Below, one piece after another: positions 1 to 64,000 of a stretch of DNA of 64,000 bases. The notes under the pieces are model-generated. The model worked only from the letters and a program-made list of their open reading frames with translations. It made no database searches and was not told the origin of the DNA. The stretch lies in the sequence record NC_042056.1, one strand, 5' to 3'. Within the stretch, counting starts at the first letter, position 1. Each line of letters begins with the position of its first letter. Made by a program: the position numbers and the translations under genes.

Positions 1-855
1 AGTAAGGAAGATAATCACTACGAAGCCACAATGACCGCGAGCTTCGAATATGACCGCCCGGAAGAAGTCGGGTGTGTCTATCCGTACATCATCAATCAGA
101 CACCGTTACCGGATGCCTACTTCCCGCAAATCGATCCGCCGTGGATGGAAAACGAAGACAGTGTCGAACGCAGCGAAGTGCAGACATCCTTTGACGGTAC
201 ATGGTGGCAGAATGAGCGCCGTCAGTTGATTCGACTGCCTTACCTGTTGTGTCCACCAGAGCAACTCCACCGTATCCATTCGCCGTTAGAGGCAAAGCTT
301 CTGCGGATGTTTGGTACCGATGTGTGTTTCGGTGAGGAGAACATGTCGAACCCGGTGGTGATGTCAACCTCTGACTTGCCGTATGAGTGGAACCCGGTAC
401 TGCTGCCGTATATCGAGCACTGCCGCACGATTGACCCGACGGGGATGACGGGTGTGTTCCGTACCGAGCTGTTTGAAAACGGTTTACGTATCGAACCCCG
501 GTTGTACCACTGGCAGGATGATGAGTTCTCCTTAACCCGTGAGATGGATGTGCACAAAGCCTACTTCCTGACCGAGTCAGTGATTTACGACTGGCGGGGA
601 TTAGACCTGTGGCCGCTCCAGAAATACCCGAAGGCCGCAGAGCTGCTCATCAAGTGGTTGTTCCCGAATCTGGACTTCCCGGATTGGTGGTGGGACTTAC
701 CGACGCTCCCGCCGAGTGCGTGGGAAGAGATAGAAGACAAAACCACCCAAGACGAGACCGGTGCAGGCACCAACCGCAAGCATTTGCTGCTGACCGTCTT
801 TAACACCACCATCATTGCAATACGAGGTACTTCGAATGCTGCAAGCGAAGGGTAA
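1..855 (+). CDS. phiKZ-like virion structural protein, 5'-truncated by the window edge
   Basis: Frame is open from base 1 (SKEDNHYEATM...), so the gene starts upstream. It heads a run of tightly coupled virion-type genes. Confidence 0.55.
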   Translation, partial: SKEDNHYEATMTASFEYDRPEEVGCVYPYIINQTPLPDAYFPQIDPPWMENEDSVERSEVQTSFDGTWWQNERRQLIRLPYLLCPPEQLHRIHSPLEAKLLRMFGTDVCFGEENMSNPVVMSTSDLPYEWNPVLLPYIEHCRTIDPTGMTGVFRTELFENGLRIEPRLYHWQDDEFSLTREMDVHKAYFLTESVIYDWRGLDLWPLQKYPKAAELLIKWLFPNLDFPDWWWDLPTLPPSAWEEIEDKTTQDETGAGTNRKHLLLTVFNTTIIAIRGTSNAASEG

Positions 856-2167
856 GGGTAAAACCACATTCGAGCCGGTTAAGACGGAACCCGAATACCT
901 GAATCAGGCTCAAGACGGTGTCAAGGAAAAAACCAACATCGTCACAGAGCCTACCAGAACGACTGTAGTCGATTTAGAGCGCACGCCTGCCGTTAACCTG
1001 CTTCCTGTCGTTGAAGGCTCCTCGTGGCCGCTGCTGGCGTATTATCGCCGGTTAATGGGCAAGAACGACCCGAAGATGCTGTTCGACCCGAAACAGGACA
1101 CGCCGGTACAGCAATACGACTGCATCCACTATCTGGAGCTGCGGGTTAACAGTCCCTTGTCGCGTGACCAAGACGGGGGCAACAAAACCTTCACCATGTC
1201 GGGTAGTGCCACCATGGCCACGTCCGTGGTACCGAACGAAAACGACATCTTCACGGCTTCCCTCGGGGATAACCGGGTCGGTATCTTTAACGTCACCACT
1301 ACCACCCGTAATTCGAACAACAAGGTTGCCACTTATTCCATTGAGTACACCTTACTCTTTGAAATGACACCTGCCCACAAAGCGATTCTGGACAAGTGTA
1401 CGGCACATGAGTTCTATTACGTTAAGGAACGTGCGTATACCGGTGGTGACACGTTACTCACCCCGAACGAGTACAACGCCTACTTGGCACTCGGTGAGCA
1501 CGTCAACGGGATTGAGGAGACTTACCTGCGTCGTTTCTTTAACGAGGACGCGCAAACAATTCTCTTCCCGGATGATCGTTACGGGTATGCCTACGATGTG
1601 TTCTTGGCGCAGTTCGTCCGGGACATTGGCCTGCGTATGGTGGGTAAAGATGTGCGTATCTATCCGCACCCAACCAAACCGATTCGTGATATCGAAACGC
1701 TGTTCACGGTCATCATCGCCCAACAGCCCCTGTTCCTGCAAGATGTCAATCGCAAGAACAAAGGGTTGTCAGTGCGGTCGTTCCGTACCATGCAGACGTA
1801 CAACAACGTGGGTTGGTCGAAGATTGCAGTAACGCGCTACTTCTCTGACGATGCGCCGTTGCGTCAAATGCCTGCGGAATGGCCGAAGTTCGATGACTTT
1901 ACCAGCACAGATGTGTTGCTGGAAGGCTCGAACGAAACGGTGCCGGGCTTCCTGCCGTTAACGTACACGCCCTACCTGCTGACTGACGTGTTTTACAACG
2001 GCGGATACAGCTCCGGGCTGGAGTACGCACTACAGCAGTACCTGAACAAACAACCGCTTTCCACAAAGCTGGCGCTGGATTTGGCGAAGCAGGTTCACAA
2101 GCTGCCGAAGAACGCGCAACTGTATTACGTACCACTGGTGTACGTATTGTTGAAATACGCGAGGTAA
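836..2167 (+). CDS. phiKZ-like virion structural protein
   Basis: Long ORF (track 815..2167). ATG 836 follows SD GAGGT. C-terminus (YYVPLVYVLLKY) and position resemble conserved phiKZ-family virion genes. Confidence 0.55.
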   Translation: MLQAKGKGKTTFEPVKTEPEYLNQAQDGVKEKTNIVTEPTRTTVVDLERTPAVNLLPVVEGSSWPLLAYYRRLMGKNDPKMLFDPKQDTPVQQYDCIHYLELRVNSPLSRDQDGGNKTFTMSGSATMATSVVPNENDIFTASLGDNRVGIFNVTTTTRNSNNKVATYSIEYTLLFEMTPAHKAILDKCTAHEFYYVKERAYTGGDTLLTPNEYNAYLALGEHVNGIEETYLRRFFNEDAQTILFPDDRYGYAYDVFLAQFVRDIGLRMVGKDVRIYPHPTKPIRDIETLFTVIIAQQPLFLQDVNRKNKGLSVRSFRTMQTYNNVGWSKIAVTRYFSDDAPLRQMPAEWPKFDDFTSTDVLLEGSNETVPGFLPLTYTPYLLTDVFYNGGYSSGLEYALQQYLNKQPLSTKLALDLAKQVHKLPKNAQLYYVPLVYVLLKYAR

Positions 2168-2170
2168 GGC

Positions 2171-2713
2171 ATGAGCACGCAGAACAAGACTGCGGCATTC
2201 CACCTGTTCCATTCGTGGGTCGGGTGGCGTATCCCGGAGTATTCTACCCTGACCGCGTATGCGACGCAGGAGTATGGTTTGTTTCTTCCTGAGGACAAAC
2301 AGAAAGCCCGTGCTATCCTGTTGAACAAAAAGTTCGTGATGTACCGCCCCTTCGAGATTGCCCAGTATCTGGCAACCGGGGGTGCGTTGGACATTAACGA
2401 TCCGCAAGACGGGATTAAAGTGTACGGCTGGATAATGGAGCACTTGGCAAACTGGATTAAACACATCGAGACGCCACAGCTGATCCCACAACCTATCCCC
2501 ATCGTGGGGCTGCGTGAATTCAACGTGCTCGCCAACAAACTCTTCCCCGTGGCAAACCGTTATGGTTACTTCAAAAAGCCCGAAGCCACCATGGCGGATG
2601 CAGTTGCGTCGTTGTTCGGGGAAGTGAAGTTAACGCAGCAACAACACCGGTTTAACGATACGCTGATTAAACGCATCGAAGCCGGGTACCGTAAACGTGG
2701 AGGTAATCGGTAA
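2171..2713 (+). CDS. conserved jumbo-phage hypothetical/virion protein
   Basis: 180 aa ORF with SD GAGGT, coupled to both neighbours. Confidence 0.6.
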   Translation: MSTQNKTAAFHLFHSWVGWRIPEYSTLTAYATQEYGLFLPEDKQKARAILLNKKFVMYRPFEIAQYLATGGALDINDPQDGIKVYGWIMEHLANWIKHIETPQLIPQPIPIVGLREFNVLANKLFPVANRYGYFKKPEATMADAVASLFGEVKLTQQQHRFNDTLIKRIEAGYRKRGGNR

Positions 2714-4017
2714 TGGCCTATGGTCGCTTTCAACAGATTGTAAACTACCACATCGCGCAAGCGGCCGGATTGCCTCCCGTCGAGTACAACGCGGTGGTCA
2801 CCGTGAGAGGGATTCCCCTGACGGTGATTCGTGTGCACTCCCTGATACACTCCGGGAACTTCTTCGAAGACATCACGACCCTGACCCATTTGACGTTGGT
2901 GGTGCCGTTCTCGCAGATGCGTATCGCCACCGCAAATTCCGACGGGGACTTAAAGGTGCAGATTACCTTGCGTAGCGCCAACCGCTTACTCGCCACGTAC
3001 GCGTATCGCGGTATCGTGGTAAACAACCGTGACCCGGACATGGAAGCCCAAACCATGTTCTCCGGTCAGTCGGATGAGAAAGCGATTGCCTTCGTCACCT
3101 TCGAGCTGATGGATGAGTCCATCTGGTTCTTGCGTCTGCGTAACGTCAAGGTACGTCACCAAGAAACGGACGCCTTAACAGTCGCCCGTGCTATCTTGGC
3201 AGACACGCTGCCTGACTCGTCCAACGAAGGGGAAGTCTTGTCGCTTGCCTACGAGAAAGAAGAACAGCAACTTTACCGTAACATCATTCTGCCGGACAGC
3301 ACGACCTTTATGGAAGTGTTTGATCAGTTGCAAGAACGTTATGGTATCTACAGCAAAGGGTTGGGTGTCTACCAACATTTGCGACGCTGGTATCTGTATC
3401 AATTGTGGGACGAGGAGAAGTTCAACACCGCAACCGAGAAGGTGGTCATCTATAACCTTCCCCGCGAAAAGGCAGCCCAGATAGACAAGACCATCCACAT
3501 CACGCCGGGTGTTCTCTACCTGATTACCGGTGGGGACACCACTACCGTCGTGAAGACGGACGAGAACGCCCTGAATCAAGGGACGGGTTACCGTGTCGGT
3601 TCTATCCGTGCATTGGATAACCGTGCGTCTTCGTTTACACCGGGCGGTGTCAGTATGACCACACCAGACAAATTCGTTTCACAAGCTAACCCGGTGGACT
3701 ACGCCGGAAAGGTGACGAATGCGCCGGTGGCCAAACAAGGCTTTACCGACAACGACAAGCCGCTTCGTGCGAAGCTCGCCCGCTCAACCGGCACCTTTAT
3801 CAAGGTGACGTGGAACCGCGCTGCACATGGTCTCATTAAGCCGGGGATGGCGGTGAAGTATGTCTATGCCAATGAGTACGGCATTTACAGTCGCTACGGT
3901 ACCGTTGTAGGTGAGGTCTTCCAAGCCGGTCTGGACGGTGGGTCGATTGCTACAGCGAACCACAATACCCAATCAGAACTTACCCTCTGGTTAGGGAAAC
4001 AAAAAAATACAGCATAG
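2713..4017 (+). CDS. phiKZ-like virion structural protein (possibly baseplate-hub-like)
   Basis: 434 aa ORF with TAATG stop/start overlap. The hub assignment is only a guess from size and context. Confidence 0.5.
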   Translation: MAYGRFQQIVNYHIAQAAGLPPVEYNAVVTVRGIPLTVIRVHSLIHSGNFFEDITTLTHLTLVVPFSQMRIATANSDGDLKVQITLRSANRLLATYAYRGIVVNNRDPDMEAQTMFSGQSDEKAIAFVTFELMDESIWFLRLRNVKVRHQETDALTVARAILADTLPDSSNEGEVLSLAYEKEEQQLYRNIILPDSTTFMEVFDQLQERYGIYSKGLGVYQHLRRWYLYQLWDEEKFNTATEKVVIYNLPREKAAQIDKTIHITPGVLYLITGGDTTTVVKTDENALNQGTGYRVGSIRALDNRASSFTPGGVSMTTPDKFVSQANPVDYAGKVTNAPVAKQGFTDNDKPLRAKLARSTGTFIKVTWNRAAHGLIKPGMAVKYVYANEYGIYSRYGTVVGEVFQAGLDGGSIATANHNTQSELTLWLGKQKNTA

Positions 4018-4054
4018 TGCCGTTCTATGTTAACGTAACCATAAGGACTTTGTA

Positions 4055-4852
4055 ATGAACTCAGTTTACGCCCTCCGCCTACCTGGACAACTTATCCAGG
4101 AGATTGAAGCCCACGAACAGAAAAACTTTAGCCGCCCGTCGAACCTGTGGGATCGCATCGTTAAAGTTTTACCGCGTGACGGCGAAATCGCACTGTTGTA
4201 CGTCATGGCGTCCAGCCTTGATGCCAACGTGGCTATCATTTATACCCAAAATGGTGTGGAGCAATGTCGTCAGCTGCCGATTAGTGAAAAAGGCTCTCTG
4301 GGCCAACTGCTGTTCCTGCACTGCATGACCACCCTCCCGGTCTGGTCTGCGCTGCGTGGCCAGTACGATTTCGAATACATCTACTTCTACGGCCAGAAGC
4401 TGTCCAACGACATCATCGTTGGTGATCAGTCGACCTACCCGCGTTATGTTGAACGTATCACGCCGCAAGACACCGCTGATGCCGGTGACTACGAATTCAA
4501 CATGTTCCGCTTCCAGTTGGTCGGTGAATCCCGTGACCCGCAGAACACCGTGGCCCTTCGCGCTGCGATTCGTTGTGTGGCTCGCTCAACTACCCGTGAG
4601 CTGTCAACCAACATCAACGAAATCTTCCCGGTGCTGCAATACGGCCCGCTGATCACGTTCAACTCCTACGTGCCATTCCCGTGCCAGATTCTGACGCCGT
4701 ACGATAACGAGTGCACACTCGGTGCGGCGAAAGAATACGGTCTGCATGCGCAGGACGCTGTGATTGCCATCAGTGATGAACGTATTGTCATCAACGCACT
4801 GCAAGGTGTACAGGCCATGGACGTTCCGCCAATGACCGTGATGGGGCAATAA
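4055..4852 (+). CDS. hypothetical protein
   Basis: 265 aa ORF, SD AAGGA, highly expressed-type codon usage, followed by a terminator. Confidence 0.75.
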   Translation: MNSVYALRLPGQLIQEIEAHEQKNFSRPSNLWDRIVKVLPRDGEIALLYVMASSLDANVAIIYTQNGVEQCRQLPISEKGSLGQLLFLHCMTTLPVWSALRGQYDFEYIYFYGQKLSNDIIVGDQSTYPRYVERITPQDTADAGDYEFNMFRFQLVGESRDPQNTVALRAAIRCVARSTTRELSTNINEIFPVLQYGPLITFNSYVPFPCQILTPYDNECTLGAAKEYGLHAQDAVIAISDERIVINALQGVQAMDVPPMTVMGQ

Positions 4853-4862
4853 AGAATAAGAA

Positions 4863-4900
4863 GCTGACCTCCTTGTGAGGTCAGCACTTTCTATTTCTTT
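4863..4900 (+). terminator. intrinsic terminator
   Basis: GCTGACCTC-cttgt-GAGGTCAGC followed by a T-rich tract. Confidence 0.75.
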
Positions 4901-5018
4901 CTCTAAACAGAGAAACAACAGGACAACATCATTTATCGTTTATTGTAATAAAAACGCTCTACGTGCGTTACAGAGCGTTTAAATGCCATATCTGGCTCAC
5001 TCGTAGTAAAAATAATCT

Positions 5019-5043
5019 CAGATATATATTACCTAGGTGAGAG
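5019..5043 (+). promoter_or_regulatory. putative early (virion RNAP) promoter, copy 1
   Basis: CAGATATATATTACCTAGGTGAGAG. Contains the TATATTAC core described for phiKZ early promoters; the motif recurs 8 times in intergenic DNA. Confidence 0.7.
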
Positions 5044-5085
5044 TTGTACAATAATCCTTAACTAATTACATATCTGGAGATACCT

Positions 5086-5265
5086 ATGAATACTTTAGAA
5101 CGTATGGCTGCTGCACGTAAAGCTCGCATGTCCGAAAACAACCCACACGGTTATCAGTCAGAACAACTGCGCCACTCCGATGCAGTTCTGACTCGCAGCA
5201 TTAACGAAGGCAAGAAAGTTGACGATGTACTGGCCAGCGCCATGGACCGTCTGAACAAATTCTAA
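5086..5265 (+). CDS. small early hypothetical protein (59 aa; not in ORF track)
   Basis: SD GGAGA, then MNTLERMAAARKARMSEN...DRLNKF*. First gene after the promoter motif. Confidence 0.75.
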   Translation: MNTLERMAAARKARMSENNPHGYQSEQLRHSDAVLTRSINEGKKVDDVLASAMDRLNKF

Positions 5266-5301
5266 TTCTACCATCTCTAATCGACTATCGAGGACTACAT
5301 C

Positions 5302-5439
5302 ATGTTCAAACACAAACGCGCTATCCTGACCATCGTTGCAATCATGGCCTTCGGTTCACTGTACTTATCTGTTTCTACTGACTACGACACCTGCCGCGCT
5401 AACGGAAACTCCGTTAATCTGTGCACCGGTCGTGGTTAA
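5302..5439 (+). CDS. small membrane-anchored/secreted protein (45 aa; not in ORF track)
   Basis: SD GAGGA, then MFKHKRAILTIVAIMAFGSLYLSVSTDYDTCRANGNSVNLCTGRG*: basic N-terminus, hydrophobic helix, two Cys. Confidence 0.7.
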   Translation: MFKHKRAILTIVAIMAFGSLYLSVSTDYDTCRANGNSVNLCTGRG

Positions 5440-5445
5440 TCCAAT

Positions 5446-5474
5446 AGGTAGCCTTCGGGCTACCTTAATTTTTT
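5446..5474 (+). terminator. intrinsic terminator (cUUCGg)
   Basis: AGGTAGCC-TTCG-GGCTACCT plus T tract. Confidence 0.85.
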
Positions 5475-5495
5475 GTTTACACAAGGACTATCAAG

Positions 5496-6212
5496 ATGAC
5501 CCTGTTATTGAATCGCTTCGACCTGTCACCCCGTTACCCAACTTTACGTCATGACCCTAAACTGATTGCCGAAGTGGAAGACATTCGCTTGGCGGTATCC
5601 GAAGACCCGAACGGCGAAGACAAGATTTTCGTGGTCATTTATAAAGGTCAGGTTATCTCTGGCGTCTCTTTCAGTAAGCCCGGTTATCCGCGTGATGAAG
5701 ACAACCAACGTGAGCAACGTAACGCGGCATACACTGCGCTGAGTTATGCCTCATCCCACCTGATGGCAGTTACCCCCATCTTTGCAGAGCGTGCGGTGCT
5801 GGTAGGTCAGATGGTCGCGTTGTACACCCTGACTAACATGGACGAATTCTACAACGACGATCGTATTACGCAACGCCTGCAAGAAGACCCACGTAAAGCC
5901 CACAACGCCTCTGACTGCAAGCTCGATGCCTTAGCGCTGTTGTCTGAGCTGTATCACGTTTGCCCCACCTTTGACAATAACGGCATCGTTGCCCAGTACG
6001 AAAACGTCAAACTGAACGTACTGACCTTGTGGGGAATTGAAAAGATTCGCTACAAGCTGACCGCCAAAGGTGGCACGTACGAACTGACTGCATATGTCGA
6101 TGTCGGCTTCGAAGAAGACAGCCGCGACACGGTTGACAATTTTATGTCGCAGTTTGAGTTCCCGCTGCAATCCATCCCTGTTGACCAGAAAGAAGAAGGA
6201 GAAGACGAATAA
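5496..6212 (+). CDS. hypothetical protein
   Basis: 238 aa ORF, SD AAGGA, acidic C-terminus. Confidence 0.75.
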   Translation: MTLLLNRFDLSPRYPTLRHDPKLIAEVEDIRLAVSEDPNGEDKIFVVIYKGQVISGVSFSKPGYPRDEDNQREQRNAAYTALSYASSHLMAVTPIFAERAVLVGQMVALYTLTNMDEFYNDDRITQRLQEDPRKAHNASDCKLDALALLSELYHVCPTFDNNGIVAQYENVKLNVLTLWGIEKIRYKLTAKGGTYELTAYVDVGFEEDSRDTVDNFMSQFEFPLQSIPVDQKEEGEDE

Positions 6213-6604
6213 TGCGAAAGAGTCGTCTGTTACTGGCGTTAAAGTTTTTGTTTAAAGGTAACATTTTTAAGTGTCGTCACCGTATGGGACGTGTGAAGGA
6301 TTTCCTGTACGGCCCAAAGAAATACCACCTCACAGAGCCACGTTGCCTGTGGGATGAGACACTCGACCACAAGTTCCGTGTGGTACGCTACCGCAGGGTA
6401 TACTGCTGGTACGGAAGACTCTACTCACCATTTCGTCGGACTCACCACAAAGGTCTGGAGTTGGAAAACGGGGTCATCGTGCCCCATGAAACCATCGCAG
6501 ATTATCTGGCAGCCCTGAAAAAGGCTGATGTAGTGTTTCCGCAATTAGTTGCGAACCTGAGAAAGGCGACCGACGAGTTGTGTAATTCACGCATCGAAGC
6601 CTAG
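6212..6604 (+). CDS. hypothetical protein (basic)
   Basis: 130 aa ORF with TAATG overlap. Confidence 0.7.
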   Translation: MRKSRLLLALKFLFKGNIFKCRHRMGRVKDFLYGPKKYHLTEPRCLWDETLDHKFRVVRYRRVYCWYGRLYSPFRRTHHKGLELENGVIVPHETIADYLAALKKADVVFPQLVANLRKATDELCNSRIEA

Positions 6605-6608
6605 TTGT

Positions 6609-6648
6609 ACCCCCAATCTCTTCGGAGGTTGGGGTTCTTATTTATTTT
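6609..6648 (+). terminator. intrinsic terminator (cUUCGg)
   Basis: CCCCAATCTC-TTCG-GAGGTTGGGG plus T-rich tract. Confidence 0.8.
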
Positions 6649-6718
6649 CGCAAAGAAAATAAAAGTCGGTTACTCCCCACGCACGGGGAGTAACCTTAAT
6701 CACATTGGAGAGACCAAT

Positions 6719-6862
6719 ATGAATAACTTTGTCAATCACTTGCAGGCGCAGAAGAAACGCACTGAGCAATTCAACCAACGTGTGGCTGATGTACAACGTG
6801 CCCCAGCGCCCCGTACACGCCTTAAAGGCTTAGGGGGTGACATACTGTTTACTAAACGATAG
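6719..6862 (+). CDS. small hypothetical protein (47 aa)
   Basis: ATG 6719 follows SD GGAGA. The track start at 6605 runs through a terminator and is rejected. Confidence 0.65.
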   Translation: MNNFVNHLQAQKKRTEQFNQRVADVQRAPAPRTRLKGLGGDILFTKR

Positions 6863-6998
6863 TAGATAAGATAACTAACCTAGCCGGTGTAACAGCACCG
6901 GCTAGTAATCCCACCATAGTAAGACGCTTATTTTTTTTTGTCTCGGCAGGACACATAACTGCCCCTGCTGGAGACCGAAGTCTCCAGCTGAGTTAGGC

Positions 6999-8564
6999 TC
7001 AGAATAAATCGTCGCCCATGCCACCGGTAAAGTGGTTGATAGAGGATGCCGTCACGGTCATCTCTTTGTCGCAATCCCAAGGTAGGATGCCAACGTCTGC
7101 AAACGGTATAACAGTGTAATGATGTTTCTCATTGGTATCAATGATGGTACGGTGTTTACCACGTTGCACTTCTAAGAAGCTGTGACCGTTGACCACACGC
7201 TTGTTGAAGTACACCTCACCATCGGCTTCGTTATCCAGACTCGTACAGTTGTCGTACAAGCCACGACCGGGCAGGTTCTTACAGAAGCCAACCGGGTCTA
7301 CCGCTTTCAGACGTTTCCCTTCTGGAGAAATCTGATGCGGTGCTAACAGGAAACCGTGGTTACGCACGACCTGAATGTTTCGGGCCATACGGTAAATCTC
7401 TTTGATGTCACTGCCTGCAATCCCGTTACCGTGTCCCGCTTTGTTGATGGTGCCAAGGTAGTCGGCACGAATCCCAACAACGTGGAAGCCGTCACGTTTG
7501 TAGTCAGTGATAAGGTCGTTCAGGTAATGCACTTTGAAATCGGTGTTCGTGTGTTTCTCAAACGAGTATTCCCACCCGTTCGCACGAATCTTACCAATCA
7601 GGTAATCGGCCATTTGCTGAACATGAGCAGCACGTTCTTCATCGGTGGCCGTCTCAGGCAGGGTCATTACTGGTGCAGCACCTTCAAAGTGACCGTAGAT
7701 AGCCTGATAAGCGTAAGCGATGTTCACGTCCAGTTCGTTCTCAAGACTCAAGTCCAGAATCAGCGGAGCCAAGTTACCTTTTACATTCGCCATGACTTTT
7801 TCCGGTGTGTTAAACAACGGAACCGAAATAGCGGTCAAGAGACTAAACAGAGACTTACAGTTAAATGGTAGCGCAGGCATGAGCCACAATTCTTCGGTAA
7901 TCCCTTTGTTACACCCCATCATTTGATTGATGGCTTTCCAACCGGTCTTCAAACCGTTACCGGCAACCTTACGGTTAATGTCGCTGAACGTCTTCACAAA
8001 CGGTGCTCGGTCTGTGGTAATCAGCTTGTTCACCTGTGAAGGAATCTTATTATGAGAACGTTCACCGAACGTGGCCATCGATCCCGTCAGATCTTTCAGC
8101 GCTGTCTGGAGGTCAACGCGGGTTTCTGTTCCGTTCAACACGCCGAGTGTACGACCAAGGTACTGCTTTAACTGCACGCCTTGGATTGCCTGACGCAATT
8201 GGAAATAATATTGGGAGAGGGTTTTGTTCAGATAGTCGATACGTTCTTCTTCGGCTTCCGGCAATTCCTCAGCATCCATGAATTTCACAATCACATCGTA
8301 TAGAGGGCGTGTTTGCGTGGTTGCCAGTTTCAAGCGCTTCATGACATTGGTGTGGTTGTATTCCATACCACCGTCGATGACTGATGTTATAATGTCTTTG
8401 ATTTCAGCTAATGCCGAGCGCTCGTCACCTTCTTCGACGTAATCGGGGAGCTTGACCTCGTGGAGCACTTTTCTTATGACGTCATGATCTTTATCGGGCT
8501 CAGACAGAAGGCTCTCTGCGTATAAGGCGGCTAAGGCTGTTATCAACATCATTTTACTATTCAT
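6999..8564 (-). CDS. DnaB-like replicative helicase (phiKZ gp118-type)
   Basis: 521 aa. Degenerate Walker A (ALPFNCKS), Walker B-like (GIRADYL), HQISPEG and QRGKHR motifs typical of phiKZ-family SF4 helicases. Lies divergent upstream of the capsid gene, as in phiKZ relatives. Confidence 0.8.
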   Translation of the reverse strand: MNSKMMLITALAALYAESLLSEPDKDHDVIRKVLHEVKLPDYVEEGDERSALAEIKDIITSVIDGGMEYNHTNVMKRLKLATTQTRPLYDVIVKFMDAEELPEAEEERIDYLNKTLSQYYFQLRQAIQGVQLKQYLGRTLGVLNGTETRVDLQTALKDLTGSMATFGERSHNKIPSQVNKLITTDRAPFVKTFSDINRKVAGNGLKTGWKAINQMMGCNKGITEELWLMPALPFNCKSLFSLLTAISVPLFNTPEKVMANVKGNLAPLILDLSLENELDVNIAYAYQAIYGHFEGAAPVMTLPETATDEERAAHVQQMADYLIGKIRANGWEYSFEKHTNTDFKVHYLNDLITDYKRDGFHVVGIRADYLGTINKAGHGNGIAGSDIKEIYRMARNIQVVRNHGFLLAPHQISPEGKRLKAVDPVGFCKNLPGRGLYDNCTSLDNEADGEVYFNKRVVNGHSFLEVQRGKHRTIIDTNEKHHYTVIPFADVGILPWDCDKEMTVTASSINHFTGGMGDDLF

Positions 8565-8577
8565 GGAGCATCCTTCA

Positions 8578-9117
8578 ATGCGAATTCGTTTTAGCCCTGC
8601 ATGGGAAGTTCAACCTAACATAGATAAAGTAGCCAGCGTTAAAAAGTTGGAATTACTCCAACCGCTGTTCTTTAACTGGTTATATGACTGTGCTCCTGTT
8701 GCATTCAGTTCAAAGCTGTTGCCGGACTGCTCGCGTGAAACCATCTACAAATCGTTGATGGCACCTCCGCTGCTTCCAGTTAAATATTATGACCAAGTGT
8801 TTGACTTGGTTAGACAAGGTTCGAAAGAGTCCCTTTCCGATTTATATGGGGAAGCTTTCACCGAACAGTTACGCTGGGCTTTTGTCCAACGTAACGATGT
8901 TATAGTGGCGTCTCTAGTTGAAGCGAAGGCCGGACATCCGGGTTTCACCCTCAGCGACGAACGCGCCGCGAAAAAGACGTTCTGCGCAGAACTTTTTAAA
9001 TATGTGCGTACCAAGACTCGCGTCGTGGATGATTCATTCAGCACGTCTACGCAGTTTGCTGCTCATGAAGTGCTGACGCAACTCTACGCATGTCATTTAT
9101 CACACAAGGTAACTTGA
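8578..9117 (+). CDS. conserved hypothetical protein between helicase and capsid (phiKZ gp119-like position)
   Basis: ATG 8578 follows SD GGAG; stop lies 1 bp before the capsid ATG. Confidence 0.7.
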   Translation: MRIRFSPAWEVQPNIDKVASVKKLELLQPLFFNWLYDCAPVAFSSKLLPDCSRETIYKSLMAPPLLPVKYYDQVFDLVRQGSKESLSDLYGEAFTEQLRWAFVQRNDVIVASLVEAKAGHPGFTLSDERAAKKTFCAELFKYVRTKTRVVDDSFSTSTQFAAHEVLTQLYACHLSHKVT

Positions 9118-9118
9118 A

Positions 9119-11440
9119 ATGAAAGAAACTCGAATCTCCAATCTGGAGCGACTGATTGAGCAAGGCAACACTCTGGTTGCTAACTCAGCAGTTGGCACCA
9201 CCACTGCGGATCTGTGGAAAACTGTTGCAGTTGGCGAATCTGTTCGTAGTAACGCACATGCATTCTCTACCGCTGTAAATAGCGCTGGCCAGGCATATGC
9301 TGCTGTGTACGGCGGTAAGCCAATGTCGCACGCGGCACAGGTTGCTTCTGCCATGATTCTTTCTGCCATGGGCAACGAAGAAGAGTTCATGTCCAAGCCT
9401 GCTCGCGAATCTTCCGACAAGCGCTGGAACAACTACATGGAAGTTGCCATCCCTGGCCAAGCTTCCCTGAACGCTGACTACGGTAAAACACCGCTGGTTG
9501 CGACTGAATACTACACCAACAAAGATCTGGATAAAAACCTGGGTCTGACTTGGACTCTGAACGTCCGCGCGCTGGAAACCCAGTCTGCGTTCGCTGAGAA
9601 ACTGTTCCCGACCATCACTGTTGACACCAACGACGTTGGTATCACCGTGCGTACCAAAATCACCACCGTAACCCGTGGTATTCTGAACGCGCTGCTGGCG
9701 AAAGACAGCGTCATCGACGATCGTAAACCGCTGCACAACGCACTGACCGACCACACCGTGCTGCAAGACGATGCTATCCGCATCGTGCCGTACGTGATGG
9801 AAGATGGCGACAACGCCGAATACTTCGTGAGCGATGACATCATCGAAAACGAAACCGTGCGTCTGGGCCGTGTGCCGCCGTACCCGACTAACTATCTGGA
9901 CATCAGCAAGCTGAAAGGCAACCTGTTCCGTCTGGCAGCGCATCCGGGTATCGTAGCTGAAGGTTACGACGAAACTGACGAAATCGCACCGGGTGCTGCA
10001 CTGGGCTCGCTGCTGGTTTCTGTCCGTAAGCCGGGCGACGATGTGAAGGCTGGTAAGAAAATCATCCTGAACACTCGCGACATGCAGTTCGCAAGCTTCC
10101 AGCGTCCTCCTGAAGGTGACGGTCGTGAGCTGGTCCTCCAGTTCCGTCGTACTCAGTTCGCGCTGAACGGCGACTCTCTGGATTACAAAGGCGACGACAT
10201 CCCTGCGCTGTCTGCCCTGAAACAGAGCAAGTACACCCTGCGCTACGTGATCAACATCACCATGAGCCTGTTCACCAACGGTCAGCGCTCCGGCCAGTAC
10301 GAAATCAGCGGTGCCAACCTGTCTATTGAAGACCTGGTTGATGCAACTGGTGCAGAAGTGTCGATGGATTCCGGTATCGGTAAAACCATCATGGACAACC
10401 TGAAAATCGAACTGCTGGGCTGGCGCTTCGACGGTACTCGTACCAACGAGAACCGGAGAACTCAGGGCCTGCTGCTGGACCCGGTCTGGGAACAAGAGAA
10501 CTACAAGCTGCAATACGGTTCTCCGATCATGACCAAACAGCCGGTTGGCGTTGAATACGACGACGCTGAACGTCTGGATGACCTGGTGTCTGCGGTTAAC
10601 ATCCGTAACGAAATGCTGGCCATCACGCAGACCCTGTCTTACACCGATGCGGTTAAGCAGGCGAAAGCAACTATGGTTACACAGTGGGATAAAACTGCTA
10701 TCCGCGGTCTGGGTCGCCACTGGGTTGCTCCGTGGTACGAAGAAGTTGACTTCAACGTTGACAAAATCGTCCAGTCTCTGGAAACCAAAGACGCGCTGAT
10801 CAACGCCCGTCAGGCGCTGCTGCAACGTATCGCTGACCAGGTAACTCGTGCTATCCAGGATAGCCGTTACATGCCTGCTCTGCGTCTGTTGACTGCAAAC
10901 CCGCAAGCTGTACCGAAAGTTGTGATTGCAACTGACGAACCTACTGCTGCAATGCTGCTGCTGCAAGTTGGTGAAACTCGCCTGCTGGGCGACCGTTACG
11001 ACTACGAAGTTGTGACCACCAACGATGACCGCTGGCGCATCAAGAACGAGGCTGACGGTTCTTGGACTCGTCGTCTGCAATGGGTTCTGAAAGTTGACGG
11101 TGTTGAAGAAGGTTCTTACTGTGTTCTGAACTGGGGTAACCACTTCTGGTCTCCGATCATGGTAACCAACATCAACATCCAGCGTAACGGTTCTACCAGC
11201 AAAGAACTTGCTGTGCAGCCTCGTAACGCGCACATCTGCCACTGCCCGATCACTGGTCTGATCTGGGTTAAAGGTATCACCAAACTGGTTGAGCAGAAAC
11301 TGGCTTACAACGTTGTTACCACTCAGAGTGGCGACGGCGCAACCGCAGGCGGCAACGCAGGCGATGTAGCTGGTGATGCTGGTACCGCTGGTGTTACCAC
11401 TCAGAGCGCCGGTACTTCTACCACTGCTCCGAAAAGCTAA
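9119..11440 (+). CDS. major capsid protein precursor (phiKZ gp120/SPN3US gp75 family)
   Basis: 773 aa with the strongest high-expression codon bias in the window. Motifs AFAEKLFPTITV, R.N.NRRTQGLL and NWGNHFWSP. Synteny with helicase, RNAP and portal; strong terminator downstream. Confidence 0.9.
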   Translation: MKETRISNLERLIEQGNTLVANSAVGTTTADLWKTVAVGESVRSNAHAFSTAVNSAGQAYAAVYGGKPMSHAAQVASAMILSAMGNEEEFMSKPARESSDKRWNNYMEVAIPGQASLNADYGKTPLVATEYYTNKDLDKNLGLTWTLNVRALETQSAFAEKLFPTITVDTNDVGITVRTKITTVTRGILNALLAKDSVIDDRKPLHNALTDHTVLQDDAIRIVPYVMEDGDNAEYFVSDDIIENETVRLGRVPPYPTNYLDISKLKGNLFRLAAHPGIVAEGYDETDEIAPGAALGSLLVSVRKPGDDVKAGKKIILNTRDMQFASFQRPPEGDGRELVLQFRRTQFALNGDSLDYKGDDIPALSALKQSKYTLRYVINITMSLFTNGQRSGQYEISGANLSIEDLVDATGAEVSMDSGIGKTIMDNLKIELLGWRFDGTRTNENRRTQGLLLDPVWEQENYKLQYGSPIMTKQPVGVEYDDAERLDDLVSAVNIRNEMLAITQTLSYTDAVKQAKATMVTQWDKTAIRGLGRHWVAPWYEEVDFNVDKIVQSLETKDALINARQALLQRIADQVTRAIQDSRYMPALRLLTANPQAVPKVVIATDEPTAAMLLLQVGETRLLGDRYDYEVVTTNDDRWRIKNEADGSWTRRLQWVLKVDGVEEGSYCVLNWGNHFWSPIMVTNINIQRNGSTSKELAVQPRNAHICHCPITGLIWVKGITKLVEQKLAYNVVTTQSGDGATAGGNAGDVAGDAGTAGVTTQSAGTSTTAPKS

Positions 11441-11460
11441 GCCTTAGGCTAACGCGGAAT

Positions 11461-11497
11461 ACCCTACTCCTTCGGGAGTAGGGTTTTTCTTTTTTTT
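11461..11497 (+). terminator. intrinsic terminator (cUUCGg)
   Basis: ACCCTACTCC-TTCG-GGAGTAGGGT plus long T tract. Confidence 0.9.
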
Positions 11498-11510
11498 GTC
11501 TAAATTTTTT

Positions 11511-11534
11511 GAGATAGATATTATCTAAGGGAAG
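11511..11534 (+). promoter_or_regulatory. putative early promoter, copy 2
   Basis: GAGATAGATATTATCTAAGGGAAG. Confidence 0.65.
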
Positions 11535-11566
11535 CAACAACCTTTTCATTTATAAGGAGTATTATC

Positions 11567-12319
11567 GTGGATATCGATTTGTTACCGGTAGTTGAGTTTA
11601 CTGGCGTGAGTAGTGTTACCCCCGTCTTTAACGGACGCGGTTACATTGTTCAATTCACCAACACATCGTACGGGCGTATGTGGACAAACTTCGAGTGTAT
11701 CGAGACGCCTATCTATTTAAGCAGTGATGCTCACGCAGCATTGCTTGCCTATATCGCGGAGCAGAAGAAGCTAGCAGAAAAGAACGACGGTTGGGGTTAC
11801 AGTTCTGAATTCTTGGTTCTCGGCAATGTCCGTTTCTGCTCCCAACACTTTAGTGTGCATTGTGGTCCTGCTGAGGAACGTGTCCATCATCTAACCGAAC
11901 TCTACGTGGCGTTGGCCAACGGTCTGATGTTGAATGACACGTACGAGTGGAAGCCACTTCCATGGGGCCATGAAGGTTCGATTGTTTCGCACTCGAAGCG
12001 CCCAGACGCTGAACTAATCATTTCGGCTGATCAGGGAATGGTAACGTACCTGCGACAAGAGTTCGTCGAATCCCCACACGGACACCACCATTTGCAAGCC
12101 CTGTTTAGGGAACGCAACTATGTACAGATGGAGAGTCCGGTTGTTGAGACAGATATCGAACTTATCAACCTAGCCGATCGTCTTTATAACATCGCCTCGA
12201 CGGGTACATTCCCAAACGATGGTTACACGCTGTCTTTGGAACTCGGTTTGGGTAAACTGGACATCGCGAAGATGGACAAAGCCCGACTCCTGAAATTGGC
12301 TGAAACCCTTATCCCGTAA
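11567..12319 (+). CDS. hypothetical protein (accessory insertion in the core block)
   Basis: 250 aa ORF, GTG start after AAGGAGTAT, with its own promoter motif. Confidence 0.7.
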   Translation: MDIDLLPVVEFTGVSSVTPVFNGRGYIVQFTNTSYGRMWTNFECIETPIYLSSDAHAALLAYIAEQKKLAEKNDGWGYSSEFLVLGNVRFCSQHFSVHCGPAEERVHHLTELYVALANGLMLNDTYEWKPLPWGHEGSIVSHSKRPDAELIISADQGMVTYLRQEFVESPHGHHHLQALFRERNYVQMESPVVETDIELINLADRLYNIASTGTFPNDGYTLSLELGLGKLDIAKMDKARLLKLAETLIP

Positions 12320-12371
12320 CATTTTTACGCCAGAGGCATAGCCTATGTGCCTCTTTGAATCCACGCATTCT

Positions 12372-12393
12372 GAGATAGATATTATCTCTGTGA
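12372..12393 (+). promoter_or_regulatory. putative early promoter, copy 3
   Basis: GAGATAGATATTATCTCTGTGA upstream of the operon containing the nvRNAP subunit. Confidence 0.6.
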
Positions 12394-12426
12394 ATTGACG
12401 ATTGGTTTTAAAGCTGGAAGTAAATA

Positions 12427-13518
12427 ATGAAACGACATAATCTAGATATCGCACCGGTTATCTCGAAGAAGCCTATTCGGCATAACGCCCTTAGGAAAAC
12501 CTTCACTTACGAGAATAACACCGGCACGCCAGTCTACGTTACGGATTCAACAGGGTCGTACATTATCATTGAGCCCAAGAGAAATGTTATCTCGCCGAAC
12601 GCTATCGTGGTGTATGTCACGTACAGCATTCCGGCGGGAATGGCAAATCTCATTGGTATCGCAGACACCCTACCTGCGGCTGTCTATCAGAATCTGTGTC
12701 GTGAGCTGGATAGATTCGGTGAATCCACCTTGATGTACATCGTGGAAGATCCCGTACCCATTTTACGTGGAGAAGCTATTGTATTGGAGAACCTGGGGTT
12801 ATCCTTCTCGGTTCGCCCATTAGAATTAGATAAGACACCTGTTCATCGCAATGGCCAAGCGACGGAACTGACGTTAGGTATTGTTGTAGTGCAGCGCCAC
12901 GATGACACACGCGTAATAAAGTGGGTGCGGTATTACAACACGATGGTTCAGGTGGTTCCAATCAAGGCGAAGTTTTACGAGCCGGGAATGTATCTGGTGA
13001 TGATGAGTGGAGATATTGTAGAAGGAAGTCGACTGTTACATTTCGACTTCGATGACCCAATGTCGCCGATGCGGGGGTTTGAAACAGAAGAAGCAGCTCG
13101 CCAGTTCAGGTGGGTTACGGATGCTGTTCCTGCATTAACTGATCTTAGAAACAAACTCGAAGCGCAAATCGCCGCCAACGACTTGTCTCATGCCCAGCAC
13201 AAGCAACAATTAGATGTTGAGCATAGACGCAAGCTTAACGAAATGACAATCGAACGGGAGCAACAGGCCGCCCTCTTCAGGGAACTGGAGATGAAGGTTA
13301 AACAGCGAGCAGAAGAACGAAAAGACAGCTTTGATGAACGGTCTACATTACGTAAAGACCATTACGACGAACGGTCGACCGTCAGGAAAGACCAATCGGA
13401 TGAACGTAAGGAACATTACGAAAACCGTTCACAGACACGTAAAGACGCGTCTGAAACATTGAAAGCTATCCCGGCGATATTAGCAGCGGGGGTGGCTATC
13501 GTAGCGATGCTTATGTGA
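12427..13518 (+). CDS. conserved phiKZ-like hypothetical protein with C-terminal coiled coil, 11-aa repeats and hydrophobic anchor
   Basis: 363 aa with RKDxxDERSxx repeats; ends AIPAILAAGVAIVAMLM. Lies just before the RNAP subunit. Confidence 0.7.
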   Translation: MKRHNLDIAPVISKKPIRHNALRKTFTYENNTGTPVYVTDSTGSYIIIEPKRNVISPNAIVVYVTYSIPAGMANLIGIADTLPAAVYQNLCRELDRFGESTLMYIVEDPVPILRGEAIVLENLGLSFSVRPLELDKTPVHRNGQATELTLGIVVVQRHDDTRVIKWVRYYNTMVQVVPIKAKFYEPGMYLVMMSGDIVEGSRLLHFDFDDPMSPMRGFETEEAARQFRWVTDAVPALTDLRNKLEAQIAANDLSHAQHKQQLDVEHRRKLNEMTIEREQQAALFRELEMKVKQRAEERKDSFDERSTLRKDHYDERSTVRKDQSDERKEHYENRSQTRKDASETLKAIPAILAAGVAIVAMLM

Positions 13519-13531
13519 GAGGAGAGAATGT

Positions 13532-15301
13532 GTGTTTGCAGATGCGATAAAAGAGTTAAAGGCGTCCGGTAAGATTGTCCCCTTTAACCGCGCAGTGGCA
13601 GAAGGCGTCGGCTATGCACAAGCAAAAGATGGTATCCATGAACGGGTGTACGGGATTCTGAAACGCGAACTCACGTACGATGCAGAAACCAACCCAAGAT
13701 TGCCCATCGGGTTAGCGGTGCAACAATATCGTTTCATGTCACCATTCGAAGCCTTTATCTTTAAGGTGGCAAAGGCAGACAATCGTCAAGCACGGGGACG
13801 TGCACCGGTCTCCATTGCCAGAACCGATCAGTATATGATCATGGCCAACATCCGTATTCCGGGAGAGAACAGACTTACTGCACGTCCGATGTATCTGCCG
13901 TTTATACGTCGCGGTGGACTGATGTACTCGTGGGGTACTTTATACCATGTTGCGCCGGTGATTCACCAACCGGGTATCTGTCGCGAGCACGGCGGTATCT
14001 TCATTAACTTCGACTTCACCCGTAAAGTCTCACTGAAATTCTGTAAGCACTCAGTGAAGATTCTGGTTAACGGGAAAAAGGAGGAAATCTTCCTGCCGGG
14101 TACATCGAACCTCTACGTCCCTAAAACGACGCAGGGACAAGATTCCGATGAGAAGCCTCTGTTGTATTGGTTGTTCGGTAAGTACGGCTTTAAAGAAGCT
14201 GTAGAGCGTTATACGGGCGCACGCGTTGCCATTTGGCCATCGTACAATCTCAAGTCTATTGATTTGGATAAATACGTGGTGGTGCAATCGGGTGAACCGC
14301 AGCTGGGTAAAAACATCCAGTATGCGATTGTTGTCCGTCGCGAAGATTTACCGAGCACCGAGAAGTCGCGCTGGGATCAGAACGAACACATGCTGTTGGC
14401 GATGTGTGCAGCTTTCTACAAAGCAGCGCATTTCTACGCAGGCCGTCGTACTGGTCGGAGTCAGCAACGTAACGCATTGGCACCTCTATTCACCTCTATC
14501 AACGAATTCGATGTTGATGGTGACATTGCCAACCTGAACTCTAAGGATATCTGGAAGGAGATTCTGGGACGCAGTATTCAGGGTACGAAGCCTTCTGATG
14601 TGGATTTGCTGCGAAGCATGAACAGCCACTTCATGGAGTGTGAGCGTTATGTGAACAACACGTTCCGTGCCGAACTCATGGCGGTGGACCCGGACATCGA
14701 TCCAGAGATGGATATGTTCGACTTCCTGTACTACACCACCAAGATGATGGTTCGCACACGTTTGACCAAGCAGGATGATTTCTCGTCCATGTACGGCAAA
14801 CGCTTAACCGTTACCGATTACCTGTTGCTGGCACCAAAAGGTTTCACCAGTACGATCTCCAACATCCGTTGGCGGTTGAGTCAGCTGGAGAACCGGACAG
14901 CCGAAAGTTGCCACGAAACCATTCGTGATGAGTTGAATAAGAAGATTGTACCTAACCTTGTCTGTCGTGGTATCACGTCGAACGGGGGCATCAACTTCTT
15001 CAATGCATCTACTGAATCGATGGTACTGGCGGTCTCTACGCACGCAATTGGTCAGACGGAAACAGACAGTAAACGCGGTAAGAAAGGTAAGACCGTTAAC
15101 CTTAACGACCGTACCAAACACGCTTCGGCGTCGCATCTTGAATGTGGCAACGTACACTTCATTCCGAAGTCTGCCCCGTTCAAGTCTAACATCCTCAATG
15201 CGTATATGTTGACCAGCCGCCAGCTTGTGATGATGCGTAACCCGAAACTGAAGAAAGAAATCGAAGCCGCCGAGATTGACATCGCGCAAATCGGCCGATA
15301 A
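13532..15301 (+). CDS. non-virion RNA polymerase beta subunit, N-terminal part (phiKZ gp123-like)
   Basis: 589 aa with RPMYLPF..RGGLM...G..Y.V.PV, MYGKRLTV and H.S..E.G motifs typical of phiKZ split beta subunits; conserved position downstream of the capsid gene. Confidence 0.8.
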   Translation: MFADAIKELKASGKIVPFNRAVAEGVGYAQAKDGIHERVYGILKRELTYDAETNPRLPIGLAVQQYRFMSPFEAFIFKVAKADNRQARGRAPVSIARTDQYMIMANIRIPGENRLTARPMYLPFIRRGGLMYSWGTLYHVAPVIHQPGICREHGGIFINFDFTRKVSLKFCKHSVKILVNGKKEEIFLPGTSNLYVPKTTQGQDSDEKPLLYWLFGKYGFKEAVERYTGARVAIWPSYNLKSIDLDKYVVVQSGEPQLGKNIQYAIVVRREDLPSTEKSRWDQNEHMLLAMCAAFYKAAHFYAGRRTGRSQQRNALAPLFTSINEFDVDGDIANLNSKDIWKEILGRSIQGTKPSDVDLLRSMNSHFMECERYVNNTFRAELMAVDPDIDPEMDMFDFLYYTTKMMVRTRLTKQDDFSSMYGKRLTVTDYLLLAPKGFTSTISNIRWRLSQLENRTAESCHETIRDELNKKIVPNLVCRGITSNGGINFFNASTESMVLAVSTHAIGQTETDSKRGKKGKTVNLNDRTKHASASHLECGNVHFIPKSAPFKSNILNAYMLTSRQLVMMRNPKLKKEIEAAEIDIAQIGR

Positions 15302-15325
15302 GTATACTTTAAGGAGAATCATTTA

Positions 15326-16894
15326 ATGGCAATTTCATCCAGTGCAGTCGTGAAAATCATCGAAAGTCGTTTAGCGGCTGGCAATGACACGACGCTTACT
15401 GCCATCAATCAGACCATCAGCGAACGTGGTATCAGTGCGCAAGATGCACTGGACATCGCTATCCAGATTGGTGACATACTCCTGGGTAAGGGCGTTGCTC
15501 AAGACAAGATTGTAGAGAACATTATTTCTGCGTACAAAGCCGCTGCGTATCAGCTGTTGCAGAAAGCCGGTATCGCGTTCCAGAGTGACCCTGGCCTACA
15601 TGAACGTCTGAACAAGTTCTTCCAAGAGGTGCGGGCCATGATCAAAGCCGCTGCCCAAAGTTCCACTGGAACCTTAGGCGGGTTGGTCGGTACCGCAATT
15701 CCGGGTGCAAGTTTGTCTGTTGCTCCAAGTGCGCCAGTGACGTCTTCCCCAATCGGTGATTTGGGTGGGATTCAAGTTGGTGATGGTATCCCCGTAACTC
15801 CGGCAGCTACCAGTCCGGGTCTTAGTGCAGTTAGTGCCACGCCGCTTGAGGCGTTTGCAGAAACTCCCGCAGCCGCCAAAGCCGCTGCACCACAACAACC
15901 CGCGCCAAAGGTGAATCCCGTGTTAAACGCTCCGGTTAAACAGATTATCGAGGTAGAAGATTTGGAAACGTACGCAGAACATGAACTGTCAACGCCACGT
16001 ACTCGCGTGTCGGTCAGTGCGAAAGATGCCAATGAGAAAGTCAACGAGTTCCTGACCACCGGTAACTGGGTTGAGCCACTGGCTGATCTCCTAGCTGGGA
16101 AAACCAACGCGGTGTATTACGCGGGCGCAGATATTCTGGTGCGCGCTAACCGTGTCACTCGCCGTTATCTGGTTAACCCGACGAAAGATGCCGAGTTCGA
16201 AACGCGTATTGCGGAGTTCACTTCGCAGCACGAATCTCAGCTGGCGCGTCTGGACGATCTCTATGGAATGGATGACCCTGAGAAAATCATCAATGCGGTA
16301 ACCTCGGTTGTGCAGAAGATGAAAGAGAACTTCGTCTCCTTCTACACCGACATGCTGCGTGAAGGTGCGGCCTCTGAAATCGTGGCCTCCGAAGTAGCCC
16401 GCTTCACCAACGTTGCACTGGGCACCATGTCCATTGCGGTACACAACGCACTGAGCCTCGGTACTAACCGCTGCCAGAGCATTCCAACCAATCCGAAGAT
16501 TGAGCTGGAACGTAACATGGATGACCTGGAGTTCTTCTCTGACATCCTGTACCAGAAAACCGTTGGCGATAATGGCTACACCACGGAGCCGGATTTCTTC
16601 CGTGAGCTGTTCATGATGGTGGCCTCTTCCCTGCGTAAAGTTAATGTGCGCTACAGTTCTGGTGAACTGATCGTACGTCACGAAATCGCAGAGATTGTGA
16701 TTCCGGGTAACTACCCAACCCTGAAACGCAATAACGTGGTGGGTAAACATTCTCTGGGTGCAACGCACGACCCGGTGACCACCATCTTCGAAGAGTTCGT
16801 CCGTAACAAGCCAGAAGTGAACGTCATGCTGAAAGCCGATGAAAGTTATCTGCTGCTGAGCACTGGCGAAAACACTGCGCCGATTTATTACTAA
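15326..16894 (+). CDS. conserved hypothetical protein with Ala/Pro-rich linker
   Basis: 522 aa ORF, SD AAGGAG, followed by a terminator. Confidence 0.75.
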   Translation: MAISSSAVVKIIESRLAAGNDTTLTAINQTISERGISAQDALDIAIQIGDILLGKGVAQDKIVENIISAYKAAAYQLLQKAGIAFQSDPGLHERLNKFFQEVRAMIKAAAQSSTGTLGGLVGTAIPGASLSVAPSAPVTSSPIGDLGGIQVGDGIPVTPAATSPGLSAVSATPLEAFAETPAAAKAAAPQQPAPKVNPVLNAPVKQIIEVEDLETYAEHELSTPRTRVSVSAKDANEKVNEFLTTGNWVEPLADLLAGKTNAVYYAGADILVRANRVTRRYLVNPTKDAEFETRIAEFTSQHESQLARLDDLYGMDDPEKIINAVTSVVQKMKENFVSFYTDMLREGAASEIVASEVARFTNVALGTMSIAVHNALSLGTNRCQSIPTNPKIELERNMDDLEFFSDILYQKTVGDNGYTTEPDFFRELFMMVASSLRKVNVRYSSGELIVRHEIAEIVIPGNYPTLKRNNVVGKHSLGATHDPVTTIFEEFVRNKPEVNVMLKADESYLLLSTGENTAPIYY

Positions 16895-16906
16895 GTGAAT
16901 CAAACA

Positions 16907-16938
16907 GGTGACCTTCGGGTCACCTTGTTTTATTTTTT
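16907..16938 (+). terminator. intrinsic terminator (cUUCGg)
   Basis: GGTGACC-TTCG-GGTCACC plus T tract. Confidence 0.85.
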
Positions 16939-16954
16939 TAATCAGGAGAAAAAG

Positions 16955-17221
16955 ATGTTAACTGTCGATATTCTGAATCACGAAGGTAAGAAACTGTTTG
17001 ACTTCGATCTGTCGGTGACGGGCGGAAAGGTATTGGAATTCGCCAAAGCCTGTGATCGCAACGAAACAACGGCCATCAAGAACAAACGCAGCGTGCGTTA
17101 TTCGATGGTGAAAAAAGAACTGGATGCGTGTTTACGGGGAACATTAATTGCGCACCACTTAGCCCGCCTCAACTCCCTCGACCCCCATTTTACCTTCATT
17201 ACTCACGATTATTATAGATAA
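16955..17221 (+). CDS. hypothetical protein
   Basis: ATG 16955 follows SD AGGAG. The track start at 16895 overlaps the terminator. Confidence 0.7.
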   Translation: MLTVDILNHEGKKLFDFDLSVTGGKVLEFAKACDRNETTAIKNKRSVRYSMVKKELDACLRGTLIAHHLARLNSLDPHFTFITHDYYR

Positions 17222-17244
17222 CGTGATACACGCTGAGGTGTAAG

Positions 17245-17550
17245 ATGGTCAAGTTGCTTGTAATCGAGTTAAATCAGTACCGGGATGTGTTGCATCGGTT
17301 CGAGCTGCCTGACAATGTAGCGACTACCGCGTTCTTGGAACGCTTCCGTGGAACCAGAACAGCCATCTACAGTGGTCGTCGCTGGACAGTCTATTATAAC
17401 GTGCGTGGTGCACTCACAGACGCGTTAACCGCAGGGAAGGTAAAGGAGACCACCGCATTTTTAAAAGCCTACGAGAAAGACCCACTGGCGATTGGTATCA
17501 TGCTGGCCGAGAAAGAACAGATCGGTCGTCCTGCCCAACCGGACGAATAA
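17245..17550 (+). CDS. hypothetical protein (possible distant paralogue of 16955..17221)
   Basis: 101 aa ORF, SD GAGGT. Confidence 0.7.
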   Translation: MVKLLVIELNQYRDVLHRFELPDNVATTAFLERFRGTRTAIYSGRRWTVYYNVRGALTDALTAGKVKETTAFLKAYEKDPLAIGIMLAEKEQIGRPAQPDE

Positions 17551-17602
17551 AAAAGAGCAAACTCCTACCCGTAAAGGTAGGAGTTGTGCTGCTTATTTTT
17601 TT
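17551..17602. terminator. bidirectional intrinsic terminator
   Basis: A tract, then ACTCCTACC-cgtaaa-GGTAGGAGT, then T tract, between convergent genes. Confidence 0.75.
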
Positions 17603-17608
17603 TGCTAT

Positions 17609-20347
17609 TTAGACGGTTTCATCTTCCGGATTAATATCCAGAGGATCGCTACCATCACCAGCATCGCCATTATCCCCAGCGTTGTTTCCATCGTCAGGGT
17701 TAAGAGCGTCATCTGGATTATCGTCTGGATTGTCATCAGGGTTGTCGTCCGGGTTATCGAGAGGATTATCGTCCAGCGGGTTGTCGTCCGGGTTGTCATC
17801 TAAAGGATTGTCATCCAATGGATTATCACCACCACCCCCACCAAAGTTATCATCCCCGCCACCTTCTCCACCCATATCGCGCTGCTTAGCCAACGTCTCA
17901 ATCTTACCAGACGTTGTTTTACCGAGCTGCATGATAGTGTTGGAAGCTTCACGGATTTCATCACTGATCATCTTCACGGTCTCAGCACGTTTCTCTTTAT
18001 CGTAAATCAGGTCGAAGAATTCATTCTCGATACCCTGTTTACGCAGCCACGTACGGACATAGAAGTTCTTCACCATCGTCTTAATGGTGTTGGCATCCAG
18101 CGAGATACCCGCATCCTGCATCATCGTGGTGATATCATCCGTCACTACCAAGTCTGCCAGCTTCTCAATGAACTCTGTACGTTTGTCGAACAGTTCCATT
18201 TGTGAAGAGGCCGCAGACGTATCCGGCGGTGGCAGCGTGACTTTAATACCGTTGATAAACTGACGCATGTACATAGAGGCTTTCGCCACGTACTGATCTT
18301 CAGATGTATCCGGCTCTTTGTCTTTGATGTACTCCACACAGGCTTTCAACAGTTCTGCTTGCAGGCTTGGTGAAGACAGCGTGGACGTCACGACATAGCG
18401 GGTCAACGGTTTTTGCAGAATCTCTTGCTTCTTCATGATCTTCTGGGTGACCAGCAGAGACTTGGAGAAGATTTGAGATGCAAACTCGATGTTGTCCGGC
18501 GTCAGTACCAAGTCCGGGTCAACGTCCGCGATGTGACAGGTACGACGCAGTAACTGCTCGTCGAGTTCTTTATCGGGTGCTTTGTAGTCCGGTGTGGTGT
18601 CCGACACAGACACTTTACTGCTTGGGTAGTAATCGTTCCCCTCAACGTTGAACGCAATCCCCGAGTTGGTTGCCATTGACCAGATGTCATCCATATTCCC
18701 CCACATCGGCTGGCGACGGTTGAAGGAGTTCAGGATATCGGACTTCATACGGGCAACAGTTTCTTCCCCGTTCATGGCATCCGGTGACAACTGAATGTCG
18801 TACTGCATATGGCGCGCAGAGTTCAGGATAGAGGTGTTCATGGTGGCGAACAGCAGTGCCATACGCACAGACGAGATAATGAAAGAACGTTCAGTGATGG
18901 ACACACCAAAACCGTCTTCATCAAAGTCAGTAGCAAAGTAGCACAGGTTCTCAGCCGGAATGTAGACCACCTGCGTGTGACGTTTTGCTAAGTGGCGAGT
19001 CAGCATGATACGGCCAAAGGTTTCTGACACATTCATGTCCAGCTCAGCACCGCCTAACGCATCACCCAGCGCAACCGCTAACTGGTTCTCAGCAATCTCA
19101 CCGAAACGGCTAATCAGACGGTTAGCAATCTCAGGCGTGACCTTCGCGTTACCTTCACCCATCCCGATAGCGGAACGGTTAATGATGGAGTCGACCATCC
19201 CGTCATTATTCAGGTAGTTCATGAAGTTCGCATCGCCGTACAGAGACGAGCGTGCGTTAATGAAGTTACCCAGCTCATCGACGATTGCCAGATAACCGAT
19301 CGGGTTCATCACGTCATCGCCCAGTACCAACGGCATGGTGGATTCAGCAGGCAGAACACGCTCGGTGTATTCAACGTGGTTTACGTCGTCCATCATCGGC
19401 TTCTGCATCTCGCCGTACATCATGGTCTGTGGCGTGGTGCGATACGTTTCGTTCAGGTCGGCGATGTTGATGCCGTCGTATTTGCGGTCTTGGCTCTCTT
19501 TGAAGGCATCCGCTTCAAATGTTCCAGCCCCGGTAGGCGTTTGAGGCTTTTCATATGCAGTCTGTTCCAACTGTCCGTAGAAGGACGCCGAGGCGTTCTC
19601 GCGTGCAACACGACGGACGGTTTCCGGCATCAAGAAAATGTTGGGGTTGTCGGTCAGCGTCAGTTTGATAGAAGCCATGTCACCGACTTTCTTCGAATCA
19701 AACAGCGAGTCCAGTTTAATCTCGATGGTCTGCGGACCGTCAGGACGCGTACGCCCATTCAGTATGCTTTCAATCCCAACCTTACGCTCATCCGGCTTAG
19801 AAATCTTACCGAGGATACCACGCTGCTGATTAAAGAAATCAATGCGCTGGTTCTTGACAGATTCCTGTGCGACCTTCGTGTCCAACCCAAACAGTTTATC
19901 AAACCCTGAGTCGGAGAGCAGAAGTACCGGCGTTGCACCTTTGAATTTAAGGGCATCGTAAATCCACTTGTACAGCTTAGTCGGCAGCTGACGTTTGTTG
20001 TCGTGGAACTCACGTTCGATGCGTACCATCTCCTGACGCAGGTCAAGAGGCATCTCGGCTACGCAATCGTAAATAAGACTGGTGTTCACTAGGTCTTTCG
20101 ACGACAACAGAGAAGAGGTGGCGATAGTGACAATCGTTTCGAGTTCAGGCAATGCCTGATAGATACGCTGTGCGTTCTTCGCTGTACGAATACGCGAACT
20201 GGCGATACCTGTCAGTTCTGAGCGAGTTGGTGTGGTGCCTCCCTCCTCGCGCTTACCGCGCTCTTGCGAACCGCTTGGGCCGGTTGCCTTGCGCAGGATG
20301 GCGCTAACTGCTGGGTCGCGCGCCTGTAACTTACTAATATCGTCCAT
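17609..20347 (-). CDS. portal protein (phiKZ gp129/SPN3US gp81 family)
   Basis: 912 aa, minus strand, head-to-head with a ~730 aa virion gene as in phiKZ relatives. Motifs QALPELE and PIGY....D..G..I; acidic low-complexity tail. Confidence 0.8.
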   Translation of the reverse strand: MDDISKLQARDPAVSAILRKATGPSGSQERGKREEGGTTPTRSELTGIASSRIRTAKNAQRIYQALPELETIVTIATSSLLSSKDLVNTSLIYDCVAEMPLDLRQEMVRIEREFHDNKRQLPTKLYKWIYDALKFKGATPVLLLSDSGFDKLFGLDTKVAQESVKNQRIDFFNQQRGILGKISKPDERKVGIESILNGRTRPDGPQTIEIKLDSLFDSKKVGDMASIKLTLTDNPNIFLMPETVRRVARENASASFYGQLEQTAYEKPQTPTGAGTFEADAFKESQDRKYDGINIADLNETYRTTPQTMMYGEMQKPMMDDVNHVEYTERVLPAESTMPLVLGDDVMNPIGYLAIVDELGNFINARSSLYGDANFMNYLNNDGMVDSIINRSAIGMGEGNAKVTPEIANRLISRFGEIAENQLAVALGDALGGAELDMNVSETFGRIMLTRHLAKRHTQVVYIPAENLCYFATDFDEDGFGVSITERSFIISSVRMALLFATMNTSILNSARHMQYDIQLSPDAMNGEETVARMKSDILNSFNRRQPMWGNMDDIWSMATNSGIAFNVEGNDYYPSSKVSVSDTTPDYKAPDKELDEQLLRRTCHIADVDPDLVLTPDNIEFASQIFSKSLLVTQKIMKKQEILQKPLTRYVVTSTLSSPSLQAELLKACVEYIKDKEPDTSEDQYVAKASMYMRQFINGIKVTLPPPDTSAASSQMELFDKRTEFIEKLADLVVTDDITTMMQDAGISLDANTIKTMVKNFYVRTWLRKQGIENEFFDLIYDKEKRAETVKMISDEIREASNTIMQLGKTTSGKIETLAKQRDMGGEGGGDDNFGGGGGDNPLDDNPLDDNPDDNPLDDNPLDNPDDNPDDNPDDNPDDALNPDDGNNAGDNGDAGDGSDPLDINPEDETV
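17690..17827 (-). repeat. coding tandem repeat (DNP[L]D)x9 in the portal C-terminus
   Basis: Translation GGGGG-DNPLD-DNPLD-DNPD-DNPLD-DNPL-DNPD-DNPD-DNPD-DNPD; 12/15-bp imperfect DNA repeats. Confidence 0.9.
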
Positions 20348-20362
20348 TGGGGTCTCCGGAAA

Positions 20363-22546
20363 ATGCAGAGGTTCAATATCTTTAGAGACCAGTCCATCCA
20401 GTTGGCGATGTCTTTGATTTTTAAATCAGAAGCCATTGCTGAGCAGATGAATCTGGCTATAACCGAGAATGGCGGTTATGTGTCGAATGACCGCACAACG
20501 TGGCGGTACTACCTGCATTTGGCAGGTCGTCGACATGAAATCGACAAACCGATTTTGTTTAAATCGGTCGAAAGCGGCGAGGAAATAGAGCTTACGGTGG
20601 CCAACTTGGCTATTCATAAGAAAACCTCGAACGTCTATCGTTCCAACACCGAGTATATCGAAAACCTCATCGAGGCGTATCCCGACTACGCGGTCTATAT
20701 AAAAGGTGTCTTTTGGCCTGTGAGTTTAGAACGGGCCATCTCCCTAAATGATTGCAGTATCATGTACTACGACTCGAAGTATGTCGAAGCGCAAGAGCAG
20801 TCATTGATTCACGATTTAGAAGCAAAGATTCGTGCCACGCACGTCCGATATTTTGCCCAAGGATGGCGTGTACACAACGATGCGTTCGTGCTGGCGTTCT
20901 ACGACATGCTCTACCCTATGTTGCCTGCCTTTATCATGCAGTTGCGACATGAGAAGCAATTCACCGTTGAAACACACAGTTACTACGTCACCGAGTTCCT
21001 GGCCTCGCACCAAGAGCTGCACGAGTTTATTCCTTACCTAACTCAAAAACAGATGTTCACGCTATACCGTAACATCCGTTATTGGGAGCGCAACTCCGGC
21101 AAGAAAGAAATCTTCGACTGGATGGTGGAAACCCTCCTCACAGGTTGGAGTATGCCTGCCGTGGCGTACAATGTTGGCCAGTTAATTCACGACCCCACCA
21201 CCGGGTTAGATGAAGACTTAACGCCGAAGCCGACAGGGTACCAGCAAGCTCTAAACTATAAAGAGCGTACGTCAGGCCGTGATTTGGATTTGGTTGCAAC
21301 CGCTGACCTCATCCAGAAAGAGTTGTCGTTGGCCTCCGAAAACGGTCAACACCAAGTTGAGTACCAGACAGACCTAGACACGCGTCTGGGCCTGACGCAA
21401 TATCCTAACCTGTCCACGAAGCTTGTCGAAGTGACCGCCATTGACCCCGAAGCTATTGAGCGTTGGGAGTATATGCACGGCCTCTTTAATGAGTGGTTAC
21501 ACTTAACGGCCAGTGGAAAGTACAACATTTATCACGACATCCTTAACCCGACCAATGGGGACACGTTGAAGCTCTCGTCTAAAGAGTTGTTCGCGCTGTA
21601 CCTCTATGCTGGGTTCAAAGGGTTCTCCAATATTGAGTTGACCACCATCCCTGCGTTCCATGCCATGGACGTCCAGATTAAACGCTGGATTACCCCGGAA
21701 GAAATGCACAACGCAATCTACCCAGATAGCTGGGTTGGGCGTTACGATGGTATGGTTAACTATTTCGCTGACACACAGTACGAGGTCATTGGGTCGCTGA
21801 CCAGCAACGATGAGTTGTTCGATGCAATCTCCACGATGTTAGATAATAAACGTAAGCGCTACAGTTATGTTTATAACCGTCGTAAGATTCCTGACCGTGC
21901 AGCGGGCTTGCAACTGTTTGCTTACATGTATCGGAGCTACCGTTGCGATTTAGAACTGCCGTATACGGACTATGAAGAATTCTTCAGAACGTACGGAATC
22001 GACCACACATTGATTTCGAACGAGACGTGGCAGGACATTGCAACTGATGCGTTCAATATTGCAACAAACATGGAGAACCGGGCGGTTCTGTCTCAAGGTG
22101 AGATTCAGCGTGCAATGGTAAGGTTGATGAGTAAGCTCTCATCGTACACCATCCACTTTGCTGCACGTATGGCATCTGACTCGTACGACATTACCGATCC
22201 TATCACACCGATTCTTGGGGACATACCCGCATCCGCACATGCGTCGATGTCGGTTGACCATCCCCATACCGGTGTGCAGGATGTGGCTGTGAAGTCGAAG
22301 ATGTCCACCTCAACACCGCTCGCGGTGATGCCCGATATCGTCGCCTTAAAAGCACCCCGTCGTTTGCGATACCAAATGGATATCGCTATGGGTATTCAGG
22401 TAACGATGCATCAGCATCAGGTGGTTAACATTTCTGAGCCGTTAGTGGGCGTGGACGTTACTGTAAACGTAAAAGACAAAGCCTACTTGAGCGATAAGAT
22501 TAGGAAGCGTGCCCTCGATGGTTTTATTAAGGGCGAGTATTTCTAA
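20363..22546 (+). CDS. phiKZ-like virion structural protein (putative baseplate component)
   Basis: 727 aa. TWRYYLHLAG..H..D and LYRNIRYWERNSGK motifs conserved in phiKZ-family virion proteins next to the portal. Confidence 0.65.
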   Translation: MQRFNIFRDQSIQLAMSLIFKSEAIAEQMNLAITENGGYVSNDRTTWRYYLHLAGRRHEIDKPILFKSVESGEEIELTVANLAIHKKTSNVYRSNTEYIENLIEAYPDYAVYIKGVFWPVSLERAISLNDCSIMYYDSKYVEAQEQSLIHDLEAKIRATHVRYFAQGWRVHNDAFVLAFYDMLYPMLPAFIMQLRHEKQFTVETHSYYVTEFLASHQELHEFIPYLTQKQMFTLYRNIRYWERNSGKKEIFDWMVETLLTGWSMPAVAYNVGQLIHDPTTGLDEDLTPKPTGYQQALNYKERTSGRDLDLVATADLIQKELSLASENGQHQVEYQTDLDTRLGLTQYPNLSTKLVEVTAIDPEAIERWEYMHGLFNEWLHLTASGKYNIYHDILNPTNGDTLKLSSKELFALYLYAGFKGFSNIELTTIPAFHAMDVQIKRWITPEEMHNAIYPDSWVGRYDGMVNYFADTQYEVIGSLTSNDELFDAISTMLDNKRKRYSYVYNRRKIPDRAAGLQLFAYMYRSYRCDLELPYTDYEEFFRTYGIDHTLISNETWQDIATDAFNIATNMENRAVLSQGEIQRAMVRLMSKLSSYTIHFAARMASDSYDITDPITPILGDIPASAHASMSVDHPHTGVQDVAVKSKMSTSTPLAVMPDIVALKAPRRLRYQMDIAMGIQVTMHQHQVVNISEPLVGVDVTVNVKDKAYLSDKIRKRALDGFIKGEYF

Positions 22547-22571
22547 TCTATTGACATAAGCGAGAAATTGT

Positions 22572-23096
22572 ATGCCGTATCGTATCGACCTATCGAAACC
22601 ACCCCACGAAATACTGGTGAATCGCATCAACTACGTCTGGGGTACTTCTTATAGACCAGACCAGGTTGAATTCAACAGTCGTGGCGCATGGCCGCTGACG
22701 AAAGAAGAACGACGTGCGCGTGGCGTCGAATCTAAAATCGCGGCACGATTTAAAAACGGGGTAATGGGCTTTCAGGAGTTCCACCTTACCCGTGCCGACC
22801 TGACCGAACTGCTGGAAGGGGTTGTGGTAGAAGTTCCGATGGGTATTACGTGGAGCCACTACCTCGTCCCTTACATCATTGATGAGTTAGGTTTACAGCT
22901 GGGGCCGTACGATTTGGTGATTGAACCGTTAGAAGGGAATTTCACCACGTACGTCGCACGCATCGAACCACATCACCCTTCGTTCAAAGGGACGATTGAT
23001 ATTAAGTTCGTTGACCCGACCCCACGTAAGTTAACCGACCTCGTCACGAAATACAAACTTGACGGATTCCGCGTAGGAGAATTTTTCGATGGCTAA
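22572..23096 (+). CDS. virion structural protein carrying the N-terminal domain of the 56-63 kb paralogue family
   Basis: 174 aa. Pattern L..IN...G....F....R.DL..L....GL.L...DL....F.G.I.I...L..LV....LDG is shared with the tail-type array. Confidence 0.55.
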   Translation: MPYRIDLSKPPHEILVNRINYVWGTSYRPDQVEFNSRGAWPLTKEERRARGVESKIAARFKNGVMGFQEFHLTRADLTELLEGVVVEVPMGITWSHYLVPYIIDELGLQLGPYDLVIEPLEGNFTTYVARIEPHHPSFKGTIDIKFVDPTPRKLTDLVTKYKLDGFRVGEFFDG

Positions 23097-23973
23097 TACC
23101 AAGGTGTATGACGGTAAGTTGTCCACAGCGACACTTAGCGCCATGCGTTTAGCAAGTGCGTTGATTTGTGGTGCCGATGTAAAGTACCCACAGAACTCAA
23201 CGCTCAATGAGTTTTTCAAACTGATGACCGGTAAGCTGCCAGACCCATCGGTACGACCCAGTCTGAAGTATATGTCCATCGGCTTCGCAGGTCACAAATC
23301 CATCAAGGTGAAAACCATTGACAGTTTTGTGCCGATTGCGAAAAGTCCTACTGCGTCGGGGATGTTCAGTCACGTACCGTTTGTGTTGCGTACCCTCGAT
23401 AACGACCTGAGCGATGAACAGCGTAAAGATTATGCGTTCCGTACCCAAGTCAATGTTGAAGGCCGTAACTACTGGGCGTATTACCTGAAGCGTCTGGATA
23501 TGCGTTCGGTGCAGACGACCGACCTCGAAACCATCCGTGAAAACGGCGTGCCGAAGACGGAAGACTTCGTCTACAAAGACAGCGACCTGAACCCGATCCC
23601 TAAAGACCTGCCAGACTACGACTACGACGATGACAGCACCGTCGAAATCCCGGACGGTCGTTATGTTCAGTCGGGCTGCGACATCGTTATCAACTGGACG
23701 GAGTTCGACATTCAGGAATACCTGAACGTGGCGGCCATCATGTTGGGTGATGCCGGTTCTGCTATCGTGTCTGAAATCGCACTGTGCTCTGGTGTGGACT
23801 TCACAACCGGTGGTCAATCTGCAACTGGTTCGCCGTTCTCGTACGAAGAAGCCATTGGGGTACAGGTTCTGTATCACATCAGTCTCTTTACTAACCTTGC
23901 ACAAACCAACGACCAGCTGGGTCTGACGATTCGTGTGGGTCAGCCTGCGCCGTTCTATCTGGGACAAGCGTAA
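23089..23973 (+). CDS. conserved phiKZ-like virion structural protein
   Basis: 294 aa. Y..IG..GH, PFVLRTLDNDL and AYYLKR motifs seen in phiKZ-family structural proteins upstream of RuvC. Confidence 0.6.
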   Translation: MANTKVYDGKLSTATLSAMRLASALICGADVKYPQNSTLNEFFKLMTGKLPDPSVRPSLKYMSIGFAGHKSIKVKTIDSFVPIAKSPTASGMFSHVPFVLRTLDNDLSDEQRKDYAFRTQVNVEGRNYWAYYLKRLDMRSVQTTDLETIRENGVPKTEDFVYKDSDLNPIPKDLPDYDYDDDSTVEIPDGRYVQSGCDIVINWTEFDIQEYLNVAAIMLGDAGSAIVSEIALCSGVDFTTGGQSATGSPFSYEEAIGVQVLYHISLFTNLAQTNDQLGLTIRVGQPAPFYLGQA

Positions 23974-24623
23974 TGTTGATACCTGAACCGCGTCTCCCGG
24001 ACAACATGGTGCGGATTGTGGGTGTCGACCCCGGCACCTCACATCTTGGGTTAGCGGTTCTGGATTGGGAATACGGCACAGAGCAAGCCGAAGTGGTGTG
24101 GGCAGAAACCTTACACGTCAAAGACCCGACACACGACTCCTCGTTTGGGGAAACGGTGGGGCGGCGTGATGCTCGCATGATACAACTCGAAGCCTTATTC
24201 GAGGAGTTCCTTCGGTTAGCTCGCCCGACCTTCCTTGCAACAGAAACCCCGTTCATGAAACGGGGTAAGCTTTCCGCCTATGAGTCCGGTGTTGAATTGC
24301 AATTGATGTTGCGCCGTTCCTTGTGGCGCGTCTTTCCGACGAAAGTCATTCACGGTTATCACCCCATTATTGTGAAATCTTATGTTGGTGTTGATGCGAG
24401 AGGCACTGATAAGGAAGACATGAAACGTGCAGTCCAAAAACTGTATGCGAATCACACCCATGTCGACCTCAGCACCTTGGACGAACACAGTAACGATGCC
24501 GTCGCTGTGTGCAACATCTTCGTGAGGCTTTCACTGCTCAACTTAAACAGTCTCCTGCCGCCCAAAGAGAAGAAACCGAAAGGCTCCTTTTCCAAACGTC
24601 GGCGTAAACGGAAGAGGGGTTAA
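23973..24623 (+). CDS. ruvC: RuvC-like Holliday junction resolvase
   Basis: IVGVDPGTSHLG, ATETPF and DEHSNDAVAV give the RuvC D/E/D/D catalytic pattern; basic C-tail. Confidence 0.85.
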   Translation: MLIPEPRLPDNMVRIVGVDPGTSHLGLAVLDWEYGTEQAEVVWAETLHVKDPTHDSSFGETVGRRDARMIQLEALFEEFLRLARPTFLATETPFMKRGKLSAYESGVELQLMLRRSLWRVFPTKVIHGYHPIIVKSYVGVDARGTDKEDMKRAVQKLYANHTHVDLSTLDEHSNDAVAVCNIFVRLSLLNLNSLLPPKEKKPKGSFSKRRRKRKRG

Positions 24624-24625
24624 CC

Positions 24626-25180
24626 ATGTCACTGTCTCAACAGGATGCTACCGCACAAGCGTTAGATGTCCTTATTCAAGCGGGCACCAACAAGCTCAGC
24701 ATTGAAGAGGCCAGTAAAGTGAAAGACGCGGCTGCTGCACTTGGGCATGCGGATGTCATCGATGTCACCAAGCCTGCCAGCGTCATACTGTCTGCTCTGC
24801 GTCCGATGTTAATCGCGCAGATTGGTCAGTTGGCAGACAACCTCGAACAGCGTGCTGTCGGTGCTGTAGAGGGGCTGGATGCGAAGTACGGCAAAGAAAC
24901 CATGATGACCTTGTGGCCGAACTTTGGTCGCGGGGTGAAGTTCATCGTGATGCTGTTAGCGTTGGCGACCGTCGCCATTGCGGGGTACCTTGCGTACTAC
25001 ACCATGCACACGCCAGAAATGGACTCCATGGATGTGGCTATCGTGGGACTTACCCCGCTGTTTGGACTGGCGGTGTTCTGCACCTGGCCAATCAAAACAC
25101 TGGCGTACAGTTCGATGACGATTGCAGCCAAAGTCGTTGAGGCGAAACTCCAGAAAAAAGCGACCGCAGCCAAGTCGTAA
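24626..25180 (+). CDS. membrane protein (two predicted TM helices)
   Basis: Hydrophobic stretches FIVMLLALATVAIAGYLAYY and VAIVGLTPLFGLAVFCTWPI. Confidence 0.7.
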   Translation: MSLSQQDATAQALDVLIQAGTNKLSIEEASKVKDAAAALGHADVIDVTKPASVILSALRPMLIAQIGQLADNLEQRAVGAVEGLDAKYGKETMMTLWPNFGRGVKFIVMLLALATVAIAGYLAYYTMHTPEMDSMDVAIVGLTPLFGLAVFCTWPIKTLAYSSMTIAAKVVEAKLQKKATAAKS

Positions 25181-25183
25181 GTC

Positions 25184-25217
25184 TCTCGCCCTTCGGGGCG
25201 AGATCTTTTCTTTTTTT
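25184..25217 (+). terminator. intrinsic terminator (cUUCGg)
   Basis: TCTCGCCC-TTCG-GGGCGAGA plus T tract. Confidence 0.85.
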
Positions 25218-25267
25218 GTCTTAATACGCGAGTTGTAATTTATGTGAAAACGATTAGGGGGATAACC

Positions 25268-25891
25268 ATGAATCTATTACAGATGCGCGTTCGCACGGCA
25301 CTGATATCTGCGGCGGGGGTTCTGAACGCCATACCGAAGCTGCCTAAAATAGTGCTCGGTGATGAAATCAGAAAGCGGCTTATTGTCAGTATGCTTGAAG
25401 AACAGACGTGGGCGAAGTACAGAACACTTCCTGCGGGTTATTCACAAGTAAGGCCACCGTATGTGGGTCAAACGCTAGACATGCTTAAAACGTTGTTTAA
25501 GGGCGCTACCGTTGACGATGTACAACATGCGTATCGGTGTCTGGCGAATGCGACAGACAAACTACTCGCTCGGAGCTATGGCTTATGGCCAGAAGGTTTA
25601 CCCGAAGAGGGTTTCGATGGCAGTTACCCTGCGGGTGCGCTGTTGTTTGACCACGGGGTGTCTTACCGATTCCACAAGAACTTCATCCATGCAGTTTGGC
25701 TACGTCCAACGGTAGACATGAAGGAAATGTCAGTTGCTTCCTACATCGACTTCATTTGCACACATTGCGGCGACGTCGACGTCAAGGGCTACACGGTGCG
25801 TGAACTAACACCATCGATGCCTATCGAAGATTTCCTCGGCGATGTGCACACCGATTATTTGGAGAGGAAATTATGCTCTACATCGAAGTGA
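25268..25891 (+). CDS. hypothetical protein
   Basis: Track ORF 25244..25891; ATG 25268 follows GGGGA. Confidence 0.65.
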   Translation: MNLLQMRVRTALISAAGVLNAIPKLPKIVLGDEIRKRLIVSMLEEQTWAKYRTLPAGYSQVRPPYVGQTLDMLKTLFKGATVDDVQHAYRCLANATDKLLARSYGLWPEGLPEEGFDGSYPAGALLFDHGVSYRFHKNFIHAVWLRPTVDMKEMSVASYIDFICTHCGDVDVKGYTVRELTPSMPIEDFLGDVHTDYLERKLCSTSK

Positions 25892-26349
25892 GTCCTGATA
25901 AGGTCTCCGGTGACCTGTTCCCCGGATTGCGTAAATGGATTGATGACCAGAACGAACACCGAGGTCAACCCATCCGTGTGGTTATGGCAGTGGAAGATGA
26001 TATTCCGATGGGTGTTATGGCCTATGCCGATGGCCAGATACTCTACATCTACGTACCGGAAGAATCTCGCCGGGGTGGTGTCGGTACGGCATTACTGAAA
26101 CGTGCGGTGCTGGAAAGTAAGCGTTCGGTGGTCAGTGTAAAGGTGCACCCGTCGAACGTTGATGGATTATGTTTCATGCTCAAGTGCGGCTTCGCTATTG
26201 ATGGTGTCATGATCGGTTTGGATAATGTACGTTATCATCGTATGACGAATAACATCGTCGTTGTACATACGCCGCCGGAGGAGAAGCACTTAGAAACGTT
26301 TGTGACGAATGTGCCGATATTTTTATCGATGGCGGAAGGTAATTTCTAG
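25873..26349 (+). CDS. GNAT-family N-acetyltransferase
   Basis: Motif A YVPEESRRGGVGTALL and motif B N...LCFMLKCGF. Confidence 0.8.
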   Translation: MLYIEVSPDKVSGDLFPGLRKWIDDQNEHRGQPIRVVMAVEDDIPMGVMAYADGQILYIYVPEESRRGGVGTALLKRAVLESKRSVVSVKVHPSNVDGLCFMLKCGFAIDGVMIGLDNVRYHRMTNNIVVVHTPPEEKHLETFVTNVPIFLSMAEGNF

Positions 26350-26365
26350 CCGCGAGATTATAACA

Positions 26366-26851
26366 ATGTTACGTGTTGTGTACGAGACACGGTGCTTGGA
26401 CGATGTCCAATCAAAGCCAGTTTGTCGCGCCGAAATCGTGCCCGCCTCGGCGGTGGACAGAGCAGCGTCCACACTTCGGGGTGTGCCGGTGAAGTTTACA
26501 CAGTGTGACGAACATCGCGAGAACAAACCTTATAAGACTATACCGGCAATGCGGCCCAGTAAGCGTAGAAGTTATGCCGAATTAAAGCAAAGACTTTATC
26601 GGCATTACCGTCGAAGTGCTTGGAAACAGTTAGTGATGCTAGTCATTGACGATTTCATTAAGAACCTCGATTGGGAAGAAGTGCTTAAAGAGGCGGGCTT
26701 CCGCACTCATTCTTTCACGTACCACTGGCATCAATTCAAAAAACAGTACGACCACGAACTTCGTTGGTCACCTGCAACCCGAAAGATGTTTGCGCGTCTT
26801 GAGGGGCAGGACTGGCTCCTACCGTATATGGAAGAGGACAAAAAAACATGA
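26366..26851 (+). CDS. hypothetical protein
   Basis: Track ORF 26309..26851; likely ATG 26366. Confidence 0.6.
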   Translation: MLRVVYETRCLDDVQSKPVCRAEIVPASAVDRAASTLRGVPVKFTQCDEHRENKPYKTIPAMRPSKRRSYAELKQRLYRHYRRSAWKQLVMLVIDDFIKNLDWEEVLKEAGFRTHSFTYHWHQFKKQYDHELRWSPATRKMFARLEGQDWLLPYMEEDKKT

Positions 26852-27240
26852 TGCGCATTGTAGCAGCTTTTATTTTAACGGTTATTTCGTTTACAGTTTC
26901 TGCAAACTTTAATCCCTACGTAATGGAAGGGTTCAAACCTTCCAATCCGGGGGATGTTCGTGTGAAGTTTACCGAGTTGGATAACCCGACCACGGTAGCG
27001 GAGCATGGCGGGTTTGCTGTCGTGAATACAGGCCGGTCAGAAAAATGCCCCGCAGGGGGTTTCTATCTGGTTAACCTGACCCGCAAGACATATCAGTTCG
27101 TCGATGCGGGTTCCTGTCAAAAGGATATTCGTGCGACGTTGTCTGGCCCATTCCCAGACAAACTTTCAGTCGTGACGGAGATTTTGACGTTCACTTACAA
27201 AGACATCGTTACGGCACGATACCCACTCTACAGTTATTGA
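26848..27240 (+). CDS. exported/periplasmic protein with signal peptide
   Basis: MMRIVAAFILTVISFTVSA|NF is a classic Sec signal ending VSA; two Cys in the mature part; ATGA overlap. Confidence 0.7.
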   Translation: MMRIVAAFILTVISFTVSANFNPYVMEGFKPSNPGDVRVKFTELDNPTTVAEHGGFAVVNTGRSEKCPAGGFYLVNLTRKTYQFVDAGSCQKDIRATLSGPFPDKLSVVTEILTFTYKDIVTARYPLYSY

Positions 27241-27247
27241 GTGGCTT

Positions 27248-27281
27248 TCTCTCCCTTCGGGGAGAGATCATTTTATTTTTT
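27248..27281 (+). terminator. intrinsic terminator (cUUCGg)
   Basis: TCTCTCCC-TTCG-GGGAGAGA plus T tract. Confidence 0.85.
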
Positions 27282-27315
27282 AAGTCACCGGTGAATGCTA
27301 TAGGAGGTGTCAATC

Positions 27316-27918
27316 ATGACCAAAATCTATCGCATTGCTGTAATCGGTTCACGGGAAACAGAAGAAGTGACCATGAGCGAAATGTACATGGCGTTGCTGC
27401 GCGGATTCAATATGCTGCACCACAGGGGCTACAAGATTCTCTACAGTAGTGGTGGGTGCTGGAAAGGCCCTGACCAGTTACAGTTCAGGTTTGCTCAACA
27501 GTGGGCGAATACCATTGACCAAGACACCGGTAAGAAGGTCGTCTGGGACGATGAGTTCATCTGTTACTTAGCCGACAACAAGAAGATGGGTTGGCTACCG
27601 GGATTGCACCGTAACGTCGACTTCCGTGTAATCGCACAGGACGAACGCTACCGCGATATCGTACGAAAGTTACACTCTTACCCTGATAAGCTAAAAGAAT
27701 TCGCCTGGGCGCTTCATGGGCGCAATTTGAACATCATTATGGGGGATAATCTCGATACGCCAGTAGATGCCGTCTATTATTCGGCACCGTTGGATAAAGA
27801 CGGTAATCCAACGGGCGGTACCGCGATGGGTGTGAAGTACGCCAAGGAGTGTGGCATCCCTTGTTATAACCACGGTTACGATGCCCGCAAGTGGCTGGAG
27901 ACCGTGCGTTTATTATGA
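27316..27918 (+). CDS. SLOG-superfamily (DprA/YpsA-like) nucleotide-binding protein
   Basis: IAVIGSR, SGG..GPD and GGTAMGVKYAKECGIPCYN match SLOG Rossmannoid motifs; SD GGAGG. Confidence 0.7.
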   Translation: MTKIYRIAVIGSRETEEVTMSEMYMALLRGFNMLHHRGYKILYSSGGCWKGPDQLQFRFAQQWANTIDQDTGKKVVWDDEFICYLADNKKMGWLPGLHRNVDFRVIAQDERYRDIVRKLHSYPDKLKEFAWALHGRNLNIIMGDNLDTPVDAVYYSAPLDKDGNPTGGTAMGVKYAKECGIPCYNHGYDARKWLETVRLL

Positions 27919-27945
27919 CCTGGCCGCATACCTGAGGACACCACT

Positions 27946-28218
27946 ATGAAACCCTATCCATTCTGGAAACGTTTATACTTTGCCTTTTTCCCAGACAAAG
28001 ACCCGAGAACGGTTAAATACATCTTCACGTTCGATCGTGAGGAAGATGAGTTTTGGGCAATGCTGAACGGTGACTATCCGGGATGGACGGCTATCTTTCC
28101 GTTCATGGAACGGAGTGAGCCCCGTGTGATTCACTATCATGACATCCACGGGGACTTAGTGGCTATCTGTGTACGGTGGCCAAACCGCAACTATTACTAC
28201 ACCGTTAAGGTGCGTTAA
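27946..28218 (+). CDS. hypothetical protein
   Basis: 90 aa ORF, SD GAGGA. Confidence 0.7.
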   Translation: MKPYPFWKRLYFAFFPDKDPRTVKYIFTFDREEDEFWAMLNGDYPGWTAIFPFMERSEPRVIHYHDIHGDLVAICVRWPNRNYYYTVKVR

Positions 28219-28234
28219 GACAAGGGGTGTGGCC

Positions 28235-28594
28235 ATGCGTGTAAAAAGAACAAGTGATGGCAAACTGTCATTCTTGTGTCCGGGTTGTGGCGTACGCCAT
28301 ACGGCGTCAGTTTCTTCATCTGGTGGCCCACAGTGGTCGTGGAACGGTGACGTAGACCGTCCCACGTTAACGCCATCTGTGTTGGTGCGCTCCGGGCACT
28401 ATGTTCCCGGTCACGACAAATCTGGCTGTTGGTGTACCTACTACGCTGATCATCCTGATGAAGATCCCGAAGACAGTTTCAAATGTGGTGTCTGCCACTC
28501 GTTTGTGACAGACGGAAATATCCAATTCTTAAACGATTGTACACATGCACTGGCCGGGAAAACTGTTCCTCTGCCTGAGTTGCAGGAGGACTGA
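28235..28594 (+). CDS. Cys/His-rich putative Zn-binding protein (DUF6527-like)
   Basis: FLCPGCG..H, WSWNGD...PTLTPSVLV and CHSFVTDGNIQFLNDCTH. Confidence 0.65.
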   Translation: MRVKRTSDGKLSFLCPGCGVRHTASVSSSGGPQWSWNGDVDRPTLTPSVLVRSGHYVPGHDKSGCWCTYYADHPDEDPEDSFKCGVCHSFVTDGNIQFLNDCTHALAGKTVPLPELQED

Positions 28595-28596
28595 TT

Positions 28597-29763
28597 ATGT
28601 CGTCACCAGATTTAGATTTTATTACGCTGTGTGAGGATTTTGACACAGTGGTTGCCTTGGAGTCCATTGGGGTGGGAATGAATAACCCGATGATGCGCTC
28701 TATTGCCTTGCGATGGAACGTGTTAGATGAAGCCGAGGCGGAGTGGGAAGAAGCGGTTGCCCGTGAGTCCAATGCGATGATGGAACGGGCACAGGCGGTC
28801 GCCGACGGTGCTGCACAAGGTAGCATCGCGAAGAAGGTTGCCAAAGACGCCGGTAAGGCTGCGGTGGGTGTGGGGATGGGTGCTGCCCGTCTGGCCGGTA
28901 AAGGGACTGTTAAGGGCGCGAAAGCCGCAGGTAAAGGCGCTAAACACCTTTCGAGCAAACTGCTGGATAAATTCAAAGAGTGGGCAGAACACTACGGCCC
29001 TATCTTTAAAGAGAAAATCGCGGACATGACGTCGAAATCCACCACGATGGAAAAGCGTCGCCAGAAGCTCGAGTCCAAACTGCACACGGCGGAGATTCAC
29101 CCGCAGGATGTGCGTGTCCTGACGTGGGCGAGTTGTGTCTGTTATGAAGACAAACCCGACCTTGCCAAGTGTATCGAGTTGTCGAATCACAGTGAAGCGA
29201 TGGCTGCCGCGGTGAAAGAGTACACCGTGAAAGTTGACCAAACCAAACTGGTTGTCGACCGCCGTAAGAAGAACGATGACGGTACGCTGGATAAAATTGG
29301 TTATCCGTCAAACGCCGCGATTCACCGTGCTTCAGGTCTTCTCGGACGCTTTACCGAGAACGATGTCAAGGCCCGTCCGTTAGCCGGTAACGTTATCATT
29401 GTTACCCGTGGGTTCGGTGCAAAAGAGAAGGTGGAGTTTGCCGTTGCCCGTGAAGCCAAAATCGGTGGCAAGTTCGAAACGCTGTCTAAGGCCGAGTGTG
29501 AAAAAGCATTAGAAGCCGTTAAGCGTATTGCACAAGCCCTCGAAGACCGCAGTGCTAAGCGTGGCGTCTTCAGCTACACCGGCATCTATGAAAACATGGA
29601 AAAGCTGCGTGAGCACATGAAGGATTTGGACGGGAACGAGCTGCGTGCCGTTACGCTCCAGTTCAAGAACGCCATGGCTGTCGAAGATGCGTTTACAACA
29701 GCGCTCGTTCGTGTGGGTGATGGTCTGCTCAATTGGGTGCAGGCGTCCATTAAGGCGGGTTAA
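28597..29763 (+). CDS. putative internal head/ejection virion protein (phiKZ inner-body-like)
   Basis: 388 aa. N-terminal acidic region with ALE-S and ARE-S sites typical of protease-matured phiKZ-family head proteins; Ala/Lys/Gly-rich segment. Confidence 0.5.
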   Translation: MSSPDLDFITLCEDFDTVVALESIGVGMNNPMMRSIALRWNVLDEAEAEWEEAVARESNAMMERAQAVADGAAQGSIAKKVAKDAGKAAVGVGMGAARLAGKGTVKGAKAAGKGAKHLSSKLLDKFKEWAEHYGPIFKEKIADMTSKSTTMEKRRQKLESKLHTAEIHPQDVRVLTWASCVCYEDKPDLAKCIELSNHSEAMAAAVKEYTVKVDQTKLVVDRRKKNDDGTLDKIGYPSNAAIHRASGLLGRFTENDVKARPLAGNVIIVTRGFGAKEKVEFAVAREAKIGGKFETLSKAECEKALEAVKRIAQALEDRSAKRGVFSYTGIYENMEKLREHMKDLDGNELRAVTLQFKNAMAVEDAFTTALVRVGDGLLNWVQASIKAG

Positions 29764-29765
29764 GC

Positions 29766-30242
29766 ATGAAAGTCGTTTTAGTTTCTAAGTTAACATCCCG
29801 GCTGGGCCAGAAGTTCCACGCCGAGTTAACCGATTTGCACAACAGTCTCTATAACGACCAGCAGGCCCGTCTTAAAGACCTGAATGGCCGAAGTGGCTTT
29901 AATGAAATCGATGATGTCTCCGAAGTCTGGAGCGAAGGACAGCAGGCTGCCGTGGCTGTAGACGACGAAGGTCGTGCGGTGGGGTTCCTGTCCTTCTCCA
30001 TTCAGACCGGTCGGTCGAACATGGGCAGTAAGTGGTTGTGGATTTACAACTTCTATGTCAACAACGACCAACGTGGTAAAGGTGTCGGTCTTCTGCTGAT
30101 GAACGCGGTGCGTGACCACGGGAAAGCCAAAGGTTGTGGTTTCATGCAGCTCTACGTGCTGGACAATAACCAGCAAGCGATTGCGATGTACCAGAAGTTT
30201 GGTTTTCGCACCGAATATCGGGATATGGTGAAGGAGATTTAA
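29766..30242 (+). CDS. GNAT-family N-acetyltransferase
   Basis: FYVNNDQRGKGVGLLLM (motif A) and VLDNNQQAIAMYQKFGF (motif B); intact canonical GNAT. Confidence 0.88.
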   Translation: MKVVLVSKLTSRLGQKFHAELTDLHNSLYNDQQARLKDLNGRSGFNEIDDVSEVWSEGQQAAVAVDDEGRAVGFLSFSIQTGRSNMGSKWLWIYNFYVNNDQRGKGVGLLLMNAVRDHGKAKGCGFMQLYVLDNNQQAIAMYQKFGFRTEYRDMVKEI

Positions 30243-30848
30243 ATGGCAACTGTTCGCAATGTGCCCCATCAGGAGGGTCGTCATTATACGTTTGGTGTGA
30301 AGCGGCATTTCCTCGGTTTCCGTCCGGGATGGAAAGTGGTTCGCGTTGCGGGCAGTTTCTGGCAACTCCCACCTAACGTGTTGAAGCATTACTCGGCAGA
30401 GCAAATACAACATTTCCTCACACTCGCGGACTGGAGACAGAAAGAGTCCTTTAACCGCATCAAGTGTAATGAAATTGGTAAGTCTCGGAATGCAACCGAG
30501 CGGGGTGTTTATTGGACGGGGCAGAACGCATTTCAAACGGGTGGTTTCGTTGGCCCAACAGAAGTGCGGGAAGTCGAAGGGCAACTGGACGGCAGAAAGT
30601 TTATCGGTCTGCACATCCACTGTCCTGATTCCCCTCAGTATGACTACCTGCTTGTTACCGATAAAGATGTGACCTTCTCGACGTTCTACAAGTACCTCTT
30701 GTTTTACAGCGATAAGATCTACTTCTACGCGTTCAATCGTGATACGCCGTGGGATATCGGTTTCCCTTACTTACGCCTACGGAGTAAAGAGGCATGTTCT
30801 ATCGAGAACTTCAACAGTATACCGACGCTTTGCAAAGAAGCGAGCTAA
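30243..30848 (+). CDS. hypothetical protein
   Basis: 201 aa ORF, SD AAGGAG, abutting the previous stop. Confidence 0.7.
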   Translation: MATVRNVPHQEGRHYTFGVKRHFLGFRPGWKVVRVAGSFWQLPPNVLKHYSAEQIQHFLTLADWRQKESFNRIKCNEIGKSRNATERGVYWTGQNAFQTGGFVGPTEVREVEGQLDGRKFIGLHIHCPDSPQYDYLLVTDKDVTFSTFYKYLLFYSDKIYFYAFNRDTPWDIGFPYLRLRSKEACSIENFNSIPTLCKEAS

Positions 30849-31162
30849 AGCACGACAGTAACTTTGATGATGTCACGGATGTCCTTTCTCAATTTAAAGA
30901 CCTCGTGGTAACCGTTAAGACTGACCCAATCGGTGTACAGTCGCGGGGGTTAGACCTTGTGATTGCCAACGAACATGGGCGGTTCCATTTGCGCTTCCGT
31001 TACAGTAAGGATTTTTTACTCACCTTATTGTGTCACGTTGAAACGAATGGCCAGCGACACAAAGTGCGTTGGTGGGACGATTATTCTAAGTTCGAGTACG
31101 CAGAAGCGGAACACCGCCAAACCGTATACGACTTTATGCGAGCCGTAATTAACGGATTTTGA
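30794..31162 (+). CDS. hypothetical protein
   Basis: 122 aa ORF, SD GGAG/GAGG, 55-bp overlap with the upstream gene. Confidence 0.6.
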   Translation: MFYRELQQYTDALQRSELKHDSNFDDVTDVLSQFKDLVVTVKTDPIGVQSRGLDLVIANEHGRFHLRFRYSKDFLLTLLCHVETNGQRHKVRWWDDYSKFEYAEAEHRQTVYDFMRAVINGF

Positions 31163-31172
31163 GAGAGCGAAA

Positions 31173-31772
31173 ATGCCTGAGATGATCTTAGACTCGCTTT
31201 TCCTGATTACCAATGCGTACATTGATAAGAATGGTAAACTGCCGGTGCGTATCTGCGTCCGGCGCAGCGGCGTGAGCCGTCTGTATCACATTACCAAAGT
31301 CTTAGACATTGCGTGTAAAGTAACCGGGATGAAGCGACCGAAAACCCTGAACAACTTCAAACACGTTCAGGGTATTTTACACAAAGCCATGTGTGACATG
31401 CACCGTAAGCGCCGTCACTCGCCGTACCATCCATTAACGCGGGCATCAGGAGGTGACGTGGAGTATCGTGAGAACATCGTTAACCTGCGGCCGGGTTATT
31501 GCAATGTTGCGGGGTTAGGCGCACAACGCCTGCGGAACATCATTCAGGGCAAGAACGCTGAACCGACTCCGCAAGAAGCAGAACACGCAATGTCGATGTT
31601 GCGCGCTGCTGAACTCGTGGTGGTGGATACCGAAGTCGAAGCGTACCGTATGCAGTTCTTCTTGACTGAACGCGGACTAACGGCTTTGGTGGTCTACGGT
31701 GAAACAGCGGACAAGCTGAATCTGCCGAGCACAGATGGCGTCTGGTCGAAACCGACCGTTGAGCATCTGTAA
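31173..31772 (+). CDS. hypothetical protein
   Basis: 199 aa ORF ending at a terminator. Confidence 0.7.
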   Translation: MPEMILDSLFLITNAYIDKNGKLPVRICVRRSGVSRLYHITKVLDIACKVTGMKRPKTLNNFKHVQGILHKAMCDMHRKRRHSPYHPLTRASGGDVEYRENIVNLRPGYCNVAGLGAQRLRNIIQGKNAEPTPQEAEHAMSMLRAAELVVVDTEVEAYRMQFFLTERGLTALVVYGETADKLNLPSTDGVWSKPTVEHL

Positions 31773-31777
31773 TGTTT

Positions 31778-31814
31778 ACCCACCCCTCGGGGTGGGTTTA
31801 CTCTATCTTTTTTT
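31778..31814 (+). terminator. intrinsic terminator
   Basis: ACCCACCC-CTCG-GGGTGGGT plus T-rich tract. Confidence 0.75.
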
Positions 31815-31836
31815 GAATAGATATTATTTAGGTGAG
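31815..31836 (+). promoter_or_regulatory. putative early promoter, copy 4
   Basis: GAATAGATATTATTTAGGTGAG directly after a terminator. Confidence 0.6.
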
Positions 31837-31927
31837 ATAACAATAGTTATCTTTTTTACAACAGATACTCTAAGTATGCCGCGTAGGCCGGTTAAAGCCT
31901 ACCCTAACCTAACCAAAGGAAATAAGT

Positions 31928-32662
31928 ATGAACGCTGCTAAGAAAGTTAAGCTCTATGAATTAGTTTCAGATACTGTCACCGGTATCAAACTGAAAGTCA
32001 TTCACGATACCCAGACTGGCACACTGTATGTTCGTCTGACAAAAGACGCTGTGGATGAGCCGGGTAAGTATTACATTCTTGAATCCGAAATGGGCAGCGC
32101 GTTCGGGTTGAATCCCGAGAGTGTGATTAAGCACGCGTTCGATTTAATTCGTACGTGTGAATCAAAAATCTTTTTCCGTGATATCGTTGGCGACGATGAA
32201 TGTCTGGAACTGTATATTTCCAACCAACACGATAAGCTCGCAGAACGGTTATCGAACTGGGGCTTCATGATGGAGTTCTATCGTAAGTTCAGCCGCGATA
32301 TCATGAAAGATGAATGGACGCACCCGAGTCAACGAGGGTTGTTCAGCGTTAAATATGCGGACGGGCAACGTGTTAAGCTCGACAACGAGTGGTTGTTCGT
32401 AAGCACCCTTCGCCGGTTCAACAGAAAAGCTAAAAACGGCGGATGTGTTCATGTCAGTGCGACGATTCATTATGCCATGTCTGAGCCGAAAGAAAACAGC
32501 AAGCCTATCAATGGTAATATTAACATCAGTCGACTGTACGGACGTAAGGATTTGTTACGTGCTCAAGACATTGTCTTAGAAGAACGTAACGCGCCCATCA
32601 TCCGTGCGTGGTTAGCTTCGCCATGCGACCCGGAAGAAATCCTCCAAGGGTTTTCCGAATAG
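31928..32662 (+). CDS. hypothetical protein
   Basis: 244 aa ORF, SD AAGGA. Confidence 0.7.
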   Translation: MNAAKKVKLYELVSDTVTGIKLKVIHDTQTGTLYVRLTKDAVDEPGKYYILESEMGSAFGLNPESVIKHAFDLIRTCESKIFFRDIVGDDECLELYISNQHDKLAERLSNWGFMMEFYRKFSRDIMKDEWTHPSQRGLFSVKYADGQRVKLDNEWLFVSTLRRFNRKAKNGGCVHVSATIHYAMSEPKENSKPINGNINISRLYGRKDLLRAQDIVLEERNAPIIRAWLASPCDPEEILQGFSE

Positions 32663-32684
32663 GTAACGTAGGCTTCTAATAACT

Positions 32685-32719
32685 CAGGCATCCTTCGGGG
32701 TGCCTGCTTTATATTTTTT
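32685..32719 (+). terminator. intrinsic terminator (cUUCGg)
   Basis: CAGGCATCC-TTCG-GGGTGCCTG plus T tract. Confidence 0.8.
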
Positions 32720-32769
32720 AACCCCGATATGTGCCGGGCAAAGCGCATCACATCCTACTAGGAGACATT

Positions 32770-33519
32770 ATGAAATTGGAACACGCCGTTGGTCACCCGC
32801 TGAAAACGCTTCACACTAACCCGTACATGGAAGAAGTCTGGACACTGAACCATCCTGATGCGGCGCATAGCTTTCACTTCTTCAAAGCGAACGATAGTAA
32901 ATATTCAGCAAAGGGCGTTGTGGTTGAGAAAGGGATTGATATCATCGTCGAAGTATTGCCAAGTATGGCCGACATGAAAAAGCTAATCGGCGCGCGCGGA
33001 TATGGGTGGAAGTTAGAGAGTTTCATACACCCAATTTATTCAAGAATTGGCGAGGTTGCATTCAGGCGTTGTTTGGGTAATGCAGCCTTCCGCGTAGCTT
33101 TGGCGCAGAATGACGGTGAGTTTATCAAGAAATATGACCCGTTAATCCACAGCTTGTTTTTGGCCCATGGGTTGGCGTCGTCCGAGGTACGTCCGGGGAA
33201 GAAGGGTATTTGGCCGTACGAAATCCTAACGTGGAATAGCACCTTCCGTGCGAAGTACCATACTGGAAAAGAGTTGTCAGGTCGCCGCAAACTTACTTAC
33301 CGCCAAAGCAAGCATCCGGAACTGCCATGTACCGCAGAAATGGATATGCGTTTTGATGTCAAGCGTCGATGTAACACAGCGCCTAATTTGACGATTACCC
33401 GACGGTATCTTCTCGAGAGTTGGCCAAACTCCAAAACGTTTGTTGCGTCCCCAGAAAACAAACCGTATTTGGATATCCTTTTGGCAGAGGCGGATAGCAC
33501 CGATACCAGACAGTTGTAA
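32770..33519 (+). CDS. hypothetical protein
   Basis: Track ORF 32731..33519; ATG 32770 follows SD AGGAGA. Confidence 0.7.
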   Translation: MKLEHAVGHPLKTLHTNPYMEEVWTLNHPDAAHSFHFFKANDSKYSAKGVVVEKGIDIIVEVLPSMADMKKLIGARGYGWKLESFIHPIYSRIGEVAFRRCLGNAAFRVALAQNDGEFIKKYDPLIHSLFLAHGLASSEVRPGKKGIWPYEILTWNSTFRAKYHTGKELSGRRKLTYRQSKHPELPCTAEMDMRFDVKRRCNTAPNLTITRRYLLESWPNSKTFVASPENKPYLDILLAEADSTDTRQL

Positions 33520-33523
33520 TTCT

Positions 33524-33553
33524 ATAAGCGACCTTCGGGTCGCTTATTTTTTT
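33524..33553 (+). terminator. intrinsic terminator (cUUCGg)
   Basis: ATAAGCGACC-TTCG-GGTCGCTTAT plus T tract. Confidence 0.88.
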
Positions 33554-33617
33554 GTTCGATTACACCAGTTGTACATTATGTGTACAGAACACTTAAAGCT
33601 TTAATGGGGAAAACGTA

Positions 33618-34259
33618 ATGACAGCCATTACCGCGGCCTTCGATGGTCACGATTATGCTGGGAAGTCTACGATGGTGCAGAAGGTTCGTGCCGTCTTAGA
33701 AGGTCTTGGTCTGCGAGTGAAGGTGGTTAACCACCCGTGTGCGGATACCGAGACAGGGCAGTTTGCTCGCCGCCAGTTAGTGACTGGTGTGGCAGATGCT
33801 CTGGTTGCACGGGCAATGTGTCAGGATTTCGAATACACACTGCAATACGTCGTACCCCAATACGACGTGGTTTTGCTTGACCGTTGGGCACCCGTGACAA
33901 TCGCGAACCAAGGTGACGAGGGCCGTCAGGAAGTCTTCCGCTCTGGTGTGTGTAACCAACCGGGCTCACCCCAGATTTATATCTCGATGGAAGTCGGTTT
34001 CGAAACCGCCAAACTCCGTCGCAGCAAACGTCTGGCTGAGAAAGGGTTGGACTGGGATGATGCGGTCAGTGGTAAGATGTTCGAGTCGGAAGAAGCGTGG
34101 GATGCGTATCGCGATCGCTATCGTTATGCGTTCCAAATTCTGACCGAAGGCGGGGATAAGTTCCAGTGGCTGAAGTTTGACGAACAGTCTGACCAAGTTA
34201 CGGCACCGCTTACCATCGCGACCGCAATCGCAGTGGCGTACGTGAACAAACTAAAATAA
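33618..34259 (+). CDS. tmk: thymidylate (dTMP) kinase
   Basis: P-loop AFDGHDYAGKST, (N)HP motif, VVLLDRW and a basic lid (RRSKR); 213 aa, typical size. Confidence 0.8.
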   Translation: MTAITAAFDGHDYAGKSTMVQKVRAVLEGLGLRVKVVNHPCADTETGQFARRQLVTGVADALVARAMCQDFEYTLQYVVPQYDVVLLDRWAPVTIANQGDEGRQEVFRSGVCNQPGSPQIYISMEVGFETAKLRRSKRLAEKGLDWDDAVSGKMFESEEAWDAYRDRYRYAFQILTEGGDKFQWLKFDEQSDQVTAPLTIATAIAVAYVNKLK

Positions 34260-34266
34260 GAAATGC

Positions 34267-34302
34267 CCCTCTTACCTTCGGGTAAGAGGGTTTTATTTTT
34301 TT
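34267..34302 (+). terminator. intrinsic terminator (cUUCGg)
   Basis: CCCTCTTACC-TTCG-GGTAAGAGGG plus T tract. Confidence 0.88.
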
Positions 34303-34342
34303 TACACCAACCAATAGTCCTATGCTTTATTCCACAAAATCT

Positions 34343-34364
34343 CAGATAGATATCATCTAGGTGG
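34343..34364 (+). promoter_or_regulatory. putative early promoter, copy 5
   Basis: CAGATAGATATCATCTAGGTGG. Confidence 0.62.
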
Positions 34365-34409
34365 ACATTGAAATCAATGTCTTATTGTACCCACAAGGAG
34401 AATCAAACA

Positions 34410-34760
34410 ATGCGTTATATCCACGATGCTACACGTAATGCTAAAAACAAGTTCGTCAACCAGATGAGCTTCATCATTGAAAAGATTGTTGAAGACGGTG
34501 TAAAGCAGCGTGAACTTGCTGACGTTGCGAAAGTCTCACCTGGCGTCATTAGCAACATCAAATTCGGTCGTGTTGACCGTGTTTCATTTGACGTCGTTAA
34601 GCGTGTCGCCGATGCCCTGCGTCTGGAATATACAATCACCGTAACGTCCCGCTTTGGTAAGGCTACCGAAACTGTGACCGTACAAACCGGTTATGAATAT
34701 ATGAGACTCAATGCCGCATGGCAGGGTCACCAGGCTAAGTCCGTCCGTACCGCACACTAA
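34410..34760 (+). CDS. XRE/Cro-CI-type helix-turn-helix DNA-binding protein
   Basis: KQRELADVAKVSPGVISNIKFGR..RVSFDVVKRVADAL is a classic HTH_XRE pattern; SD AAGGAG. Confidence 0.8.
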   Translation: MRYIHDATRNAKNKFVNQMSFIIEKIVEDGVKQRELADVAKVSPGVISNIKFGRVDRVSFDVVKRVADALRLEYTITVTSRFGKATETVTVQTGYEYMRLNAAWQGHQAKSVRTAH

Positions 34761-34771
34761 TCGAGGTTACC

Positions 34772-35236
34772 ATGAAAGCAATTTATGCCGCTGGTAAGAC
34801 CCAGCACATTATCGCCCCACACGACGAATGTTGCCCACACCTCCATCCGTGGCAAATCGCCCCGTACTACACCGCGCAAATCGTCGGCCCTATCCGTACG
34901 GTGTTCTACACCTGTAAGTCGTGCCACGAAGCGTTACAGAACGAAATCGCGCAGAACTTTATCCTCTGCAACGATTGCCGTAAACCGATGGCCCCGGAAG
35001 AAGTGATTTGCTGGTCGCCGTATGACACAAATCCTGCACAGCCGACCATCTATCTGTGCAAAGACTGTGAATGTGGTACGAAACACTTTGACCGTGTGGA
35101 GTACGACCGTGCGAACTTCGTGCAAAGCTACCCGGTGAAACAACGTAACCTCCGCCTGCTCGCGACAAGCGATGTCGGAATGAACATGCGTTATATTCCG
35201 GAGCCGATTCGTCGTCCGTATGACACACACATCTAA
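34772..35236 (+). CDS. Cys-rich Zn-finger protein
   Basis: CCPH, CKSC, CNDC and CKDC pairs. Confidence 0.7.
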   Translation: MKAIYAAGKTQHIIAPHDECCPHLHPWQIAPYYTAQIVGPIRTVFYTCKSCHEALQNEIAQNFILCNDCRKPMAPEEVICWSPYDTNPAQPTIYLCKDCECGTKHFDRVEYDRANFVQSYPVKQRNLRLLATSDVGMNMRYIPEPIRRPYDTHI

Positions 35237-35246
35237 AAGTAAAGTA

Positions 35247-35276
35247 AAGGGGGTCTTTCCCCCTTCTTATTTTTTG
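35247..35276 (+). terminator. intrinsic terminator
   Basis: AAGGGGG-tcttt-CCCCCTT plus T tract. Confidence 0.65.
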
Positions 35277-35334
35277 CCTTTTTACGCAACTTCCCTTTCC
35301 TGTGAATAACAAGAATTTGTTGCGGGGGAAATCG

Positions 35335-36342
35335 ATGCAATCGATAGCGCAATCAACCATCATTAAACCGTCGGTCGAACCGACAGAACAGCAAATCAAT
35401 ATCACCATTGAGCGTCTCACTTGGGGTAGCGAAAAAGCACGCGAGTATTATCATGCCTTTGGGTCACGTACCATTCCGATTAAACAGTTGAACGTTATCC
35501 TCAAAAATCCGCAGTACCAAGTCTTCGGTTTGCGTAACGACAGACATAAGCCACTTGGGTATATCTCGGTCATTACTACCATGGGCGATGAAACACTCAT
35601 CATTCACCATGCAGAAGAGATTATCTCTAAGTCTCTTAACAAAGTGGCGATGATGATGTTGTTGGATCACGTCGGGTGCCGCTATGCAATGACGGTTGAC
35701 GGGTCGTCTGATAACTTCGACTTCCGCAATCGCATGGGCTTTAAGCTGATTGAAAACAACTGGATGGTGAACTGTAAACCGTACGAGAAACTTCCCATCG
35801 ATAAACGGATTGTGGATGTCTCTGGTTTAGAGTCACTCAGCGAACATCAGCTTGAGCAACTTACCGGTTTAGTCCGCTACACCATCTACCGCGAAGGGCA
35901 GACTGATCCGTTTGGTCGGGAAATCTTCCGTGAAGTGTTACCAGAGTCGGTCATTGAACGTGGGCGCACCAGTCAGTATAAAACGCTGGTCTGGATGGAT
36001 GCGGGGGATATTCTCGGCGTCGCACAACTGCAATACGCACAATGGGGTGAGGTTATCCTGAGTGGGGTTGGGGTTGATGGTTCCCATACGGGCAAGCGTA
36101 TCGGGCGCAATCTGGTTGCCGCGGCAATTCAGAAAGCGGGCATGTCTCACGAACACCTGATGGCCACCACCTTTGCAGACAATGGGCCAATGAACCACCT
36201 GTTTGGAAACCTCTTAGGTTGGGATATGTTGCCGGGGTCAATTGGCGTGGAGTTGGTTGAGAACGCGGTGAGCTGGAAGAAGTCGAAGAAGTATCTGGGT
36301 GTGACAGCCGGTCACGGTGCCCCAATGTACAAAGGGGATTGA
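35335..36342 (+). CDS. tandem (two-domain) GNAT-fold acetyltransferase
   Basis: C-domain has VGVDGSHTGKRIGRNLV and N.PMNHLF..LLGW; the N-domain ends FRNRMGFK like GNAT motif B. Confidence 0.7.
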   Translation: MQSIAQSTIIKPSVEPTEQQINITIERLTWGSEKAREYYHAFGSRTIPIKQLNVILKNPQYQVFGLRNDRHKPLGYISVITTMGDETLIIHHAEEIISKSLNKVAMMMLLDHVGCRYAMTVDGSSDNFDFRNRMGFKLIENNWMVNCKPYEKLPIDKRIVDVSGLESLSEHQLEQLTGLVRYTIYREGQTDPFGREIFREVLPESVIERGRTSQYKTLVWMDAGDILGVAQLQYAQWGEVILSGVGVDGSHTGKRIGRNLVAAAIQKAGMSHEHLMATTFADNGPMNHLFGNLLGWDMLPGSIGVELVENAVSWKKSKKYLGVTAGHGAPMYKGD

Positions 36343-36343
36343 G

Positions 36344-37165
36344 ATGCGTTCTATTTTAAAATGGGTCGGTGGAAAGAAGCGAATCATCCAACCCCTGCGT
36401 AAGGTGTTCGGTGACACCGATTGTTTCGTCGAGCCGTTCGTGGGCGCAGGTTCGGTATTCATGAACACCAACTTCCCGAAGTACATTCTCTCTGACTACA
36501 ATCCCGATTTGGTTGCGGTGCTCCGTTCTGCGATGGAAGCCCCGGACGATTTGGTGGAAGCTTGTGAGCAACTCTGGACTAACGGGTGTGACCCTGAGGT
36601 TTATGATGCCCGCCGGGCGATACTCAACGACCGTGAGAACGTCACCGTCGAAGACACCATTGACCGGGCAGCTATCTTCATTTACCTGAACCGTCACGGG
36701 TACAATGGGTTGTGTCGCTACAACAAGTCGGGCGGGTACAACGTCCCTTATGGCGACCACCCAACCAAACCGTATTTACCCAAAGAAGAAATTCATGCTT
36801 TCTGGAAACGCTGCACCGAATCCGAAGTAGACTTGCGCTGCTGTGGCTTTGAGGAGACGATTATCAATGCACCGAAAGGTTCACTGATTTACGCTGACCC
36901 TCCGTACATACCCAGCTCGAAGACTTCCTCGTTTGCGCAGTATCATAAAGCGTCCTTTAACCAACAACACCAACGCCAATTGGCTAAACTCCTGAAAGAA
37001 GCACATCTTCGTGGTTGTCGTGTAGTCCTGTCGAATTCTGATACGCTGCTCACCAAAGACATCTACTATGGCTTCCAATGGGAGACCGTAGAGGTGGGGC
37101 GGTATTTAGGGTCGAAGGCTGAAACCCGTGGACGTGTGAACGAGTTGATTGGTGTTCTGGAGTAA
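36344..37165 (+). CDS. dam: DNA adenine methyltransferase (Dam/D12 class)
   Basis: LKWVGGK, FVEPFVGAGSVF, FIYLNRHGYNGLCRYN..G.YNVPYG, catalytic YADPPY and VVLSNSD. Confidence 0.93.
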   Translation: MRSILKWVGGKKRIIQPLRKVFGDTDCFVEPFVGAGSVFMNTNFPKYILSDYNPDLVAVLRSAMEAPDDLVEACEQLWTNGCDPEVYDARRAILNDRENVTVEDTIDRAAIFIYLNRHGYNGLCRYNKSGGYNVPYGDHPTKPYLPKEEIHAFWKRCTESEVDLRCCGFEETIINAPKGSLIYADPPYIPSSKTSSFAQYHKASFNQQHQRQLAKLLKEAHLRGCRVVLSNSDTLLTKDIYYGFQWETVEVGRYLGSKAETRGRVNELIGVLE

Positions 37166-37167
37166 CC

Positions 37168-37962
37168 ATGCACCTGTTATCGTATCCACCTGTGTACGAG
37201 CGACCTGTCCTCCTTAACGGTCGAGAGGTTGAAGTTGAACGTATCTGGCAAGGCATTAAACAAACCCATCCGTTAGCGATGGACGAGGAGCATTATCTGG
37301 TGGTGTCTAACACTCGCCAGACGCTCCTTGTATTAAGTGGCGAACGTCACGGCGATGTGTTCCATATTCTCAATATGGTGCCGATGACCGACAAGCCCTT
37401 TTACCAGTGGAAAAACCTCATGCGTCAACTCGAAGTGGTTCACTTCGATGTGGTATTAGACCCAAGTGCTCACGTCGAGCACGGGATATGCCAGGCCATG
37501 GGACTTGAGTTCGTGACAAAGCGTGTGAAGTTTACCCCGTTTGATGTTTCGCGTTTCAACACGCGTGCGCCGATGATTCATCGTCAGGAGAACTGCTCTC
37601 TTGATGAGATGGAGCGTGTGTGTCAGATAACGAAGAAATCACTGCCGGGGTACAAGCACATCTTAAAGGAAGTGGCGTTCGGTTTTATGGAAACGTTGGT
37701 ACGCAAACAAAACGACAAGATTACGTCGGTGTTGTTTGTTAGCCAGACACCTAATACCGTCACCGTCGCTAACTACGTTTCTGTGTTTCATCAACAGGAC
37801 AGGCAGTATGCGCAGGACTTCTCGGAGTTCTTCCGATACTTACTGAAACTGTGCGGGACACAGAAAAAGTCGTTGTATATCTCGCTGGACGCTAAGGCAG
37901 AGATACCGACTTACGATGGTATCACTCATGAGGTGGTGACACATCATTACACGATTGCTTAG
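37168..37962 (+). CDS. putative degenerate tandem GNAT-fold protein
   Basis: 264 aa, two ~120-aa halves; the first ends ICQAMGLEF (motif-B-like). No intact acetyl-CoA motif A. Confidence 0.45.
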   Translation: MHLLSYPPVYERPVLLNGREVEVERIWQGIKQTHPLAMDEEHYLVVSNTRQTLLVLSGERHGDVFHILNMVPMTDKPFYQWKNLMRQLEVVHFDVVLDPSAHVEHGICQAMGLEFVTKRVKFTPFDVSRFNTRAPMIHRQENCSLDEMERVCQITKKSLPGYKHILKEVAFGFMETLVRKQNDKITSVLFVSQTPNTVTVANYVSVFHQQDRQYAQDFSEFFRYLLKLCGTQKKSLYISLDAKAEIPTYDGITHEVVTHHYTIA

Positions 37963-37969
37963 GAGGGTT

Positions 37970-38731
37970 ATGAGAGAGATAACGAAAGAGGTGCTAGATG
38001 GTACGTATGACCAACCGCTCGGGCGTGGTGTATTAGACTGGCGTATCTTAGATCTGGCCCCCATGGAAACAAAACACATTGTTGAAGTGGGGCGTTGGCG
38101 TGTGTACCTAAAACGTCATCGTATCGAGGAAACAGCGCTACTGATTTCCGTTGACCGTTTTGGGGATGTGGAAGAACCACTGAATCTGCTCCCTGATGTG
38201 CTGGACGTCAAGGCAGTCTTTGCTTACTCGACGACGACTGCGGATGAAGCCCTTAAACGAATAGGGTTTGATCTGCATGCAGTGAAATATATCATTCCAC
38301 CGCGCGAGGGTATCAGACCACCGCCGAAGATGATTGAAAACTGCCTGTTGACGGACCAAGAAGCGGCGTCTTTTAAACTGGCCGCCATCGAAGAAGAAAG
38401 CATCCGTAAAGCGGCGGAAGCGTACGGTATGGGCACAGCTGCGTTTCACCGTGTCGACTTTGGGCACGGACGTACGGCAGTTGCGCTTATCAATATCGTC
38501 GATGAACATGCCACACTGCTGACGCACTGGGCAAGTGACTTCCAATCGCAAATGACGGTTGCTGACATCTTTAACTACATTGCCTCCTGTCAGAAGAACG
38601 GCGGGGAGTACGTGGTTAACCGTCAAACGTTCGATGACCCAACCCCTCTGGTGGAAACGCTGGAAACCCTCCACACCACGACACGCGGTGTTTATATTAT
38701 CACAAAAGGAGTATCTACCCATGCAAACTAG
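37970..38731 (+). CDS. putative degenerate tandem GNAT-fold protein
   Basis: ATG follows SD AGGAGG; the first half ends ALKRIGFDL (motif-B-like). Same size and layout as its neighbour. Confidence 0.45.
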   Translation: MREITKEVLDGTYDQPLGRGVLDWRILDLAPMETKHIVEVGRWRVYLKRHRIEETALLISVDRFGDVEEPLNLLPDVLDVKAVFAYSTTTADEALKRIGFDLHAVKYIIPPREGIRPPPKMIENCLLTDQEAASFKLAAIEEESIRKAAEAYGMGTAAFHRVDFGHGRTAVALINIVDEHATLLTHWASDFQSQMTVADIFNYIASCQKNGGEYVVNRQTFDDPTPLVETLETLHTTTRGVYIITKGVSTHAN

Positions 38732-39017
38732 CATCAATCGTTCTGTCGCGCGTTCTAAAGAAGTGGTTTACGATGTGGTCTCTGGTGAAAAGACCCTGTT
38801 CCGTGCGGTGATTGTCGAGAACAACGAACTGCTCGTGGTCTATCCGGGTGGCGAGTTCTCTAAAGCGGAAAAGGTGGCACTGGATAAACTCATCACCAAA
38901 GCGAAACACCGCGACGGGATTTCTATCCACCGTGTGGTTAATGGTCGTGAGTTAGTGGAGAATGGCAAAGACTTAGAAGTGCGTCCCGTGAGCACGCAAG
39001 TCAACGCCTTTGTATGA
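38721..39017 (+). CDS. hypothetical protein
   Basis: ATG 38721 follows AAGGAGTAT (track start 38559 is too long). Confidence 0.7.
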   Translation: MQTSINRSVARSKEVVYDVVSGEKTLFRAVIVENNELLVVYPGGEFSKAEKVALDKLITKAKHRDGISIHRVVNGRELVENGKDLEVRPVSTQVNAFV

Positions 39018-39044
39018 CACCACTAACGTTATAGAGGAATCGCA

Positions 39045-39545
39045 ATGGATGTTATCGATTTCGAACAGCTTCCACAGCACGACTTCGACCTCGGCGTCCG
39101 TGACATGGATTGCGGCTTCGAAGAAAAGGCGCGTGCGCTGTTCCAGAAATACGGCGAACTGATTATGGGTACCGACCATCCAGACATCACACTGGATGAG
39201 TTCGAGAAACTGATCGTTGGTCTCATCACGACCCGTGCACAGGACAGAGCGTTGCTGAACGAGTTGAACTTTACCACCGTGTCCCCCGCGGATGCTGCCG
39301 GTATCCTGTCGCAGTCCATCGTGCCGAACGATGAGATTCTCGACAAGGTTGCTGAGCTACGTGGCCCGTTCGACACAGCGGTAGAAGACTACGCGCAGCA
39401 GTTAGCGGAATCGGAATACGCGATGGTCGCCCCTGAGGGTGAGCAGCTGCCGTCTGATGAGCAAACTGAAACTGCCCGTCTGCGTCTTGCGCGATATGTC
39501 ATTACCAGCGTGCTGGTTGATGACCGTGAAGATTGTCAGCTCTAA
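39045..39545 (+). CDS. hypothetical protein (acidic)
   Basis: 166 aa ORF, SD GAGGA. Confidence 0.75.
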   Translation: MDVIDFEQLPQHDFDLGVRDMDCGFEEKARALFQKYGELIMGTDHPDITLDEFEKLIVGLITTRAQDRALLNELNFTTVSPADAAGILSQSIVPNDEILDKVAELRGPFDTAVEDYAQQLAESEYAMVAPEGEQLPSDEQTETARLRLARYVITSVLVDDREDCQL

Positions 39546-39552
39546 TGAAATG

Positions 39553-39582
39553 ACCTCACCTTCGGGTGGGGTTTATTTTTTT
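39553..39582 (+). terminator. intrinsic terminator (cUUCGg)
   Basis: ACCTCACC-TTCG-GGTGGGGT plus T tract. Confidence 0.8.
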
Positions 39583-39642
39583 GCCTTTTTACAGAATAGC
39601 ACCTATCTATGTCAAACCAAATAACCCTGAGGATTAAAAGCA

Positions 39643-39978
39643 ATGTGGCTTAGCGCAATTCACCGTGATTTACCAAAAATCGTTGACTTCGGTACCAGCG
39701 TGACTGGCGACCCGAATGTCGAACCGGTACAAATCGATGTGGGTCTGGCGAAGTTCGACCGCATGGAAGAAGGTCAGTTCGTGGTTCTCGATGCTGAAGA
39801 GAACGAATACATGCTGTTCCACCCGGAAGTGGATGTCGCGGGCATCGTTGACGGTGTGTGGTTAGCATCGTGGCACGATAAGTCCACGGACAAGTGGATG
39901 TGGGCGCTGGCAAAACAAGTCGGTGATAATTCATTCGTTCTGGATACCAAGCACCATGTTGAGCCCGTCCCTCATTGA
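39643..39978 (+). CDS. hypothetical protein
   Basis: 111 aa ORF, SD GAGGA. Confidence 0.7.
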   Translation: MWLSAIHRDLPKIVDFGTSVTGDPNVEPVQIDVGLAKFDRMEEGQFVVLDAEENEYMLFHPEVDVAGIVDGVWLASWHDKSTDKWMWALAKQVGDNSFVLDTKHHVEPVPH

Positions 39979-40282
39979 TGTCCGCGATGAGCTGTCGACG
40001 AATGATTACCTCATTCGGATGCAGTCCGCGTTTCAAAAGCCGTTAGGTGGCCCACCGGAAGCACGTCAGGTGTACGCACAGGTCATCGGGGTGGATAACA
40101 AAGAGGTTCACTTCACGAACCTTGAAACCAAACTCGACTTCACCATGCCCCTGAACGTGTTTCTGTTTGTGCCTGCTCTCGGTTTGCCAGTTGAGATTAG
40201 TCGCGTGCATCACCGCATCTTCTGTTGGCCTGATGTCCACAAAGAGAACAGCGATCCTATCCAGCTGCAAATTCGCCTGTAA
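39923..40282 (+). CDS. hypothetical protein (start uncertain)
   Basis: 119 aa ORF filling the gap before the next promoter. Confidence 0.5.
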   Translation: MIIHSFWIPSTMLSPSLIDVRDELSTNDYLIRMQSAFQKPLGGPPEARQVYAQVIGVDNKEVHFTNLETKLDFTMPLNVFLFVPALGLPVEISRVHHRIFCWPDVHKENSDPIQLQIRL

Positions 40283-40294
40283 CGTATTACTTTT

Positions 40295-40317
40295 CAGATA
40301 GATATTATCTAGGGGAG
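40295..40317 (+). promoter_or_regulatory. putative early promoter, copy 6
   Basis: CAGATAGATATTATCTAGGGGAG. Confidence 0.68.
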
Positions 40318-40361
40318 AAGATTGTTTTCTCCCTCACATTTTAATCTATAAGGAGTATCTC

Positions 40362-40946
40362 ATGTACAATTACGTTGTGTTGGGCCGCAAAGGTAGCATC
40401 GTCAGATTCGTCTTTAAATCTGACCCACCTGCCAAGCCGCGCGCGTTGGATTTAGCGGGCTTCGATTATAAAGGCATCCGCAAAGGTGTACAGCTGGACT
40501 TCAACGGTGACGTGAAGCCGGAGAACCTTTTGTATTCTGGCGATGTGAAGCCAAGAAAGCTTGTCGCCATCGGTGGAAAGAAACCCGCGAAGGCTGCAAA
40601 AGAAAGCAAAAAGGCACCGAAGGCTGAACCGACTTTCATCGTTGTTAAACGTGTGAAGCAGGTCATCGAATATAAGATCTGCGGGGACGAGTCTGCGGAA
40701 CCGTTAAACGAGACTCTGAAGATTAGTCTCGCCGGTTACGACTACAGAAAGCTGCGTAAGGACATGACCTTCCAGTTTGAAGGCGGTAAGATTGCTGCGG
40801 AGAATATTCGCTACTGGCCGTTCCGCGGTACTTCAAATAAGCTGCCGTTGCCGAAGCTTGAAGAAGTTGCACCTAAAGCGAAATCCGCAGCGGTGTCCAA
40901 GCGCGGTGCCACACCAAACGTGTCTATCCTGCGTAAGCACTTCTAA
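40362..40946 (+). CDS. basic protein with two internally duplicated domains
   Basis: LAGFDYKGIRKG...ENLLY versus LAGYDYRKLRKD...ENIRY; Lys/Ala-rich linker; own promoter and terminator. Confidence 0.75.
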   Translation: MYNYVVLGRKGSIVRFVFKSDPPAKPRALDLAGFDYKGIRKGVQLDFNGDVKPENLLYSGDVKPRKLVAIGGKKPAKAAKESKKAPKAEPTFIVVKRVKQVIEYKICGDESAEPLNETLKISLAGYDYRKLRKDMTFQFEGGKIAAENIRYWPFRGTSNKLPLPKLEEVAPKAKSAAVSKRGATPNVSILRKHF

Positions 40947-40953
40947 TCAGTAC

Positions 40954-40990
40954 GTCCTACTCCTTCGGGAGTAGGACTGTTTTATTTTTT
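40954..40990 (+). terminator. intrinsic terminator (cUUCGg)
   Basis: GTCCTACTCC-TTCG-GGAGTAGGAC plus T tract. Confidence 0.88.
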
Positions 40991-41001
40991 AAGGACTGTC
41001 G

Positions 41002-41529
41002 ATGACTACTTTTATTGCGGGCAAGAACTACCTCGCCGCAGACCGTGCGGTAATGAAAAACCGAATGGTATTTGAAGATGCGAAGATTCGCACTATCAAA
41101 GGACGCATCGCGTACTTCTTTGGTTCAGAGCATCCCACACCAGACGAACGCAAGTTGCTGGAAAAGAACATCTACGATTTCATCTTCGGCAAAGAGAAAG
41201 CGCATGCAGCCGCAGAAATCTGGCTGTTGCGATTTATTGAAAGTAACACACTGGTCGCCATGACTCGCAAGAAGACCTTAATCTTTAGCGGTATCTCTCG
41301 CCTGCGCGGTTGGTCACCCGAAGTCGGTGGGCCGACAAACCACACTGGACTAACGGTCGATGAAGACTTGTTGGAGACGCCGGTAGTTTACGGTTCTGGT
41401 GCAGAGTTGGCGCGAGCAGGTTGGGCATGCGGATTATCACCTGAGAACATTATCTTGATGGTGCAGAAAATCGACCCGATGTCGGGACATGGCTACGATG
41501 TGGTTTACAGAGAGGACTTACGAAAATGA
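41002..41529 (+). CDS. HslV-like/proteasome-beta Ntn-hydrolase peptidase
   Basis: N-terminal M-T-T (Thr1 nucleophile), LAADR, downstream Lys, YGSGA and terminal D.MSG; 175 aa like HslV. Confidence 0.6.
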   Translation: MTTFIAGKNYLAADRAVMKNRMVFEDAKIRTIKGRIAYFFGSEHPTPDERKLLEKNIYDFIFGKEKAHAAAEIWLLRFIESNTLVAMTRKKTLIFSGISRLRGWSPEVGGPTNHTGLTVDEDLLETPVVYGSGAELARAGWACGLSPENIILMVQKIDPMSGHGYDVVYREDLRK

Positions 41530-42092
41530 GTATCGTTTCTATTGCTGGTTTTATCGTTAATGGCATGGTTTACGTGAACGCCACCATTCAGGGCATGAAC
41601 TTACTGGCGTCTTACAACCCAGAAGCAGGTTTCGATAAACTGGGGTGGTGGTTCCCGAACGACTCACAAGGTAAGATTTCTGATATCTTGGCGAGTGGTA
41701 ACGACAATGAACGACACGAAGATATATCGTATTCTGGCTCCGTCCTCCGTCCCGATGGCCAGTTCTACGATATTAAACTGGCAGGACCTGCATACCGCCT
41801 AACGTTCACCCACCAACCGGCCAACGTGATGGTGTTCCCCTCAGACACTGAATCGGCGTTTGTGGCAACATTCATCGAACACCTGTCCATGAATCCAGAT
41901 TTGGATAACGAGAAGGGTGTGTGGTCTGCTGAGCGCATTGTGCGCATCTTAGGCTGCTTCCCCGGTTGCCATCACTTCGTGCCGTTTATGCCGTTCGACG
42001 AACTGAAAGCGAAAGTTCAAGCGTTGCCGCCGTGTGAATTGGCACCCTTCCCACGTACCCCACCGCGTAGATACGAACGCGCAGATTTATAA
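41526..42092 (+). CDS. hypothetical protein
   Basis: 188 aa ORF, ATGA overlap with the peptidase gene. Confidence 0.7.
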   Translation: MSIVSIAGFIVNGMVYVNATIQGMNLLASYNPEAGFDKLGWWFPNDSQGKISDILASGNDNERHEDISYSGSVLRPDGQFYDIKLAGPAYRLTFTHQPANVMVFPSDTESAFVATFIEHLSMNPDLDNEKGVWSAERIVRILGCFPGCHHFVPFMPFDELKAKVQALPPCELAPFPRTPPRRYERADL

Positions 42093-42135
42093 CAGCACCA
42101 CTCCTTTTAATGACAATCACAAAGAGAATCAGAAG

Positions 42136-42798
42136 ATGGCAAAGCAGAAGAAAGTCCGCAACAAAAAATATAACCCGCAGCAAGCCCATGCAGAAACTGC
42201 CCGTATGGTGGTGGAAAACTCGTTAGCCCGCATCTCCTTTATTGGTGCCTCTAACCGTCGTATTCAACCCTACGGTGGCCGCGGTTTTCAGTTCACGGTC
42301 AGTCGCCCGGTACGTGTAACCGTCAGTGCCGCGTTAGCTGAAACACTGTTTGAAGACCCACGTACGTGGTCGGTCTGGATGGCGCATTATGCCGTCAATG
42401 CAGATGGTGCCGTAGATGTAGAATCGGGTGTTCTTCGTTTAGATGAATACACACTGACTGATTTCACGGAAAACGTGGATAAGTTGGTGGAACACATGAA
42501 GCCGGAACACATGATGAATAACCCAGAATACGTGGGTTACGCTTTCTTTGCTTCACCAAATGAACGTTACGATTTCACACACGATACTACCGATGAACGT
42601 TTGATTGAAAACTTCATGGCGTCGGGTGTGTTAGAGAAAGAGAACCATCTCCCACAGCACGTTCTGAATGTTACCAAAGAAGAACTGATTATCATGCTCA
42701 TGGCAGACCATGCCAAGTTTGATACCAATATCAGTATACACCAACGCGGCGAAGGGGATGATTACCAAGTCGCAAATAAGCAAGTTATCGGAGAGTAA
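42136..42798 (+). CDS. hypothetical protein (basic N-terminus MAKQKKVRNKKYNP)
   Basis: Track ORF 42034..42798; likely ATG 42136. Confidence 0.7.
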   Translation: MAKQKKVRNKKYNPQQAHAETARMVVENSLARISFIGASNRRIQPYGGRGFQFTVSRPVRVTVSAALAETLFEDPRTWSVWMAHYAVNADGAVDVESGVLRLDEYTLTDFTENVDKLVEHMKPEHMMNNPEYVGYAFFASPNERYDFTHDTTDERLIENFMASGVLEKENHLPQHVLNVTKEELIIMLMADHAKFDTNISIHQRGEGDDYQVANKQVIGE

Positions 42799-42801
42799 GA
42801 A

Positions 42802-43368
42802 ATGAAGTTCTGGGAGCGTTTTTGTCGCTTGTTTAAAGAAGTCCCTGAGGCCCAGTCCGACGGTGACCGTTATACCCAAATCGTGCGTGACTACTTCAAT
42901 GCGGGTAATCACAACGTCGTGGAACTCTGTGATGCGATTGGCATGACACCACGTACATTGTACTTTGCGGTAAACGACGATAACGTGCGTGCAAATATCC
43001 TACCTCGTCTCCCTGAAAAGATGCGTATGGAATTGCGTGATGAGCTGACTGCGCGAGCATTCAGTCGTCAGCCTGTCTCGTTGTTCCGTCCGAACACGGC
43101 GAAGTACGATTTCGAAAACCTCACTGCGCTAATGGCTCACGTACACCAACTGTTCGAAACTTACCAGATACAACGTGGTGAGAAAGTGGACACCTCAATC
43201 AAGGCGTACATCCACTCGCTTAATCCGCGTACGGTACGTATCGCGTTTGTCGGTGGCGGCAGTGAATTCAATGTCGGCATCATTGAAGGTATTAACGTCG
43301 TGCAACAGAACCTGCTTATGGTGAATTATGGAAAACTTAACGCCCGTGGAAATCGTCAATGTTTTTAA
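42802..43368 (+). CDS. hypothetical protein
   Basis: 188 aa ORF, SD GGAGA. Confidence 0.7.
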   Translation: MKFWERFCRLFKEVPEAQSDGDRYTQIVRDYFNAGNHNVVELCDAIGMTPRTLYFAVNDDNVRANILPRLPEKMRMELRDELTARAFSRQPVSLFRPNTAKYDFENLTALMAHVHQLFETYQIQRGEKVDTSIKAYIHSLNPRTVRIAFVGGGSEFNVGIIEGINVVQQNLLMVNYGKLNARGNRQCF

Positions 43369-45064
43369 CCGTTATGTCCACGGTCAAGAACTGGCGAAAA
43401 AAATGTTGGCGATTGCTCTGCGTAACCGCGTACGGGTAGCGATGCTACCCCTCGGTGAACGCAACAGTGTTCGCAAACAGAATCTGTTATTACTGGGGCC
43501 AACCGGCTCCGGTAAAACCGCGTTGATGCGCGTACTGAAAACTCAGTTCGGTTTACCAGTTTTAGAACTGGACATGACCGGCTTTTCTGAGACGGGCTAT
43601 GTAGGCCGCAACCTCAACACGGTAGGCACGGACTTACAAACCTTAACCCGTTCTATTGCGCTCCCCGACTGGTACGTTGAGATGCGTACCGGCATGACCC
43701 TTGAGAAAGACGAACAGCGTTATACTCGTGAAGAACTCAAGGTGTTGGAAGAGAAAGAATACGAAGCAGAGAGTTCAGCGAAACAAGCACAGTGGCAAGC
43801 TGCGCGTGATGCTAAAAAGCAACACGAACAAACCCTGAAAGACTTAGGCGTGTTCCCTGACGATGATACCTACAACCACTATCGCATGGTCTATTACATG
43901 CGTGCGTTTTTGGTGGGTTATCACGCCGTGAAGAATCTGCCGTACGATGTCATCGACTTCGCTGACATTGAAATGATTCAGGGGCAGAAACTTATCGAGG
44001 TGGCGAACAAAGTTGTCGGGCTTATCGAGAAGATGGCCGGGAAACCGATTAACAGTATCGACGACCTCGATGACGACCTCAGCGAAAACACCGAAGAGAT
44101 GATGGAGAACAATCCTGCGTTGCTCGGTGAATTCATGGGTCTGATGGCCTACGGCGAAGTGCTGGAAACCATCATCACGCTCGGCGTCGGGATGCTCAGC
44201 AGTAATCCTGTTGCTGCGTGCGTGTCGTCGGGTGACTGGTACGATGTTGCACACTCGTTTGAGCAGACTGAAAAGGAAGATCTTCCACCGGGCATTGCGT
44301 GGCGTCCGATGGACTCGACTGAGTTTGCCCTCTACATCTGTGTGATGTTAGCGCGTGACCCAGAAGGGCTGGAAGAAGTCTTCGAAGATTGTGAAGACTT
44401 CACCCGCTTTGCTGATGAAAAACTGTGGAGCTACAAAATTCCCGAACCTGAGGTGGTACAACCCAAAGGTAAACGTAACGTGTTGGCGAAGAAAGACCTC
44501 GACAAAGTGGCCAACTGTAATGGACGTGACTTTGTAGAGAATTTCGGGGTGGTGTTCTTGGATGAGATTGACAAGCTCATTGAAACAGACACCACGGGCC
44601 GTACGCATGTTTCTCGCAGCGGTGTACAACGCAGCTTGCTCAAGATGGTTGAAGGTGGTTTATACGGCGGAATTGATACCACGAACATTCTGTTTGTTGG
44701 TGCCGGTTCTTTCGCAGAGGCCCCAGTCACTAAACTGATGCCAGAGCTGCAAGGGCGCTTTACGTTGCGTGCAGAACTGGAACCGCTTGACAAGGAAGCC
44801 CTCATTGCGATTTGTCGAATGGACAGCAGTGAGTTCCATGCGATGGTACGTCTCCTGCGAATCGAAGGGGTGAAAGTCAATTACGACCTTGACACCTTTG
44901 AGTACATTGCGGAGAAGACTGTCGAAGCGAACAGTGCGGATAACCTCGGTGCCCGACGTCTGGCTGCTATCGTTGAAGCGTTGTTCCAAGATGCGTTGTA
45001 CGAGCCCAACAAGTACACTGAGAAAGGTTACGACCTCTGTGGATCTACTCTGAGGAAAAAGTAA
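43328..45064 (+). CDS. hslU: HslU-like AAA+ ATPase/unfoldase with enlarged I-domain
   Basis: LTP.EIV...NRYV.GQ..AK..LAIALRNR, Walker A GPTGSGKT, pore loop ETGYVG, Walker B VFLDEIDK, SRSGVQRSLL..VEG, PELQGRF and NLGARRL. Confidence 0.88.
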   Translation: MENLTPVEIVNVFNRYVHGQELAKKMLAIALRNRVRVAMLPLGERNSVRKQNLLLLGPTGSGKTALMRVLKTQFGLPVLELDMTGFSETGYVGRNLNTVGTDLQTLTRSIALPDWYVEMRTGMTLEKDEQRYTREELKVLEEKEYEAESSAKQAQWQAARDAKKQHEQTLKDLGVFPDDDTYNHYRMVYYMRAFLVGYHAVKNLPYDVIDFADIEMIQGQKLIEVANKVVGLIEKMAGKPINSIDDLDDDLSENTEEMMENNPALLGEFMGLMAYGEVLETIITLGVGMLSSNPVAACVSSGDWYDVAHSFEQTEKEDLPPGIAWRPMDSTEFALYICVMLARDPEGLEEVFEDCEDFTRFADEKLWSYKIPEPEVVQPKGKRNVLAKKDLDKVANCNGRDFVENFGVVFLDEIDKLIETDTTGRTHVSRSGVQRSLLKMVEGGLYGGIDTTNILFVGAGSFAEAPVTKLMPELQGRFTLRAELEPLDKEALIAICRMDSSEFHAMVRLLRIEGVKVNYDLDTFEYIAEKTVEANSADNLGARRLAAIVEALFQDALYEPNKYTEKGYDLCGSTLRKK

Positions 45065-45756
45065 TGTTAAAATTTAACTATGATTTTGAACTGGAAGTGA
45101 GGGGTAAGGGGACTAGCGAAGTTCATGCGAGCGGTCTGGTACTCAGTATTCCAAAAGATGCTTTCTCCCCCGATACGGACTTCCAAAGGGTCTTTTCTCG
45201 TTGGACGGAGATGAACTCACTTTGTACTGCATCGCCGCGTGGCCACGCGCATGCCAGGCACCCACAAAGTATCTTTCTCGTTTCCAAAATAAATGGCGGC
45301 GATGTGTGTGCACGGTTACTGGGTGGTCGCATTGACATTAATGATGATGTCACGCTGAGTACCAACGTTACACCAACGGGGCCAAAAGGCGAAAAGCTTA
45401 AAATGTATCTGAATACTGTCGACAAGGTTACAATTCGACCGCGGCTAATATTCGATATAAAAGATAAGATCACTGGCGTGCCGTATTGGGATTTGGTCTT
45501 ACCCCGCAATTGGGAAGAGACCATTTACGTCTACAATACGGTGGATGATGAAGACTTCATTGAAGACCTTAAAGCGCTGGTAGATTTGTGCGATAAAAAG
45601 CAAGTCGGTTGGGGGATGAACTTTAGTGTTGAGACCCACGATTGGCACTTCACTATCTCATCTGTTGCGCCGTCCGAATGCTTCACCGGAAAGAACAAGA
45701 TGTTAAAACACGCATTGGAAGATGCAATTGAACATGTAGAAAATATTGGAAATTAA
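45064..45756 (+). CDS. hypothetical protein
   Basis: 230 aa ORF, TAATG-coupled to hslU. Confidence 0.7.
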   Translation: MLKFNYDFELEVRGKGTSEVHASGLVLSIPKDAFSPDTDFQRVFSRWTEMNSLCTASPRGHAHARHPQSIFLVSKINGGDVCARLLGGRIDINDDVTLSTNVTPTGPKGEKLKMYLNTVDKVTIRPRLIFDIKDKITGVPYWDLVLPRNWEETIYVYNTVDDEDFIEDLKALVDLCDKKQVGWGMNFSVETHDWHFTISSVAPSECFTGKNKMLKHALEDAIEHVENIGN

Positions 45757-45760
45757 AAAC

Positions 45761-46237
45761 ATGACTATCATCAATCAACAACGGGGTGTTGAAATTCTTT
45801 CTAAGGGCGAGGATACACAAGGGGCATTCTATACGGTTAACTTATTGACGACTGACCGCATGACGAAAGATGGCCGCCAGTACACAGGTGACTTAAAACA
45901 CCTGTCCCGCGGTATCCGCCGTATGCCACACGTCTTCTGTGAGTTAGACCCGTATCACGAATATCGTTTCACCCAACGCCACCGTAGTGAAGAAAGTATG
46001 ATTTCTGCTATCACTACTATCGAAATGAATAATGTTTGTGCGGCGATTACCGATATTCGTCTGAATGAAAAGGCAGGTACACTGGGTGCGGTAATTCGTC
46101 CGTGGGGGCCACACGCAGCAAATGTACGTGACTTGATGGAAGCCCCGAATGTTAACGTGGTGTTCGGGATGCGCGCCATAACTTCGGCCGATGGCAAGAT
46201 TGATAAAATCATCACATGGGACCTATTACCAGAATGA
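45761..46237 (+). CDS. prohead-protease-fold paralogue (phiKZ gp175-like), probably catalytically inactive
   Basis: E.NNVCAAI..I.L...G.L...IRPWGP....V..L.....NVVFGMRAIT matches the gp175/T4 gp21-type pattern as recalled, with the expected His and Ser positions replaced. Confidence 0.45.
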   Translation: MTIINQQRGVEILSKGEDTQGAFYTVNLLTTDRMTKDGRQYTGDLKHLSRGIRRMPHVFCELDPYHEYRFTQRHRSEESMISAITTIEMNNVCAAITDIRLNEKAGTLGAVIRPWGPHAANVRDLMEAPNVNVVFGMRAITSADGKIDKIITWDLLPE

Positions 46238-46434
46238 ATGTACCCGATCTGTTTTACTGGTGTGTCATGGTGTTAAGCGGCTACTTCCTTATTCAGTGTG
46301 TTATTGGCATGGTTAAGGATTTAGTAAAAGGCGAGCTGCTGGGTTCGTTCGTCGAGTTAGTGTTTGCTATCATCGCATGGAACATTCACCGTTGGGCGTT
46401 TGTCCATCTGGTGCCGTTGCAAACACTGTTCTAA
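46234..46434 (+). CDS. small membrane protein (2 TM)
   Basis: ATGA overlap; hydrophobic FYWCVMVLSGYFLIQCVIG and FVELVFAIIAW. Confidence 0.65.
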   Translation: MNVPDLFYWCVMVLSGYFLIQCVIGMVKDLVKGELLGSFVELVFAIIAWNIHRWAFVHLVPLQTLF

Positions 46435-46446
46435 TGAAAAAAAGCT

Positions 46447-46469
46447 CAGATAGATATTATCTTGATGAG
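46447..46469 (+). promoter_or_regulatory. putative early promoter, copy 7
   Basis: CAGATAGATATTATCTTGATGAG. Confidence 0.62.
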
Positions 46470-46539
46470 CTTTCCATTATTAGTTCCAAGGAAGGTGCGT
46501 TTTACAATTACAATAAATTAAAATAATAAGGAGTCCGTC

Positions 46540-46716
46540 ATGGATAAAATTTATATCGTTACAGCAATCCTCTTTACCATCGCCTGCTTACTCAGCTGGC
46601 GTGTATCATCTAACATGAAACGTCGTAAGTGTCCACCGGGTGCTATCGCGTTTGGTGTTCAAGCCTGTGTTTATGGTTTTGTGGCCATCTACACCGGCGT
46701 GAAGTATTTCATCTAG
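46540..46716 (+). CDS. small 2-TM membrane protein (58 aa; not in ORF track)
   Basis: SD AAGGAG, then MDKIYIVTAILFTIACLLSWRVSSNMKRRKCPPGAIAFGVQACVYGFVAIYTGVKYFI*. Confidence 0.75.
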   Translation: MDKIYIVTAILFTIACLLSWRVSSNMKRRKCPPGAIAFGVQACVYGFVAIYTGVKYFI

Positions 46717-46723
46717 CAGTAAA

Positions 46724-46757
46724 AAAAGGGGCACGGAAGTGTCCTTTTTCTTTTTTC
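46724..46757 (+). terminator. intrinsic terminator (possibly bidirectional)
   Basis: AAAAGGGGCAC-GGAA-GTGTCCTTTT plus T tract. Confidence 0.75.
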
Positions 46758-46776
46758 GTAAAATAAGGAGTATCAA

Positions 46777-47841
46777 ATGCCACGTCTCTTAGCGTTCACC
46801 GGTGGAGTTGATTCCACATGGGTGTTACAGAAGTTAATTCAACAACCGTCTGCTGATGGCGGTGAAGTGATCCATCCGGTTTACATGGATTTCTATCAAG
46901 GTTCCCCGGCAGCCTTTGTCGAGTTCCTGCTTGGCAGCGAAATCGCTCTGCGGTTGTTAAAGCACAACAAAGACAATTATAAAGAGCCGCTGGAATGGCG
47001 CTCACCTCCACTGCAAATCTTCACGAGCTGTATCATCGGTCGTTCAAGCGGAAATGAAAGCCGTCTGATTCAACAGGGTAACACTGTGTTGGGTTTGGCA
47101 CACCTGATGAATGCGATACAAGCTCGACATCCGGGGTCTACCGCCTTAACCGGTTGGAACAAAGCCGACTTCATTGAAAGCAGTGCCCTACAAGGCGAGT
47201 GGTCGGAAGAAGACTACCTGCGCCTGAAAAAACTCTACAGTGAAATGATGTTCTTCCAAGACCATCACTATCGCTGTTCTCCGCTTCTCACCCCGGCGTG
47301 GGATATGGAGAAGAAAGACATGTGGGATGCACTCCCGACTGATGTGCAAGAACTGATCACTGTGTGTTCAACCTACATGTTTAAGATTTACCATGTTAAG
47401 TCCGAAAATGCGCTGTACATCTCCTGTAACCCACAACACTTCGGTAAGTCTGTGCGGTATCTGGCCCGTGGGATTAACCTCACGGCTGCCTGGCGTATAG
47501 CGATTGACGACGAGTTCCATCGTCGACTCAACACGGACAACGTCCCGAGTAACCACTTCGCTGGAAGCTTCCCAAGTGAGTTGCTATCGTCGACCGAAAC
47601 GAAGCACCGGCCATCACTGCGCATGCGTTCCGATGACCGCAACCTGCAAATCGAAGCCTACAGTATCGATGAGTGGAAAACGAAGTTTGACCATGTAGAA
47701 GATATGCTAAAGGTGGAACGTGAACGAGAACAAGCCGAGTACCGTGCCCAGCGAGAAAAAGAGAAAGCTGAAAGTCCGGACAGTGCAAATCGCGAAGTGG
47801 CGGAAGGCGAAGTCGCTGTTTCCAGCGGTGCCGCTGATTGA
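46777..47841 (+). CDS. QueC-like PP-loop (adenine nucleotide alpha hydrolase) protein
   Basis: N-terminal LLAFTGGVDSTWVL, IHPVYMDFYQG and PLLTP.WDMEKKDMWDALP follow the QueC-type layout. The canonical C-terminal Cys cluster is absent. Confidence 0.6.
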   Translation: MPRLLAFTGGVDSTWVLQKLIQQPSADGGEVIHPVYMDFYQGSPAAFVEFLLGSEIALRLLKHNKDNYKEPLEWRSPPLQIFTSCIIGRSSGNESRLIQQGNTVLGLAHLMNAIQARHPGSTALTGWNKADFIESSALQGEWSEEDYLRLKKLYSEMMFFQDHHYRCSPLLTPAWDMEKKDMWDALPTDVQELITVCSTYMFKIYHVKSENALYISCNPQHFGKSVRYLARGINLTAAWRIAIDDEFHRRLNTDNVPSNHFAGSFPSELLSSTETKHRPSLRMRSDDRNLQIEAYSIDEWKTKFDHVEDMLKVEREREQAEYRAQREKEKAESPDSANREVAEGEVAVSSGAAD

Positions 47842-48145
47842 TGTCACGGTTAAATCCGGTATCAAAGCCTTAGCCCCAACGTGGGACTTTCTGATGGAGT
47901 ACAAGAACTCCGACAAAGGTCCCGAGGCTGAAGACGCCTACACAAAAAAATATAAAAGCAGAATCCAACAGCTCAAACAGGATGACCCTGATGTGATGTT
48001 GGAACTGCTGTATCAGGATGAGATTATCCTGATGTGTTATTGCCCGGCCGGTAAGTTTTGTCACCGGCTTTTATTAGTTGATGAGTTCAAAGCCTTAGGC
48101 GATGAACACAATGTCGTAGTGGCCTACGAAGGAGAAATCACATGA
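47720..48145 (+). CDS. DUF488-like protein
   Basis: IDVTVKSG...LAPTW and IILMCYCPAGKFCHRLLL (the CHR motif of DUF488-like proteins); GTG follows AAGGTGG. Confidence 0.6.
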   Translation: MNENKPSTVPSEKKRKLKVRTVQIAKWRKAKSLFPAVPLIDVTVKSGIKALAPTWDFLMEYKNSDKGPEAEDAYTKKYKSRIQQLKQDDPDVMLELLYQDEIILMCYCPAGKFCHRLLLVDEFKALGDEHNVVVAYEGEIT

Positions 48146-48534
48146 GTTTTGATATCAAGAACGACACCCTACGCATCATTGTTCCGGTCGGCACTATTCC
48201 CGGTCGTGAAATCCCACTTTTTGAAAACGCCACGGCGTTAGCCAAAGAAGCTTTCGAAGCTGCGGGTTTCGAGAAAGTGGAACTGGTTGAAAAACCGGCA
48301 GCGTTTTTCACCCGTGCTTACAGCGATAGCGGGCAGGCTTGGGCTGCACTGTATAACTACGGTTTGGTATTACGCTCGTCGTTTACGCCGTACGTCACCA
48401 TTGAAGAACTGCAAAAGCACGCAGCCATCATCAATGTGTGGCATGACATCTTCAGCCACAAAATCCCAACGGATACACTGATCAGATTCTCGCCGACCCT
48501 GACCATGATTGCCGTTAACGATTTGGCCAAATAA
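48142..48534 (+). CDS. hypothetical protein
   Basis: 130 aa ORF, SD AAGGAG, ATGA overlap. Confidence 0.72.
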   Translation: MSFDIKNDTLRIIVPVGTIPGREIPLFENATALAKEAFEAAGFEKVELVEKPAAFFTRAYSDSGQAWAALYNYGLVLRSSFTPYVTIEELQKHAAIINVWHDIFSHKIPTDTLIRFSPTLTMIAVNDLAK

Positions 48535-48563
48535 ATAAATTAGCACCCACAAGGAGTATCAAC

Positions 48564-49466
48564 ATGCAGGCTCAATTTATCCGCGTACCGTTGTTTTCGA
48601 AAAATACCATCTCCGACAACATTGTTCTTCAGAATCTAATCGATACCACCCACAAACTTTATACGCTGGCGAAAGACAAGTTTCCGCACATCGAGGGCTA
48701 TAGCGTCCCCGAAGAAACACGCACTTACGTACTGATGGAGAAGTACGCCCGTCCGGCTTACCGCGCATTATCGACGCTGGCACCCGATTCGGAAGAAGCA
48801 GCGAAAATCATTGCGTTATTGCACGAAGTCTATTGTGGTATCGCGGCGGACGATTGTGTAAACGTCGAACCGACGCCAGCGATGCTGTTGGCTATCAACA
48901 ATCAGCACCTCCAGTCTGACATGTACATGCGTGCTGTGTTAGAAAGTAAACCTGGGTTCATGCGCAGGAGTATTGCTAACAACGGGCCGCGCGTTAAAAA
49001 CCCTATCAATAAGGATATCACGCTTATCGGTGTCGCGGATATGCCTGCCGATATGCAAAAGGCTATTCTCGAAACGATGGCGCGGTTTAACTCAGGCAGA
49101 AACACGTTGTTGACTGGCCGCGACCGTAATATTATCACTGGGCCAGTGAGTTTCAATCTCGACTATATCGGGGAGGGTAAGTGGGAAGCCGATATCCACA
49201 TTGTGGCTCAATCAGTTTCCGGACAGATCTGGCAGTTCATCATTGAACGTCTGAAGGCAGACACTGATTCAACCGAAGATAAATATATCATCAATGGTGA
49301 TAAAATGGTTATCGAGATGGCCCAAATGTTGCCGGAACGTCAGATGAGTGATGTTGTTATCAAACTGGTCACCAATGGTCTCAAAAACACCATTATCCAT
49401 GCCCTGTTGGATATCAGCAAAAACCGTTATCAAAATGAAATTATTCTTCGTTCTCTGAAGAAATAA
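48564..49466 (+). CDS. hypothetical protein
   Basis: 300 aa ORF after AAGGAGTAT. Confidence 0.75.
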   Translation: MQAQFIRVPLFSKNTISDNIVLQNLIDTTHKLYTLAKDKFPHIEGYSVPEETRTYVLMEKYARPAYRALSTLAPDSEEAAKIIALLHEVYCGIAADDCVNVEPTPAMLLAINNQHLQSDMYMRAVLESKPGFMRRSIANNGPRVKNPINKDITLIGVADMPADMQKAILETMARFNSGRNTLLTGRDRNIITGPVSFNLDYIGEGKWEADIHIVAQSVSGQIWQFIIERLKADTDSTEDKYIINGDKMVIEMAQMLPERQMSDVVIKLVTNGLKNTIIHALLDISKNRYQNEIILRSLKK

Positions 49467-49490
49467 GCAGTCCCCACAAGGAGTATAAAA

Positions 49491-50009
49491 ATGGAAATGA
49501 ACTTTTACACTAAGCGAGAGTTAACGCACCTCGCGATGTTAAAACAGCCGGGTATGGCCATTGACCCGGAAATCAAGATTGACCCGCTCAAAGAAGAAAT
49601 CGCGTTGAGCTACCCGGAAGCCGAGTGGAACGACTGGTACTGCAAGGTGAAGATGGTATCTTACGCGCTTCTGGAGCTGGCCCGCTACAACACCTGTAAA
49701 CGTTTGCAAGGTTGGGTCTGGTATGTTCCCCGTACGCCGTCTCAGTTGGCCTTTGAGACGAACCCCGAGGAGAAGGTGGCTATCCGCCCAGTCATCCACC
49801 CTGAGCGCTTAGAGGTCCATCTGGAAGCGATTTGGAATCGTCCGCGTACGGAGCTGGCGGAAATCGTTCGCATTATCCAGCGGGTTGAGATGCCGGGACT
49901 GACGTGGGTAACATGGGACTCGGTTGACGTGAACAAAAACTTCTGGGTGTTAAGCTGGGTTGGGGGTCCGTTCCATAATCACAACCACATCTACCTGAAC
50001 CGGAGATAA
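49491..50009 (+). CDS. hypothetical protein
   Basis: 172 aa ORF after AAGGAGTAT. Confidence 0.75.
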   Translation: MEMNFYTKRELTHLAMLKQPGMAIDPEIKIDPLKEEIALSYPEAEWNDWYCKVKMVSYALLELARYNTCKRLQGWVWYVPRTPSQLAFETNPEEKVAIRPVIHPERLEVHLEAIWNRPRTELAEIVRIIQRVEMPGLTWVTWDSVDVNKNFWVLSWVGGPFHNHNHIYLNRR

Positions 50010-50013
50010 CCCA

Positions 50014-50289
50014 ATGCTTGACCGTTTGCTCTCCTTGATTAACAAACGTCAGCGTGATCTCTTTCAGCGTAACCTGCGACTGGAAGAACAAAAGCTGGAA
50101 GCGGAACAACGTGTCCGAACGCTGGAAAAGATGGTGCTGGAAATGTCAGACGTCGCAACATCACACTGTGTAGTAATAAAGGCCGGTGTTGAACGTAGTG
50201 ACGGGCCATCCATTCGTCTGTCGACCGATACGCTCCATCAGCGCATGGTGGGCTACCGTACCAAAGTCAAAGAACTGGGTTATTTCTGA
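50014..50289 (+). CDS. hypothetical coiled-coil protein
   Basis: 91 aa ORF, SD GGAGA. Confidence 0.7.
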   Translation: MLDRLLSLINKRQRDLFQRNLRLEEQKLEAEQRVRTLEKMVLEMSDVATSHCVVIKAGVERSDGPSIRLSTDTLHQRMVGYRTKVKELGYF

Positions 50290-50615
50290 TGAAAGATGTA
50301 ACGCCTTTTGATGCCAAGTCACTCGGTGGGATGTCGCCAGAGCAATCGCTTTCCTACCTCGCAAGGGGTGGGAAGATTCTGGATGACACCGACACGGCTG
50401 ACCGGCTGTTAACCATGATGGTGCCCCTGCGTGATAACTACTACGAGATTGTGCCGCTCGCAACCGAGTATGTGGTACGCACGCAGGGGCGTGAATACGA
50501 AGCATTGAGAGCGCCTCGCAGCGTAGGTGGGGTGATTCTATTGATGCGTAACTTTAACGACGCTGTAGAGCGCTGTGGGTTGTATATCGCCACAGGTGGA
50601 ACGGGACACTACTAA
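50289..50615 (+). CDS. hypothetical protein
   Basis: 108 aa ORF, TGATG coupling. Confidence 0.7.
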   Translation: MKDVTPFDAKSLGGMSPEQSLSYLARGGKILDDTDTADRLLTMMVPLRDNYYEIVPLATEYVVRTQGREYEALRAPRSVGGVILLMRNFNDAVERCGLYIATGGTGHY

Positions 50616-51034
50616 TGTTTGGATGGCTTACACGACTGTGGGACTTGAAGCAGGAAAACGCCGAGCTAAAAGAGCTGGTGGTAACGCTGCGGGAACTCAA
50701 TGAAACTGATGAACGTATGCTTGCGTCCACCATGGCTTCCTTAAATGATGACATGATGCGTGGGAAAGTATGGTGTGAAACTTACGCTTGGCACGTTAGC
50801 AAACTGAATGAAAAGACGCGGGGCTACATCAAAGAGTATGCGGAAACGTACCAAGGTATTGCTAAGGAGCGTGACATCCACATCAACCACGACCCGATAC
50901 CGACGTTTGATTTCCCCACCCCTCCACCGGGTGAAATTGTTGTACGTCCCCGTGATAAGTACCGTACGCCGATTCGTGGCACAATAGAGATTAAAGATCT
51001 CAGCACGTATATTCAACCAAAAAAGGAACAGTGA
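50615..51034 (+). CDS. hypothetical protein
   Basis: 139 aa ORF, TAATG coupling. Confidence 0.7.
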   Translation: MFGWLTRLWDLKQENAELKELVVTLRELNETDERMLASTMASLNDDMMRGKVWCETYAWHVSKLNEKTRGYIKEYAETYQGIAKERDIHINHDPIPTFDFPTPPPGEIVVRPRDKYRTPIRGTIEIKDLSTYIQPKKEQ

Positions 51035-51453
51035 TGTACCAACTGACATTGTCAAACGGTTTAACAGTTAGCTTAGTTCAACCGACCGTCGAAGATGTGC
51101 GCAAGTTCACCCAGAATCACCGAGATGCACGCACCTCACAATCCATGTGGATTCTCAGTGAGAATGGTGAGTTCATCTTACCGAAGTTCGTGAAGTCTGC
51201 ACACGGTGAGCATATTGCCATTAACCGCTTCCTCGACAAGATGCAAAAGGTCGGTACGGAATATGGCTTAGCCGTGTGTACTGCGGAACTGCCAGACGAC
51301 CTCGTGTTGATGTCAGATGAGCTGATGCACTTGTCCGTTGAGTATTTGGCGCTCATCGATACCTATTGCAAAAATCCGAATGCCCGTACGTTCATCATGA
51401 TGTCGAACATGGCCTCGCACCTCTGGAACGTCCACCACCGCAAGAAACACTAA
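51034..51453 (+). CDS. hypothetical protein
   Basis: TGATG coupling; SD AAGGA. Confidence 0.7.
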   Translation: MYQLTLSNGLTVSLVQPTVEDVRKFTQNHRDARTSQSMWILSENGEFILPKFVKSAHGEHIAINRFLDKMQKVGTEYGLAVCTAELPDDLVLMSDELMHLSVEYLALIDTYCKNPNARTFIMMSNMASHLWNVHHRKKH

Positions 51454-51477
51454 GAGTAACCTAAAAGGAGTATTAAA

Positions 51478-52818
51478 ATGTTGAAACCTCGTAAAGCAAA
51501 AACCGGTCTGGCAATCGTTACCCGCTATCCGGCGGGACTCCGTGGATTTCCAGAAGGGTTTGCGGTGTATTTGGGCAAGAAGCTTGTTCGCTACATCGAT
51601 GGCGTGGAAGTCGGTGAGATTGTGGGGCCGTTAGCGTCTCGCAATGCCGCTGTCTTCACACTGCCGAAAACCACCCGTGTCATTTACCGTACACTGCAAG
51701 ATGGTTTCTGTCGTGCCACCATCGGCATGGGTGCTAAATATTACGGTCTGCGTAAACTCCCGCAAGTCGCTAAAAAGAAAGGCACCTACATGGAAGAGTT
51801 GCAGGAGTCACTGTTCGGTAAACCGGATTACAGTCACATTGGGATTAATGCTAAGAACGACGAAGGCAATACATCCACAATGGATAAGTTGTTCAAGGGC
51901 GGTATCCACAACGGTGATGATAGACTGAAGCGCAAGATTGCAAACAACCCCGGTGTGTCTGGCGCATTTGATAATCGTGTTGCTGGACTGCTTCAGCAAG
52001 GCACGGGGCATTCTTTACTGACAAGTGACTGTCGCTCCATCCGTACTATTGCGTTGCAGATGGCGCAGCAGAATATCGAAACGGCTATGCGTAAGTTGAA
52101 CTTCTCTAACGTTACGGTGCTGTACACCACCGACGTGTTAAAGGATGTCGAGAACGAACTCCGTACCTGTCACGATGATCGTAACCACATCAACCGAATG
52201 CTTGAGCTTCGTAAAACGCTGCCGTTAGCGGGTACCTACACACTCGTTGATGATCTGGTTAAGCTACCGCTGATGTCTCAATTGACTGAGTCTATCTGCG
52301 CAGCCGGTAAACGGGCAATGGCAGAACTGTCAACGGAAGACGCCACTGAGTTGGATGACCCGACTCCAGAGACGTTAGTGGACTGGCTGATTCTGTTTGG
52401 TTCACTGAACCAACCGAAGACGCTGGACTATCTTTCCACGTTGAACGTCGGCGACAGTGGGATCTCTTCTGAGGAAACGGCGGCGTTGTATAAGCGCATT
52501 CGTGAGCGTGCTGGAATTAACGATGGGGATGAAGCAGTTGCCAGAACGGTGGCGATGGCGCGGGCAATTAGTCCGCACCTTCACGACCCTTATGCTTACT
52601 CACGCGCGTTGCGTAACGGCGAACCTGTGCTGTACATGGATCTCGAAATGCCAATGGATACCAGCAAGCTCAAAGATATGTTGGTCAAGGAAGAAGATGT
52701 GCCTAAGTTGATGGCCAACTACCTCAAGGTTCGCCAAGCAGGCAAGGGTGAGATGCTTACCCTCGACTCCATCCCTCGTGAAAACAGCTTATTGAAGGAC
52801 GAAGACGACAATGCTTAA
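51478..52818 (+). CDS. hypothetical protein
   Basis: 446 aa ORF after AAGGAGTAT. Confidence 0.75.
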   Translation: MLKPRKAKTGLAIVTRYPAGLRGFPEGFAVYLGKKLVRYIDGVEVGEIVGPLASRNAAVFTLPKTTRVIYRTLQDGFCRATIGMGAKYYGLRKLPQVAKKKGTYMEELQESLFGKPDYSHIGINAKNDEGNTSTMDKLFKGGIHNGDDRLKRKIANNPGVSGAFDNRVAGLLQQGTGHSLLTSDCRSIRTIALQMAQQNIETAMRKLNFSNVTVLYTTDVLKDVENELRTCHDDRNHINRMLELRKTLPLAGTYTLVDDLVKLPLMSQLTESICAAGKRAMAELSTEDATELDDPTPETLVDWLILFGSLNQPKTLDYLSTLNVGDSGISSEETAALYKRIRERAGINDGDEAVARTVAMARAISPHLHDPYAYSRALRNGEPVLYMDLEMPMDTSKLKDMLVKEEDVPKLMANYLKVRQAGKGEMLTLDSIPRENSLLKDEDDNA

Positions 52819-53383
52819 ACCGAAGAAACGCAAGGACCGTGTATACTTGATGCGGGCAACGAACGGCGGTTATGTGGTGCGCAGCGAAACCAAACGACGC
52901 GCGCTCACCCAAGACGCTATCGATGGCATCCTGTTGGTCTACAGTCCAGAGTACAATTATCCGTGCGCAAACCGTGTAGTGCGATTAGTTCTGGATATGG
53001 TTTACCGGAACAATCGTAAGAAGGTGATGTTGAAAGAGTTCTCGTGGGAAACCTTCACGCCAAGTCCGGAGAAGTTCCGAGTCCCGACTGATGGTGTGAT
53101 GGGTCGTGAGTTGGATTGGAGTCGACTTTTGACGAAGCCGGTTATCTCTGAGAACGCGAAAGCGGCGATTGGGGGTTTGGAAATCAAAGGTGTGCAGCTG
53201 AAGCAATCGAAGCTTAAAACTGACGACATCCAAGAACTGGTTAAAGAGTTCGGGGTTGTCGCGGAGCAGCAACTGATTGACCGCTTCATGCGAAACGAAC
53301 AACCTACCCAAGAAGAGTATGAGCAGGCGCAGGCTATCGGCCGTTTGATGCTCCACCGCTGGTTAGAAAAGCAGAACTGTTAA
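52811..53383 (+). CDS. hypothetical protein
   Basis: 190 aa ORF overlapping the previous stop; ends at a terminator. Confidence 0.72.
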   Translation: MLKPKKRKDRVYLMRATNGGYVVRSETKRRALTQDAIDGILLVYSPEYNYPCANRVVRLVLDMVYRNNRKKVMLKEFSWETFTPSPEKFRVPTDGVMGRELDWSRLLTKPVISENAKAAIGGLEIKGVQLKQSKLKTDDIQELVKEFGVVAEQQLIDRFMRNEQPTQEEYEQAQAIGRLMLHRWLEKQNC

Positions 53384-53392
53384 AAGGCAGTG

Positions 53393-53428
53393 CCCTACTC
53401 CTTCGGGAGTAGGGTTTCTTCTTTTTTT
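53393..53428 (+). terminator. intrinsic terminator (cUUCGg)
   Basis: CCCTACTCC-TTCG-GGAGTAGGG plus T tract; same stem as the post-capsid terminator. Confidence 0.9.
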
Positions 53429-53452
53429 GTTTACTCGTACTAAAAAATATTT

Positions 53453-53480
53453 CAGATATATATTACCTAGGTGAGAGTTG
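53453..53480 (+). promoter_or_regulatory. putative early promoter, copy 8
   Basis: CAGATATATATTACCTAGGTGAGAGTTG, identical to copy 1 over this span. Confidence 0.72.
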
Positions 53481-53532
53481 AGTAATAATCTTCTCTTAAT
53501 CATCCTATTAATAGACTATCGAGGAATACACC

Positions 53533-53958
53533 ATGAACACAGTTATCACTCTGAACGACACCATCCGTGAAGTAGCTCGCCGTAACCCAGCAGCTCTGTT
53601 ATCCGTAGTTGGCATGTATGCGGGTACCGGTCGTGTCAATGATATCCCGGTGGAAACACTGGAAGCTGCAATCGAGAAAGCGCACGAAGCAGGACGCAAC
53701 ACACCTGTTCCTAATCGTGAAAATTTCGACAGTGACATGGCCTACAACGACCAAGTCAATCAGCTGACCATCATCAAAGCACTGGCAACTAATCTCTGCT
53801 ATGGCTTTACTGCGGATAACATCCCAGACATGATTGATGAAATGTACGACCGTATGGAAAGTCATGAAGAAGTGTGGGATGCCTACACGGCTATCACTGA
53901 TTCCACGCGTCGGATGGAAGAAGCTTTCATGGAGAAAGCGAAAACCGAACTGTTCTAA
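53533..53958 (+). CDS. early hypothetical protein
   Basis: 141 aa ORF, SD GAGGA, first gene after the promoter. Confidence 0.75.
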   Translation: MNTVITLNDTIREVARRNPAALLSVVGMYAGTGRVNDIPVETLEAAIEKAHEAGRNTPVPNRENFDSDMAYNDQVNQLTIIKALATNLCYGFTADNIPDMIDEMYDRMESHEEVWDAYTAITDSTRRMEEAFMEKAKTELF

Positions 53959-53965
53959 TATACCT

Positions 53966-53989
53966 ACCCCTACCCAATTGGGTAGGGGT
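53966..53989 (+). terminator. stem-loop / probable terminator or RNA-processing hairpin
   Basis: ACCCCTACCC-AATT-GGGTAGGGGT, perfect 10-bp stem with a weak T tract. Confidence 0.55.
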
Positions 53990-54030
53990 TAACTTAACTT
54001 ATCTTAAAATATAAATACTGGAGAATCACC

Positions 54031-54252
54031 ATGCGCAACTTATTCACTACTAACAAAGCTATCGTTGAAACTGTTAAACCTGCTGGCAAGAAAGAAGACA
54101 TGCTGGACCTGCTGCTGAAACTGAACAGCAATGAGCTGACCGCGGTTATGGCTGAGATGAAAAAGGGTGACCCTATGGTCAGCAAAGTCGAGGCCATCTA
54201 CGACCGCAAGTCTGATGGCAAGATGAAAAGCACCATGTTGTTCATGTGCTAA
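54031..54252 (+). CDS. small hypothetical protein
   Basis: 73 aa ORF, SD GGAGA. Confidence 0.72.
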   Translation: MRNLFTTNKAIVETVKPAGKKEDMLDLLLKLNSNELTAVMAEMKKGDPMVSKVEAIYDRKSDGKMKSTMLFMC

Positions 54253-54277
54253 GGGTAAATGATGCGACAACCAATAC

Positions 54278-54332
54278 GCTGACTCTCGGGTAGCCGAGAG
54301 TCAGCTGAGGCGCGTGTGTCATTTATTTTTTT
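54278..54332 (+). terminator. stem-loop / probable terminator
   Basis: GCTGACTCTCGG-GTAG-CCGAGAGTCAGC, 12-bp stem; T8 tract about 20 nt downstream. Confidence 0.6.
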
Positions 54333-54431
54333 TGATTTTTCCCGTGGTTGACACACTCTTCTTTTTTCTTGTTGGATAAGCGGCAAGATGCTATGGACGT
54401 CACCCCAACACTTACATGAGGAACATGCACC

Positions 54432-56234
54432 ATGGTTATCACTGCTACTGCTTCTGACCGTTGTGCATCAATTGGCGCATTGCGCGCGAGTGAGCCGGTA
54501 TTCCCCGGACAACGTATTGATTTGAAAGAATATCGTCAAGGCTCCGGCTTTGGTGGTGGTTTCTTTATTCACGACGACACCGACACGTCAACTCCTGATG
54601 ATGGCGGCTATTGTGTTGTCACCCCTAAAGGTGCTCGCTGGAAACGTGCACTGAACTCCCTGCATGAGCTGAACATTTGTCACTTTGGCGCAGAAGGGAA
54701 CGGAGTCGATACCGCAGACGCGTTTGCGCGAATGATGGCCTTCTCCCAAAAGAACATTCCGGGTATGGGCGTGCAGTATCCGACCGGTACCTTTAAACTG
54801 TCGAAATTCACCAACACAAAAGAACTGGGACGCTTCCGCGTCGCCGGTGCTCCGATTGATGCCGACTACGGTTACTTCACGGGCACCACGCTTTACGGCA
54901 ACAACGACCAAGAAGGGTTCATCTTGGATATTGTTGCACGACGTACTGCTATTTCGAATATCAACTTCGAAGGGGCAGTCGATATCAACGCGGAGAGCAA
55001 CAAGAAGGTTGCCGGTAAGATGGGCTTCCTGCGCAACACCTGTCCGGGCGGTCAGTACATCCGCGTCGGTAACTGGACCAGCTCGTTTGTGGGTGGTGTG
55101 ACCTTTAGCATCCTTGATGCGTTGGACACCAAGTTCGACCAGTTCTACGTGTCTAAACACACCAACAGCTTTATTCGTGGTCGTTGGTCTGGCCAGACGT
55201 GGGGTGTGTGGGATCACGAAACCGCCATTGAGCTGTGCAACTTCAACATCCAGAGTTGTACTGGCCCACATGCGCTTGACCTGCCGCGTGCGACACAGTC
55301 ACAAATTACCAACGGTTGGATTGAGCACACCGAGAATCCGGGCGACCTGTCTGATGGCCATTGGCTGATTGACAACTTCTCGATTGAAGACTCGGGCAAA
55401 ATGCTAATTCAAAACGCCCGCCTAACGCGTCATCACATCAACCTGCAAGGGACGAGTGGTTTCGACAAGGGCACTGGCGTATCGAATTGGCCGGGGCTGT
55501 CTGGGTACGAGAAAGGTGACCTACAGCTCGAATGGCACGGCATTGAAGCCGCGGGTTCTATTGCTGCAAAATACTTTGCCCCCATCGGTCGCATGGATAA
55601 CAACAAAGCTACTTCGCAGTGGTTCTATCTGGGCAGCATCCGTACCACTGGTGTGGGTGAGAACGTCAAGATTACCCTGCAAGGCACCCGTGGTTATAAC
55701 GGTGTGAATGCCAGTGAAACCCGTTTGGGTGGCGGTGGTAGTGCACACGGCGCGGGTATCATCAGTATCAAAACTGTATCGTCTAACTACGCCGATGTGC
55801 AATGGGATGGAGAAGGTTCCTGCCCGGTGAAGAACGTGAAGTTCACGAAGCCGTTCAAGAACACCTGCCACCTCTTCGTTGAGTTGTTTGACTGGACGCG
55901 TTACATCTCACCGAAAGTTGAGGTTACCTCGAAGTCACGTTTTGAAGCCGGTATTCCATTCGACTTCAGCTTCGTAGGCACGCCGATTTCGCTTGAAGAA
56001 ATGCAAGCGATGGCTGATGCGCAGACTGCGGCAGCGGGTAACGCCGTGACACTAAACGATGCCATTACCGGCATGTATCTGGGTGCCAAGAACGGTATTG
56101 GTTGGAACGGAAACGGTGAACTGCTGTTACGCTTTGCATTAACTAACGGGTATTTACCTGTGCGGATTACCGATCCGGTAACCGAACGTGTAACCCAAGG
56201 GTACATCAAAGTCGAAACATCGTTGCCGGTGTAA
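54432..56234 (+). CDS. amsF: AmsF/WceF-like tailspike-fold (beta-helix) exopolysaccharide glycan-modifying enzyme / depolymerase
   Basis: 600 aa. GGG.F....DDGG....W.R head, FGA.G.G.D beta-helix cap, then GQY.R, DALDTKFDQFY, WDH.TAIELCNFNIQ, LPRATQS.I.NGWIEH..PGD and W.GEG..PV, as recalled from Erwinia AmsF/Pantoea WceF. No signal peptide. Confidence 0.7.
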   Translation: MVITATASDRCASIGALRASEPVFPGQRIDLKEYRQGSGFGGGFFIHDDTDTSTPDDGGYCVVTPKGARWKRALNSLHELNICHFGAEGNGVDTADAFARMMAFSQKNIPGMGVQYPTGTFKLSKFTNTKELGRFRVAGAPIDADYGYFTGTTLYGNNDQEGFILDIVARRTAISNINFEGAVDINAESNKKVAGKMGFLRNTCPGGQYIRVGNWTSSFVGGVTFSILDALDTKFDQFYVSKHTNSFIRGRWSGQTWGVWDHETAIELCNFNIQSCTGPHALDLPRATQSQITNGWIEHTENPGDLSDGHWLIDNFSIEDSGKMLIQNARLTRHHINLQGTSGFDKGTGVSNWPGLSGYEKGDLQLEWHGIEAAGSIAAKYFAPIGRMDNNKATSQWFYLGSIRTTGVGENVKITLQGTRGYNGVNASETRLGGGGSAHGAGIISIKTVSSNYADVQWDGEGSCPVKNVKFTKPFKNTCHLFVELFDWTRYISPKVEVTSKSRFEAGIPFDFSFVGTPISLEEMQAMADAQTAAAGNAVTLNDAITGMYLGAKNGIGWNGNGELLLRFALTNGYLPVRITDPVTERVTQGYIKVETSLPV

Positions 56235-56240
56235 TATTGT

Positions 56241-56276
56241 GTGGGGCACCTCGGTGTCCCACTTTATTCTTTTTTT
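56241..56276 (+). terminator. intrinsic terminator
   Basis: GTGGGGCAC-CTCG-GTGTCCCAC plus T tract. Confidence 0.78.
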
Positions 56277-56372
56277 GTGCCAAACAAGATGGGCCTTTAA
56301 TATGCTGGCAGGGGGTTAACATTACCGCGGTAGTGTTTGGCCTTATTACACCTTAATAACCGAGTTAACGCG

Positions 56373-57167
56373 ATGTCTTTTAAATCCAAACAGAATCTGC
56401 TTAAACTCATCAACAAAGAGAACAAAATCTCCCCGGAGCTGACGTTCGATGATGTTGATATCTCTCTGCCGGAGGTGGTTTCAGTCGACGGTCGTGATTC
56501 AAAGGTTACGTTAACCTCGAAAATCAGGGGCGACGAAGGATCACAGGTTGAGGTGACATACCACCGTCGCGATCTACCTGACTATATTCTCGGCGATCTG
56601 AGGTTCGATACAATCGGTGTGGTCACGACCCACGATTATATTCCCGCGCTAAACGATCGTTTCGATTTGAACCTGCTTCCGGAAGACCTGGAAGACGCCC
56701 CGGTCGCGGGTGATTCGCATACGGTAGTTGCCGTGCCGACATCACACGAATGGCGTGGGAGCGTTACATTACAACTTGTTACCGCAGTACCGTTAGCATC
56801 TGTTGTCCCTCTTACTGAATTAGATGGACTGTTGTATCCTGATCATCAAACGACGACGCTGGGGCAAGCCTCCGTGTACTCGTACTATTTGGATGCAAGT
56901 AAACTGGCTAGCTGGGTTCCTTCACTGCGCGCCGGTACAGCGGACATGACTGCCTTTGCGAAGGCGTTAAATACGATTGTACCTGAGCTGTGGGTAAATG
57001 AACTCAATGCGGTACCTTACAACCTTTCACAAGCAGTAGTCCAGTTTTACGGCAGCCCGTCGATGATTGCTGGTACGAACCCGGCGTTTGACAGTGTCCT
57101 CGGCTTAGAGTTGGGTCCACTGTGTACGAACTTCCAGGGCACCTTACTGCTGCACTTTAACAACTAG
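56373..57167 (+). CDS. virion tail/baseplate-fibre paralogue family member 1
   Basis: Shared N-domain (LL.LIN..N...Y.R.DL...LN.RF.L) and C-domain (DGL.YP..GQA..YSY...YNL..A.V...G...LHFN). ATG 56373 preferred over TTG 56337. Confidence 0.7.
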   Translation: MSFKSKQNLLKLINKENKISPELTFDDVDISLPEVVSVDGRDSKVTLTSKIRGDEGSQVEVTYHRRDLPDYILGDLRFDTIGVVTTHDYIPALNDRFDLNLLPEDLEDAPVAGDSHTVVAVPTSHEWRGSVTLQLVTAVPLASVVPLTELDGLLYPDHQTTTLGQASVYSYYLDASKLASWVPSLRAGTADMTAFAKALNTIVPELWVNELNAVPYNLSQAVVQFYGSPSMIAGTNPAFDSVLGLELGPLCTNFQGTLLLHFNN

Positions 57168-57176
57168 GAGGGCTGA

Positions 57177-58019
57177 GTGTCTATCTACAAGAAACCCTCA
57201 CGCGAGATGTTGTTAGATGCCATCAACCGCCAGAACAACCTGACGGCAAAACCCCTGACATGGAACCAAATCGCTTCGGGTTATCCTGAAGAGGTGTTGA
57301 CTCCTGGGGCTGATCGCAATACCCGTGTGCTGTTATACGGTCTGAACGGTCAGGGCTATAAAGGGAACGTCACGATTGAGTACGACCGTATTCTCATGTC
57401 GATTTTGTTCCGCAATGTGATCCCAGTGGTGATTACCAATCCGGTCGATAAAGTTTCCCAACTGTTGCCTGCCATAAACGAGAAGTACGGCCTGTCACTG
57501 GTTGCTAGCGACATTGAAGACTTCTCCGTGAAAGACATGGGTGAGAATTGGATTGCAGACGTCAACATTAAACCGGCCTGTCTGGCTTGGAAGGGTACGT
57601 TCAAACTGCGTTACGCGAAGTTCTTCCCGAACCTTGCCGATGCGGTCATGGACCAAGCCCTGTTGGCGATTATCCCACCGTTTACTGTCGCTGCGAAACC
57701 GCAAGCGGAATACGTGGCGTACGGATACGACTGGACGAACATGCTGCAACAGTTCGGAACCGATTGGGCGTACAACCGTGCGCTAACTGCTGATGATGTG
57801 GATTTGCTCAACGAGGTCGTGCCATTGAAATTTGGCTACGTCACCGGAGCCACTGCACAAACCGGGCAGATTGCGTTACAGGGTGCGCGCTTTATGGGAA
57901 CGGCAGCCGTTACACCGGGTGACCAGTATGACGACTCGTTCCAGCGTGTGGCGGTTATCAAGCTAGCGGCAGACAGCAACTACGCGGGTAATCTCATCCT
58001 TCACTATCTGCCGATATAA
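57177..58019 (+). CDS. virion paralogue family member 2
   Basis: RNTRVLL.G..GYKGNVTIEYDRI, INEKYGL and C-terminal LHY; GTG follows GGAGG. Confidence 0.7.
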   Translation: MSIYKKPSREMLLDAINRQNNLTAKPLTWNQIASGYPEEVLTPGADRNTRVLLYGLNGQGYKGNVTIEYDRILMSILFRNVIPVVITNPVDKVSQLLPAINEKYGLSLVASDIEDFSVKDMGENWIADVNIKPACLAWKGTFKLRYAKFFPNLADAVMDQALLAIIPPFTVAAKPQAEYVAYGYDWTNMLQQFGTDWAYNRALTADDVDLLNEVVPLKFGYVTGATAQTGQIALQGARFMGTAAVTPGDQYDDSFQRVAVIKLAADSNYAGNLILHYLPI

Positions 58020-58027
58020 GGATTCCC

Positions 58028-58873
58028 ATGCCACTTTTAGCTACCGCAGAAGAAGTTATTCTGAAAGCGTTGAATACCGAAAACAGTCTCGACCTTAAAG
58101 TCGCAGAGGTGGTCTTCGGTACACCGGCCATTCCTACAGAACCGGACGATGTCACCAAAGCCCAGGGCTTAAACAGCATGGTGCGTATCCAAGCATTGGC
58201 GACTGCTAATGCCATTGGAGCCACCACCGTGTACTACGACCGGGTCGACTTTGCCGACATGTTTACCGGCGTGGACGGTATCCAGCCGATGCGCATTCCT
58301 GCGCGTTTAGATGCTGTCTTTACCGCACACCAAATCGTGGGGTTGATTAACCAATACTACGGTTTGAGTCTACGGGCGAATGATATTGTTGATACGGACA
58401 TCGACCGCAAAACCTGGATGATGGATTTGATTGCAACACCAACCTCCTTAGGGTGGATTGGACAGCAGCAGATTCAGCTGTTACCAGGTGATGCCCTCCT
58501 GCCGGTCAACTTTGAACCGGTGACGGTGATGCCGTACGAGTACCCGTACTTCAATACGAAGGTCGGGCAATCCGCAGTGTATTCGTATCCATGGCGTTTT
58601 GACAATTATGCAGCAGAGTTCCAGAACGCTGGGTTGTATATCACCCCTGAGCGTCTGGCGCAGATTCTGAAGACAGTCACCGGCGACGGGTGGATGGTGT
58701 ACCGTAACCCGGTTAACTACAACCTGAAAGAAGCCATCGTGGTGTATAACGGCCCGAACAAAGCATCGTTCCCGACCAACCCCTCGATTGACAATGTTCT
58801 GGTAGTCGAGCTGTCACTGTACAGTCTTAACCTTGGTGGACGTTTGTACCTCCACTACAACGATCCTGATTAA
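58028..58873 (+). CDS. virion paralogue family member 3
   Basis: YYDRVDF, INQYYGL, GQSAVYSY, YNLKEA.VVYNGPN and LHYN. Confidence 0.7.
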   Translation: MPLLATAEEVILKALNTENSLDLKVAEVVFGTPAIPTEPDDVTKAQGLNSMVRIQALATANAIGATTVYYDRVDFADMFTGVDGIQPMRIPARLDAVFTAHQIVGLINQYYGLSLRANDIVDTDIDRKTWMMDLIATPTSLGWIGQQQIQLLPGDALLPVNFEPVTVMPYEYPYFNTKVGQSAVYSYPWRFDNYAAEFQNAGLYITPERLAQILKTVTGDGWMVYRNPVNYNLKEAIVVYNGPNKASFPTNPSIDNVLVVELSLYSLNLGGRLYLHYNDPD

Positions 58874-58893
58874 TCCTGAGTAAGGGAAGTTAA

Positions 58894-59805
58894 ATGAAAC
58901 CTTTAAACAAAACGTCTGACCTGCTGGTTCTGGACTTCATCAACGAAAAGAACCCCGGTGCCGACCTCGAGTTGGGCAAAGTCAAACTGGGTACGCCGGT
59001 TCCGATTACCGAAGAAGACGCCGACCGTAACACCTCGCTGGAACTGACCGCACGTAAGAACTCCGGTTACATCGGCAAACAAGGCGTTACCTACGACCGT
59101 TTGGAAGGTGTGTCGCTGTTCCGTAACGTCACTGCGTATCTGGACGTCAAGCTGCCGAAAACCACCACCGATCTGCTGCCAACCCTGAACGCGCAGTATG
59201 GCCTCAAAATCACCGAAGACGATATCGTCCCGGCGGCGATTGCAGACAACACCAACCCACCGTTGACTGACCCGGAAGCGCCAGACCCGGCTCCGGTTGA
59301 TCATGACATCGTCTTCAAAGACGACTGCTATGCGTACCTCGGTAAAATTGCGGTGAAAATCGGGCCACGGCCACAGGTGGGTGAGCGTTTGAGCTTGGTA
59401 GTTACCCAGACCAAACTGGATGGTCTGGTGTATCCAGATGGCCCGTCTGATGATAAAGGTCAGGCGTACATCTACTCCTACGGCATCGACGCCTCGGCAA
59501 TTGCACCGTTCTTGGATGTGCAGGCAACTGGCGTTATGGCCAACGATACCGCGTTCGCGGTTGAGCTGAACAAAGTGGTGCCTGAGCTGTGGGTTGCGGA
59601 CGATGCGGTCCACGACTACAACCTGAAAGGTGCGAACGTGCTGTACGTGGGTCTGACTGCGGATGACGGTACTGCAACCGGTACCGATCCGAAGAAACCG
59701 GTAGAAGGTGCGAACCTGTCCTACAACAAAGTGATGTTGCTGGAGCTGGACGACACCAAGTGCTCTAACTTCACCGGTATCATGTTCCTGCACTTCAATG
59801 CCTAA
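58894..59805 (+). CDS. virion paralogue family member 4
   Basis: RNTSLEL..GYIG..VTYDRL, LNAQYGL, DGLVYP..GQAYIYSY, YNLKGANVLYVG and LHFN; Pro/Asp-rich insertions. Confidence 0.7.
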   Translation: MKPLNKTSDLLVLDFINEKNPGADLELGKVKLGTPVPITEEDADRNTSLELTARKNSGYIGKQGVTYDRLEGVSLFRNVTAYLDVKLPKTTTDLLPTLNAQYGLKITEDDIVPAAIADNTNPPLTDPEAPDPAPVDHDIVFKDDCYAYLGKIAVKIGPRPQVGERLSLVVTQTKLDGLVYPDGPSDDKGQAYIYSYGIDASAIAPFLDVQATGVMANDTAFAVELNKVVPELWVADDAVHDYNLKGANVLYVGLTADDGTATGTDPKKPVEGANLSYNKVMLLELDDTKCSNFTGIMFLHFNA

Positions 59806-59876
59806 GTAGGTCTCGCTGGGAGGGGGAAATCCTCCTCCTGGCGTTCTCCTTTCTTTTTTAGGCCGAGGAGGCTAGC

Positions 59877-60716
59877 ATGGCTTTATACAGTCTGTCTCAG
59901 CGACAGTTCCTGTACGATGCGATTAACGCGGAGAACCCAGGGGCTATCGAGCCAATGGGGCTGAACAACGCCGACATTGGCGTACCGAAAGCCATTCCCG
60001 CGACCCCCAGTGGAGCCAACACCGAGATTACCGTTCGTGGGCGTCAAGGGCGTGGTTACGTGGGCGTACAGACCTTCCGTTACAAACGTCTGTCCCTGAA
60101 TGATTTGTTCAAGAACATGACGCCACAGGTGACTTCTCCGAATGCGTACGGGTGGCTCAACGTATTGTCGAAGAAGACCGCGTTTGTGCAAAACATCAAC
60201 GGCCGTTATGGCATGAATTTGGTGCCGGACGATATCCCGGATGTGTACGTTTACCTGAACGTGAATAACACAGTGTCAGTGAAAGCGAGCTGTATTCAAT
60301 ATATCGGCTCCATTACCTTCCTGTCTATCCGGGGCAAGAACAACTTGGAAGAACTGGTGGTGAACGATATTCTGAACGAACTGTCACACCCAGTCCCGCC
60401 GAAAGACGGGAAGAAATCCATGGCGCTGTTGACTTACGGTCAGGACTTTACTGACGAAGTCCAAGTCATGAACTCGTTTAAGAACGGGCGTCTGGATGTG
60501 GGCAGTAACTTTGATAGCGGCTACACCACCAACTTGATGGCAACCTTGGTTGCGCGCGGACTACCAAGCTTTGACCCGACCGGGGTAAATGTGACCCGTT
60601 CGAAGACCACAGCCGTGACGGGTGCGAACACAGCGTACGATAACGTGCTGGTATTGAGTGATATTACCCTCGATGCCAACGTCGCTGGCAGCTGCATGCT
60701 TCACTACAACGATTAG
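59877..60716 (+). CDS. virion paralogue family member 5
   Basis: NTEITV.G..GYVG..F.YKRLSL, INGRYGM, LLTYGQDFT and LHYND. Confidence 0.7.
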   Translation: MALYSLSQRQFLYDAINAENPGAIEPMGLNNADIGVPKAIPATPSGANTEITVRGRQGRGYVGVQTFRYKRLSLNDLFKNMTPQVTSPNAYGWLNVLSKKTAFVQNINGRYGMNLVPDDIPDVYVYLNVNNTVSVKASCIQYIGSITFLSIRGKNNLEELVVNDILNELSHPVPPKDGKKSMALLTYGQDFTDEVQVMNSFKNGRLDVGSNFDSGYTTNLMATLVARGLPSFDPTGVNVTRSKTTAVTGANTAYDNVLVLSDITLDANVAGSCMLHYND

Positions 60717-60726
60717 GAAATAACTA

Positions 60727-61614
60727 ATGGCTATTTATCAACCTTCGAAAGACGTCCTGTTGGCGGCAGTGAACAGCCAGAACTCGCTGAGCGTTAAGAT
60801 GACCGACATCGTGTGGTCTGCACCGAAGGACATCCGTGGGACCGACAAGGAAACCACCACCCAGCGTAACACGATGGTGAAAATCACCGCTGACGGTGTG
60901 GTAGGCTCTACTTGGTCGGGAAAGAAAAACCTGTACTACAACCGCATGAAAGTGCAAGACCTCGCCATCATCCTGGGTGATACCCTAGCGATTGGTCCGT
61001 CTAACTCGACACTGCATGCTGCTTTGGTGGGTCTGAATCAGCGCTACGGTTTTGCGCTGGAAAACACCGACTGGTTAGAAGCCGACATCGAATGGAACGG
61101 CGATAAAACCGCCGGTACCGTGAAAGTGACCGCTGACCCAGACTCCCTAGGCTGGATTGGCACCTACACCTTCAAAGTAGTGAAAGGTGACGAGTCCTTG
61201 GTGTCCTCTGTAACCACCAACGTCCTGACCGGTCTCAAATACCCGAACGGGCAGATGGGTTCCGAAACCGTCAGTGCGATTATCGCTCCGGTGTACTCGT
61301 ACCCGTACAACTTCACCAAGTACCGCGACACCCTGTTGGCGTACACGCCTGGTGTCCTGTCTGGTCAACCACTGACCGACATGGTCAATCTGCTGAAAGA
61401 CATCACCGGGACGGCGTGGGTAGCAACCACTGCGGCTTCTTACGGTCTGGCGGGTGCAGAAGTGCTGAGCGTGGGTCTCAACGATCCAGTTGCAATGCCA
61501 ACCAACGCGAAGTACAAGTACGCCTTGGCCCTCAAACTGCCTGCGACCTGTACCACCATCGTCGGTACCCTGTACCTCCAGTTCAACGACCTGGACGACC
61601 CAAGCGAGGTATAA
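60727..61614 (+). CDS. virion paralogue family member 6
   Basis: RNTMVKI, YYNRMKV, LNQRYGF, GLKYP, VYSYPYNF, YGL.GA.V and LQFN. Confidence 0.7.
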   Translation: MAIYQPSKDVLLAAVNSQNSLSVKMTDIVWSAPKDIRGTDKETTTQRNTMVKITADGVVGSTWSGKKNLYYNRMKVQDLAIILGDTLAIGPSNSTLHAALVGLNQRYGFALENTDWLEADIEWNGDKTAGTVKVTADPDSLGWIGTYTFKVVKGDESLVSSVTTNVLTGLKYPNGQMGSETVSAIIAPVYSYPYNFTKYRDTLLAYTPGVLSGQPLTDMVNLLKDITGTAWVATTAASYGLAGAEVLSVGLNDPVAMPTNAKYKYALALKLPATCTTIVGTLYLQFNDLDDPSEV

Positions 61615-61617
61615 TGA

Positions 61618-62445
61618 ATGCTCAACTATGCTAAGCCGTCGAACGAACTGGTCTTTGACCTGATTAACCGCGACAACCCGAACCTGCCGTTCAAAGCCGA
61701 TGCATCCAACTGTATCGTTGAGAAGGTGACACGGGTCTCGGTTAACGCCGCGTCCAACAACCGTAATACTTCTGCACGTCTGCGTGGCGTGCAGGGCACC
61801 GGCTTCCGTGATGCCATTACGGTGTATTACGACCGTGTTGATTTGGCACGTCTGTTGCCGTGGGGTACCACGGTGCAGGCTCAGTTCGTGACCTTTGATG
61901 CGCCTAACCTGCATTCGGCGTTTGCGGTGCTGCTCGATACCTACGGGGTAAACTTCTCGGCTATCGACATCACCAACTATGGCCTGAACGGGGTGAAGCA
62001 AGCGAACTACACCTCGACCACCACCATTAACGCCCTGACAAACTCCCCGGCCTACGTCGGGTCAGCTAACGTGCGTTACAGTCGTGGTCTGCCGGTACTC
62101 GACACCTCGATTACCAAAGAGGTGTTAGTGGCACTTCAGGAACCGGTTGACCCGGCGCTGAGTCAGAAGTGTATTGACATGCTGACTTATGGTATCGATT
62201 TCACCGCGTACCGAAACCTGCTGACGGTCGACGCTTCTGGTCTGCCACAATGGGCGGGGCTGCGGAAGATTCTGGATGACCTCGGCGTGCCGAGTTATTC
62301 CGGTCCGTTGAACAGCAACACCGTGCAGGACGTGGCAACGTCAACGGCCCAATTCGCCAACAAAATCTATGACCGTGTGGTTATCCAAACGGGTATCGAT
62401 GAAGCGGGTGTGAAGGGTGTGGCGTACTATCACTACAACAGCTAA
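61618..62445 (+). CDS. virion paralogue family member 7
   Basis: RNTSARL.G..GF...VYYDRVDL, YGVNF, MLTYGIDFT and YHYN. Confidence 0.7.
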   Translation: MLNYAKPSNELVFDLINRDNPNLPFKADASNCIVEKVTRVSVNAASNNRNTSARLRGVQGTGFRDAITVYYDRVDLARLLPWGTTVQAQFVTFDAPNLHSAFAVLLDTYGVNFSAIDITNYGLNGVKQANYTSTTTINALTNSPAYVGSANVRYSRGLPVLDTSITKEVLVALQEPVDPALSQKCIDMLTYGIDFTAYRNLLTVDASGLPQWAGLRKILDDLGVPSYSGPLNSNTVQDVATSTAQFANKIYDRVVIQTGIDEAGVKGVAYYHYNS

Positions 62446-62450
62446 GTGTG

Positions 62451-62474
62451 GGGGTCCTTCGGGACCCCTTCTTC
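62451..62474 (+). terminator. weak intrinsic terminator/hairpin (cUUCGg)
   Basis: GGGGTCC-TTCG-GGACCCC plus a short TTCTTC. Confidence 0.55.
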
Positions 62475-62492
62475 TGGCGATGCGGAGTCCCT

Positions 62493-63866
62493 ATGCTTTT
62501 TTATTCTAAGGAGGCAGCGCTGCTCGTGTATGACCAAGTCAATCGGGATAATCCTGACTTGGTAGTAGAGTTGACGCCAGCTATCGCCGCCTTAACCAGT
62601 GGCCCGACAGTAGTATCGTCAAACGGCCGCAACACGAAAGCTGTCTTTACCGGATTTCCGGGGTCGGGGTTGCAAGGTAACGTAACCCTCTTTTACGACC
62701 GCATTAACCTGTCGACCTTATTTAACTTTGTACCGAAAGTCTACATGCCGGATACCGTGCGCAATTATCGTGACGCGTTACCGGTTATCAATGAAGCTTT
62801 AGGGTTGTCGTTGACCGCGAACGACATTACCACACCCGATGCACTACTGACACAATCGTCAGCCGCACCCCAGTCAGGCAAAATCACAATCGTCGGTAAC
62901 TGTCCGGCCTTTACCGGTGCCATCAGCTTTACGTATATGCTGGAAGGGGCAGGCTTTTATCCTGACTCAGGCCCTGGACCGAAAACCTTATTACAAGGTG
63001 ACAGCCTGCGTGGTTATTTCGGTGTGGTGGATTCCGCTGAACTCTTTACCCACAAGGCGATTATCGACGCCGTGTTCTTAAAAGGAACGAAGCCGGTGTT
63101 GAGTCCCGGTACCGAAGGGTGGCACAAGTTCTTCTATCAAGGACGGGTGCTGTACTTCCCGGTGAGCGCTATCGGCTACACTATTGCTTGGCAGACGTTG
63201 TACGGCGAAGGATTGGTCTATGGCGTAGATGGCCCTGGCCCCTATCCGTCGGGCACGCCGGTTGACCAAGGTCGCATTATTGCTGCCGACTCCGTCAGCG
63301 AAGGCCGCTTCTATTACCGCTGTCGTTTACCGTCGCTGGGCAAAGACCCGGTGTCGGCGACCAACCTGCTACCGGCAACGGAATACGCGGGCAGTGAACT
63401 AGAGATGTTCAATTATCTCTATAACGGAAAGTGGGCAGCATTGCGGGGCGCTGCATGGACGGTGTACATCATGACGCAGGCCAGTGTCGTGGGGACGTTA
63501 ACCAACCACAAGGTTATTACCGGTTCTCTTGCCGCTTCAACCAACATACCGAAAACCATGGCGAGCACGAGTTACACCTGGTTCCCGGTGCTGGAGTTGG
63601 TTGACAAAAACGGCACGACCTTAGGACTGGAAGAGATCAAGGGTAACGTTGATCATACGCTCTACCCGATTCTTTTCGATACCACTAACACGATGGAACT
63701 CCATCCGGTGGTGTTAGGTAATCCACGTACCGTTGAATTTGCCCCGGTGCTGTTCTCTGCGGATAACAGTATGGCGTTGCATCCGGTGACGTTAGGCTTA
63801 CCGAAGACCGTAGACTTCACCCCCATCACCTTTACGGCTGAGTTATATACCCCGCCGGAAAGTTAA
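62493..63866 (+). CDS. virion paralogue family member 8: family N-domain fused to a different jumbo-phage tail-fibre-type domain
   Basis: N-domain RNT...G..G...LFYDRINL..INEALGL, then GPGPKTLLQGD...GYFG.V..ELF, WHKFFYQGRVLYFP and W..LY..GLVYG; C-terminal 26-aa repeats. ATG follows GGAG. Confidence 0.65.
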   Translation: MLFYSKEAALLVYDQVNRDNPDLVVELTPAIAALTSGPTVVSSNGRNTKAVFTGFPGSGLQGNVTLFYDRINLSTLFNFVPKVYMPDTVRNYRDALPVINEALGLSLTANDITTPDALLTQSSAAPQSGKITIVGNCPAFTGAISFTYMLEGAGFYPDSGPGPKTLLQGDSLRGYFGVVDSAELFTHKAIIDAVFLKGTKPVLSPGTEGWHKFFYQGRVLYFPVSAIGYTIAWQTLYGEGLVYGVDGPGPYPSGTPVDQGRIIAADSVSEGRFYYRCRLPSLGKDPVSATNLLPATEYAGSELEMFNYLYNGKWAALRGAAWTVYIMTQASVVGTLTNHKVITGSLAASTNIPKTMASTSYTWFPVLELVDKNGTTLGLEEIKGNVDHTLYPILFDTTNTMELHPVVLGNPRTVEFAPVLFSADNSMALHPVTLGLPKTVDFTPITFTAELYTPPES

Positions 63867-63878
63867 GAGGTAGTTATC

Positions 63879-64000
63879 ATGTCATTTACATTGCGTTGGA
63901 AGAACCCAAACGTAATTGCCACGGTGGTGAACATCTACCGTGACGTCAAAGATATTTCTGTTAGTGCACTACCTGCTCCGATTGCGACGTTGTCGAACGG
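63879..64000 (+). CDS. probable virion/tail-fibre protein, 3'-truncated by the window edge
   Basis: SD GAGGT, then MSFTLRWKNPNVIATVVNIYRDVKDISVSALPAPIATLSN..., open to the end of the window. Confidence 0.6.
   Translation, partial: MSFTLRWKNPNVIATVVNIYRDVKDISVSALPAPIATLSN

Follow-up and report, generated by a model that had tools for sequence, protein, structure and literature searches.

A GATC-type methylase gene and diverged tandem-GNAT paralogues share a six-gene unit in Erwinia phage Machina

The Dam-type methyltransferase gene gp117 of Erwinia phage Machina (NC_042056.1), an SPN3US-like jumbo phage, belongs to a six-gene unit, gp116-gp121, that lies between two terminators and two exact copies of a T-rich 15-mer. 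The unit is most likely an early-type operon that joins a GATC methylase with host-directed paralogues of the GNAT family. The analysis covered a stretch of 64,000 nucleotides of the record, here called the window, and record coordinates are obtained by adding 62000 to those in Table 1.

Table 1. Features of the gp116-gp121 unit and its borders, in window coordinates
Feature	Position	Strand	Basis or remark
Terminator-like hairpin and T-run, closing the upstream unit gp114-gp115	35247..35265	+	7 pairs, 5 GC, T-rich tail
Promoter-like T-rich 15-mer, immediately 3' of the terminator	35271..35285	+	One of two exact copies in the window
gp116, 335 aa, two-domain GNAT-type protein, family G	35335..36342	+	Pfam, profile alignment
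gp117, 273 aa, orphan EcoDam-type N6-adenine DNA methyltransferase, predicted GATC-specific	36344..37165	+	Pfam, TIGR00571, alignment
gp118, 264 aa, family X, tandem-GNAT fold lacking the conserved glycine of the cofactor loop	37168..37962	+	AlphaFold2 model
gp119, 253 aa, remote gp118 paralogue, family Ya, fold inferred by homology	37970..38731	+	hhalign
gp120, 98 aa, small conserved protein, family S	38721..39017	+	phrog_7896
gp121, 166 aa, family Z, conserved and strongly acidic, final gene of the unit	39045..39545	+	Composition, conservation
Terminator-like hairpin and T-run, ending the six-gene unit	39552..39573	+	9 pairs, 5 GC
15-mer, second exact copy, where the next unit (from gp122) starts	39578..39592	+	Exact string match

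The coordinates of gp116-gp119 agree with the RefSeq annotation of NC_042056.1, and the spacers are 1 nt between gp116 and gp117, 2 nt between gp117 and gp118, and 7 nt between gp118 and gp119. An earlier sequence-only reading had described four genes behind one terminator at these distances, and both the coordinates and the upstream hairpin bear this out. It had also treated these genes as a four-gene cassette. While the four are adjacent, the unit runs on past 38731 through gp120, the start of which overlaps gp119 by 11 nt, and gp121, which begins 27 nt after gp120, to the second hairpin. Each start codon of gp116-gp119 is preceded by an SD-like purine run. Of the 57 same-strand junctions in the window, 29 (51%) are equally tight, at 10 nt or less, and runs of five and seven tight junctions are present elsewhere in the window. 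The tight spacing of the Dam and GNAT genes is no more than chance gives in the window.

The 15-mer occurs as an exact copy in the window only at 35271 and 39578; with up to two mismatches allowed, 0.43 matches would be expected. With one C/T difference, it is located upstream of the gp116 orthologue in ChrisDB, SPN3US, pEa29, SPAsTU and L016, and in the Erskineviruses a near-identical string sits upstream of Dam. Five genera keep the string at the orthologous position and, going by what PMC7598289 describes in general terms, it may serve as an early promoter. No transcriptome or infected-cell proteome for any SPN3US-like phage was found in the literature.

The gp117 protein classifies as a D12-class Dam (PF02086, E = 1e-51, 176.6 bits with a cut-off of 22) and scores 235.9 bits against the TIGR00571 'dam' model (cut-off 114.85). 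It aligns over its full length with the structures of E. coli Dam (2g1p, 4gol; E = 1e-57), and the alignment includes the catalytic DPPY motif and an FxGxG-type N-terminal SAM-binding glycine loop. The six positions that contact GATC in the EcoDam-DNA structure (K9, Y119, N120, L122, R124 and P134) are all identical in gp117. The best PADLOC match is 'orphan methyltransferase', and no cognate nuclease was seen near the gene. The protein is predicted to methylate GATC to m6A in the phage DNA. GATC is the most avoided palindromic tetramer of the genome, with an observed-to-expected ratio of 0.28, which points to long-standing selection at this site.

The Pfam GNAT match of gp116 is confined to residues 195-295 (PF00583, 35.2 bits with a cut-off of 20.7). 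The profile of the gp116 family matches GNATs in the PDB at 1e-5 and VipF (6wqb) at 3.5e-4, and its best PDB matches are functionally heterogeneous. The glycine of the acetyl-CoA pyrophosphate loop, G257, is present in all nine members of family G, and R258 is invariant in a seven-member alignment of the family. The gp116 family is collinear with the gp118 family over 201 columns (hhalign, E = 2.5e-4), and the gp118 model matches the BFVD model of the gp116 orthologue in Kwan (E = 3.7e-14, TM 0.58). Judged by these sequence features, gp116 is a probable two-domain GNAT with a canonical C-terminal and a degenerate N-terminal domain, and it alone among gp116, gp118 and gp119 looks catalytically intact. 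Two more single-domain GNAT genes are located nearby, suggesting that GNAT genes are simply frequent in this arm of the genome.

The AlphaFold2 model of gp118 (pLDDT 91.9, pTM 0.82) confidently predicts two consecutive GNAT-type alpha/beta domains, that is, a tandem GNAT. In a Foldseek search of the PDB, the model matches tandem GNATs over 250-340 columns with E-values of 1e-12 to 1e-7 and a probability of 1.0; VipF (6wqb) has an E-value of 2.8e-12, and 2wpw, 7q3a, 3tt2 and 2c27 were also found. In the C-terminal domain of the model, the last two strands follow one another with no intervening helix. None of ten members of family X has a Pfam or PDB sequence match, and no GNAT Pfam model matches even at E<=1. 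The loop between strand 4 and helix 3 contains no invariant glycine among 13 sequences, and the strict R/Q-x-x-G-x-G/A motif at the pyrophosphate loop is present in none of the 13 members.

The AlphaFold2 model of gp119 was unusable (pLDDT 37, with only five sequences in the alignment). However, the Ya family aligns with the X family over 211 columns (hhalign probability 85%, E = 6e-6), and with the Yb family at a probability of 78-88%. No GNAT Pfam match was found in any of 11 members of family Ya, even at E<=1, and eight members contain no conserved glycine at the aligned cofactor loop. A 256-aa protein of phiEaH2, taken as the Yb product by length and organism alone, matches the gp118 model (E = 1.1e-8). 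Profile homology by itself points to gp119 as a gp118 paralogue with a tandem-GNAT-like fold, and families G, X, Ya and Yb would be diverged paralogues of one two-domain GNAT family. The earlier description of the flanking genes as tandem-GNAT-type is upheld for gp118 by structure, for gp119 by profile homology, and for gp116 by Pfam and the collinear profiles. The same reading suggested that degenerate GNATs could be scaffolds or specificity subunits: gp118 and gp119 indeed lack the loop glycine that gp116 keeps, and a scaffold role for them is plausible. Nor is loss of the canonical loop proof that catalysis is lost, because Fem and MprF-type GNAT folds, which are among the structural matches of the gp118 model, use aminoacyl-tRNA.

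A tblastn search with gp116, gp118 and gp119 against 50,697 phage records gave no match outside the SPN3US-like jumbo phages. Every one of the 53 cassette-bearing phage records retains family X, and the gp118-type family is confined to one phage clade, with eight cluster representatives among 1.84 billion proteins. All genomes and metagenomic contigs examined show the adjacency Dam-X-Y-S-Z without exception; family S follows the Y gene in all genera examined, and the genomes carry Ya, Yb or both. The Erskineviruses retain Dam-X-Y-S-Z and lack family G. The arm from thymidylate kinase to past gp121 is syntenic among the relatives. Co-occurrence of the four genes had been proposed as a check, and the families are always found with Dam and in the same synteny. 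However, all occurrences belong to one syntenic clade, so that co-occurrence is inseparable from vertical inheritance and does not constitute independent evidence.

The dN/dS ratios of the six genes range from 0.03 to 0.17 (0.05-0.06 for gp116, 0.08 for gp118, 0.07-0.10 for gp119 and 0.13-0.17 for gp120), indicating purifying selection. Families G, X and Y are 23-41% identical to their orthologues, compared with 43-64% for Dam and Z, which corresponds to an approximately twofold faster divergence. The gp121 protein has a pI of 4.1 and a net charge of -23, which ranges from -21 to -24 in five genera, and its identity across genera is 43-63%. No Pfam, PDB or PADLOC match was found for it.

We propose that gp116-gp121 is a co-transcribed, probably early-type operon conserved in the SPN3US-like jumbo phages, an explanation that, taken as a whole, we consider evenly poised. 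The gp117 protein would be an ordinary EcoDam-type methylase that places m6A on the GATC sites of the phage DNA, which the host Dam would presumably not reach because replication is thought to take place inside the chimallin shell. The gp116, gp118, gp119 and SPN3US gp107-type proteins would be diverged paralogues of a single two-domain GNAT family. Most likely, gp116 would acetylate a host or phage protein or a small molecule, and gp118 and gp119 would be non-catalytic binding or scaffold proteins, or users of a non-canonical donor. The Dam and GNAT genes would be linked by common expression timing and inherited gene order, not by common adenine chemistry. The proposal builds on observed genes, folds (for gp119 by profile homology), motif states, unit boundaries, distribution and purifying selection; the promoter class, the GNAT targets and the non-catalytic role of gp118 and gp119 are what we infer. 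The GNATs of jumbo phages have been predicted to modify host proteins, and nucleus-forming phages were noted to have few DNA-modification systems (Iyer et al. 2021; PMC7824862). In the same phage group, the C-terminal domain of chimallin is a precedent for a catalytically dead GNAT fold with a structural function (PMC9365700). The lineage-specific loss of G and the variable content of Ya and Yb form a pattern to be expected if the genes serve host interaction, and not if they encode an enzyme partner that Dam cannot do without.

The sequence-only reading had raised the possibility of a Dam-linked adenine hypermodification system. In such a system a GNAT would acylate adenine at N6 in the manner of Mom, while Dam and the degenerate GNATs would serve as partners or specificity subunits. 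GNAT-fold genes do flank Dam within one operon, and the adjacency is conserved across all relatives. Yet gp116, gp118 and gp119 show no tblastn similarity to any Mom-bearing phage among the 50,697 records, and the PHROG matches are three function-unknown families. Structural comparison with Mom, made for the gp118 model, placed a Mom protein as match 44 in BFVD (E = 4.8e-3, TM 0.24-0.29), outranked by generic GNATs, N-myristoyltransferases and Fem proteins. Moreover, the Erskineviruses keep Dam-X-Y-S-Z without the sole GNAT that has an intact cofactor loop. In phage Mu, the tie between mom and Dam is regulatory, in that the host Dam methylates GATC sites in the mom control region. Unlike that region, the stretch 35237-35334, which takes in the terminator and everything from there to gp116, contains no GATC, and the nearest one, at 35665, is inside gp116. 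Other jumbo phages do have Mom-family GNATs, but these systems are typically nuclease-fused and were placed in other jumbo-phage groups (Iyer et al. 2021; PMC7824862). We regard a Dam-coupled acyl-modification system as unsupported and highly improbable here. Only slightly less improbable is a single Dam-centred DNA-marking or anti-restriction machine of SPN3US-like nucleus-forming phages, made up of Dam-X-Y-S-Z with gp116 as an accessory. Drawing on a non-canonical donor, its degenerate GNATs would dock on Dam or DNA and either add to GATC adenines or read them; alternatively, they would retarget Dam in the phage nucleus. The acidic gp121 would serve as a shield for the complex or as a DNA mimic. 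The invariant adjacency of Dam-X-Y-S-Z is also what such a functional complex would give.

That the GNAT paralogues act on or with Dam, with gp116 acetylating it or gp118 and gp119 binding it and altering its activity, specificity or nuclear entry, seems quite unlikely. All five genera and the metagenomic contigs share the Dam-X-Y order with spacers no longer than 10 nt, and the juxtaposed start and stop codons with their own SD-like sites are compatible with stoichiometric co-expression. However, such spacing is commonplace in the genome, the order says little about partnership because the whole arm is syntenic from thymidylate kinase past gp121, and the rate of divergence of X and Y is about double that of Dam, whereas obligate partners of a conserved enzyme would not usually outpace it in this way. 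The rapid divergence of G, X and Y, along with their differential loss, would fit a module directed against restriction or other defences, in which Dam masks GATC, gp121 mimics DNA, and the GNATs acetylate or sequester host defence proteins, much as the anti-CRISPR AcrVA5 is an acetyltransferase. The acidity of gp121, conserved in five genera, the avoidance of GATC and the early-promoter-like motif upstream are consistent with such a module. Nonetheless, we consider it unlikely: gp118-gp121 have no PADLOC, Pfam, PHROG-function or PDB match by sequence, gp121 shows no sequence relation to Ocr or ArdA, and such functions are believed to be less necessary for a phage that forms a nucleus (PMC7824862; PMC13282480). 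The loss of the cofactor-loop signature and the lack of family-model matches could also mean that gp118 and gp119 are decaying duplicates without function. This is exceedingly improbable in view of their low dN/dS (0.07-0.10 against two relatives), the intact reading frames with SD-like sites, the retention of family X in every cassette-bearing record and the very confident gp118 model.

For annotation, three phage protein families listed as function-unknown, phrog_9941 (gp118), phrog_15621 and the SPN3US gp107 type, can be described as diverged tandem-GNAT-fold paralogues of the neighbouring annotated acetyltransferase, based on a confident model for phrog_9941 and on profile homology for the other two, and the boundaries of the operon are now defined. 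If Dam-X-Y-S-Z did form one complex, a conserved Dam with dedicated partners, in a genome that strongly avoids GATC, would raise the question of what purpose GATC methylation has in these phages, given that nucleus-forming phages are believed to have little need of DNA modification. Of the oddities seen here, the one most open to testing is that a phage with its own GATC methylase avoids GATC.

Compared with known systems, gp117 keeps the DPPY motif, the SAM loop and the GATC-contact positions of E. coli Dam. However, its gene belongs to a phage whose genome avoids GATC, and its 238 bits against the E. coli equivalog model NF008152 fall short of the 441-bit cut-off. Mu Mom shares with the Machina proteins the GNAT superfamily, a phage gene and a conceptual link to Dam, but Mom is a single-domain protein to which gp118 is only a remote, generic fold match, and the Dam link in Mu is host methylation upstream of mom rather than an adjacent dam gene. 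The acidic composition of gp121 fits the DNA mimics Ocr and ArdA, while it has no sequence relation to either, and acidity alone is weak evidence. The tandem GNATs VipF (6wqb, 7wx5), ORF14 of the clavulanate pathway (2wpw), MAB_4324 (7q3a), MshD (2c27) and Eis resemble the Machina proteins in having two GNAT-like domains per chain of 250-340 aa. However, their identity to gp118 is 8-13% with TM scores of 0.42-0.50, neither domain of gp118 or gp119 has a conserved cofactor-loop glycine, the C-terminal domain of gp118 is without the helix between the last two strands, and the family is limited to one phage clade. MshD has a degenerate N-terminal and an intact C-terminal domain, and gp116 is similar to it in this respect. 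Rac of the phiKMV-like phages is likewise a GNAT of lytic phages, and a host-directed role has been predicted for jumbo-phage GNATs generally (PMC7824862; PMC13282480); Rac is a single-domain enzyme, however, and is likened to gp116 by kind and not by specific similarity. The C-terminal domain of chimallin has a GNAT fold without the acetyltransferase active-site residues and is put to non-catalytic use (PMC9365700). It does not appear among the 50 best PDB matches to the gp118 model and differs in architecture and size; it is a precedent rather than a relative.

The genes gp116 to gp119 of Erwinia phage Machina (NC_042056.1, 241,654 bp; record coordinates equal window coordinates plus 62000) belong to a single six-gene unit that extends to gp121. 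The annotated coordinates give spacers of 1, 2 and 7 nt between gp116, gp117, gp118 and gp119, in agreement with the sequence-only reading, and the terminator that it placed ahead of these genes corresponds to a hairpin with a T-run. The adjacency of the four genes is thus confirmed, but the unit does not end with gp119, as had been proposed, since it also includes gp120 and gp121. A purine-rich, Shine-Dalgarno-like run is located 5' of every start from gp116 to gp119. Such short spacers do not set the unit apart, because 29 of the 57 same-strand junctions in the annotated portion of the window are at most 10 nt long, and runs of five and seven tight junctions are present elsewhere in the window. 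Machina is one of the SPN3US-like jumbo phages. The segment at 35200-38800 matches its record at 100% identity and is 83-99.8% identical to eight other Machina-like phage records, among them Huxley, Parshik, pSal-SNUABM-04 and several pEa_SNUABM phages.

Coordinates of the six-gene unit and related features (window coordinates unless a locus is named: L002, SPN3US; L003, ChrisDB; L005, phiEaH2; L006, Asesino; L016, metagenomic contig)
Feature	Coordinates	Remark
gp100	25873-26349	single-domain GNAT; acetyltransferase phrog_7861, 1.7e-73
Machina gp107	29766-30242	single-domain GNAT; PF00583, 1.4e-19
Module 5' of gp114	34267-34306	
Terminator-like hairpin and T-run	35247-35265	5' of gp116
Module 5' of gp116	35247-35286	
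15-mer, first copy	35271-35285	
gp116	35335-36342	annotated gene; GNAT
N-terminal extension of gp116	35335-35400	
gp117	36344-37165	annotated gene; Dam
gp118	37168-37962	annotated gene
gp119	37970-38731	annotated gene
gp120	38721-39017	11-nt overlap with gp119
gp121	39045-39545	27 nt after gp120
Next strong terminator, same strand	39552-39573	3' of gp121
Module 5' of gp122	39552-39593	
15-mer, second copy	39578-39592	
SPN3US gp107 (Yb)	L002 6493-7305	
ChrisDB gp123, gp124 (Ya and Yb)	L003 6405-7963	
Ya and Yb, metagenomic contig	L016 6810-8350	
gp116-less stretch, phiEaH2	L005 3864-4065	
gp116-less stretch, Asesino	L006 4055-4345	

The gp117 protein is a D12-class methylase (PF02086 at 1e-51) that exceeds the TIGR00571 cut-off and has "orphan methyltransferase" as its top PADLOC model. 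Among solved structures, the GATC enzymes E. coli Dam (1e-57) and M1.DpnII (9e-41) are the closest, whereas T4 Dam gives a much poorer match (1e-9). When gp117 is aligned with E. coli Dam, the DPPY motif and the glycine loop are unchanged, and the GATC-contact positions K9, Y119, N120, L122, R124 and P134 are all identical. Given these relatives and the retained motifs and contact positions, gp117 is very likely specific for GATC. Despite this phage-encoded methylase of the E. coli Dam type, GATC is strongly avoided in the window, with 90 sites observed versus 317 expected from trinucleotide frequencies. The resulting O/E of 0.28 is the lowest among the 16 palindromic tetramers, followed by CTAG at 0.48.

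The Pfam GNAT domain of gp116 is confined to the C-terminal half of the protein (residues 195-295), and the profile of its family (G) matches many solved GNATs, including the tandem-GNAT effector VipF. The Machina-type gp116 proteins have about 21 extra N-terminal residues that are missing from the orthologues in other genera, and the PHROG profile begins at residue 23.

No GNAT model in Pfam matched gp118 or nine of its orthologues (family X), even at E<=1, and a search of PDB sequences with gp118 gave no meaningful match. Among 1.84 billion cluster representatives, searched exhaustively, only eight relatives were identified, all of them orthologues from the phage clade to which Machina belongs. 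The AlphaFold2 model of gp118 built from these relatives has a pLDDT of 91.9 and a pTM of 0.82, and its top Foldseek matches in PDB are tandem GNATs, namely VipF (2.8e-12), a tandem GNAT of the clavulanate pathway and MAB_4324, with MshD, Eis, FemX and MprF lower in the ranking. In BFVD, the gp118 orthologues come first; further matches are the gp116 orthologue of phage Kwan (3.7e-14, TM 0.58), N-myristoyltransferases of giant viruses, a FemAB protein and a phiEaH2 protein of 256 aa, the same size as the product of the second gene after Dam. Shorter uncharacterised proteins of 213-215 aa, such as A0A1B2IE03 (Kwan, 215 aa) and A0A1B2IDM8 (Huxley, 214 aa), also match the model in BFVD (E 1e-7 to 3e-6). 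Machina gp97-gp128 include no homologue of SPN3US gp103 or ChrisDB gp119, two proteins of similar size that are encoded just 5' of the GNAT gene.

Searches with gp118 and gp119 returned only 2, 3 and 4 homologues, and the exhaustive gp118 search eight; both families are clade-restricted. The AlphaFold2 model of gp119, built on five sequences, reached a pLDDT of only 37. An all-against-all BLAST separated the second gene after Dam into two families prior to comparison with hhalign. Ya, the Machina gp119 type, is also found in the Wellingtonviruses, ChrisDB and two contigs, while Yb, the SPN3US gp107 type, occurs in Seoulvirus, Erskinevirus, ChrisDB and a single contig. Both are encoded by ChrisDB and one metagenomic contig; Machina and the Wellingtonviruses have Ya without Yb, and the Seoulviruses and Erskineviruses have Yb without Ya. 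Pairwise BLASTP searches among gp116, gp118 and gp119 gave either no match or an E-value of 0.001 at best. The hhalign family comparisons matched Ya to X (85%, E 6e-6, 211 columns), Ya to Yb (78-88%, E 1.8e-5 to 3.9e-7, 175-240 columns) and X to G (43%, E 2.5e-4, 201 collinear columns), from which we conclude that a single two-domain GNAT family has diverged into the paralogues G, X, Ya and Yb. The proposal that the genes flanking Dam have a GNAT fold is thereby upheld, by Pfam for gp116, by a confident model for gp118 and, for gp119, by homology to the gp118 family, on which its predicted membership rests.

The cofactor loop differs between the paralogues. In the C-terminal domain of G, the loop that connects strand 4 to helix 3 contains a glycine in nine of nine sequences, as part of a conserved H-x(5)-G-R-x-L motif. 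The aligned loops of X (n=13) and Ya (n=8) have neither an invariant glycine nor a motif of the R/Q-x-x-G-x-G/A type, and the N-terminal domains of all families likewise lack the loop motif. The C-terminal domain in the gp118 model is also missing the helix between the last two strands. The description of these GNATs as catalytically degenerate is therefore fair with regard to acetyl-CoA chemistry, and since GNAT folds of the Fem/MprF type are among the structural matches, gp118 and gp119 may use a non-canonical donor. The dN/dS values of all six genes, estimated against two Machina-like phages, are 0.03-0.17, so the genes are not decaying.

The gp121 protein (family Z) has a net charge of -23 over 166 aa and a pI of 4.1, and this acidity (-21 to -24) is maintained across five genera together with 43-63% identity. 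Its composition is DNA-mimic-like, and like gp118-gp120 it has no match in Pfam, NCBIfam, PADLOC or PDB sequence searches; the PHROG matches of gp118-gp121 are to families of unknown function only. Two further GNAT genes, gp100 and Machina gp107, the latter directly 3' of an internal head protein gene, are located 5-10 kb upstream of the cassette, which brings the number of GNAT-fold genes to five in about 13 kb.

The 64-kb window contains just two exact copies of one 15-mer, in both cases directly 3' of a terminator that bounds the unit. A nearly identical string (one C/T difference) is located at the orthologous site 5' of the gp116 orthologue in ChrisDB, SPN3US, pEa_SNUABM_29, SPAsTU and a metagenomic contig, and likewise 5' of Dam in the two Erskineviruses that lack gp116. 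The degenerate 15-nt and 14-nt patterns used to search for the string were derived from these sites. Since a conserved AT-rich motif has been described 5' of early operons in jumbo phages that encode RNA polymerases (PMC7598289), the 15-mer may represent an early-type promoter element. A hairpin with a CTTCGG-type loop, followed by a T-run and a string ending in TTTTTAC, recurs 5' of gp114, gp116 and gp122. The looser pattern gave six matches versus 0.75 expected, and the module is probably a sign of a terminator-promoter junction in early-type units. A sigma-70 promoter scan yielded fewer sites than in shuffled sequences, which is irrelevant here because the phage has its own RNA polymerases.

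Relatives of gp118, gp116 and gp119 were identified by tblastn in 53, 48 and 17 phage records, respectively, and every one is an SPN3US-like jumbo phage with Erwinia, Salmonella, Escherichia or Proteus as host. The order (G)-Dam-X-Y(-Y)-S-Z, where S is the gp120 family, was the same in every genome and contig examined, and each genome retains Ya, Yb or both. However, G is absent from the entire genomes of the Erskineviruses phiEaH2, Asesino and Stratton. In phiEaH2 and Asesino, the terminator and promoter-like string are followed by 170-290 nt of non-coding sequence before Dam. The identity of the orthologues to those in Machina is 49-64% for Dam, 43-63% for Z and 32-47% for S, and lower for G (25-41%), X (23-36%) and Y. 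The wider arm is syntenic too, with genes for thymidylate kinase and an HTH protein on its 5' side and small genes on its 3' side. The co-occurrence of Dam and GNATs, suggested earlier as a check, therefore holds as a constant gene order but does not provide evidence independent of common descent, as it comes from one syntenic clade. The invariant Dam-X-Y-S-Z core is nevertheless the chief caveat to the reading favoured below, since a physical complex would also yield it; the probability of such a complex is low but not zero.

The sequence-only reading had further suggested a Dam-coupled acyl modification of adenine, similar to that by Mom of phage Mu. This is not supported, since tblastn of phage records and the structure matches of the gp118 model revealed no specific relation to Mom, there are no GATC sites upstream of the cassette, one genus dispenses with the only GNAT that has an intact loop, and the Mu precedent is a regulatory tie to host Dam. 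The alternative that the cassette is an anti-restriction system has a small but non-zero probability. The literature searched contained neither a transcriptome or methylome nor a functional study that covers SPN3US gp104-gp109 or their orthologues. We favour a probably early operon in which the GATC methylase would act on phage DNA and the rapidly evolving GNAT paralogues would be directed at host or phage proteins, one of them as an enzyme and the others probably not.

In phage Mu, mom is linked to Dam through regulation and not through gene neighbourhood, whereas in Machina the dam gene itself is located beside the GNAT genes. A general prediction for jumbo-phage GNATs is in line with a protein-directed role (PMC7824862). 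SPN3US has been reported to possess a diverged chimallin and a shell-like lattice (PMC9365700), and chimallin, with its dead GNAT fold, represents a precedent for non-enzymatic GNAT paralogues.
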